Of a stretch of DNA of 30,389 nucleotides, positions 1 to 30,389 are shown in pieces (the stretch's first letter is position 1; every line of letters begins with the position of its first letter). The stretch is from an uncultured archaeon (lineage in GTDB: Archaea > Asgardarchaeota > Lokiarchaeia > Sigyniarchaeales > SOKP01), in the NCBI GenBank assembly GCA_964388035.1, contig CAYLZE010000062.1, forward strand, positions 1 through 30,389. The letters are read 5' to 3'. The translations under genes and the position numbers were made by a program. The notes below the pieces were generated by a model, which worked only from the letters and a program-made list of their open reading frames with translations, searched no databases and was not told where the DNA came from.

Positions 1-1054
1 TAGGCATTTTCTCGAAAATCTCGATGAACTTAACATTATCAATTTCATCCGTCATATGCGTCTGAAGATCCATTGCTAACGCAAATTTCAAATAAGTTAG
101 ATTTTGAAATAGGAACATTTTGGGAATGGTGATTTCAAGGAGCTTTTCATCCTTAACATAGTTTACTTTAAAATCTCCGATATTTTCCTTAGGAATTCCC
201 TTCGATATCATGAAATACTGTATTTTATCATTAAAATCCTCAATTTTATCACTAATTTCCACGTTATAATCCACATTCTGTCCTGCTAAAGGGTGGTTGT
301 AATCAACCAATACTTTTCCTTGAGCAATATTCTTTACTACACCACGCTGTCCCGTACTTTTTTTTGCAAAATCCTGGCCCATTTGGGGATTTTTTCCCTC
401 GTTCATTTGCTTAAATTTAGCTATTCCTATTCTTTCAATTTTTTGAGGATCTCGTTTTCCAAATGCTTTGATGGGAGGTATTCTGACGGATTTTTTTTCA
501 TAGTATTTCATATTTTCTATAACTTCTGTCAATCCCTCATTTAAAAAACCAGGTTTTCCCGCTATTACGAATTCGGGAGTATAATAACCTTGCTTTTCTT
601 TTTCCTCTTCATATATTCCTGCTTTTTTTGCGTCTTCTATTGAAGAAACTCTAAATACTTGTCCTTTTTGGGTTTTTCCCGTGATCTTAACCAAGAGAAA
701 ATCTCCCTTTTCGACGGGTTTTCCTTCTAATCTTTTTCTTTTTTCTTCAGCTTTTTTTAATTCTAATTTAACATTTTCTTCATCTTCATCGATTTTCGTT
801 TCTGGTTCGGGTTTATCTCCTTCTACCTTACTTTTTTCGCTTGGCTCAACAGGTTCAGTTTTTTTAGACTCATTTAATAATTCAGTGGCTCTTTCAATGA
901 ACTTTTTTGCTGAAGCTTCGCCAATACCCTCAATTTCTAACAATGTTTCTACATTCGTCCCCGCTAATTTTTCTACACTATCAATCCCAGCTGATTTTAA
1001 AGAATCAACGGTTTTTTTCCCTAGCCCTTTGATATTTTCAAGTCTTAGGCTCAT
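1..1054 (-). CDS. Long-type archaeal FKBP peptidyl-prolyl cis-trans isomerase (SlyD-like) with an N-terminal helix-hairpin-helix domain; 3' end truncated by the window edge
   Basis: Not in the ORF track; translated by hand from the ATG at 1054 and open to position 1: MSLRLENIKGLGKKTVDSLKSAGIDSVEKLAGTNVETLLEIEGIGEASAKKFIERA (tandem HhH), an acidic linker, then VEKGDFLLVKITGK...GFLNEGLTEVIENM...VRIPPIKAFGKRDP...VLVDYNHPLAGQNVDYNVEI (FKBP/SlyD DxNHPLAG signature) and a C-terminal extension. Confidence 0.9.
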   Translation of the reverse strand, partial: MSLRLENIKGLGKKTVDSLKSAGIDSVEKLAGTNVETLLEIEGIGEASAKKFIERATELLNESKKTEPVEPSEKSKVEGDKPEPETKIDEDEENVKLELKKAEEKRKRLEGKPVEKGDFLLVKITGKTQKGQVFRVSSIEDAKKAGIYEEEKEKQGYYTPEFVIAGKPGFLNEGLTEVIENMKYYEKKSVRIPPIKAFGKRDPQKIERIGIAKFKQMNEGKNPQMGQDFAKKSTGQRGVVKNIAQGKVLVDYNHPLAGQNVDYNVEISDKIEDFNDKIQYFMISKGIPKENIGDFKVNYVKDEKLLEITIPKMFLFQNLTYLKFALAMDLQTHMTDEIDNVKFIEIFEKMP

Positions 1055-1140
1055 TTTAAATAACTTCTACAGTAATTCTATATTAAAAAGAGAAATATTG
1101 GATAACTTATAGATTTTTCTAAAAGAGTTTTTTAAGATGG

Positions 1141-1154
1141 AACTACTGCTCTCG
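1141..1154. repeat. 14-bp intergenic motif AACTACTGCTCTCG, copy 1
   Basis: Identical to 3284..3297. Both copies are intergenic and lie upstream of minus-strand starts. Confidence 0.5.
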
Positions 1155-1186
1155 GGTAAAAAAATTAGATTATAATAGCAGCCAAT

Positions 1187-2299
1187 TCAAGAAACAGGTT
1201 TATATATAATTCCAAGATCGTTAGCATAACGTTTAGTCTCCTTAATTTCTTCTGATGTTGGATGGCGATTTATCTCCGGATATCTGGAGGCATGATATAC
1301 GGGTCTATACTGAGCCATTATATTTACAACGCAATTCGGGACTTCTTTTGCCACAAAATCCAAAATGGGTTTAGAACAACACTCCACGTGATTAGGCATG
1401 ACCAAATGACGAATAATGATTTCCCCACTTCCCTCATCATAGATGATCTTCAAATTACGTTTAATTATGTTATAATAATCATTAACCCCCGAATATTTCT
1501 TAGCACATTCATTATTTCCATATTTGAAATCGGGGAGCCAAAAATCAATCAAATCTAAAATTAGGGATAAGCTATCTACTGTTAAATAAAAATTGGAATT
1601 CCATAATTGGCAAACGTTATTTACTTGATGCTTTAGATTATTGATAATGATGTGAATGTTTGGAATTGGGTCTCCACCCACGTAATTAATATTTAACGCT
1701 CCTTTCTCAAATAACTTATTTGCTAAGTTAGCAAGAGAGATTCCATCCACATATCGGGCAACAGCTCCAATGTCCTCCCTTTTTTTCCATTCTTGAGATA
1801 AATCATAATTTTGGCAAAAGCAACAAGAGAAATTACACCCTTGAAAAAAAATCGTGCCACTTGGCACTAAAACATTTTCTTCTCCGTAATGCAAGAAAGC
1901 GGATGATACATATGCATCCTTCGGAACGCAACAATATCCTTTCTCACCCTCATGCCTATTTGCCTCACATCTTCGCTCACAAAAATTGCATTTTTTCAAG
2001 TATTCTTGTGCAATCTTTTCCGCAAGATCCAGATATGAATTTTGTTGAACTTTTCGATTTATTAAGAGATTATAATTTTCTTTTAATAACTCTCGAAATT
2101 TTAGAGTAAGTCCATTAAATTCCTCGATCTTGCTCTGAAGAGTACTTTTTTCTTTGCGTTCCCACTTTATTGTCTTTGCAATTAGATATCTGGCGATTTG
2201 CGTTCCGTTAATTATGCCTTTATATCTTGAAAATCTATGTTTAATTTCCTCATTTTTCCAGACTTCTTCTGCATAAGAAGGGTGTAGTCGAAAAACCAT
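1187..2299 (-). CDS. pflX: Radical SAM protein, PflX-like (COG1313 type)
   Basis: CxxxCxxC motif (GCNFSCCFCQN), upstream CNFCERRC...GYC cluster, HYGEE, SGTIFF, NYVGGDP, DFKYGN, IIRHLVMPNH and NIMAQYRP motifs typical of the PflX family. Confidence 0.85.
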   Translation of the reverse strand: MVFRLHPSYAEEVWKNEEIKHRFSRYKGIINGTQIARYLIAKTIKWERKEKSTLQSKIEEFNGLTLKFRELLKENYNLLINRKVQQNSYLDLAEKIAQEYLKKCNFCERRCEANRHEGEKGYCCVPKDAYVSSAFLHYGEENVLVPSGTIFFQGCNFSCCFCQNYDLSQEWKKREDIGAVARYVDGISLANLANKLFEKGALNINYVGGDPIPNIHIIINNLKHQVNNVCQLWNSNFYLTVDSLSLILDLIDFWLPDFKYGNNECAKKYSGVNDYYNIIKRNLKIIYDEGSGEIIIRHLVMPNHVECCSKPILDFVAKEVPNCVVNIMAQYRPVYHASRYPEINRHPTSEEIKETKRYANDLGIIYKPVS

Positions 2300-2487
2300 G
2301 ATAAATTACCTCCTTTACTCATTAATTAAAAAAGAGTACATTATGAAGATATTTGAATCTCAGGAATATCATTTAATTCCCTTAAATTCAGGATTTAAGT
2401 ATCCCTCAATAGTTTACCATTTCTGTAATATTGATATAATTGTATTAAAGAGAATTATGATAAAATAAATTTCATTAGGGTGCGGCT

Positions 2488-3222
2488 TTAAGTCTCAAAA
2501 TTAAGCCAACGAACTACATTTTTTAAAAATTTCAAGTTATCTCCTGAGTCAATCCCGTAGTCACTGTCCTCCAATAAAAACTCCGATGATCCTATAGTAA
2601 CACATCGCCCACTATAAAATGTAGAGGCACAGCATATTGGCACGGTGCCTATTGAACTGATTTCCTCGTCCGATAAGTATTTAAACTCTGCCTTCTCAGA
2701 GGTCACTACGATATCATCCACATCCTCATCCGATAATGTTAAGAATGTTGAATTAGGAAAAACGAGTTCGGTCACCTTTTTTGTGATAGGATGATTAAAC
2801 AATTCAGTGGCTAACACATTTTCTTTATTCACTAAAAAATTGGATCCTGTTTCTAATATGATTCCGTTCCAAAAACGCTTCACTCCGGTAATTTTATACA
2901 ATACTCTGATGGATCCTTCTTTCATTAAGATATCGTTGTCGCCTCCTGCCCCAGAGGTTAGAAGCAAGCCTCCTTCACTCTCTCCGATAAATCTCTTTAT
3001 CGCTTTCAATTCATCGGGAGTAATTCTATCATCTTTATTCTTTTTATCATGTTGTATATTTCCAATGAATAAAATATCAAAATCTTCAAGTAGGTCAAAG
3101 TCAATAGGACCTTCATTTCGATCGATATAATGAACTTCATAATCATCTTCCCCTAATGAAAACTCCGGAAATTCTTCTATTTCTTCATTGTGAGATAAGT
3201 CAACTAATATTCTGTAGCTCAT
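2488..3222 (-). CDS. Soluble GATase-like/GIFT-type domain protein (DUF4350/GldG/IFT52-like)
   Basis: N-terminal ILVDLSHNE, 'LLEDFDILFI', 'ELKAIKRFI..GGLLL', 'HPITK', 'GRCVTIGSS' and C-terminal 'DNLKFLKNVVRWL' fit the GIFT/DUF4350 flavodoxin-like pattern. No signal peptide or TM helix is visible. Confidence 0.55.
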   Translation of the reverse strand: MSYRILVDLSHNEEIEEFPEFSLGEDDYEVHYIDRNEGPIDFDLLEDFDILFIGNIQHDKKNKDDRITPDELKAIKRFIGESEGGLLLTSGAGGDNDILMKEGSIRVLYKITGVKRFWNGIILETGSNFLVNKENVLATELFNHPITKKVTELVFPNSTFLTLSDEDVDDIVVTSEKAEFKYLSDEEISSIGTVPICCASTFYSGRCVTIGSSEFLLEDSDYGIDSGDNLKFLKNVVRWLNFET

Positions 3223-3283
3223 CGATTTATCCTTACTTTATTTTTTTTCCTTTTTTTCCAAAAAAAAACAAAAATTCTATTAA

Positions 3284-3297
3284 AACTACTGCTCTCG
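3284..3297. repeat. 14-bp intergenic motif AACTACTGCTCTCG, copy 2
   Basis: Identical to 1141..1154. Confidence 0.5.
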
Positions 3298-3692
3298 TTC
3301 TTCTAAAAAAATCCATTCTTGTTCTAATTAAAGCAATTTCTTTTTATAAACTTTATTTTTCCAAATTGGTACAATTTAAAGTTTATGGTTTATAAAATGA
3401 CATTTTTATTATATTTTATAATTCTTAAGTTATTAATAAAAGTTCTTTCTTCCTTTGAATTAAAATAGAAATAGGTCTATTGAAATCATTTTCATGGATT
3501 AAACTAATATTTGAATTGAGACTAATCAAAAAATAATAGGTGTATTGAAGATTAAGAATCAATAATCACAATAAAATTTTTTTTGAAAATTTATCATGTA
3601 AAGAGTTATTGTTTATTGTATTTATTGATTAAACGTTTCACTTTAAATTAGTTTATAAGTTGCATGATTAACTTTTCCAAATTACTAGTAAT

Positions 3693-4583
3693 TCATTTCT
3701 GTTCCAAGAGTTTTTTCAATTTTAAATTTTCAGATTTCATCTGATCAATTTTTTGGGATTGCTCGTTGATTTTTTGGGATTGCTCATTGATTTTTTGGGC
3801 CTGCTCATTGATTTTTTGGGCCTGCTCATTGATTTTTTGGGCCTGCTCATTAAGTAATTGTTCATTTTTCTCATTTTCCGTCAATAAGATTTCCTTTTCC
3901 TTGGGATTTATTAATACTAAACGATAAAGAGATTCTTCTTTTTGATGTTTTATCGCTCGTCTCCACAGACCCAAACGAAAAGGAACGATATCAGATACAT
4001 CAATAATGGCATCCATGTCCAATACTCCTTCGATTTCATTGATAACTTTTCGGATTTCACGTACTTCATAAGTTCCATCTTGCTTTAAAACATAAGCTCG
4101 AAGAAAAGGAGGTTTATATAATTCTGTTGCCACATTATATGAGGGAAAAACGACATATAGGGATACGGATAAAAGATGGCATAGATCGACTTTTTCTCCT
4201 ATATCGGAACGCCAGGTGCTTTTTGAGAGGATGTTAATTGCCATCGTTGGTACTTTATTATTAAATTCTCCCACTTTATATGATGATAATGTATAAGGAA
4301 TTTTTAATCCTTTAAAATAGGAAATATCAAATTGGATATCAATATCAATATTTTTTTTCGTAAAATAATGATGGAGATCCCATATAGTTCTATCTTCAGG
4401 AAAGTTAGTTGTCAGTACATCATATAAGTAAGAAATTTCTGCAGCATGTGGTTCACTTTCCCTCCTTCCTAATCTTGGAACACTTGGATCAAAAGTATCG
4501 GGTTCTGCATCTCTATGACGTGTGCTTACAAATGGTTTATCATTAATAACAGCCTCTTTATGTCGATCGGACTCTTGTTGCAT
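3693..4583 (-). CDS. Uma2-like (PD-(D/E)xK fold) nuclease-family protein with a C-terminal coiled-coil repeat tail
   Basis: ESEPH, FDISYF and MAINILSKSTWRSD..EK...LSVSLYVVF match the Uma2 pattern (PD...xEVLSxST...D...K...GVxEY). The C-terminal tail has heptad repeats INEQ[A/S]QK. Confidence 0.7.
   Translation of the reverse strand: MQQESDRHKEAVINDKPFVSTRHRDAEPDTFDPSVPRLGRRESEPHAAEISYLYDVLTTNFPEDRTIWDLHHYFTKKNIDIDIQFDISYFKGLKIPYTLSSYKVGEFNNKVPTMAINILSKSTWRSDIGEKVDLCHLLSVSLYVVFPSYNVATELYKPPFLRAYVLKQDGTYEVREIRKVINEIEGVLDMDAIIDVSDIVPFRLGLWRRAIKHQKEESLYRLVLINPKEKEILLTENEKNEQLLNEQAQKINEQAQKINEQAQKINEQSQKINEQSQKIDQMKSENLKLKKLLEQK
3748..3851. repeat. In-frame 21-bp tandem repeat, 5 copies (ATTTTTTGGG[CC/AT]TGCTC[A/G]TTG)
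   Basis: Copies start at 3748, 3769, 3790, 3811 and 3832; they encode NEQAQKI/NEQSQKI on the minus strand. Confidence 0.95.
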
Positions 4584-4902
4584 CTAAATTTTCACCAAAA
4601 TCCAAAGATATAATAGATTTTTACATTTAAAAACTAATTTATTTTAATAGAATAATTTAATATTCGAAAAATCTTAATAATTTTTACCATTTTTTCCTGA
4701 AACCCATTCCGCCTAATAGTTTGCTCGATTGAGTCTAGAATTTTTTATACGCTTTTTCTTTTTCAAGATATTAATTCTTTTTATTTGTTCTTCAAAAAGA
4801 AGAATAAGAACAGCAAAATTTAATTTAAAAAGTTTACATGCGATAAAAAGAGTTAAAGATATTAAAGAAATATAATTTTTTATTGGTTAAACCTAATCCA
4901 TA

Positions 4903-5604
4903 TTAAATAGGGAAAAATATCCGTTCAGGAGTTCCTTCTTTTTTAATTATGACAATATCAATCCCATTGCCACTGGCCATATCCCGAATAATTGAGGCAG
5001 ATATAGCTGTTTTTATTATGTTCTTTCCCTCTTCAACCGTTAGGTTTTCTTTATACTTGGCTTCAAGCACACCATATGAGAAATTTTGACCACTGCCAAT
5101 AGCACAATATTTTTCAGGTAATAAGGAACCGTACGCACCCACATCAAAAATGACGGGTCCTTCCTCTTCCGTGATGCCTCCCAGAATTAAACCAACTTCA
5201 AAAGGAAATTGTTTCTTAGAATAAAGAATGTTTGATAGAATCTGGGCAGCAGATTTTACTTTAATGGGTTTTTCTTTTTCTAACTGATATAAAGTGGTCT
5301 CGGCTCTCAAAATGTCAATTAAATTTTGAGCATCTGCCACGGATCCTGCGATCGTCATCCATAAATGATCTTGAATCTTGTGAAGCTTTTCAGAAGTTTT
5401 ACTTGCTACAAAATACATCATTGAAGCTCTTTTATCCGTTCCTAAGATAACAGCATCTTTACAAGTTAATCCAACCGTAGTGGTACCCGTTTTAATGTGG
5501 GCTTTTTTCGAAGCGAATGTATCTTCCCCTTCTTGCAGCTTCATGCTCTGGATATGTCTAAGAAATGGCGAAGTACGGTTTTGTAATAATTCTTCTTTTC
5601 TCAT
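4903..5604 (-). CDS. psmB: 20S proteasome beta subunit
   Basis: Propeptide junction KTG|TTTVG (Thr1 nucleophile), GTDKRAS, EKLHKI, AGSVADAQ, AIGSG and RDMASG motifs. Confidence 0.97.
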   Translation of the reverse strand: MRKEELLQNRTSPFLRHIQSMKLQEGEDTFASKKAHIKTGTTTVGLTCKDAVILGTDKRASMMYFVASKTSEKLHKIQDHLWMTIAGSVADAQNLIDILRAETTLYQLEKEKPIKVKSAAQILSNILYSKKQFPFEVGLILGGITEEEGPVIFDVGAYGSLLPEKYCAIGSGQNFSYGVLEAKYKENLTVEEGKNIIKTAISASIIRDMASGNGIDIVIIKKEGTPERIFFPI

Positions 5605-5747
5605 ACTTTCTTTAAAGAACTTACTAAATTAAAAATTTTCTCTAATTAACTATAAATTAAAGATTAAATCAAAGAAATACATTTTAAATTATAATTCTAG
5701 GCTCAGGTTCGAATATTTATTCAATCTTATCTGATAGAAATTTGATC

Positions 5748-6170
5748 TCATTCAATTTTCCTTGAGATTCGTGACAAGGGATGTCCTTTTGCTCTAAAAT
5801 CAAGTTCATTAAACCAACCAAAAGGAGGACGGAGAACTTTATATCCAGAATTATTTAAGTTTTCTTCTAATTTCTTTATTGCAGTAAATCCAAACTCTGG
5901 CGTACTTAATTCTCCAAAAAGATGAGCAAAGGAGAGCAGGACGATGTTATTTACCTTCAAATCATTAATAATTCTCTTTATTTCTTTTTCGGCTTTATCA
6001 AATAAGAGTGAATTATTCTCATCTAACTTTTCAAAACTGATAAAAAGTACGATGACTTCGTTCATTTCACCTGATTTATTTTCATCCGTTAGATCTTCTA
6101 GAATTTTTGAGCGGCTTTTCTTTGTCGTGTTATATTTGAAATAATCGCAATGAAAAGAAAGGAATCTCAT
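5748..6170 (-). CDS. Stand-alone archaeal threonyl-tRNA synthetase editing domain (Ser-tRNA(Thr) deacylase-like)
   Basis: MRFLSFHCDYFKY start, FAHL, PFGW and C-terminal KGHPLSRISRKI match the archaea-specific ThrRS N-terminal editing domain. No catalytic domain follows. Confidence 0.88.
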   Translation of the reverse strand: MRFLSFHCDYFKYNTTKKSRSKILEDLTDENKSGEMNEVIVLFISFEKLDENNSLLFDKAEKEIKRIINDLKVNNIVLLSFAHLFGELSTPEFGFTAIKKLEENLNNSGYKVLRPPFGWFNELDFRAKGHPLSRISRKIE

Positions 6171-6205
6171 TGTCCATCGTTATAAATTTATTATTTATCA
6201 AATTG

Positions 6206-8278
6206 CTATAGAGAACCTAATTCATCATGACTAAAAGAGATACCCATTATTTTCTCTGTAAGAAAATCCATGTTTTTACCCCGATTTTCTGACAAAATTT
6301 TCACTGCTTCTTCCGTGTTCATGTTTTCATGGATGATTTTGGATACCGCTAATCCCACAGCTCGGGGATCATCATAACCAGGATAAAGTAGATTACGCCC
6401 CACGAGACATCCTTTTATATTCTTTCCCGCTCCTAAGCCTTTTTCAAATTCTTCGAGAATATCCGTGGGATTTCCCGTGCTTTCTCCTCCTAACATCAGT
6501 ATCGGATTACTCGTGCTTCTTACCACGTGTTCATAGTCATCTACGTAGGGAATTTTTAACCAGATGTTTGCCGAGCTACCTCCAATGGCAGTAGCTACTC
6601 CGATCGTTTTAATTAAATCTTCAGGAGTCAAGAGCACCTTATATTCCATTGTATCTTGACGCTCCACGGGCAATGGTTCTATAAATGCGGGAATACCGTA
6701 CGTATTGCAAGCCCTAACCATTTTGGAACATGTTTCTAAGGTACGCTGACTATATCGAGCCATATTGGTTTTCAAGTCTAAACGAAACATCATTTTTACT
6801 CCATCCAACCCCAATTTATTAATGTCATCCACCGAATATGCCGTAACTACATCGTCCATTTCAAAGTTTGACCCAGATAATCCTCCACGATTAGTACACC
6901 CGATTAAAATCTTGTTATCCATGAAACTTTTTCCTTCTTTTTGCTTCATAAGATAGTTAAGGATCATTAGATCATCCATGACATCGGGCGTGGTCATTAC
7001 CCCATCTATCTCATCCAACATTAAGACCCTGACGATTCTACCTAAATATTGCTGCCTATCTCCCATCGCTAATTCCTCACCCCTCACATTAGTGACCCTG
7101 CGAGCAGGATGATCTGCCGCAATAATAACCAAGTCAGAATTCCATGGGCGTGCTCTCTTTATTCTACCCTCATATTCTTTTTTAAGAATTTCATTAAAAT
7201 TACCCTTTTTCATCTCGGTTATCATGTAGAAAATCTTTTCCGGTAAAAAACTCCTGGTCTTGAAACGATAGGATCCTAAAGCATAATTCACATCAATTTG
7301 CTGTCGTGCTTCTTCGAACCCAGCGATGGCAATTTTTATCACTGACTCGCTTAACTGCCTTCCACGTGGAGTATACTCGAATCCGATTCCTTCTTCATAA
7401 TTAATTTCTTTCAAAACCTTAAGAAAGTTTTTGAGGATTTCTGGAGTAACATTTCCGTTGGGATAATCCAGGGAGACATGAGAATCCCCATAATTCTCGT
7501 CGCTCTTATCCGAAACGCTATTTGCGATATGGATCCAATTTAAGAAAGGAGCAAGAGCTCTAATTACGGAGAATTCCTCGTGATCATACCCATTTTTAAT
7601 TAGAAACATGTGCGATAAATCATATAACAACCCGAACTCTTCATGATGATAAAGATTGCGTATTTCAACAGCAAGTGCGCGTGCTTCATCAGAAGGCCCA
7701 AGTAATTGATTTTTATGGCCCGGTTCATCTAATCTATCGAATGTTTCCAAGGTAATTTTCAAGGTTTTTTTTTTATATTTTTTCGCTAATTCTTTATTAA
7801 AATGGCATAATTCATCAATGGATTTGGTTAGAGAATCAATTGCCAATTTTCGGCTCCGATTTCCACTAGTTGTGCCTGGATCTTCACCGCTTAAAAAAGT
7901 AAATTGCTTTGCGTCATATTCATATGCCTCATTCATGTACCATTTTAGCCTATTCACCGCATTTTCTCGTTCTAATTCGTCAATCGAACTGATATCCGAA
8001 GAGTCAATCAATTTATCTTCATTAATAAGCTGGATAGGTTCTGCAGTATATGTGATGTATTTAAAACTCTTGATAGCATTTATAAAATTAGCTTTTATTT
8101 CAGGATCTTTAATATGGGTAATTTCCAGACCATCAAAATATTTCAAATTTTTTAAAAATTTAATAGAGTCTAATAAGTATTTTTCAGGAGCTTCTCCCAA
8201 CATTGTAGAATGCCCTAAGCGAGGACCTGGAAAAGCCATGGGAAAGACCAAACTTTTTATATTTTTTTCAAACGCCAA
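6206..8278 (-). CDS. Two-TIM-barrel fusion: xylose-isomerase/AP-endonuclease-2-like domain plus Cgl0159-like class I aldolase domain
   Basis: N-half metal-binding motifs LETFD, LYDLSH, IHIAN, GDSH and FE. C-half IAADHPARR, GCTNRGGL, GVKMM, FIEP, WLKIPY (candidate Schiff-base Lys), LMLGG and VGRNL, as in DeoC/LacD-clan aldolases. Confidence 0.75.
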   Translation of the reverse strand: MAFEKNIKSLVFPMAFPGPRLGHSTMLGEAPEKYLLDSIKFLKNLKYFDGLEITHIKDPEIKANFINAIKSFKYITYTAEPIQLINEDKLIDSSDISSIDELERENAVNRLKWYMNEAYEYDAKQFTFLSGEDPGTTSGNRSRKLAIDSLTKSIDELCHFNKELAKKYKKKTLKITLETFDRLDEPGHKNQLLGPSDEARALAVEIRNLYHHEEFGLLYDLSHMFLIKNGYDHEEFSVIRALAPFLNWIHIANSVSDKSDENYGDSHVSLDYPNGNVTPEILKNFLKVLKEINYEEGIGFEYTPRGRQLSESVIKIAIAGFEEARQQIDVNYALGSYRFKTRSFLPEKIFYMITEMKKGNFNEILKKEYEGRIKRARPWNSDLVIIAADHPARRVTNVRGEELAMGDRQQYLGRIVRVLMLDEIDGVMTTPDVMDDLMILNYLMKQKEGKSFMDNKILIGCTNRGGLSGSNFEMDDVVTAYSVDDINKLGLDGVKMMFRLDLKTNMARYSQRTLETCSKMVRACNTYGIPAFIEPLPVERQDTMEYKVLLTPEDLIKTIGVATAIGGSSANIWLKIPYVDDYEHVVRSTSNPILMLGGESTGNPTDILEEFEKGLGAGKNIKGCLVGRNLLYPGYDDPRAVGLAVSKIIHENMNTEEAVKILSENRGKNMDFLTEKIMGISFSHDELGSL

Positions 8279-8548
8279 TTTTAAAATGATCCCTCTTTTT
8301 TTTGGGTTAATATGATTTTCTTTAAAGTTATTATGTTTTTTTTTAGAATTATAAATTCTTCTTCTAAAGTAAAAAAATTATTTTGCATATTTAAATTTAT
8401 CTGTGGTTACTATGTGATAATTTAGATAAGCACTATTTTTTCTTTTAATATGATTTGAAGAAAAATTGATCTAAAAAAATAAAAAATAAATATAAGAAAA
8501 ACCATACTATATTAAAGAAAAATCGAAATAACTTTCAAAAAAATCGTC

Positions 8549-8830
8549 ATGCCTTTAAAAAGAGATTGGATCACGCGTATGATAGACATTTTTCATAAAT
8601 TAAGATTAAATATTATATATAATCAGACAAATGTGAGAGACTTTCTTCGAGATGAGTGCGATGATTCAATTAGTTTACCTACCACGGGAGAGTTACTGAC
8701 AAGTATCATTAAAGCTCAAGAAAATGGAATGTTATTTAAAATAAATAACAAGATTAGAAAACTTGAGGAAAAAGAAACATATAGTGGAGAATCGCGCTAC
8801 GAGCTGATTGAATTCGAGGAGAATCAATAG
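8549..8830 (+). CDS. Hypothetical protein (possible small winged-helix fold)
   Basis: 93-aa ATG ORF filling an intergenic gap after an AT-rich promoter-like stretch, with normal composition. The fold guess is weak. Confidence 0.55.
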   Translation: MPLKRDWITRMIDIFHKLRLNIIYNQTNVRDFLRDECDDSISLPTTGELLTSIIKAQENGMLFKINNKIRKLEEKETYSGESRYELIEFEENQ

Positions 8831-9054
8831 TAAATCAGGATAAAAAAATAAAAATTAAGTTCCATTATTGAGTAATCTTTTATTTCTAGATATCAAATTT
8901 TGCTCTGTAATAAGAAACCTTTTATTAATAGTTAACAAACAATTAATAGAAAATAGAATGAAAATCAATCTTCAGTAATTTTTGATAATAATTTTTTATA
9001 CTTATCAGAAAATATATTGATTGAGAATGTGAAGAATTTAGGTGTCATTTACAT

Positions 9055-9759
9055 TTGAAACTATTTAAATTGGATGATAAAGGAAAATTGATAAAAGTTG
9101 AGAAAATAGATTTTGATTCCAAAGAGATATATGTTGTAGACGAGCAAGACTTATTAAATGTCTGGATTGGTTGTGAAACCACTCTTATTAGAAGAAAAGC
9201 CATGGATAAGTTAAAAAACAACATTGAAAAAAAAAGAGGAAATGAAATAAAGATACTCCTCATGGAGGAAAATAAGGAGTATGGTAGTTTTCTGGCAATC
9301 ATGGATGATTTAAAGCAAGGAAATACAACACCACGGATTCTTGAGGAACGAACAGAATTAAAATTAGAAAAACCTAAGGAAGATAGATGGATGGAGCATA
9401 TTGAAAAGTATAGAGAATGTTCTCCCGATAAGCAAGAATTTATTCAAAAAAGAGCGGATGAACAATTTTCTAATTGCGGCACGATTAAGAAAAACATTTC
9501 TAAAGAATTAAAAGCTAAAGTTTCAATTATAGCTTATTATATTTCCCAAGAAAAATATGAGTATAGCGAATTGTGCTGGATGCTTGCGGAAAGACTAATG
9601 CGACAGCAACCAAGAGCAACTATAGAAGAGATCCGGTTGAAGTCGGAACAAATCTTTAAATCATCTATTACCTATGATGAAGTGTGTTGGTTAATTGCTC
9701 AGATGGACGTGTTAGGAAAAGAAAAATATATAAAAGATACAAAGATCTCATTTTTATAG
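9055..9759 (+). CDS. Single-domain gelsolin-like protein with C-terminal helical domain (1DGelX-like), paralog A; TTG start
   Basis: FDSKEIYVVDE...VWIG...long helix...IKILLMEENKEYGSFLAIM matches the gelsolin repeat consensus (FxxxDxFILD...xWxG...VxVxEEGxEPxxF). The C-terminus has a duplicated YxE[L/V]CWxxA[E/Q] motif. Confidence 0.85.
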   Translation: MKLFKLDDKGKLIKVEKIDFDSKEIYVVDEQDLLNVWIGCETTLIRRKAMDKLKNNIEKKRGNEIKILLMEENKEYGSFLAIMDDLKQGNTTPRILEERTELKLEKPKEDRWMEHIEKYRECSPDKQEFIQKRADEQFSNCGTIKKNISKELKAKVSIIAYYISQEKYEYSELCWMLAERLMRQQPRATIEEIRLKSEQIFKSSITYDEVCWLIAQMDVLGKEKYIKDTKISFL

Positions 9760-9924
9760 AGATATTCAATAGTTTTTAGTAATTCTTAAAAGATTTTTAT
9801 ATAGTATTATACAAATTATTAAAATAAAAGTACTTTAAGATATTCATGAACATTTTTTTTCAATTTTGTTTTAATAAAATTCAGAATTACCCGATAAGGA
9901 ATTAATTTAAAGGTTCATATAACC

Positions 9925-10629
9925 ATGAAATTATTTAAATTGGATGCCAATGGAAAATTAATAAAACTTTATAAATTGGCATTTTATTCAGAAGAAATTT
10001 ATGTAGTGGATGAGCAAGAAATTGTAACTATTTGGATTGGAAGTCAAACCGCCCCTGAAAAAAGGGAATCCGCAAATCTTCTCAAATTGAAGATTGAGAA
10101 AGAAAGAGGCAATGATACAAAAATACTTGTCATGGAAGAACAAAAAGAATACGGTACGTTTTTAGCTATCATGGAAAATTTAAGAACGGGAAATATTCCA
10201 AAAACATATCACGTGGACCGTACGGAATTGAGATTAGAAAAACCTGAAACGGAGAAATGGATGGAGCAGATCGAAAAGTATAGGGAATGGTCTCCTGACA
10301 AGCAAGAAATTATTCAGAAGAAAGCGGAAGAACAATTCTCACAATTTGGAAGTAAGGAAGGGGATTTAACGGAGGATTTAAAGACTAAGATTTCTATTGT
10401 AGCATATTATATTTCTCAAGAAAAATATGATTATAATGAATTATGTTGGATGCTAGCAGAAAGAATAATGCGACAACAACCGAGAGCTTCCATAGAAGAG
10501 ATTCGGCTGAAATCTGAACAAATTTTTCAATCCTCTTCGACGTATGATGAAATCTGTTGGTTAATTGCTGAAATGGATGTGTTGGGAAAGGAAAAGTACC
10601 TAAAAGATACTAAGATATCGTTTCTTTAA
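9925..10629 (+). CDS. Single-domain gelsolin-like protein with C-terminal helical domain (1DGelX-like), paralog B
   Basis: Same length (234 aa), colinear with 9055..9759, and carrying the same gelsolin and YxELCWxxAE motifs. Confidence 0.87.
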   Translation: MKLFKLDANGKLIKLYKLAFYSEEIYVVDEQEIVTIWIGSQTAPEKRESANLLKLKIEKERGNDTKILVMEEQKEYGTFLAIMENLRTGNIPKTYHVDRTELRLEKPETEKWMEQIEKYREWSPDKQEIIQKKAEEQFSQFGSKEGDLTEDLKTKISIVAYYISQEKYDYNELCWMLAERIMRQQPRASIEEIRLKSEQIFQSSSTYDEICWLIAEMDVLGKEKYLKDTKISFL

Positions 10630-10752
10630 GTTATCTAAAAATCCATTTAGAAAATTCAATTATGATTTTAATATGAAAAATGAATTTCATTTCTAAGGGT
10701 TCTTTATGCAAATTGACATGTTTTAATTCAATGATACTTTTTTTCCAATTAA

Positions 10753-11688
10753 ATGGAAGCATTAGTCGGATATTTATTCACAATTAATACAATTTTAACT
10801 TGGGCTTTCGCATCGTTAATTTACAAATTTGGGTTAAAAAAAACTCAAGCAAAAGGTAACGTGTTTTTTCGGTTGTGCTGCGTCTCAATAGGAACATTCC
10901 TCTTTGCAATAATCTTTAGTAATTTTGCAATAATCATTAATTTAAATGATACACAGAAATTTGATCTTTTTATTGCTTGTCTCATTTCTGGTGTAAGTGT
11001 TAGCATTGGTGATCTTGGTTATTTCATTGCATTACAAAAAATTGATGCGTCAAGGGCTTATCCCTTAACACAACTATCATTAGTATTTGTTTATCCTTTG
11101 GCTTTTATTTTTTTTGGAGAAGAAATTGAATTATCCTTGCTAATCGGGGGGACTTTAATACTTTCGAGTGTTTTTTTATTAAGTAAAAAAGATAAACCTA
11201 TTGAGGAGAACAAAGAAAATGAAGATCAAGCTAAAATTTCAAAAGATTTAATTACAGGAGTGGTATTATCGCTTGTAGCGGCTTTGCTATGGGCATTAGC
11301 TTATGTGTCATTCAATCAAGCAAGGATCATTACGGGGGATGTGTTTGTTCCTAACTTTTTGCGGGTGGCATTAGCAACTATTTTTATAGGCATTCTTAGC
11401 ATATTTCAGCGTGATTATTTAGCCAGTTTTCGCAAAGAAAATAGAAAATTTATTAAATATTCTTTTTATATTGGAATAGCAGGAGCTTTATCTTTGGGAT
11501 TGGCAGATTCTTTATTTATTAAAGCTGCAGAAATCAACGGGTTAATTGTTACTTCCACACTGACTGCAAGCACTCCCTTGGTGCAACAAATCTTTTCAGT
11601 AATTATATTAAAAGAGAAATTTCGGAAAAGATTTTTATTTGCGATTATTCTTATACTCCTTGGGAATTATATCATTCTTTTTTTATAA
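10753..11688 (+). CDS. EamA/DMT-family transporter
   Basis: About 10 TM helices in two repeats: WAFASLIYK / WALAYVSFN, ALQKIDASRAYPL, FFGE / ILKE. Confidence 0.92.
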   Translation: MEALVGYLFTINTILTWAFASLIYKFGLKKTQAKGNVFFRLCCVSIGTFLFAIIFSNFAIIINLNDTQKFDLFIACLISGVSVSIGDLGYFIALQKIDASRAYPLTQLSLVFVYPLAFIFFGEEIELSLLIGGTLILSSVFLLSKKDKPIEENKENEDQAKISKDLITGVVLSLVAALLWALAYVSFNQARIITGDVFVPNFLRVALATIFIGILSIFQRDYLASFRKENRKFIKYSFYIGIAGALSLGLADSLFIKAAEINGLIVTSTLTASTPLVQQIFSVIILKEKFRKRFLFAIILILLGNYIILFL

Positions 11689-11717
11689 ATCAAATAGAAA
11701 TATAAAAGGTAAAAAAA

Positions 11718-12749
11718 ATGTTAGAAATAGAAATTAATCTCTTAACAAATAATAGTGTGATACCCTTTCAAGGAACTTATGGATTACCATTTATTGAGTT
11801 TAATAAGCTTTTTGCTACCAAATCTTTAGCTGAGCACGGCTTGGGTTTTTTAATCAACATTCATGAGAAAGAGCATCCCCAGGAGGAGTACAAAAGAACA
11901 TTAATTAAGAAAATTATATTTGATGCGGGAGGGTCTAATTTAACCTTTTTACATAATATTAATGTAAGAGGATATCCACTTTATGATGTTGATGCCATTG
12001 CTTTATCCCATTGGCATTATGATCATACTGGGGCGTTTTATGACATTTTATGCGAAGTTGAAAGAGAAATCCCGGTATATTGTCATGATCACGCATTATT
12101 TGAACGGTTTTTTAGAAGGTCTGAGGACTTAACTAAAAGCGATTTAGAAGGAAAAACTCGTCAAGAAATTTTACCTTATTTATTAAATTCTAAATTAGTA
12201 AATCAAGAACCTATTGATCCTAAAAAAGTAGAACGATTAAAAGGGAAACTTATTTTTACACGGGAACCCCAAGTTATCCATGAAACATCAGGATTTAAAA
12301 TGATTGTACTTGGAGAAATAGAGAGAACATTTAAAATTGAAGATTTCCACGGATTTTATTTCTTACAAGAGGGAATAATAAAGGAGGATAAAATCTTGGA
12401 TGATCGGTGTTTAATCTTAGAGTTAGAAGATCAATGTATTTTATTAATTGGATGCTGTCATTCAGGAATAATGAATACAATAAACCAGGTGAGAAAAATT
12501 ACCAATAAACCTATTACTCACGTAATAGGGGGATTTCACATGGCATCAGCATCTCATGAAAGAATGGAAAGCACGATTCAATATCTTCAATCCATTTGTA
12601 ATGATTGTAATGATGATAATCCGCTTTATTTGTTTCCTATTCATTGCAGCGGTTCAAATTTTCTCAACATGATTAATTCGAGGGGATTTCTAAACCTTAA
12701 AGCATTTGACTTGAGCGTGGGAACTAAGTTCCTCTTTTCAACATCATGA
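11718..12749 (+). CDS. MBL-fold metallo-hydrolase (COG1237 type)
   Basis: AEHGLGF, FDAG, LSHWHYDHTG (HxHxDH), DD, GCCHSG, GGFH and PIHCSG motifs. Confidence 0.92.
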   Translation: MLEIEINLLTNNSVIPFQGTYGLPFIEFNKLFATKSLAEHGLGFLINIHEKEHPQEEYKRTLIKKIIFDAGGSNLTFLHNINVRGYPLYDVDAIALSHWHYDHTGAFYDILCEVEREIPVYCHDHALFERFFRRSEDLTKSDLEGKTRQEILPYLLNSKLVNQEPIDPKKVERLKGKLIFTREPQVIHETSGFKMIVLGEIERTFKIEDFHGFYFLQEGIIKEDKILDDRCLILELEDQCILLIGCCHSGIMNTINQVRKITNKPITHVIGGFHMASASHERMESTIQYLQSICNDCNDDNPLYLFPIHCSGSNFLNMINSRGFLNLKAFDLSVGTKFLFSTS

Positions 12750-13008
12750 TGGTTTTACTTATAACAAATATTCTAACGATCAGAGAATTCCTTGCCCTTT
12801 CCATGTTAAAAATAGAAATAACAAATTTATAATGATTCCTTTCCTCATATAATTTAAATACTTAAGAATCATTTTAATTGAGATATGGAAAATTATTTAT
12901 TAGTAAAATTTTAATATGAATTAAAGGGAACAACACTTTTTATTATAAAATAATATACTTCTATTATAAATTTGAACAAATAAATTAATTACATTAGTGA
13001 AAAGTAGT

Positions 13009-14055
13009 ATGGGAAAAGATATTAAAGATGTTCTTGAAAAAATCGAAGAAAGAGAGGGGGAGGTCTCTACTCTTGAAGCTAAAATTGAACGATTAACTGA
13101 ATTAGTGGAACGACAGAAGAAAGTTATTACTGAACAAGAACATATTATCGAAGAGCAAAAAAAAACTCAAACAGAAGCTTTGGAAGTACCTGAAGATATC
13201 CGCGATTTAAAAGAGATCATTGGCATGCAAAGAGCGTTATTAAATGAAAAAGATATGGAATTAGAACATGCAAAAGGGGCAGCTTCTCAAGCCCAAAAAG
13301 AAGCAGAACTTTATAAGGGACAAACTAACTCATTCGACCAAAAATACACGGATGCGCTAGAACAAGTAGGAGAATTAAAAGCAAAACTCGCTGAAAAAGA
13401 AGGACAGCTCAAGGCAAAGCTTGCAGAAAAGGAATCTGAATTACTCGTGAAGGAAGAGCGTGTCCAATTATTGGAAAATAGAGTAAAGGAATCCAGAGCC
13501 TTTGATGATAAGTATAAAGAAGAATATACTAAAGAAATTGATACAATCAGGACTGAATATAGAAATGAGCTTGAAAATTTAACCAAAAAGCATGCAGAAG
13601 AAAAGCAAGAACTACAAACCAAACTTACAAAGTTAGAAACGCTTCTTTTGGAAAGCGAGTTCATGTCGGGAGAAAAAGGAATAGAGGAGGTCAATTTTGA
13701 AGATAAATTTAACGAAATTTATACAAAACAAAAAGATCTGATTTCAAAAATAGAACAGGTCCAAAAAGAAAAGAGCGAAGCCCTAAACCAAGTCAAATCC
13801 CTGGAAGAGAAACTGAAAGAGTATCAAGAGCATATATCCTCCATTCAAGAATACGAAAAATTAAAACCCTTAATGGAGCAAGAAGGGATTTTTAAAGCTT
13901 ATTTCATAATTAAAGATGTGGGACACATTTCTCTTGATGACTTGAGGAATGCAGTGGGTTCGCCTATTGTTTTGGTAAGGAAAATGGTTGACCAGTTAAC
14001 AAAATTGGGGCTGATTGAGGAAGAAGAAGGTAAAATCTCACCTCTCTTGTTGTAA
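13009..14055 (+). CDS. Long coiled-coil protein with C-terminal winged-helix domain
   Basis: About 290 aa of E/K/L-rich heptads, then IFKAYFIIKDVGHISLDDLRNAVGSPIVLVRKMVDQLTKLGLIEEEEGKI (wHTH pattern). ATG at 13009 preferred over GTG at 12997. No Walker motifs, so not an SMC. Confidence 0.8.
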   Translation: MGKDIKDVLEKIEEREGEVSTLEAKIERLTELVERQKKVITEQEHIIEEQKKTQTEALEVPEDIRDLKEIIGMQRALLNEKDMELEHAKGAASQAQKEAELYKGQTNSFDQKYTDALEQVGELKAKLAEKEGQLKAKLAEKESELLVKEERVQLLENRVKESRAFDDKYKEEYTKEIDTIRTEYRNELENLTKKHAEEKQELQTKLTKLETLLLESEFMSGEKGIEEVNFEDKFNEIYTKQKDLISKIEQVQKEKSEALNQVKSLEEKLKEYQEHISSIQEYEKLKPLMEQEGIFKAYFIIKDVGHISLDDLRNAVGSPIVLVRKMVDQLTKLGLIEEEEGKISPLLL

Positions 14056-14234
14056 TAAAAAAATCATTTTATACTCTATTTTTAAGGGGGGTTTTTAACG
14101 AGTTATTTTTTAGAAATTTTTTAATATCAAGTTCAACCCCGTAAATACTTTTAATAAATAATTTGAAGGTTATTAAGATATTATGATAAAATTTAACTTC
14201 AATATTTAGAATTTTAATTTAAACATTATAAAAT

Positions 14235-14861
14235 ATGGTGTATAAAATGGAAAAATCTATAAAAGGAATTCCGCTTTATCTCATCTCTGCAATATTAGGA
14301 AATGCTTTATATTATACTTTTTTAATTCCTGCAGCTTTTCTCTATCCCGGATACTCACCCTTTCTTTACACGGTTTCTGCCTTAGGAAATACCGAGAAAA
14401 ATCCCCATGGTTGGATCCTGTTCTCCATATGTCTCATTTTGATTGGAATTGCATTAATTCCCTTCTTTATAGACGTTAGAAAATGGTATAAAACTCAACC
14501 AAGCTTAAAAAAGTATATAATCATCATTCAAATCATTGGATTTTTCAACAGTTTCTCGTTAGTGATGATAGCAATTAATCCGACAAATATAAGGTCGCCA
14601 GAACATAACTTCTGGAGCTTAATGGATTTTCTGTGCATTGAATTGATAATCCTTATCGTTATAGTTTGGTTAAGAAAGCATCCTGCCTATTGGAAGCGTC
14701 TATCAATAGTAGGAATCGTGGATTTTATATTATGTGCCACTTATTTACTCTTACTCACTTTTTACAGGCCGATTGCGACGATCTTTGAGTGGTTAACGTT
14801 TATTTTTGCATTGGGATTTGTTTTGCTGATTGCGATAAACATGTATAAAAAAGCATTATGA
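14235..14861 (+). CDS. DUF998-like integral membrane protein
   Basis: YPGYSPFLYTVSALG motif, conserved His (PEHNF) and FEW near the C-terminus; about 6 TM helices. Confidence 0.75.
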   Translation: MVYKMEKSIKGIPLYLISAILGNALYYTFLIPAAFLYPGYSPFLYTVSALGNTEKNPHGWILFSICLILIGIALIPFFIDVRKWYKTQPSLKKYIIIIQIIGFFNSFSLVMIAINPTNIRSPEHNFWSLMDFLCIELIILIVIVWLRKHPAYWKRLSIVGIVDFILCATYLLLLTFYRPIATIFEWLTFIFALGFVLLIAINMYKKAL

Positions 14862-15214
14862 AAATAAAGTAGCCCGTAATAAATAATGACGATGAGTTCA
14901 TAAATAATAAATTTTTTTCTCACTATTTTCTGCAAATTTCTCTAGATTAAAGAGAACTTCCAATAAATATAATAAAAAGTGAGGTTTGAAGAGAAAAAAA
15001 AATACTATAGTAACTTTAGTCATTATAGTTTTTAGAGAAAATTAAGCGAGTCAGTGATAAAAATTGCCATATTTTCTATTTATCGAATAATAACTATAAC
15101 AGATTGGAACTCCCACGTGATAGTTATATAATATTGCGGGAAAAGTGTGGAAGTTGTCATGAATCTCGTACAGATTTATTATGAGTAAATTCAAAAGGCA
15201 AATATTTATTTAAA

Positions 15215-15748
15215 CTAAGATTGATAAAATTGAATTATATCATACTCTTCTTTTGTAGGCAGCTCGAATACCCGAAAGAACATTTCTATGATATTTAATG
15301 GTACGTTATCCTTCCGCTTTTCATTTCTCTCAATGACGATTTCTCGGGAGACCAGCAACACTATCATGCGAATTTGCCGATTTTCGCATCTGGCCATTTG
15401 AACAAACGGATACCGTAGGCCGTGGTGAATGTTGGTGGCGTCAAGGATGCACTCCCATGTGGAAGAAGTAATGCATTCGTAAGCTCGCACCTCAATTTCA
15501 TGCCAGATTTCCGCTTCTTTTTCTTCATCGAATTGCATTCCTGTCTCTTCATAATTTAAGATCTTTCTTCTGATCGCATCCGAGCTAATTACCTTGCGCA
15601 TCTCCGGAACTGTTTCTACCAGTATTTTTGCGAGAGTAGATTTTCCCGAGCAAGGAACCCCCACTAGCATCGTGAGTGATTTTTTGGAAGGAAGCTCAAC
15701 AATATTATCTATTGATGTGAGGTTGAATTTCTCGCTATTTTTGCTCAT
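15215..15748 (-). CDS. AAA_33 / polynucleotide-kinase-like P-loop kinase
   Basis: Walker A GVPCSGKST, ISSDAIR, ILDATN, and lid motif RNEKR..VP. Confidence 0.88.
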   Translation of the reverse strand: MSKNSEKFNLTSIDNIVELPSKKSLTMLVGVPCSGKSTLAKILVETVPEMRKVISSDAIRRKILNYEETGMQFDEEKEAEIWHEIEVRAYECITSSTWECILDATNIHHGLRYPFVQMARCENRQIRMIVLLVSREIVIERNEKRKDNVPLNIIEMFFRVFELPTKEEYDIIQFYQS

Positions 15749-16250
15749 TATATATTTGGAATTAAACTCTATTCAATTTTTATAAATTAATTACTTCTTT
15801 ATTTATATAAATTAATTATTCTTCTTAATATGCACCTGATGTAGATAATCCTTTGGTTCAAGCTTGATAGACCCCATTCAGCCTCATCTTCTCCATCATA
15901 ATAAATATTTAAAAATGGTAAAATAAAGTGAAATTCAAGGATATCTCATGATGGTTGCTCAAAAGTCGTGAGATTTCCTTTATTCCTCGTAAATATACAG
16001 TTCATTATTCCTTTTCAAGCTATTTCATCTTCAGGTTATTAACCTAAAGATAATATTTAGTATAAATACATGTCTTTTAAGCTGTGTCCATCCCATCTTC
16101 AATTCTCTTTCATAATCCTTTTATACCTTTCCCTCATCTATTAATAAGTAGGTAATTAAATAAAACTAAAATTTAATATTATCTGCTATTATTATATATA
16201 TAATTTATAATTATCATCAAGTAATTATATGAATCAAAAGGATTAAAAAA

Positions 16251-16631
16251 ATGCCCGTAGGTATCTTAGTGATTAAGTGGGATAACGAAATAGGTCCAAT
16301 CAACGAAGGATTTTATCCAGATAATCTACGCATCACTAATAATCTTCTAACTCAAATTTATAGTTCCCACCGTTATCAATCATTAAAACCAGGATTTGCG
16401 TCAATTTCATTAAAGAATTACAAGGTGGTATCCTTCTTTAGCGGAGTGGGAGAAATGACAGTTTCCGTGGAAAATTACGTAGTAGCATTATTACTGAGAC
16501 GAGATGAAAAACCTTTCCTCTATAGAGAAGTGTTAAAAACAATTGCGGCGGAAATCTTAGATAAAATTCCCGATGGAAAGTTTAAATTAATTTTACCGGA
16601 TCTTTATAAACAATTGACCAAGGTTGGCTAA
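16251..16631 (+). CDS. Stand-alone longin/uDENN-like domain protein
   Basis: GILVIKWDNEIGPINEGFYP resembles the uDENN/longin N-terminal xFDxxxGPxxxxxYP motif. The predicted beta2-alpha-beta3-alpha2 order and 126-aa size fit. Confidence 0.7.
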   Translation: MPVGILVIKWDNEIGPINEGFYPDNLRITNNLLTQIYSSHRYQSLKPGFASISLKNYKVVSFFSGVGEMTVSVENYVVALLLRRDEKPFLYREVLKTIAAEILDKIPDGKFKLILPDLYKQLTKVG

Positions 16632-17015
16632 CTTTTTCTTTTAATTGAAAGGAATTTATAGTAAGATTAAGCTTTTAATTTCTCATTTTATGCGTCATGT
16701 TTCTTTAAATTTAAAATATTAAAGTTCATTCTTTTTTTGCTCTATTTTATAATGAACTTGAAACACGTAAATAACCTCGACTTATTATGAGTATACTTCT
16801 TCAAATAATAAGATTCGTTTTAAAAAATTAGGTAATCCTAAATCTTTAAATTTCAAATTAAATTTCTTTTAATTAGAGATTAATGTTATCTTAAAGTTCC
16901 ACCTTTTTAAAAAATAATATAATTTAAATTCCGTGATTGTTAAATATTGAACTGCTATTTAATATAAAAAAAAAATAATTAACATTTATTCTTTATTGTA
17001 AAAGATTAAAATATC

Positions 17016-17648
17016 ATGAATACAATCGTTATAATTAAAATTTCTCTTATTTTTACCTTAATTTTATTTATTTTAGGTTTCCTCCTTCCTTTAATCCTTA
17101 TAAAAAGAGCAGGGAAAGATCCCCACGGAACTCACCATGGTAGTAAAATCTTAACCCGATTGAGTTCTATAAGTATTTTTGCTTGGCTCCTCTACTTGCT
17201 TCTCTTTATTTTTTTACCTCTTAATATAGTCTTGTTTGATTTATTAGAAATAATGAATATCTCTTTTTTCTTAATAATTATAGGAATTACTCTGACTTTA
17301 GTGGGATTCTTGTTTGAATTATTGGGAATCCTCACATTAGGCTTGAATTTCAGGATTGAATTACCAAAAGAAGAGACAGAGTTAATTACTTCTGGTATAT
17401 ATTCCATCATGAGAAATCCTATACTTTTCGGAATGTTTTTATTATTCATTGGGTCCTTTTTGATGATCCCCGATATTTTCCTGTTAATAATAACTATTTG
17501 CAATTTCATTACATTTAACTCTAAAGCTCTCGATGAGGAAAAATTTCTATTAACCCGATTTGGAGAGCAATATCAGGTATATAAAAATAGAGTGGGAATG
17601 TATTTTCCGATTCCTCTAAGAAGGATCTTCAAATTCAAAAAATCTTAA
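17016..17648 (+). CDS. ICMT/PEMT-family integral membrane methyltransferase
   Basis: LGLNFR, LITSGIYSIMRNPILFG and EEKFLLTRFGEQYQVY motifs, with TM helices. Confidence 0.9.
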   Translation: MNTIVIIKISLIFTLILFILGFLLPLILIKRAGKDPHGTHHGSKILTRLSSISIFAWLLYLLLFIFLPLNIVLFDLLEIMNISFFLIIIGITLTLVGFLFELLGILTLGLNFRIELPKEETELITSGIYSIMRNPILFGMFLLFIGSFLMIPDIFLLIITICNFITFNSKALDEEKFLLTRFGEQYQVYKNRVGMYFPIPLRRIFKFKKS

Positions 17649-17957
17649 AAACTACTAACTTGATTTAATAGAAATCAATATTTCAAAGCGATTATGGGAC
17701 AAGAGAATAGAAGGTGTCTCCATTAAATTAAACTTTAATTTTTGTATAAAGATAATCTTTAAATTCTAAAATTCTTGAAATTTTATCTCAAGTATTTTAT
17801 TTATTGGTCAAGTTACCGATCAATTTTTACTTGTTAGATTGTTATTGATGAAAATTAAATTTTTAAATGTAATACTAAGGAAGTATTAAAAAATAATGGT
17901 AGGAAGGGGATTTGAACCCCCGAAGGCCTTTGCCACTGGATCTTAAGTCCAGCACCT

Positions 17958-17973
17958 TTGGTCTTGACCCAAT
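17958..17973 (-). other. tRNA intron 2 (16 nt, near position 21/22), canonical BHB
   Basis: Central helix GGTC/GACC with AAA bulges on both strands, flanked by TTG/CAA and CT/GG pairs. Cutting after the second bulge nucleotide removes ATTGGGTCAAGACCAA. Confidence 0.85.
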
Positions 17974-17982
17974 TTGACCAGG

Positions 17983-18014
17983 TTCCCGAAAGGCATGTCA
18001 AATGTGCGAATTTT
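17983..18014 (-). other. tRNA intron 1 (32 nt, near position 15/16), relaxed BHB/BHL
   Basis: ACCG/CGGG central helix (one mismatch), bulges AGA and AAC, and inner helix AAA/TTT. Removal restores GAG|CCTGG. The exact boundaries could shift by 1-2 nt. Confidence 0.7.
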
Positions 18015-18421
18015 CTCGGTAATCCTACCAGCATAGAGCAAAAATTTGCGATAAGATTTATTGAAAGGTGTTAATTTGTTTTAACAATTCATTGTAAGAT
18101 TAAAACAATAATTATAAAAAGAAATAAGAATAATTTAAAGTTTACTTAATCCCGAGGCTCATTAAATATCTTAAATTGTATCGATGAATTTAATTTAGAA
18201 AATTATTAAGCCCTTAATATAAGAATCTTTTAAAAAAGCGATGGTAAAAATCATTCCTTAAAAGGTTTTCTTTTGTGAGAGATGAACTTAAATCTCATGA
18301 AGGATATGATATTATATATAGAAAAATTTGAATATATTTTTCAATTTAAAGATCTTGACAAATATTTAAGTATTAAATAGAACAATAAAGTAGTCACATA
18401 TATTGAGGAAAAGCGAAACTG

Positions 18422-18574
18422 ATGAGTCTAAACATGGACGCTAACCTAAGGGAGCGGAATTTACCATGTCCATTTAACGAAACATGTAAATTACCTAAAA
18501 GTTTGACCTTATGCAATGCGCCTATTTGTAAAATATGTCCTGAGTATCAATTACGTCTAAAGAAAATGAAGTAA
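18422..18574 (+). CDS. Small Cys-rich (putative metal-binding) protein, 50 aa
   Basis: Hand-translated MSLNMDANLRERNLPCPFNETCKLPKSLTLCNAPICKICPEYQLRLKKMK*. Five Cys; GAGGA lies upstream; a hairpin TATCGCA-TTAT-TGCGATA (18580..18597) follows the stop. Confidence 0.65.
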   Translation: MSLNMDANLRERNLPCPFNETCKLPKSLTLCNAPICKICPEYQLRLKKMK

Positions 18575-18693
18575 TGAAGTATCGCATTATTGCGATAACA
18601 AATTCGTGTTATAATCTGACGATATTTCCTTATTTTTAAAACTTTTTTATCAATTTCGGGAACGGATTATGCCTAAACTATTTTTATCATAAT

Positions 18694-19068
18694 TTAGCAA
18701 GTGATATGAAAGATTCCTGTTATTCTTTCACCTGAATTAATTTGTTGATTTGCTTTCTCCAGAATATCGGGAGTTTTAGCCTTGATAATGTTAATTTGTT
18801 GGTTTCGTTTTACATTTTCTAGCCATTGTACAACATTTTCGCTCATGGGCAATTCTCCAGACTGTCCCATCCCAATCAATAAAGTACTTGGGTTTTCTTT
18901 GATGAGATTTTTTAATTCCCATTTTGAGAGAGACCTATGTCCATTGATGCGTTCGGAATGAGATTTGTCTCGCTTTTCAATTTTTCCATTCACGTGAAGA
19001 TAAATGTCGTGGTTATAAGTAATTCCCGAGATGGTTATGGAACCAAATTCAGTTTTTTCAAATTTCAT
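18694..19068 (-). CDS. Mth938-like domain protein (DUF498/DUF598, AAMDC-like)
   Basis: FGSITISGITYNHDI, LLIGMGQSG, KTP and C-terminal GIFHITC motifs. Confidence 0.88.
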   Translation of the reverse strand: MKFEKTEFGSITISGITYNHDIYLHVNGKIEKRDKSHSERINGHRSLSKWELKNLIKENPSTLLIGMGQSGELPMSENVVQWLENVKRNQQINIIKAKTPDILEKANQQINSGERITGIFHITC

Positions 19069-19143
19069 CCTTCTCCACCTCTTTTAAGTTATATAATAAA
19101 ACACGCTAATAAAAAAAATCTATAATCATTAATTATGTTCATG

Positions 19144-20755
19144 TTAATCAAAGGAGGAATCAAGGTAGATTAAACATCCATTCACAGCTTTGACGCTTTG
19201 AATGGAACATTCTTTTTTAAAATAATTCTGAAATTCTTGTTGAATTTTTTCCATAATGAATTGAGCATAAGATCTTTGTACAAGAAGCATCGCACATCCT
19301 CCCAACCCTGCACCAGATAATTGAGCTCCGATTATTCCCCTGTACTTTTTGGAAATATCGATGATAAAATCAATTTCAAGAATGCTACAGCCATACCCTC
19401 CACTAATTTCTGAAAGATCAAAAGAATTGCCATCATTTTCGCTCATAGATATTAAGCTTTTTACATGATCGTCAGATAAATCATTTTCTCTATTCACTTT
19501 TTCCTATGTATTGTTGAAAATAACCCGCTTATCCCCATCATGTGAAATGAACAACAAATTCCCAATTGCCTCATTATTTTCCTTCTTAAGTAATTGAATA
19601 AACTGCTTACTTCTTTCGCATTCAGATATACTGAAAGCCATAACATTTCGGATCGGTAATTCTTTTGGTTTGACTTGAAAGGAGTATTTTGCCTTAAATT
19701 CTTGCCATTCTTTTGGTAAAAGCGTGGGTAGCTCATCATATGATACTTTTTCAGGTATTTCTAATAATAATTTTAAAATCTCAGAATTTTTTATCGATAG
19801 GGTTTCAGAATTGAGATCTCTTAGATGATTTAATTTACTCTGAATAAAAAGGGGTAATTTTTTCTTTAATAAGGCAAGCCCAACCTCATATACTAAAATT
19901 TTTTCATTAAATTAATCCCGCTTTCCCGATGACTTATCGGCCATGACATTGGAATCGACCATTAGAATGTCTACCTCTTCGGGAATAGGTACCATTTCAA
20001 GAACTTCCAAATCAAAGAATTTTACATGAGACACCATGTTATTCCGGCACTTTTTTATAGCAACATGATCCCCGGCACCCCCTCTCGTTCCTAAAAACCA
20101 TTCTGCTTCGGATGAAAGCCTTATAAGCTGCTCCTCACTAAAATTCAACCTGTTCCAAAAGTTCATTGACTCTAAAATTGCCACTGTAATTGCAGAGGAG
20201 CTACCTACCTCAGCGGCGATTGGAATATTTCCTAAAACACAATAATTAGCGCCACATAAAGAATGAGTGGGTTTGAAAGACATCACACGAAAGAGAACAG
20301 CTTTGAAATAATTTTCCCAATGACCATTTGCAGAACAAAATCGTTTCATCTTATCTTGATCTTCAACCATTTCAAACCACTCCTCTAAAATTAAGGCGGG
20401 ATATTTTGAGAAATTTAAATTAATACTTGGAAATTGCTCGCTATTATCATTATGAGCGATGACAGCTTGATCACTTCTAAAAGAGGAAGTCATAAAAATC
20501 TCTCTGTCAATTGCGATTAAATTCACGCACCATCCTCTGTGATCGATGTGCCTTCCCATTAGATTAATTCTTCCGGGGACTTCTTATAAGAATAATATCT
20601 TCTTGTCCAAATTTTTGAACATGGAGATTTAAGATTCTTAAGATATCTTGTCTTTTTTGATCTAACCTTGCATAATTATCGCCATAATCCTTCTGTAAAA
20701 AGGCTTTAGAATTTTTAGAGTTTTGAAAAAATTGTATCCATTGTACCACATTCAT
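19144..20755 (-). pseudogene. galK: Galactokinase-family (GHMP kinase) pseudogene
   Basis: One extra base in the G-run at 20575..20578 breaks SPGRINLMGRHIDH. In-frame stops occur at TAA 19912..19914 and TAG 19504..19506, while the reading frame continues (FNEKI...HLRD...SECERS...SHDGD...YGCS...GAQLSGAGLGG). The GHMP PxxxGLxSSA motif reads PIAAEVGSSSA. Confidence 0.9.
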
Positions 20756-20758
20756 TAT

Positions 20759-20798
20759 AGAAGGAAAAATGTAGAGTCTTTGTTGGTTTTTTCCTTCT
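20759..20798. promoter_or_regulatory. Perfect 11-bp inverted repeat (AGAAGGAAAAA-N18-TTTTTCCTTCT) 3 nt upstream of the galK start
   Basis: Arms at 20759..20769 and 20788..20798, read directly. The function is inferred. Confidence 0.45.
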
Positions 20799-20994
20799 CA
20801 ATTTGAGGAAAATGTATAGGTAAATTTAATTCGTAGTTACACTTGATTTGCACATCGATTTTCTAGCAATGAAAGAGAAGAAGAATCATTTATACGAATG
20901 ATTTGGTTAAAAGTTGCAAAAGCTTTTTTAAGTTCAAAATATAATTTTTTCAAGCACTACAACTCTTAATTTCATTGCCTCTTAGAAGATTTCC

Positions 20995-21648
20995 ATGACG
21001 GTTGAAAAAAATCTAAAAGAATTTATAGAAAAAATAGAAAAAATAGACCATAAATTATTCTTAGAATTATATCGGTATAAATTCTCAGAAAGAACGAGAG
21101 ATTTTGCTAAAATATTTAGCTTTTTCGGAAACTTCTACTTTTGGGGTGCCGTCTGGTTAGTATTAGCAATTACTAGTTATATTACCAAGAATTATGATTT
21201 TTTCTTTTTCTTTACAGGTGGAGCGTTTCAATCTATAGGAATCCAATTTTTGGTACGGTATGTAATTGTGAAAAGAAACCGTCCTTATATAAAGCTCCAA
21301 AAAGAAGGTGTGGAAGGAAAAGACGAATATCTCAAGATTCCAATTTTAATGTCTCAATCGGAGAAGAGATCTTTTCCAAGCGGGCATGTTACCTTTTTCT
21401 TTTTCTTCGGTATTCTTATTTCGTATTACATAGCGAGTTGGGAATTATTATTGCTTTTTATTTTGTTAGATGCTATCATGGCATTCACGCGATTAGTATT
21501 AGCGGTCCATTTTCCGACAGACGTGTTATTTGGTTTCTTTTTCGCAGCTCTCTACGCTTTATTATATATTGGACTAACAGATTACTATTGGATAATGTTT
21601 TTTAACTGGATGAAAGCAGCTCTCTACGCTTTATTATATATTTTATAG
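20995..21648 (+). CDS. PAP2-family membrane phosphatase
   Basis: KRNRP, SFPSGH and TRLVLAVHFPTDV motifs (C1/C2/C3). Confidence 0.93.
   Translation: MTVEKNLKEFIEKIEKIDHKLFLELYRYKFSERTRDFAKIFSFFGNFYFWGAVWLVLAITSYITKNYDFFFFFTGGAFQSIGIQFLVRYVIVKRNRPYIKLQKEGVEGKDEYLKIPILMSQSEKRSFPSGHVTFFFFFGILISYYIASWELLLLFILLDAIMAFTRLVLAVHFPTDVLFGFFFAALYALLYIGLTDYYWIMFFNWMKAALYALLYIL
21544..21642. repeat. 27-bp exact direct repeat GCAGCTCTCTACGCTTTATTATATATT (21544..21570 and 21616..21642)
   Basis: Read directly. The 72-nt in-frame offset encodes AALYALLYI twice. Confidence 0.95.
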
Positions 21649-21787
21649 TTACAAGAAGCATGTTATGATAATTTACTTTTTGGAAATAAAGGAGTAAATA
21701 GATTCAATGTGATGAAAAAAGTAGAAATGCCTCCTATAAAATAAGAGGAACTTAAGAATTCATGATCTGAATTAATCAAATTCAATA

Positions 21788-22219
21788 TTACATTACAAGC
21801 ACGGGAATTTTTGACGAGTTAATGACTCGAGTTGCCACGTGTCCTATTAATTTAACATCATCTTTTGATTTTAACGTCATGATGATAAGGTCATATTCTT
21901 CGGATTTGTCTATGATTTGATCGCTAGGATCTCCCCTCAGAACAATTGTGTTTAGTAAGCTTTCATCGAAATTTTCATCTTTGGCATTGTCCGTAGCTTT
22001 TTTCAAATAGATTTCAGCTTGTTCTTCATAAAATTCATTAATCGATTTAATATCTACATTTTTATAATTAGCAAGATGCCTTAGAATCTCGTCATTAATT
22101 ACATGACAAATTGTTAAGCTACACTCTTTAAAATTCTTTGCAAACTTGAAGGCATATTTGACTGCCTTATAACTTCTATTACTCCCATCAATGGGTATAA
22201 GAATTTTTTTAATTTGCAT
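21788..22219 (-). CDS. Universal stress protein (UspA family)
   Basis: KKILIPIDGS, CHV, GDPSDQI, DLIIM and IGHVATRVINSSKIPVLV motifs. Confidence 0.93.
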   Translation of the reverse strand: MQIKKILIPIDGSNRSYKAVKYAFKFAKNFKECSLTICHVINDEILRHLANYKNVDIKSINEFYEEQAEIYLKKATDNAKDENFDESLLNTIVLRGDPSDQIIDKSEEYDLIIMTLKSKDDVKLIGHVATRVINSSKIPVLVM

Positions 22220-22302
22220 GAAATCACTAAATTAAAATCTTCAAGATAATTAGAAATTTGATATCCTTTTAAATGCATCGTGATATTTTCTATAAATTGA
22301 TC

Positions 22303-23598
22303 TCAAGAAATTGACTCGGTTACCATTATCTTTTGAGATTCATAACCTTCTTGTATATAAGGTTTTACAATAATTACCGCTAATATATAAAAGGGAATTA
22401 GAAATAATTCTACAACAATTGAAATCATGAAAGGAGCCTTCATTCCGATGTTATCCCAGGCCATCCCCCCTAAAATAGGCCCGGTGATATTGCCCAAATT
22501 CATGAAAGTGGAATGAATGCCGATGATTTTACCCCTGTTTTTAATCGTGATTCTGCTTAAGAAATTTTGTATGATTAGATTAGTAGTACTTGAAATAGTA
22601 ACATCAATTACTAATAAAAGAGAAAATAGCCATATACTCGAACTATTGATTAAAAACCAAGTAGTAAGGGCTCCTAATACACTTGCACAGCTAATCCCCA
22701 GAGCAGGATGGATTTTATCTACCATTTTACCTAATTTGGGAGCAAGCAACATGGACACGATCCCACTAGGAATAAATGCTAATACTGCAATTTGAGGTAC
22801 ATTAGTTATTGTTTCTAATAAATACACGTTAAGAAATGGTTTAGCTAATGAGTTATTAATGTAACTGAGCAATAAAGCAATTATCAAAAATAGAAATCCA
22901 ATTAGAAAAATAGTAGGGTTCTTTTCTTCTTTTTCATCATAATGATTATTTTCTTGTTCATCAATCATGACTGATGAAATCTTTTTTGATTCATCCACTC
23001 GAGATATATAGTGAAATCCTGCAATGATGTTTGAGATTCCAAAGAAAATCAAAGCACAATAGATAAGATAAGCATTCTCGGGATAAAATATTGTACCCAT
23101 GATAAAAATAGTAAATCCCACCATGCTCCCTATAAAAGTTCCAACCCCCACTGAAAAATCCTTTCTGCCAAAGGCTTCTGATCGGTTATTTTTATGTGAT
23201 TTTTCCGCAATTAAGGTATTAAATGGAATCCAAAAAAAGCCCGCGAAAAATCCTAAAGTGAAAGTACTTATATTTAGGAGAAAAAGAGATTTAAAAACCA
23301 TCGCAGAATAGATCATAAAATATGATAAACCCCTTCCAATCGAGCCTACTAATAGAAGTTTTTTTTTAGCATTTACTCGATCCGTAATAAATCCCGTAAA
23401 AGTAGACGAAATGAAATATCCCATGACGAGAAAAGAAGATACCAATCCGATTTGAAGACCAGTTGCGTTTAACTGTTGACTCGTGAAATAAGGTAATAAA
23501 AAATCTAAAAAAAAAAATCCCAAACTATTAAAAATAACCAAAGTCACCATGGAATGGAAATCTTCTGAAAATTTTTTAGAATTTTTACTTTCGGGCAT
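22303..23598 (-). CDS. MFS transporter
   Basis: About 12 TM helices, motif-A-like GFITDRVNAKK and GKMVDKI, and RGKIIG...GPILGG. Confidence 0.93.
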   Translation of the reverse strand: MPESKNSKKFSEDFHSMVTLVIFNSLGFFFLDFLLPYFTSQQLNATGLQIGLVSSFLVMGYFISSTFTGFITDRVNAKKKLLLVGSIGRGLSYFMIYSAMVFKSLFLLNISTFTLGFFAGFFWIPFNTLIAEKSHKNNRSEAFGRKDFSVGVGTFIGSMVGFTIFIMGTIFYPENAYLIYCALIFFGISNIIAGFHYISRVDESKKISSVMIDEQENNHYDEKEEKNPTIFLIGFLFLIIALLLSYINNSLAKPFLNVYLLETITNVPQIAVLAFIPSGIVSMLLAPKLGKMVDKIHPALGISCASVLGALTTWFLINSSSIWLFSLLLVIDVTISSTTNLIIQNFLSRITIKNRGKIIGIHSTFMNLGNITGPILGGMAWDNIGMKAPFMISIVVELFLIPFYILAVIIVKPYIQEGYESQKIMVTESIS

Positions 23599-23768
23599 GT
23601 ATGATCTTGAAAGATTATTTAAACATAAATTAGTAGAATTGAAAACAATATAACTGCAAAAAAATTTCTTGATTTAAATCTCAGAAAAGTACATATAAAA
23701 AATATGCATTTAATTTCATGTTTTTCTTTTATTAATTATCTAATTCATGGAAAAGAGAGAACATTAAA

Positions 23769-24500
23769 ATGGATAACACGAATAATGACCCTGTTGAGGG
23801 AAAAGATACCGCTCTAAATTCTAATCCTACCTGCTATGATTGCAATAGTCTAAATTTTTGTGCCGTGGGACGTGCCAGTAAAATTTTAGATAATTGCCCA
23901 ATGAAATTACACGCCTCTATTCTTAAAAAAGCCCGAGAGATTTATGAAACAAGAGAGGATATCAAAAAATTGACGAAAGTAGCTTCTATCGTGGAAGCGA
24001 AGGGATATATAAATTGGCCCCGGTTAAAAGACACTGTCGAATTTGCAAGAGGAATGGGATATACTAAATTAGGATTAGCTTTTTGTGTAGGATTATTAGA
24101 AGAAGCCAAAAAGGTGGCTGAAATTTTACAAAAGTATGAGTTTGAAGTATGCGGGGTATGCTGTAAGACAGGTTCGCTCAAAAAAAAGGATGTCGATGTT
24201 CCGGAAGAATATACAATGATTTCAAAAACCGGATACCCTATCGGATGGATTACGTGTAATCCTGCCGCTCAAGCATTATTGCTTAATAAAGCTAAAACAG
24301 ATTTAAATATCATTATCGGATTATGTGTGGGGCATGATATTACTTTTACAAAGTTATGTGAAGCTCCCGTGACCACTTTAATTGCAAAAGATCGATCTAC
24401 GATTCATAATCCCGCAGCAGTATTATTTTCCAGCTATGGCCAGGGTTTTTTTGCTAAAGATTTTAAAGAAATGAAGACTAAAAAAAAGAATGAGAATTAA
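23769..24500 (+). CDS. DUF1847-family putative metal-binding protein
   Basis: N-terminal CxxC...C...CP, then EAKGY, PRL, GLAFCVGL, CCK, CNPAAQA, GLCVGHD and LIAKDR...HNP. Confidence 0.88.
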   Translation: MDNTNNDPVEGKDTALNSNPTCYDCNSLNFCAVGRASKILDNCPMKLHASILKKAREIYETREDIKKLTKVASIVEAKGYINWPRLKDTVEFARGMGYTKLGLAFCVGLLEEAKKVAEILQKYEFEVCGVCCKTGSLKKKDVDVPEEYTMISKTGYPIGWITCNPAAQALLLNKAKTDLNIIIGLCVGHDITFTKLCEAPVTTLIAKDRSTIHNPAAVLFSSYGQGFFAKDFKEMKTKKKNEN

Positions 24501-24591
24501 TATTAATTGAATTATTTAAAAACAATAAATTCAAGAATATTTTCCCTTTTTGAAGGATGAGGTACATTTTTTTCAAGAAAGAGGAAAAATA

Positions 24592-25164
24592 TTACAACCA
24601 TTCTGCAAATTGCTCAATCAATTTTCTGGTTCTCGGTTGCTCCTTCATTTTTTCTTTTTGCACATCGATAACTCCTATTGCTATGACTCCCATCAATTCA
24701 AATTTAGTGGGATCTAATTTGAATAATTTGTTGACCTCTTCTTTATTCTTCAAAATCTCTCCAATCCATACACCCCCCAGACCCAATGCATGTATCCCAA
24801 GAAGGATATTCTCCATGAAAGCTCCTATTGCTTGAATATCTTTGACGCGATCATAACTGGCTTGGAGATCGAGGAAAATAACCAAGGAAATATAAGAACT
24901 CTCGATAATCCCCCCATCGGTCGTGAGGTTTGCTAACAATTGCTTAACCGTAGGATATTTTATGACTTTTACATTCCATGGTTGATTATTCGTTCCAGAA
25001 GGGGCCCATCTACCACATTCCAAAACTTCTCTGATGATATCATCCTTAATAGTCTCAAATATAAAATTCCGGACGCTTTTACGAGACTTTATAAACGTGA
25101 GAAAATCTTCCTTTTTAACATTTTCAGGTTTTATGAAATTTTCTGTCATTTTTTCTATTACCAT
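24592..25164 (-). CDS. Nitroreductase-family protein
   Basis: SRKSVRNF, WAPSGTNNQPW and ENILLGIHALGLGGVWIG motifs. Confidence 0.93.
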   Translation of the reverse strand: MVIEKMTENFIKPENVKKEDFLTFIKSRKSVRNFIFETIKDDIIREVLECGRWAPSGTNNQPWNVKVIKYPTVKQLLANLTTDGGIIESSYISLVIFLDLQASYDRVKDIQAIGAFMENILLGIHALGLGGVWIGEILKNKEEVNKLFKLDPTKFELMGVIAIGVIDVQKEKMKEQPRTRKLIEQFAEWL

Positions 25165-25422
25165 TTTGAATTTCTCTATTTTAAATTAGAGGTTTTAACA
25201 TATTTAAATTCTACTGATCTTAAAATGCATTTAGGAAAAAAACAGAAGTTTTTTGATAGATTTTTACTTAAAAAATCGATCTTTAATGTATCGAATGATG
25301 GAATCAAGTCGAATTATCGTTAAATTTCCTCTTTTTTGAATTAAAACTCGAGAAGATTTTTCAAATTTTAAAAAAGAAAAAAGAGATTAAAAGAAAATAA
25401 AAAAAGTTAAGAGTTGAGTAGT

Positions 25423-25944
25423 TTATTCTTTAATATCTTTTGCGTCATCTTCGATGGGATCATAATACTCAATGTCATTTAATCCGCCAGTAGTCTCTTC
25501 TCTCCAATGAGCTTTAATGGGCATTCCAATATAGGTATCCTTAACATCAATTTTAGGATTCATTTCTGCTATATTCACGGTATCGGTTCCATCATGACGA
25601 ACTAATACCATCGGAGCTTCTCTCACTCCCCCCGTGTCGGGATCCTTCAAAAATGCAATAGCATAGGTGGCTACGCTTGCAGTATCTCGTATGTCCACCC
25701 ATCTATCCGGCTTTACCAGGCATTGACCGCAGACTAATCTGGGGGGATAAAATACACGATTACACCCGCTACACTGATTGGCAATTAATTTCTTTTCCTT
25801 TAACTTTTGTTGAAACGGTTTCATGTGAGTAATATTAAACTTGTATTTATAAGAATTCAAATACCACGAAGCTGGCATGGTGCGAGTTCTCACATAATCC
25901 TTCTTAATATAATCTAATGACTTTCTTTGGGTCATTTTTGACAT
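25423..25944 (-). CDS. DUF35 (Zn-ribbon + OB-fold) protein, second in operon
   Basis: CSGC...YPPRLVCGQC, then OB-fold 'YIGMPIKAHW'. Start moved to ATG 25944 because GGAGGTG (SD-like) overlaps the upstream thiolase stop. Confidence 0.9.
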   Translation of the reverse strand: MSKMTQRKSLDYIKKDYVRTRTMPASWYLNSYKYKFNITHMKPFQQKLKEKKLIANQCSGCNRVFYPPRLVCGQCLVKPDRWVDIRDTASVATYAIAFLKDPDTGGVREAPMVLVRHDGTDTVNIAEMNPKIDVKDTYIGMPIKAHWREETTGGLNDIEYYDPIEDDAKDIKE

Positions 25945-25949
25945 TAGTT

Positions 25950-27197
25950 TCACCTCCATTTCCTCTTGGGTTCATCTGCCATGACAAGCATGGTACAGAG
26001 GTTAAGGGAACCACCCCAGCCGTGTCCTATAGAAGTATGCACGGTCTTTGGGACTTGATTGCTGGCTTTTCCCATGATTTGGAGTGCTGCTTCCGCGGGT
26101 CGTTCCATGGCGGATGCTCCTATTGCGTTGGTGGAATTAACTCCGCCCGAACAATTTATGGGTAATTCACCTTCTCTTGCCGTGACTCCCGTTTCATACA
26201 TTTGGGGAGCAGTGGTCTCTTCAAATAATCCTAATTTCTCAACCCACATCAATTCTTGATTTGGGAACGGTGAATATACTTCTGCATAATCAATTTCCTT
26301 TCGTGGAAAAGAAATTCCTGCTTGGCTATATGCTAATTCAGAGGATCTCATAGCGCCTAATTGAGCCGAAGGGTCTACCTGTCCTGAGCCACTGCCGTCA
26401 TAACCTAATACGGCACTTTCATTCGCCACACTAGCCACCCCATTCACGTAAACAGGAATATCACACATGTCCTTTGCCTTTTCTTCGGTAGTAAATAACA
26501 TTGCACATGCTCCATCCGAGGCGGGACATACCATACCGTACCTAAGCGGATATTGAACATACGGAGTATCCAATACATCTGCTATGGTCAAATCCGGCAT
26601 CTTCAAGTGAGCCCACCAGGTTTTTGCTGCATTTCTTCTATTTTGAACTACAACTCGGGCAAGATCTTCTTCGGTAATACGGCATTTACTCATGTAATTA
26701 GTAGCTTGATAAGCCGCGACTCCAATAGCCGCACCAGCTGATAATAAACGAGTAATTTGTTCGTAAGGAATTCCTAAAGTATTTAATATTGATATTTCAC
26801 CATAAGCCACGCTTGCTAAACCCACGCTCGTATCACCTTGGGATTGCTGTTCAAACGCAATAGCTAATACGGTATCTACTCCCGGAATTCCCGCAGTAAC
26901 GGAATAATACCCTGATATGGCAACCGTTCCGCCCGTGGTACCACCCGTTGTTACTCGCAATAATGGCTTGTTTCTAGCTCCCATCCAATCGGTCATCCAT
27001 AATTCGGGAATATTTGCTCCCTCAAAGGCAGGCATGTTTCCGTTCACAAAAGCATCAATATTTTCCATCCCAACACTCGGGACGTTCTTAAGACAGTCTT
27101 CTACTGCTTCACTTATTAATTCCGGCATGCTCACATCAGACCGTTTTGAAGCATGCTCGCTAAATCCAGCAGAAACTATCGCAACTTGTCTTCCCAT
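25950..27197 (-). CDS. SCP2-type thiolase-fold protein, Ltp3-like (probable aldolase subunit)
   Basis: KRSDVSM, FEG..PELW, KPLLRVTTGGTTGG (no catalytic Cys), FEQQS, CPASDGACA, AEVYSPF, SGGVNSTNAIGAS (Asn in place of the GHP His) and GHGWGG closely parallel the Mycobacterium Ltp3 motifs as I recall them. ATG 27197 is preceded by GGAGG. Confidence 0.85.
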   Translation of the reverse strand: MGRQVAIVSAGFSEHASKRSDVSMPELISEAVEDCLKNVPSVGMENIDAFVNGNMPAFEGANIPELWMTDWMGARNKPLLRVTTGGTTGGTVAISGYYSVTAGIPGVDTVLAIAFEQQSQGDTSVGLASVAYGEISILNTLGIPYEQITRLLSAGAAIGVAAYQATNYMSKCRITEEDLARVVVQNRRNAAKTWWAHLKMPDLTIADVLDTPYVQYPLRYGMVCPASDGACAMLFTTEEKAKDMCDIPVYVNGVASVANESAVLGYDGSGSGQVDPSAQLGAMRSSELAYSQAGISFPRKEIDYAEVYSPFPNQELMWVEKLGLFEETTAPQMYETGVTAREGELPINCSGGVNSTNAIGASAMERPAEAALQIMGKASNQVPKTVHTSIGHGWGGSLNLCTMLVMADEPKRKWR

Positions 27198-27201
27198 ATT
27201 A

Positions 27202-28341
27202 TTAATCAACCTCCAAAACATATACTATGTTATTTTGAGCACACATTCCTATTTGCCCCGTAGCAATCGCTTTCTTCGGATTTTTTACTTGATATTCTCC
27301 TGCCTCCCCTCGAAGTTGCTTGGCAGCTTCTATTACCCGTATTAATCCCGTAGCACAGGGAGGATTACCTCCAATGGCTCCACCAGAAGGATTTATTGGA
27401 AGGGTTCCATTAATTGCCGTATTTACTTCAGTTCCTTTACCTTTATCTGCCAATCCTAACGCCTCCATTAAAATTAATTCTTCATGAGCACAACTCTCAA
27501 ATATTTCAGCCACTTGAATTTCTGCTTTAGGATCTTTAACTCCCGCTGCATTATAAGCCATTTTAGACGCTAATTCCATGGAATTACAGGAAGCTAAATC
27601 GCGATCTCCCAAATAGTATGCATCTTGAGAATATCCTACTCCCGAAATCCACACGGGTTTTTCCGTGATTTTAAGGGCTTGTTTTTCAGGTGCTAATAAT
27701 ACTGCTGCCACGCCATCGCAAGGAGGAGCAACCATTAATTCCGTGACAGGATCCGCATAAATCTCGGACTTCAACACTTCCTCGGTAGTAATATTTGGAA
27801 GCTGAGATTCTTTTAATGCCAAGGGATTTTTTGCTGCATTTTTATGGTTTTTTACGGCAACTTGTGCGATTTTATCAGCACTTACCCCATACTTTTCCAT
27901 GTAAGCCCTCATTTGAAATCCCGAAGCCGTAATATCATTAACATATTGTGTTGGGCGTTCCCAAGTTGGGTCTGTTTCATACAAGCGAGTAGTATGGTAT
28001 GGATAACAGGAAGCCATGCTCCCGCCCCATATCACCGCCAGCTTGTGATTCCCCGATAAAATGCGCATTAAACCATATAAAACGGCATGAGCTCCATCCA
28101 TTTCCACTTTACTTTCATCTACCATGTATCCACCCCCGACTTCTACGGTAAAACAATTTGATATGGTTCGTCCATCATAATAATCATTGGTACAAGAAAT
28201 GACGGTCGTGATGTCTTTTTTCTTTAATCCCGCGTTATCAATTGCTCCTCGAACGGCTTCGAAAATCATTTCATATCTGCCATAGTTCGCATCGGAATAT
28301 AATTTAACTTGATTAAATCCAACAATTCCTACTTTTTCCAT
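27202..28341 (-). CDS. SCP2-type thiolase-fold protein, Ltp4-like
   Basis: DYYDGR.IS, ESKVEMDGAHA (Ltp4 ESHVEMDAAWA), ETDP, NPSGG..GGNP and C-terminal GMCAQNNIVYVLE (Ltp4 GPALQQNLVAVME). Upstream GAGGTG SD-like motif. Confidence 0.85.
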   Translation of the reverse strand: MEKVGIVGFNQVKLYSDANYGRYEMIFEAVRGAIDNAGLKKKDITTVISCTNDYYDGRTISNCFTVEVGGGYMVDESKVEMDGAHAVLYGLMRILSGNHKLAVIWGGSMASCYPYHTTRLYETDPTWERPTQYVNDITASGFQMRAYMEKYGVSADKIAQVAVKNHKNAAKNPLALKESQLPNITTEEVLKSEIYADPVTELMVAPPCDGVAAVLLAPEKQALKITEKPVWISGVGYSQDAYYLGDRDLASCNSMELASKMAYNAAGVKDPKAEIQVAEIFESCAHEELILMEALGLADKGKGTEVNTAINGTLPINPSGGAIGGNPPCATGLIRVIEAAKQLRGEAGEYQVKNPKKAIATGQIGMCAQNNIVYVLEVD

Positions 28342-28355
28342 TTAGTTTAGTCACC

Positions 28356-28814
28356 TCATGCCATCGTGAAACCCTTGATATCGGAAGGGGCTCCACTTGG
28401 TTTTTCATCCCAAACGATTTTAACTTTTGAGTTCAATTTAATATTCTTGGGATTAACGTCCAATAAAGGATAGATAATGCTCGTATTACTTCCATCAATT
28501 TTCACCATGCCTAATGTCATTTCCTTCGCTTTTCTGTCTCTTCTATCGCTGACCCGATAAGGAGTAATTGTGTAATTGATTAACGTACCTGTATTGGGGA
28601 GATCCACCCAGTTCTGATCTAATGGAATCGTTACATTACATTTGCCACATATTTTACGTGGAGGTACAAAGACATCGCCGCATTTCGGACACTTATTTGC
28701 AACGATTTTCTTTTGCTCTAATCCATCGTAAAATTTATCCATGTATTGGCCAACCCAAAATGCAAAGTCAGCCTTTACAAGACCTTTATTAGCAATTATT
28801 ACTTTTTCGCTCAT
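28356..28814 (-). CDS. DUF35 (Zn-ribbon + OB-fold) protein, first in operon
   Basis: KFYDGL, KCPKCGDVFVPPRKICGKC, GTLINYT and KVKIVW motifs. Confidence 0.92.
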   Translation of the reverse strand: MSEKVIIANKGLVKADFAFWVGQYMDKFYDGLEQKKIVANKCPKCGDVFVPPRKICGKCNVTIPLDQNWVDLPNTGTLINYTITPYRVSDRRDRKAKEMTLGMVKIDGSNTSIIYPLLDVNPKNIKLNSKVKIVWDEKPSGAPSDIKGFTMA

Positions 28815-29119
28815 TTTTAATCAGATTTTTTTTTTCTAAGATTAATATATTATTTAATATGTATGAATAAATTTCTAATTAAGTTAAATCTTTTAGAGTA
28901 TTTAAGGAATAAAATAATTAATAATTCAAGGTAAGTGGGAAATATGATAAAATTCTTTTTTCCAAAAAATCCTCTTCTCTCTTAAAATATTTATGCACGT
29001 AAATTAGCTTACCCTTGACCTTTTTCTTAAACCCTAAGTTAATAAAAATTGCTCGTTTAATTAGAAAATTACTATACCTAAAATATTTAAAAATTAAAAA
29101 TTCTTCTTTATATTAGGAG

Positions 29120-30389
29120 ATGACATCCGGAAAAAAAGAGTTTTTTATCAATAACAATTTAAGCTTACGGCTGGAAAGGAATGGCACTATTATTTATGTA
29201 GGGGGCAGAGAATTTAGACAATGCAAGTATCTTCTATTAACGATTCCCGCAGATGACATTCAGAAATATGATGATATTACTTCCTTAGATAAAGCGATAG
29301 AGAGATATGATAAATCCATGGAGGGGAAAGATATTTATGATTTTGATATTTCACATGAAGAGGAATTTTGGGCACATTGTAGCAATTTGCACGTATGGGC
29401 GGAAAACAAATATAATCCCGCACTTTTAGAATCAAATTTAGCCTTTCCCTTGTTAAGGGCATTATGGAAGGTGGGAGATTCCCTTGCTAAAATCCGATTT
29501 TTAGAGGAGCTTGCTAAAAGATATAAAGATGGGACGGAACAAATGCGGCTCGAGATTGAGAGCATGAATTTTCTAATACAAATGGGAATTCACGTGAATA
29601 CTGCTTTAAAAAATGAGCTTTTACCTCTATTGTTGGAGCCTGAAGAGCAAGTAACCTTCAATTTAATTAGGCAGAAAAATCCACCTCATAAATTTGAAGT
29701 TAAAAATGGTCATGTAATTTTTATTGAGTTTTATATGAATCAAAAAATTCTTCCACGAGAACTTCTCGATTTAGAATGGCTTCGAAAACTCACTGTTTCC
29801 CACGGGCTTGAAGAGCTTCCTTCATGGTTCGGACAACTATGTTGTGTGGAAGAATTAGTCTTGAATGATCTTAATATTTCCACACTTCCTAAAGAGTCTG
29901 GAGAATTAAGAAAATTAAAAAACCTCGTCATTGATAATATTAAAAATCTTAAAACTTTACCCGATGAGTTCGGGGATATCACCTCTCTTGAAACCTTAAA
30001 TATTAGAGATTGCCCGTTTGAAGAGATTCCCACAGCCCTTACAAGATGCAGGGCGTTGAAAGAAGTGATTATACAAGACTGCTCTTTTCTTAAGGGTATG
30101 CCTAAAGGGATCGGAGATTTTCCCGCATTAGAAAGACTGACAATTTTGAATTGTCCGAATCTTAAATTCCTTCCCGAGGAACTATGTCAAATTAGAATCT
30201 TAAAAGAGCTGATCATCGAAAATTGTGAATTGCATGAGTTACCGCGCACAATCGGGCATATGTCCTCAATAAAGTTATTGAAAATAACCAATAATAAAGT
30301 AAGCCGGATCCCAGAATCAATCAAATCATTAAAAAATTTAGAAACTTTGATTTTAGATAAAAATAAATTGAATCAATTTCCTAAGGAGG
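29120..30389 (+). CDS. Leucine-rich repeat protein with Lokiarchaeia-type conserved N-terminal domain; 3' end truncated by the window edge
   Basis: Not in the ORF track; open from ATG 29120 to the window end: MTSGKKEFFINNNLSLRLE..TIIYVGGREFRQCKYLLL...EEEFWAHCSNLHVWAEN...SNLAFPLL..L...GD, followed by about 9 repeats of 23-24 aa (LxxLxIxxCxxLxxLP / LxxLxLxxNxLxxxP). Confidence 0.92.
   Translation, partial: MTSGKKEFFINNNLSLRLERNGTIIYVGGREFRQCKYLLLTIPADDIQKYDDITSLDKAIERYDKSMEGKDIYDFDISHEEEFWAHCSNLHVWAENKYNPALLESNLAFPLLRALWKVGDSLAKIRFLEELAKRYKDGTEQMRLEIESMNFLIQMGIHVNTALKNELLPLLLEPEEQVTFNLIRQKNPPHKFEVKNGHVIFIEFYMNQKILPRELLDLEWLRKLTVSHGLEELPSWFGQLCCVEELVLNDLNISTLPKESGELRKLKNLVIDNIKNLKTLPDEFGDITSLETLNIRDCPFEEIPTALTRCRALKEVIIQDCSFLKGMPKGIGDFPALERLTILNCPNLKFLPEELCQIRILKELIIENCELHELPRTIGHMSSIKLLKITNNKVSRIPESIKSLKNLETLILDKNKLNQFPKE

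Follow-up and report, generated by a model that had tools for sequence, protein, structure and literature searches.

The window, that is, the whole analysed stretch of 30,389 nucleotides, carries on its minus strand a tRNA-Leu(UAA) gene in which the D-loop is interrupted at two positions. The parts of the gene are listed in Table 1, together with an upstream A/T-rich box and a downstream T-run that could act as promoter and terminator. The acceptor stem is perfect, with 7 bp formed between 18029-18023 and 17904-17898 and a discriminator A at 17897, and CCA is not encoded at the 3' end of the gene. As read from the sequence, exon 1 runs on through U8 and U9, and after the start of exon 3 the anticodon arm with its TAA is uninterrupted. 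The anticodon loop is contiguous, in agreement with the initial annotation, which had placed no intron at 37/38. No open reading frame of at least 60 aa overlaps the tRNA gene.

Table 1. Parts of the tRNA-Leu(UAA) gene and neighbouring putative signals (positions in the window).
Feature	Position	Strand	Description
tRNA-Leu(UAA) gene	17897..18029	minus	133 nt, two-intron precursor; anticodon TAA at 17945-17943
Exon 1	18015..18029	minus	positions 1-15: acceptor 5' strand, U8, D-stem 5' strand, A14, G15
Intron 1	17983..18014	minus	32 nt, between positions 15 and 16 (probable junction)
Exon 2	17974..17982	minus	9 nt, D-loop positions 16-21 including G18 G19
Intron 2	17958..17973	minus	16 nt, at 21/22
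Conserved tag TGGGTCA in intron 2	17965..17971	minus	complementary to the D' guide of the contig C7 box C/D sRNA
Exon 3	17897..17957	minus	positions 22-73: D-stem 3' strand, anticodon arm, long variable arm, T-arm, acceptor 3' strand, A73
A/T-rich TATA-like box AATAAAT, putative promoter	18056..18062	minus	27-33 nt upstream of position 1, by eye
T-run TTATTTTTT, putative terminator	17888..17896	minus	directly 3' of the discriminator

Joining of the three exons in silico (18029-18015, 17982-17974 and 17957-17897) yields an 85-nt molecule, which is recognized by ARAGORN as a flawless class II tRNA-Leu(taa). The spliced product has a normal D-loop of 13 nt, the same length as in the intron-less tRNA-Leu(CAG) and tRNA-Leu(UAG) genes and in the tRNA-Leu(CAA) gene (contig C31, 19047-19160) of this genome. 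At 133 nt, the gene is longer than the Leu(CAG) and Leu(UAG) genes just named (85-88 nt), which accounts for the excess of 48 nt reported in the initial annotation. Its proposal that a canonical arm is restored by removing 32 nt and 16 nt is borne out in silico at the stated coordinates, with a perfect leucine cloverleaf as the outcome. The cut at intron 2 can slide within runs of A, and the spliced product stays the same.

Standard scans had been predicted to fail on this gene, and this is the case. On the raw DNA, ARAGORN calls an 85-nt tRNA at 17896-17980 that contains three acceptor mismatches and ignores the perfect stem at 18029-18023; this call was rejected. The Rfam tRNA model has no match across this region, with E allowed as high as 10, and the contig (C62) is not among the 19 matches of this model in the whole genome. 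Over the entire 5.47-Mb assembly (211 contigs, 33% G+C, 96.7% complete, 7.3% contamination), 22 tRNAs are reported by ARAGORN, several of them misnamed. A scan anchored on the T-arm and acceptor identified 23 plausible tRNA-like genes genome-wide, 17 of which are longer than 95 nt. ARAGORN also names a second tRNA-Leu(taa), on contig C39. This call was rejected as well: by eye, the gene has a G3-U70 acceptor pair and a CGC anticodon hairpin and looks like an Ala gene with an insert in the D-arm.

An intact tRNA-Leu(UAA) gene elsewhere had been named as part of the counter-evidence to a spliced gene at this locus. Pattern scans of the assembly found neither such a gene nor any other Leu(UAA)-like one, a result that extends to genes these scans can see, as a copy combining an intron in the T-arm with an altered anticodon stem would escape them. 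The codon TTA is very frequent, as had been remarked: in 2,049 open reading frames of at least 300 codons, it makes up 43.2% of the leucine codons and, at 43.9 per 1000, is the fifth commonest codon. Rejection or miscalling by standard tRNA finders is also what a decaying or unprocessed tRNA pseudogene would show, in which the 48 additional nt would be junk and stay in place. This gene is the sole Leu(UAA) candidate while TTA is the top leucine codon, which argues against such decay, and the comparison of relatives described below makes it a very improbable explanation.

The limits of the inserts were set by comparison with orthologs. A search at the DNA level through 60 relatives recovered 30 loci, 27 of them with the exact anticodon arm. 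Intron 1 is absent from 19 of these 27 orthologs, in which CCGAG runs straight into YNTGGTCAA. This uninterrupted D-loop fixes the limits of intron 1 and thereby identifies the 9-nt piece as an exon. The other eight orthologs have an insert of 27-32 nt at this 15/16 site; its ends are conserved, and the hairpin inside it differs. The insert at 21/22 is present in all 27 orthologs, with lengths from 16 to 66 nt, and in six further, more distant relatives. It is shortest (16 nt) in the two genomes of this gene's genus, the next shortest having 28 nt. The orthologs thus favour, above other readings, the original suggestion of two non-canonical introns in the D-loop with a 9-nt exon between them, and intron 1 most probably has the junction given in Table 1.

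In G001, the relative of the same genus, both introns are found; its acceptor and T stems show compensatory changes, and the hairpin of its intron 1 is different. Within genus g2, intron 1 is absent from one genome (G021) and present in two (G014 and G035), which indicates that the 15/16 site gains or loses its intron. Within one loop, a sporadic intron at 15/16 (8/27) lies beside a fixed intron at 21/22 (27/27), the contrast to be expected of a fixed intron that has gained a function. The 3' half of the gene holds no insert in 12 orthologs, one (28-36 nt) in 11 and two (58-61 nt) in three, while one of the 27 runs off its contig. In all, an ortholog carries from one to four introns.

A single composite insert of 57 nt (18014-17958), removed in one step with the 9-nt piece discarded, could also be imagined, as BHB-like windows spanning both inserts exist (for example, scan rows 10,66 and 11,56). 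Such a removal would take away G18 and G19 and leave a D-loop of only 4 nt. Moreover, 19/27 orthologs have the 9 nt, which are nearly invariant, joined directly to exon 1. We regard one-step removal as extremely improbable and retain two separate introns.

Selection on the cloverleaf was examined in 32 orthologs aligned by MAFFT. Exon 2 is misaligned in this genome (G000) and in G001, and the covariation count covers the 23 cloverleaf pairs in columns outside that stretch of the D-loop. Standard pairs occupy 99.7% of 690 cells (23 pairs, 32 orthologs). Two-sided, that is, compensatory, changes occur in 13 of the 23 pairs, including six of the seven acceptor pairs, all three variable-arm pairs and the D-stem pair 10-25 (AU in 27, GC in 3). 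None of 500 shuffles reached any of five measures, a count that should not be read as a probability since the sequences are related. When the partners are slid by 1-3 columns, pairing falls to 34-57%, and these slid controls, like the number of pair types, agree with the shuffle result.

Pair 10-25 spans both inserts, so they must be removed for this pair to form. The helices of the cloverleaf that span the inserts co-vary, and removing the inserts restores a canonical cloverleaf. Every stem shows compensatory changes across the 32 orthologs, and the interrupted design has been kept in at least three families. These observations speak against the pseudogene considered above.

Splicing motifs in the precursor were analysed on paper and by thermodynamic folding. 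A BHB scan of the 133 nt returned 29 canonical-like and 31 relaxed windows, compared to shuffle means of 23.2 and 28.7 (n=200). With such windows as common in shuffles, the scan was dropped as evidence, and the case rests on the comparison of orthologs rather than on the motif. Relaxed BHB-like motifs are weak evidence when taken alone, and section 2.4 of a recent preprint agrees on this point (Goswami et al. 2026, bioRxiv 10.64898/2026.10.13.758758).

Intron 2 had been described as a textbook BHB. On paper, this part of the description stands: the central helix GGTC/GACC is complete (4/4), AA|A bulges lie on both sides, the inner helix is TTG/CAA and the outer helix has 2 bp. Its score (4,3,2) makes it one of only two scan windows in which all three helices have at least 2 bp. 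The predicted fold, on the other hand, is a bulge-helix-loop and not a textbook BHB; bulge-helix-loop (BHL), HBh' and hBH are relaxed forms in accepted use. In the ensemble, the central helix has a probability of 0.73-0.74, and the inner helix, with 3 bp and a 3-nt loop, one of 0.14. At minimum energy, the fold combines an outer helix of 4 bp with a bulge of 2 nt and a loop of 12 nt; the outer helix joins A22-U25 to C16-U17a and the final base of intron 1.

For intron 1, the boundaries derived from the orthologs give CCG/CGG with three of four central pairs, a 3-bp inner helix and no outer helix (BHB score 3,3,0). This would be a relaxed BHB, as in the earlier description, and it uses the 5' strand of the D-stem. 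The thermodynamic model places here a continuous 6-bp helix that contains the 5' cut site. An alternative register for the same gene and the same two introns would have an intron 1 of 30 nt (18013-17984), with its limits one base further in on each side. C11-A14 would then pair with UCGG, and the D-loop would be two bases longer. In this register, all four central pairs form (scan row 16,46: 4,2,0), each with a probability of 0.91 in the ensemble, and by eye, the T before CGG could pair with A14 in six of the eight orthologs with intron 1. It would nevertheless leave five bases from G15 to G18, against three in the 19 orthologs without intron 1 and in three other leucine tRNA genes of this genome. 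In addition, two of the eight (G014 and G035) reach 4/4 pairs in neither register. The 30-nt form is accordingly an unlikely choice, and the 32-nt intron is used in what follows.

Both intron motifs coexist in the minimum-energy fold, and each, at least that of intron 1, survives the removal of the other. As the motifs can form together, no fixed order of splicing is needed.

Going by its sequence, the host genome is a MAG of the Promethearchaeota (Loki-type Asgard). Genes with 71-86% identity to its EndA alpha are found on 80 MAG records, of which those named by taxon belong to Promethearchaeota, Promethearchaeia or other Asgard phyla (Odin-, Hermod-, Hod- and Thorarchaeota). The genome contains two EndA paralogues, with PF01974 at 99 and 68 bits. 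In EndA alpha (202 aa, G000:C146:8038-8646), both Pfam domains are recognized (99 and 32 bits), and among solved structures the protein is closest to 3p1z_B (E 1e-35, 179 residues aligned). NKPR of EndA alpha lies opposite EKPR of this structure, and the lysine corresponds by position to K44 in this one pairwise alignment. K44 is described as the lysine of the L1/CSL loop that gives a broad substrate range, and the (alpha-beta)2 type of EndA with an L1 loop is reported for Asgard archaea (PMC5829648). EndA beta (200 aa, G000:C33:37574-38176) has no His at the catalytic position where alpha has one, which would fit a structural, non-catalytic subunit. In keeping the loop lysine next to a second, non-catalytic paralogue, the predicted pair resembles the EndA of the crenarchaeon Aeropyrum pernix as described for PDB 3P1Z/3AJV (PMC5829648). 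RtcB is also encoded, in an open frame (552.7 bits). The genome thus appears to encode an endonuclease suited to non-canonical and relaxed sites as well as an RNA ligase. A broad-specificity endonuclease had been postulated for this lineage, with the EndA architecture proposed as a check; the genes predict a two-subunit enzyme of alpha and beta with the L1 loop lysine aligned in alpha.

The interrupted gene has also been recovered independently. The stretch is contained in 16 sequencing runs, all of DNA, 15 from salt marsh metagenomes and one from a sediment metagenome. A contig (record 3) of run X2, a run other than the likely source sample, matches 17925-18229 exactly, and the interrupted form is therefore no assembly artefact of a single sample. 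Several contigs from other runs are only partial or represent relatives' versions with longer 21/22 introns.

Taken together, the locus very probably contains a functional tRNA-Leu(UAA) gene of a Loki-type Asgard archaeon, the only one found in the assembly, with two D-loop introns removed by protein enzymes. It would be transcribed as a 133-nt precursor in which 32 nt at 15/16 and 16 nt at 21/22 flank the 9-nt exon. In this precursor, both strands of the future D-stem would be held in splicing helices. C11-G13 would pair with the CGG that lies close to the 3' end of intron 1, and G23-U25 with the last base of intron 1 and C16-U17a, forming the outer helix of intron 2, the central helix of which would be made by G18-C20a and GACC. 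An (alpha-beta)2 endonuclease with a broad-specificity loop would cut at the bulges or loops, and RtcB would join the three exons. The D-stem and the normal 13-nt D-loop could form only afterwards.

The mechanism resembles that of the Thermoproteales. Their tRNA genes reportedly contain up to three BHB introns at non-canonical sites, separated by short exons, and the processing of such multi-intron tRNAs depends on a broad-specificity (alpha-beta)2 EndA. Some of these introns are said to be nested and removed in order. The present gene belongs to another phylum, and its two motifs lie side by side and can form together, unlike the nested introns. The comparison with Thermoproteales in the initial annotation is therefore valid for the mechanism; the lineage is Asgard and lies outside that order.

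Closer parallels come from the Asgard archaea themselves. In three Asgard genomes, 92-95% of the tRNA genes are reported to bear introns, often non-canonical and often multiple (Valentin-Alvarado et al. 2024, PMC11291895). According to Goswami et al. (2026, bioRxiv 10.64898/2026.10.13.758758), the inserts that tRNAscan-SE fails to detect amount to 30% in their focal families and 25% elsewhere among Asgard families. The D-arm accounts for half of these overlooked inserts, introns have been gained repeatedly, and 44/60 genomes have two EndA paralogues. The gene described here shares with the published Asgard cases, as these reports present them, at least two non-canonical introns per gene, D-arm inserts missed by annotation tools and, as far as these can be drawn on paper, boundaries of the BHB type. 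It further shares with them the two EndA paralogues and a site at which relatives have repeatedly gained or lost an insert. The published cases centre on Atabeyarchaeia, Freyarchaeia and Jordiarchaeia, whereas this gene comes from a Loki-type family. Multi-intron tRNA genes of Asgard archaea have thus already been published, and the tRNA-Leu(UAA) gene is an ordinary, well-supported example of them. The fixed 21/22 intron with its invariant tag is the one feature that may go beyond published work.

The pentamer GGGTC of intron 2 is invariant in 32/32 aligned orthologs. In the long forms of the intron, it lies in the loop of the inner hairpin and is not needed by the splicing motif. The 16-nt intron of this genus corresponds to approximately the tag plus the splicing helix, and its shrinkage looks like a natural deletion experiment in which the tag was kept.

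A possible partner of the tag is encoded on contig C7 of the same genome (G000:C7:61554-61617), at a locus that was found via its anticodon-directed guide only, not via the tag. An A/T box upstream and a T-run downstream flank the sequence ATGATTG, an 11-nt guide, CTGA, an 18-nt hairpin spacer, ATGAAGA, a 12-nt guide and CTGA. When the D guide is paired with tRNA-Leu(CAA), C34 falls at position five from box D; the guide also pairs with tRNA-Leu(UAA), with a G-U at nucleotide 34. In Pyrococcus abyssi, the box C/D sRNA sR47 is described as guiding Cm34 of tRNA-Leu(CAA) (PMC3413156). Like sR47 as described there, the C7 RNA has C, D', C' and D boxes and a D guide that puts nucleotide 34 of tRNA-Leu(CAA) fifth from box D. 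Both guide cores are kept in 23 of the 30 sRNA loci retrieved from relatives, the D' core being CTGACCC. In its boxes, spacing, fifth-position target and conservation, the C7 RNA has the features of an sR47-like box C/D guide sRNA; Rfam assigns it to no family at threshold.

The D' guide of this sRNA and intron 2 pair at 10 of 11 consecutive positions, with seven contiguous Watson-Crick pairs, a number reached by 0.8% of the shuffles of intron 2. In a genome of another family (G042), tag and guide pair over 12 consecutive positions, three of them G-U; this was the only one of five more distant genomes in which the sRNA pattern was matched. Among 17 genomes, the pairing extends over 8 bp in five, 7 bp in four and 6 bp in eight. 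Within the family, the flanks of tag and guide show no co-variation, and 0/8 tag changes are compensated in these 17 genomes, which counts against a function of this pairing.

Targets of the D' arm in rRNA were also sought. The partial 23S of this genome, in an assembly that lacks 16S, gave two 7-nt and no 8-nt matches. No exact 9-nt match was found in the 23S or 16S of three relatives (G026, G044 and G050), and a target with mismatches is possible. A genome-wide search for the tag near T-arm-like motifs was too permissive (103 matches, mostly coding) and was set aside.

These data allow a tentative proposal for the persistence of the 21/22 intron. It may have been kept for its GGGTC tag, which would be bound by the D' arm of the sR47-like guide and help to recruit the methylation machinery to the still unspliced precursor. 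As a part of this docking, and with the same reserve, the other arm of the guide would point at the wobble nucleotide 34 of leucine tRNAs. An intron that takes part in the methylation of nucleotide 34 is on record for tRNA-Trp of Haloferax, where the intron is described as containing the box C/D guide (PMC11408192). There, the guide lies within the intron; here, complementarity and conservation suggest that the intron would instead be bound by the second arm of a separate guide.

Neither ARAGORN nor the Rfam tRNA model sees the tRNA that this organism needs for its most frequent leucine codon. With this gene unseen by the finders and only about 23 tRNA-like genes to be found in 5.5 Mb, apparent gaps in the tRNA sets of such MAGs reflect failures of detection, not biology. 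The gene adds a further well-documented case in which Loki-type Asgard archaea appear to rely on broad-specificity tRNA splicing for essential translation. If the docking proposal is true, it would explain through selection why certain tRNA introns of archaea have been kept.

The GHMP-kinase-like gene of the window keeps a single frame throughout, interrupted by two in-frame stops and without frameshift, and it shows up as three ORFs. The gene may be a pseudogene, or the stops may stem from recoding or from an error in sequencing. The assembly carrying the window (G000) lacks the 16S rRNA gene, and only part of the 23S rRNA gene is found. It also contains near-duplicate tRNA genes, such as two Gln-like and two Ser-like ones, which fit a contamination of 7.3% or a mixture of strains.

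Several interrupted tRNA genes of G000 are wrongly named by the tRNA finder ARAGORN. Corrected or likely identities are given in the table below, which also lists two further genes, each probably containing at least two introns.

Features located in the window, elsewhere in G000 (contigs C7 to C47) and in related genomes
Feature	Location	Strand	Remark
177-aa ORF	window 15215-15748	minus	matches AAA_33 (PF13671) and KTI12 (PF08433)
GHMP-kinase-like gene	window 19144-20559	minus	PF00288 N domain, PF08544 C domain
In-frame stop TAA	window 19912-19914	minus	inside GHMP-kinase-like gene
In-frame stop TAG	window 19494-19496	minus	inside GHMP-kinase-like gene
tRNA-Leu(CAA)	C31:19047-19160		ARAGORN "Ser(cga)"; insert near variable arm
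Ala(CGC)-like tRNA gene	C39:34506-34607		ARAGORN "Leu(taa)" rejected; apparent D-arm insert
Gln-like tRNA gene	C7:54735-54839		ARAGORN "Pyl(cta)"; apparent intron
tRNA gene, 125 nt	C27:34463-34587
tRNA gene, 162 nt	C47:35349-35510
23S rRNA	C23:53762-55777		3' half only
sR47-like box C/D sRNA	C7:61554-61617	plus	unannotated; outside window
Intron-rich tRNA-Leu(UAA) orthologs	L028 (G004) 295-529; L025; L027; L030 (G029)

The sR47-like sRNA encoded on C7 matched no Rfam family above threshold. Relatives show a long terminal stem, and in many of them the D box is degenerate (NTGA, NCGA). Its D guide is directed at nucleotide 34 of tRNA-Leu(CAA).

Orthologs of the tRNA-Leu(UAA) gene contain at most four introns, located at 15/16, at 21/22 (intron 2), in the variable arm and in the T-loop. 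In the ortholog alignment, an extra insert of ~36 nt is visible in the G029 gene, directly 3' of the anticodon loop. The long forms of intron 2, present in G013, G021, G005 and other genomes, have a central helix made of GGTC with GATT, including two G-U pairs, and their GACC is part of an inner hairpin (GGTCTT/AAGACC). In the genus of G000, GATT and the 5' strand of this hairpin have been lost, and GACC pairs with the exon. The shrinkage of intron 2 went together with an exchange of roles between its helices.

Follow-up and report, generated by a model that had tools for sequence, protein, structure and literature searches.

The actinobacterial proteins Ltp3 (Rv3523, family PRK08313) and Ltp4 (Rv3522, PRK07937), which have a thiolase fold, are associated with a tandem-DUF35 protein of the Rv3521 type in the catabolism of C24-branched sterol side chains. 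PMC6678751 (citing Wilbrink 2012) ascribes heteromeric aldol-lyase activity to Ltp3/Ltp4 from genetic evidence only, and the route proposed for them requires a carboxylation step. Retro-aldol cleavage of steroid side chains is proven for two assemblies, namely Ltp2-ChsH2(DUF35) of Thermomonospora and Mycobacterium and Sal-Shy(DUF35) of Comamonas (PDB 6OK1; PMC12329534), in which the Tyr of a YDHF or YDCY motif serves as the base in catalysis and the hydroxyl is contacted by the backbone of a Gly (PMC12329534). The archaeal acetoacetyl-CoA thiolase/HMG-CoA synthase/DUF35 complex (6ESQ/6ET9) and the thiolases of a proposed archaeal fatty-acid synthase, on the other hand, keep the Cys, HDCF and GHP motifs and carry out Claisen chemistry.

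The DNA analyzed here ("the window") is a stretch of 30,389 nucleotides from an uncultured Asgard archaeon of the Lokiarchaeia (Sigyniarchaeales, SOKP01; GenBank assembly GCA_964388035.1, contig CAYLZE010000062.1). At 28814-25423 it carries four packed, co-oriented genes on the minus strand in the order DUF35, thiolase fold, thiolase fold, DUF35, just as the initial annotation of the window had it. DUF35 protein 1, of 152 aa, has a Cys4 zinc ribbon and an OB fold (28356..28814; Pfam PF12172, PF01796) and is followed by thiolase-fold subunit A, of 379 aa and an Ltp4-like clade (27202..28341; PF00108, PF22691 and trees), by thiolase-fold subunit B, of 415 aa and an Ltp3-like clade (25950..27197; PRK08313 match, trees and alignments), and by DUF35 protein 2, of 173 aa and likewise with a Cys4 zinc ribbon and an OB fold (25423..25944; PF12172). 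The ribosome-binding-like motifs that the initial annotation had placed over the ends of preceding genes can be read at three points, all on the minus strand: GAGGTGA (28351..28357) lies on the stop codon of DUF35 protein 1, 9 nt before the ATG of A; GGAGGT (27209..27214) lies within the 3' end of A and precedes the ATG of B (27197) by 11 nt; and GGAGGTGA (25950..25957) lies on the stop codon of B, with the ATG of DUF35 protein 2 (25944) following 5 nt later. No Shine-Dalgarno-like motif was read upstream of the first gene. The uncorrected long open reading frames of B (27221-25950, 423 aa) and of DUF35 protein 2 (25959-25423, 178 aa) begin further upstream, and we place the true starts at Met9 (27197) and Met6 (25944), respectively, because of these motifs and the lengths of the orthologs (415 aa for B and 173-177 aa for DUF35 protein 2). 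An AT-rich spacer of 305 nt (28815..29119, no strand), read between the operon and a divergent LRR gene, is presumed to hold the promoter region. The flanking genes in the window comprise, besides this LRR gene, a nitroreductase-family gene, DUF1847 and an MFS transporter; no hydratase, dehydrogenase or CoA ligase adjoins the operon within the window, which counts against the retro-aldolase reading developed below.

Pfam recognizes Thiolase_N and Thiolase_C_1 in both A and B. Alignments to the solved thiolase 6ESQ and to the genome's own Cys-bearing paralog agree with the earlier claim that neither protein has the nucleophile Cys or the GHP His, and the HDCF motif is missing from both as well. 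Where Cys-bearing relatives show ACASG, HDCF and GHP, B has TTGGTTGG, EVYSPF and STNAIGAS and A has EMDGAHA, EIFESCA and GGNPPCA, the nucleophile loop of A being three residues shorter; the motifs that had been quoted, including the Tyr of EVYSPF, are real and stand at the expected active-site-equivalent places. In B these replacements (Cys to Gly, HDCF to YSPF and GHP to TNA) put Gly94 at the Cys position, Tyr316 within YSPF and Asn365 at the position of the GHP His. Residues G93, G94, E314, Y316, F319, S358 and N365 of B are invariant among 133 sequences, whereas the active-site-equivalent positions of A vary among its orthologs, so that B is the likely catalytic subunit and A a probable non-catalytic partner. 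Judged by its residues, the complex cannot carry out thiolase chemistry. The best structural-database match is a Cys-less entry, PDB 4YZO.

The two DUF35 proteins each have a CxxC...CxxC ribbon (CPKCGDVFVPPRKICGKC in protein 1 and CSGCNRVFYPPRLVCGQC in protein 2) and align with one another over 129 aa at 31% identity, through the ribbon as well as the OB portion. Pfam finds zf-ChsH2 and OB_ChsH2_C in protein 1, the latter at 26.3 bits and so just below the cut-off of 27.1, and zf-ChsH2 only in protein 2. Orthologs of protein 1 within the family of the host are 64-74% identical. On the actinobacterial tandem-DUF35 protein, protein 1 has its best match at residues 57-186 (N-terminal half) and protein 2 at residues 226-352 (C-terminal half), which is what the idea of a double DUF35 split into two genes had implied. 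Protein 1 is presumed to pair with subunit A, and protein 2 presumably pairs with subunit B.

In two trees, built under two models, B falls in the clade that contains Ltp3 and A in the clade that contains Ltp4, and these clades form one superclade (97-98 SH-aLRT) that leaves the Cys-thiolases and Ltp2 outside. The missing thiolase residues and these tree positions bear out the view that the pair are not canonical thiolases. Within the B clade Ltp3 branches elsewhere, as does Ltp4 within the A clade, and neither is the sister of its archaeal counterpart; the nearest non-Asgard relative of B is a cassette protein of an uncultured Actinomycetota (P0124, 43% identity), and that of A is a protein from a bacterial MAG (P0184). 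The best NCBIfam match of B is PRK08313, identified as the Ltp3 family through synteny in an actinobacterial genome, at 352.7 bits against a cut-off of 514. Those of A are all below cut-off (PRK06065 at 225 bits; PRK07937 at 191.1 bits against 419). By comparison, 596 bits are reached by the reference Ltp3 and 658 bits by the reference Ltp4, both encoded at the syntenic locus of the actinobacterial genome. B is 38-41% identical to an Ltp3-type protein of Streptomyces (P0131). The description "Ltp3/Ltp4-like" in the initial annotation therefore holds for clade membership and for the best family of B and fails as a statement of orthology, which we rejected on the sub-cut-off scores and the lack of a sister-group relation. 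By sequence, then, the cassette is a distant relative of bacterial Ltp3/Ltp4.

The order of the cassette is kept in all 18 of the Asgard loci compared (18/18) and also in loci of uncultured Actinomycetota, and Cys-less A/B pairs in general make up a large superfamily found mostly in uncultured organisms. Across genera of the Lokiarchaeial family, B is 82-91% identical, as compared to 50-72% for most common flanking genes, with one flanking protein of 126 aa also high (80-82%). The cassette is under strong purifying selection and, being among the most conserved genes of its neighborhood across these genera, probably serves an important step. Its recurrent neighbors in other Asgard genera (a CoA ligase, an FMN oxidoreductase, BKACE and a Zn-ADH) fit a scheme in which an acid is activated, desaturated or hydrated, cleaved and reduced, and genes for a CoA ligase, a crotonase and an Fe-ADH lie close to a paralogous cassette of the same genome. 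A search of the genome for the partner hydratases and acyl-CoA dehydrogenases that had been anticipated found such enzymes in abundance, with 26 crotonase and 15 ACAD matches, together with 8 matches to BKACE. The carboxylase that had also been anticipated was not found: the genome, which is 96.7% complete, gave no match to the carboxyltransferase PF01039, a domain found in only 1 of 40 genomes of the host's family. The host lineage is known from anoxic sediments.

With moderate confidence, and by analogy with Ltp2 and Sal, we incline to the reading that the operon encodes a heteromeric acyl-CoA retro-aldolase made up of all four proteins. The complex would be arranged as DUF35-aldolase-aldolase-DUF35, as in the Ltp2 and Sal assemblies, here with a central heterodimer in which a degenerate A and a catalytic B would each be capped by their own zinc-ribbon DUF35 protein. 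Its substrate would be a 3-hydroxyacyl-CoA that resists oxidation in ordinary beta-oxidation, such as one with a tertiary alcohol at a beta-branch, and a reversible retro-aldol reaction would split it into an aldehyde or ketone and acetyl-CoA (or propionyl-CoA). Tyr316 of B would take the proton from the hydroxyl, the backbone at Gly94 would hold that hydroxyl, and Asn365, which lies near the position of Tyr344 in Ltp2, would help to stabilize the thioester enolate. We infer complex formation, the aldolase chemistry and the choice of the active subunit; the chemistry is an argument by analogy, since no member of the A/B clade, Ltp3 and Ltp4 included, is known to have been assayed, and we found no biochemical assay in the literature for the superfamily of Cys-less A/B pairs. 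It counts against this reading that B is without the second catalytic residue of the known aldolases and has Pro318 at the position in the motif where these have His or Cys, and also that the cassette of the Actinomycetota has no pathway partners around it.

Public records do name such proteins acetyl-CoA C-acetyltransferase, as had been predicted. To take the name literally, as a conventional acetyl-CoA acetyltransferase or ketothiolase with a DUF35 partner that serves the mevalonate pathway or the proposed fatty-acid synthase, would have precedents: archaea are known to use thiolase/DUF35 pairs in the former, such pairs also belong to the latter, and several of them occur in Asgard genomes (bioRxiv 10.1101/2024.07.05.601840). 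This explanation is nonetheless extremely improbable when set against the loss from both proteins of all three thiolase residues (nucleophile Cys, HDCF Cys, GHP His), the position of the pair apart from the Cys-thiolases in the trees, and the fact that the genome encodes Cys-bearing thiolases with DUF35 elsewhere, as on contig C15 beside a MaoC dehydratase. Equally little credit can be given to a true functional equivalent of Ltp3/Ltp4, which would take the C24 branch off sterol (or hopanoid) side chains once these had been carboxylated and hydrated. The common architecture of an A/B pair with two DUF35 units and the common clades, with the Ltp3 family as the best family of B, speak for it; against it stand the family scores and tree positions given above and the location of the closest bacterial cassettes, which in Actinomycetota lie among phosphate-regulon and other housekeeping genes without pathway partners. 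The actinobacterial reference locus has FadD19-like, P450 and Rv3520c-family genes, whereas the annotated genes around the cassette, in the window as in the other loci compared, include neither FadD19, Cyp, an Rv3520c-type gene nor any other sterol gene. With no carboxyltransferase in the genome and no annotated sterol gene around the cassette, the actinobacterial C24-branch route is unsupported here. Nothing points to the sterol or hopanoid side-chain catabolism suggested in the initial annotation, and the substrate is probably not a sterol.

Other chemistry, or none, is a less likely outcome that nevertheless deserves some weight: biosynthetic aldol addition of acetyl-CoA to an aldehyde or ketone, decarboxylation or isomerization of CoA esters, or a non-catalytic scaffold that binds acyl-CoA. 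Isolation among housekeeping genes together with very strong conservation would suit a role in core metabolism better than one in peripheral catabolism, B has no counterpart of the acid residue that the known aldolases use, and there are further Cys-less thiolase-like proteins without an assigned function (TbSLP, PMC12329534; PDB 4YZO). The invariant Tyr, Gly and Asn at the catalytic positions of B nevertheless favor catalysis of the Ltp2/Sal type, and retro-aldol cleavage is the only activity that we found in the literature consulted for a Cys-less, DUF35-bound protein of the thiolase fold (PMC12329534). Since the aldol reaction is reversible, the biosynthetic direction would be a physiological variant of the retro-aldolase and not a different mechanism.

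A more specific proposal, which we rate as rather improbable, is that the complex acts as a lyase on 3-hydroxy-3-methylacyl-CoAs without the need for a carboxylase. A beta-methyl-branched acyl-CoA would be dehydrogenated, hydrated and then cleaved to acetyl-CoA and a methyl ketone, with 3-methylcrotonyl-CoA (from leucine) and acids of the phytenoyl or geranoyl type (from isoprenoid lipids) as candidate substrates. Elsewhere the beta-methyl block is overcome by biotin carboxylases and enzymes of the HMG-CoA-lyase type, or by alpha-oxidation. If true, such a lyase would give Loki-type Asgard archaea a way around this block, in a family whose sampled genomes are almost entirely without acyl-CoA carboxylases. 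More broadly, the acetyltransferase label feeds into reconstructions of metabolism in the archaea most closely related to the eukaryotes, including claims on fatty-acid and lipid metabolism. By analogy with the proven aldolases, the cassette most likely cuts a C-C bond of a hydroxyacyl-CoA. If its substrate were identified, anaerobic acyl-CoA metabolism would gain a new step that cleaves C-C bonds, and there would be a first biochemical handle on enzymes of the Ltp3/Ltp4 type.

Set beside the known systems, the cassette resembles the archaeal 6ESQ/6ET9 complex and the ketothiolase/DUF35 pairs of the proposed fatty-acid synthase in its SCP2-type fold, its small zinc-ribbon DUF35 proteins and its setting in an archaeal operon, and differs in that A and B have none of the three motifs of the Claisen enzymes. 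With Ltp2 and Sal it appears to have in common a thiolase fold without the nucleophile Cys and a DUF35 partner, and B (not A) has their Tyr at the first HDCF-equivalent position and Gly at the Cys position. Ltp2 and Sal are, however, homodimers that dock onto a DUF35 domain within the preceding hydratase, as compared to a predicted hetero pair and free-standing DUF35 genes here; their YDHF and YDCY motifs go with a second catalytic residue (Tyr344 in Ltp2, Cys304 in Sal) that B does not have, and Ltp2 branches outside the A/B superclade. The likeness to Ltp3/Ltp4 extends to adjacent Cys-less thiolase-fold genes, one of A type and one of B type, with two DUF35 units, and B, like Ltp3, has Tyr-x-Pro-Phe (YVPF in Ltp3 and YSPF in B), Gly in place of the Cys and Asn in place of the GHP His. 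Unlike the Ltp3/Ltp4 locus, with its single tandem protein, the archaeal cassette lacks a sterol context and a carboxylase and has its DUF35 units as two separate genes that flank the pair; these retain the Cys4 zinc ribbons, which are gone from both halves of the tandem protein, and B carries an insertion of ~20 residues, absent from Ltp3, that is common only to relatives of the cassette type.

The operon, whose genes are tightly packed, lies on the minus strand between 28814 and 25423 and opens with a gene for a 152-aa DUF35 protein, P0001 (28814-28356), in which Pfam recognizes a ChsH2-type zinc ribbon and an OB fold, the OB part scoring 26.3 bits, slightly below the cut-off of 27.1. It continues with genes for two thiolase-fold subunits, A (28341-27202, 379 aa) and B (27221-25950, 423 aa in its long ORF), both with Thiolase_N and Thiolase_C_1 matches in Pfam, and ends with a second DUF35 gene (25959-25423, 178 aa in its long ORF), whose product, P0004, has a Pfam zinc ribbon and aligns with P0001 across the ribbon and OB parts (31% over 129 aa). 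The motif CxxC-x12-CxxC occurs in both DUF35 proteins. All three internal starts have a Shine-Dalgarno-like motif in front of them, overlapping the stop codon of the preceding gene: GAGGTGA before A (28351-28357), GGAGGT before B (27209-27214) and GGAGGTGA before the second DUF35 gene (25950-25957). Because of these motifs and the lengths of the orthologs (415 aa for B and 173-177 aa for the second DUF35 protein), we have moved the start of B to 27197 (Met9 of the long ORF) and that of the second DUF35 gene to 25944 (Met6); with these two corrections the four-gene arrangement reported in the initial annotation is confirmed. Upstream of the first DUF35 gene there is an AT-rich spacer of 305 nt, and no Shine-Dalgarno-like motif was found before that gene in the sequence read.

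For comparison with the actinobacterial proteins Ltp3 and Ltp4 we used a reference locus from two Actinomycetota metagenome-assembled genomes (MAGs), out of four found by matching a 20-nt IS6110 primer sequence. The order of genes in this locus is an Rv3520c-family F420 oxidoreductase, a tandem-DUF35 protein (361-362 aa), a 354-aa protein and a 389-401-aa protein, and a FadD19-like CoA ligase and a P450 are close by. Scores above the cut-off were obtained on PRK07937 for the 354-aa protein (658 bits) and on PRK08313 for the protein after it (596 bits), and from these scores and the gene order we take PRK07937 to be the Ltp4 family and PRK08313 the Ltp3 family. The Ltp3 reference sequence is the copy from one of the MAGs (G203), that of the other (G204) being garbled mid-gene. 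The best NCBIfam match of B is to PRK08313, at 352.7 bits (cut-off 514), with 193 for the next family. A reaches 191 bits on PRK07937 and has slightly higher sub-threshold matches to PRK06065 and PRK06066. Quick tree searches with SH-aLRT support were carried out on 124 rows under LG+G4 and on 64 rows under LG+C20+F+G4, and both trees agree on a single A/B superclade (support 97-98), within which one clade (94-95) contains Ltp4 and A of the window and another (95 and 84) contains Ltp3 and B of the window. Ltp2 and all of the Cys-bearing thiolases fall outside the superclade in both trees, and A and B thus do not cluster with canonical thiolases. The earlier description of A and B as an Ltp3/Ltp4-like pair holds as membership of this superclade and not as orthology, since neither tree makes them sisters of Ltp4 and Ltp3. 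Outside the Asgard archaea, B is closest to a protein from an uncultured member of the Actinomycetota (P0124, 43%) and A to a bacterial MAG protein (P0184).

The IS6110 primer sequence also matches contigs of 549-1799 bp in assemblies of unrelated bacteria, Bacillus, Streptomyces and Metamycoplasma among them (fetched loci L032, L034-L036, L038, L040, L042-L045 and L047-L049), some of which carry coverage values of ~0.4-2.5 in their names; these short contigs look like M. tuberculosis-complex contamination of those assemblies.

The active-site residues of A and B were compared with those of Cys-bearing relatives, among them the solved thiolase 6ESQ and a paralog encoded on contig C15 of the window's own genome. 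The Cys-bearing relatives carry ACASG, HDCF and GHP at the thiolase active-site positions, where B has TTGGTTGG, YSPF and TNA, and A has a loop three residues shorter (E---MDGAHA), FESC and GNP. The alignment bears out the residues that had been called by eye for both proteins, and on these residues neither A nor B is a thiolase. Ltp2 and Sal, whose retro-aldolase activity is proven, use the Tyr of YDHF/YDCY as their catalytic base and contact the substrate hydroxyl through a backbone Gly that stands where the Cys was (PMC12329534). Tyr316 and Gly94 of B align with these catalytic positions in Ltp2 from the reference Actinomycetota genome, and Asn365 of B takes the position of the GHP His, offset by about one residue from Tyr344 of Ltp2 in the alignment. 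B has no counterpart to the second acid residue of these two aldolases. The residues that never change in the 133 cassette-type B sequences compared, which come from Asgard archaea and Actinomycetota, are G93, G94, E314, Y316, F319, S358, N365 and A366, and P318 is almost invariant; A is variable at the equivalent positions, where F, Y, S, T or H occupies the Tyr site and N, Y, F, D or H the Asn site. This pattern of conservation fits a catalytic role for B, with A as a structurally constrained and probably catalytically degenerate partner.

The two DUF35 proteins find their best matches in opposite halves of the actinobacterial tandem-DUF35 protein, P0001 in the N-terminal half (E 2e-11) and P0004 in the C-terminal half (E 5e-11), in support of the earlier suggestion that a double DUF35 protein is split here into two genes. 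The Cys4 ribbons are kept in P0001 and P0004, whereas they have been lost from both halves of the tandem protein. In the Actinomycetota MAGs, the Rv3521-type tandem genes (L058:7808-8896 and L059:9882-10967) encode no CxxC...CxxC in either half, and this zinc ribbon is retained by all of the archaeal DUF35 proteins examined. In bacterial cassettes, too, the first DUF35 gene matches P0001 and the last matches P0004.

Orthologs of B at 68-91% identity are present in 28 of the 40 sampled genomes of the window's family, and others at 72% occur in three genomes of another Asgard family; cassette-type relatives at 43-48% are found in two more. The four-gene order is kept in all 18 of the loci fetched. 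In one genome (G183; L067, C95:24000-43999) the cassette is duplicated in tandem, a CoA ligase separating the two copies, and in another (G144; L070, C6:62059-79303) a BKACE gene is surrounded by three different thiolase-like pairs, each accompanied by two DUF35 genes. Between the window and other genera, identity is 82-91% for B, 77-81% for A and 63-78% for the DUF35 proteins, as compared to mostly 50-72% for common flanking genes (one small 126-aa protein reaches 80-82%). On clustering at 50%, all orthologs fall together, and identity to the next cluster is 43%. The cassette is a distinct and strongly conserved subfamily. The local GC content is 0.43, against 0.33 for the genome; the rise is confined to codon positions 1 and 2, with GC3 similar to that of neighbouring genes. 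It reflects a Gly/Ala-rich composition, and recent horizontal transfer is rejected as its cause. The same set of four genes is also found in uncultured, high-GC Actinomycetota of sediments and peat, between a phosphate regulon (PhoRP, Pst), a HAD hydrolase, a transketolase and an SDR; none of these neighbours is a catabolic partner and they give no clue to a pathway.

The source of the window is an Asgard archaeon, with close homologs named Promethearchaeota or Lokiarchaeota, and the window also encodes an archaeal ThrRS editing domain. Two eukaryote-like signature proteins, of a kind typical of Asgard genomes, are encoded as well: a gelsolin-repeat protein (9925-10629, plus strand) and a leucine-rich-repeat protein truncated by the window's end (29120-30388, plus strand). 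On the minus strand, 6206-8278 codes for a 690-aa protein in which a xylose-isomerase-like TIM barrel (AP_endonuc_2) is fused to a Cgl0159-like domain. Elsewhere in the genome (C15:55476-57879), a Cys-bearing ketothiolase and its DUF35 partner adjoin a divergent MaoC dehydratase, a set that resembles proposed archaeal fatty-acid synthase components (bioRxiv 10.1101/2024.07.05.601840).

The neighbours of the cassette in the window (a nitroreductase-family gene, DUF1847, an MFS transporter, a universal stress protein and a divergent LRR gene) are uninformative about its substrate. In other Asgard genera the cassette is adjoined by an AMP-forming CoA ligase (five loci, three genera), an NMO-type FMN oxidoreductase (five loci, three genera) or BKACE (five loci, four genera), and in one genus a Zn-ADH follows it immediately downstream. 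On contig C65, the window's own genome has a paralogous cassette in the order A'-B'-DUF35-DUF35, with a CoA ligase, a crotonase and an Fe-ADH nearby.

The B' gene of this paralogous cassette contains a 30-nt insertion (C65:26311-26340, equivalent to L144:12312-12341) at the codon junction between IGN and MDHFEG. The insertion, which includes two in-frame stop codons, has the identical position and length in four genomes of four genera (the others being L136 in G171:C7, L138 in G174:C2 and L137 in G135:C105) and is missing from three related genomes (G071, G040 and G144). A hairpin showing compensatory changes occupies its centre, and its 3' end is paired to the last part of the upstream exon, three pairs changing on both sides; 94.6% of cells are paired, versus 28-52% when the partner is slid. 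By hand inspection, no canonical bulge-helix-bulge motif fits. The insertion may be a mini-intron in a protein-coding gene, or else a conserved, deliberate gene split that restarts at a native Met.

The Ltp3/Ltp4 route is described as running from carboxylation through hydration to aldol cleavage (PMC6678751). Searches of the window's own genome, which is 96.7% complete, give 15 matches to ACAD, 26 to crotonase and 5 to MaoC, 8 hits to BKACE, and none to carboxyltransferase (PF01039). Its four HMGL-like matches lie in frames of 453-548 aa, a length that fits (iso)propylmalate or citramalate synthases rather than HMG-CoA lyase. With no carboxylase found in the genome and no sterol gene among those annotated around the cassette, the route is unsupported here, and the substrate of the cassette is probably not a sterol. 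A survey of 200 Asgard genomes found the carboxyltransferase in 1 of 40 genomes of the window's family; it is common in most other Asgard families (20/21, 38/43 and 18/19 in f5, f7 and f12, respectively). The enzyme is present in 4 of 36 genomes that bear the cassette versus 110 of 165 others, which could be read as a link between the cassette and the missing carboxylase; such a link is rejected, because members of the family that lack the cassette also lack the carboxylase, and three genomes of another family have both. The absence is a trait of the family and no evidence of a tie to the cassette. The near-absence of carboxyltransferase from the family does leave room for a speculative and, in our estimate, rather improbable reading in which the complex directly cleaves 3-hydroxy-3-methylacyl-CoAs derived from leucine or isoprenoids.

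Of the interpretation first offered, a retro-aldolase, perhaps for branched lipids, that pipelines would likely call a thiolase, the type of module and the mis-annotation stand and the sterol route is unsupported: the operon is a module of the Ltp3/Ltp4 type that has two DUF35 partners and is mis-annotated as a thiolase. We found no paper on the Asgard cassette or on an assayed A/B pair. Aldolase chemistry is suggested for the cassette by analogy with Ltp2 and Sal, together with the genetics of Ltp3/Ltp4. In the structures of Ltp2 and Sal the subunits form a physical alpha-beta-beta-alpha row (PMC12329534), which is mirrored by the gene order DUF35-A-B-DUF35, and by the same analogy the four proteins of the cassette may assemble as such a row.
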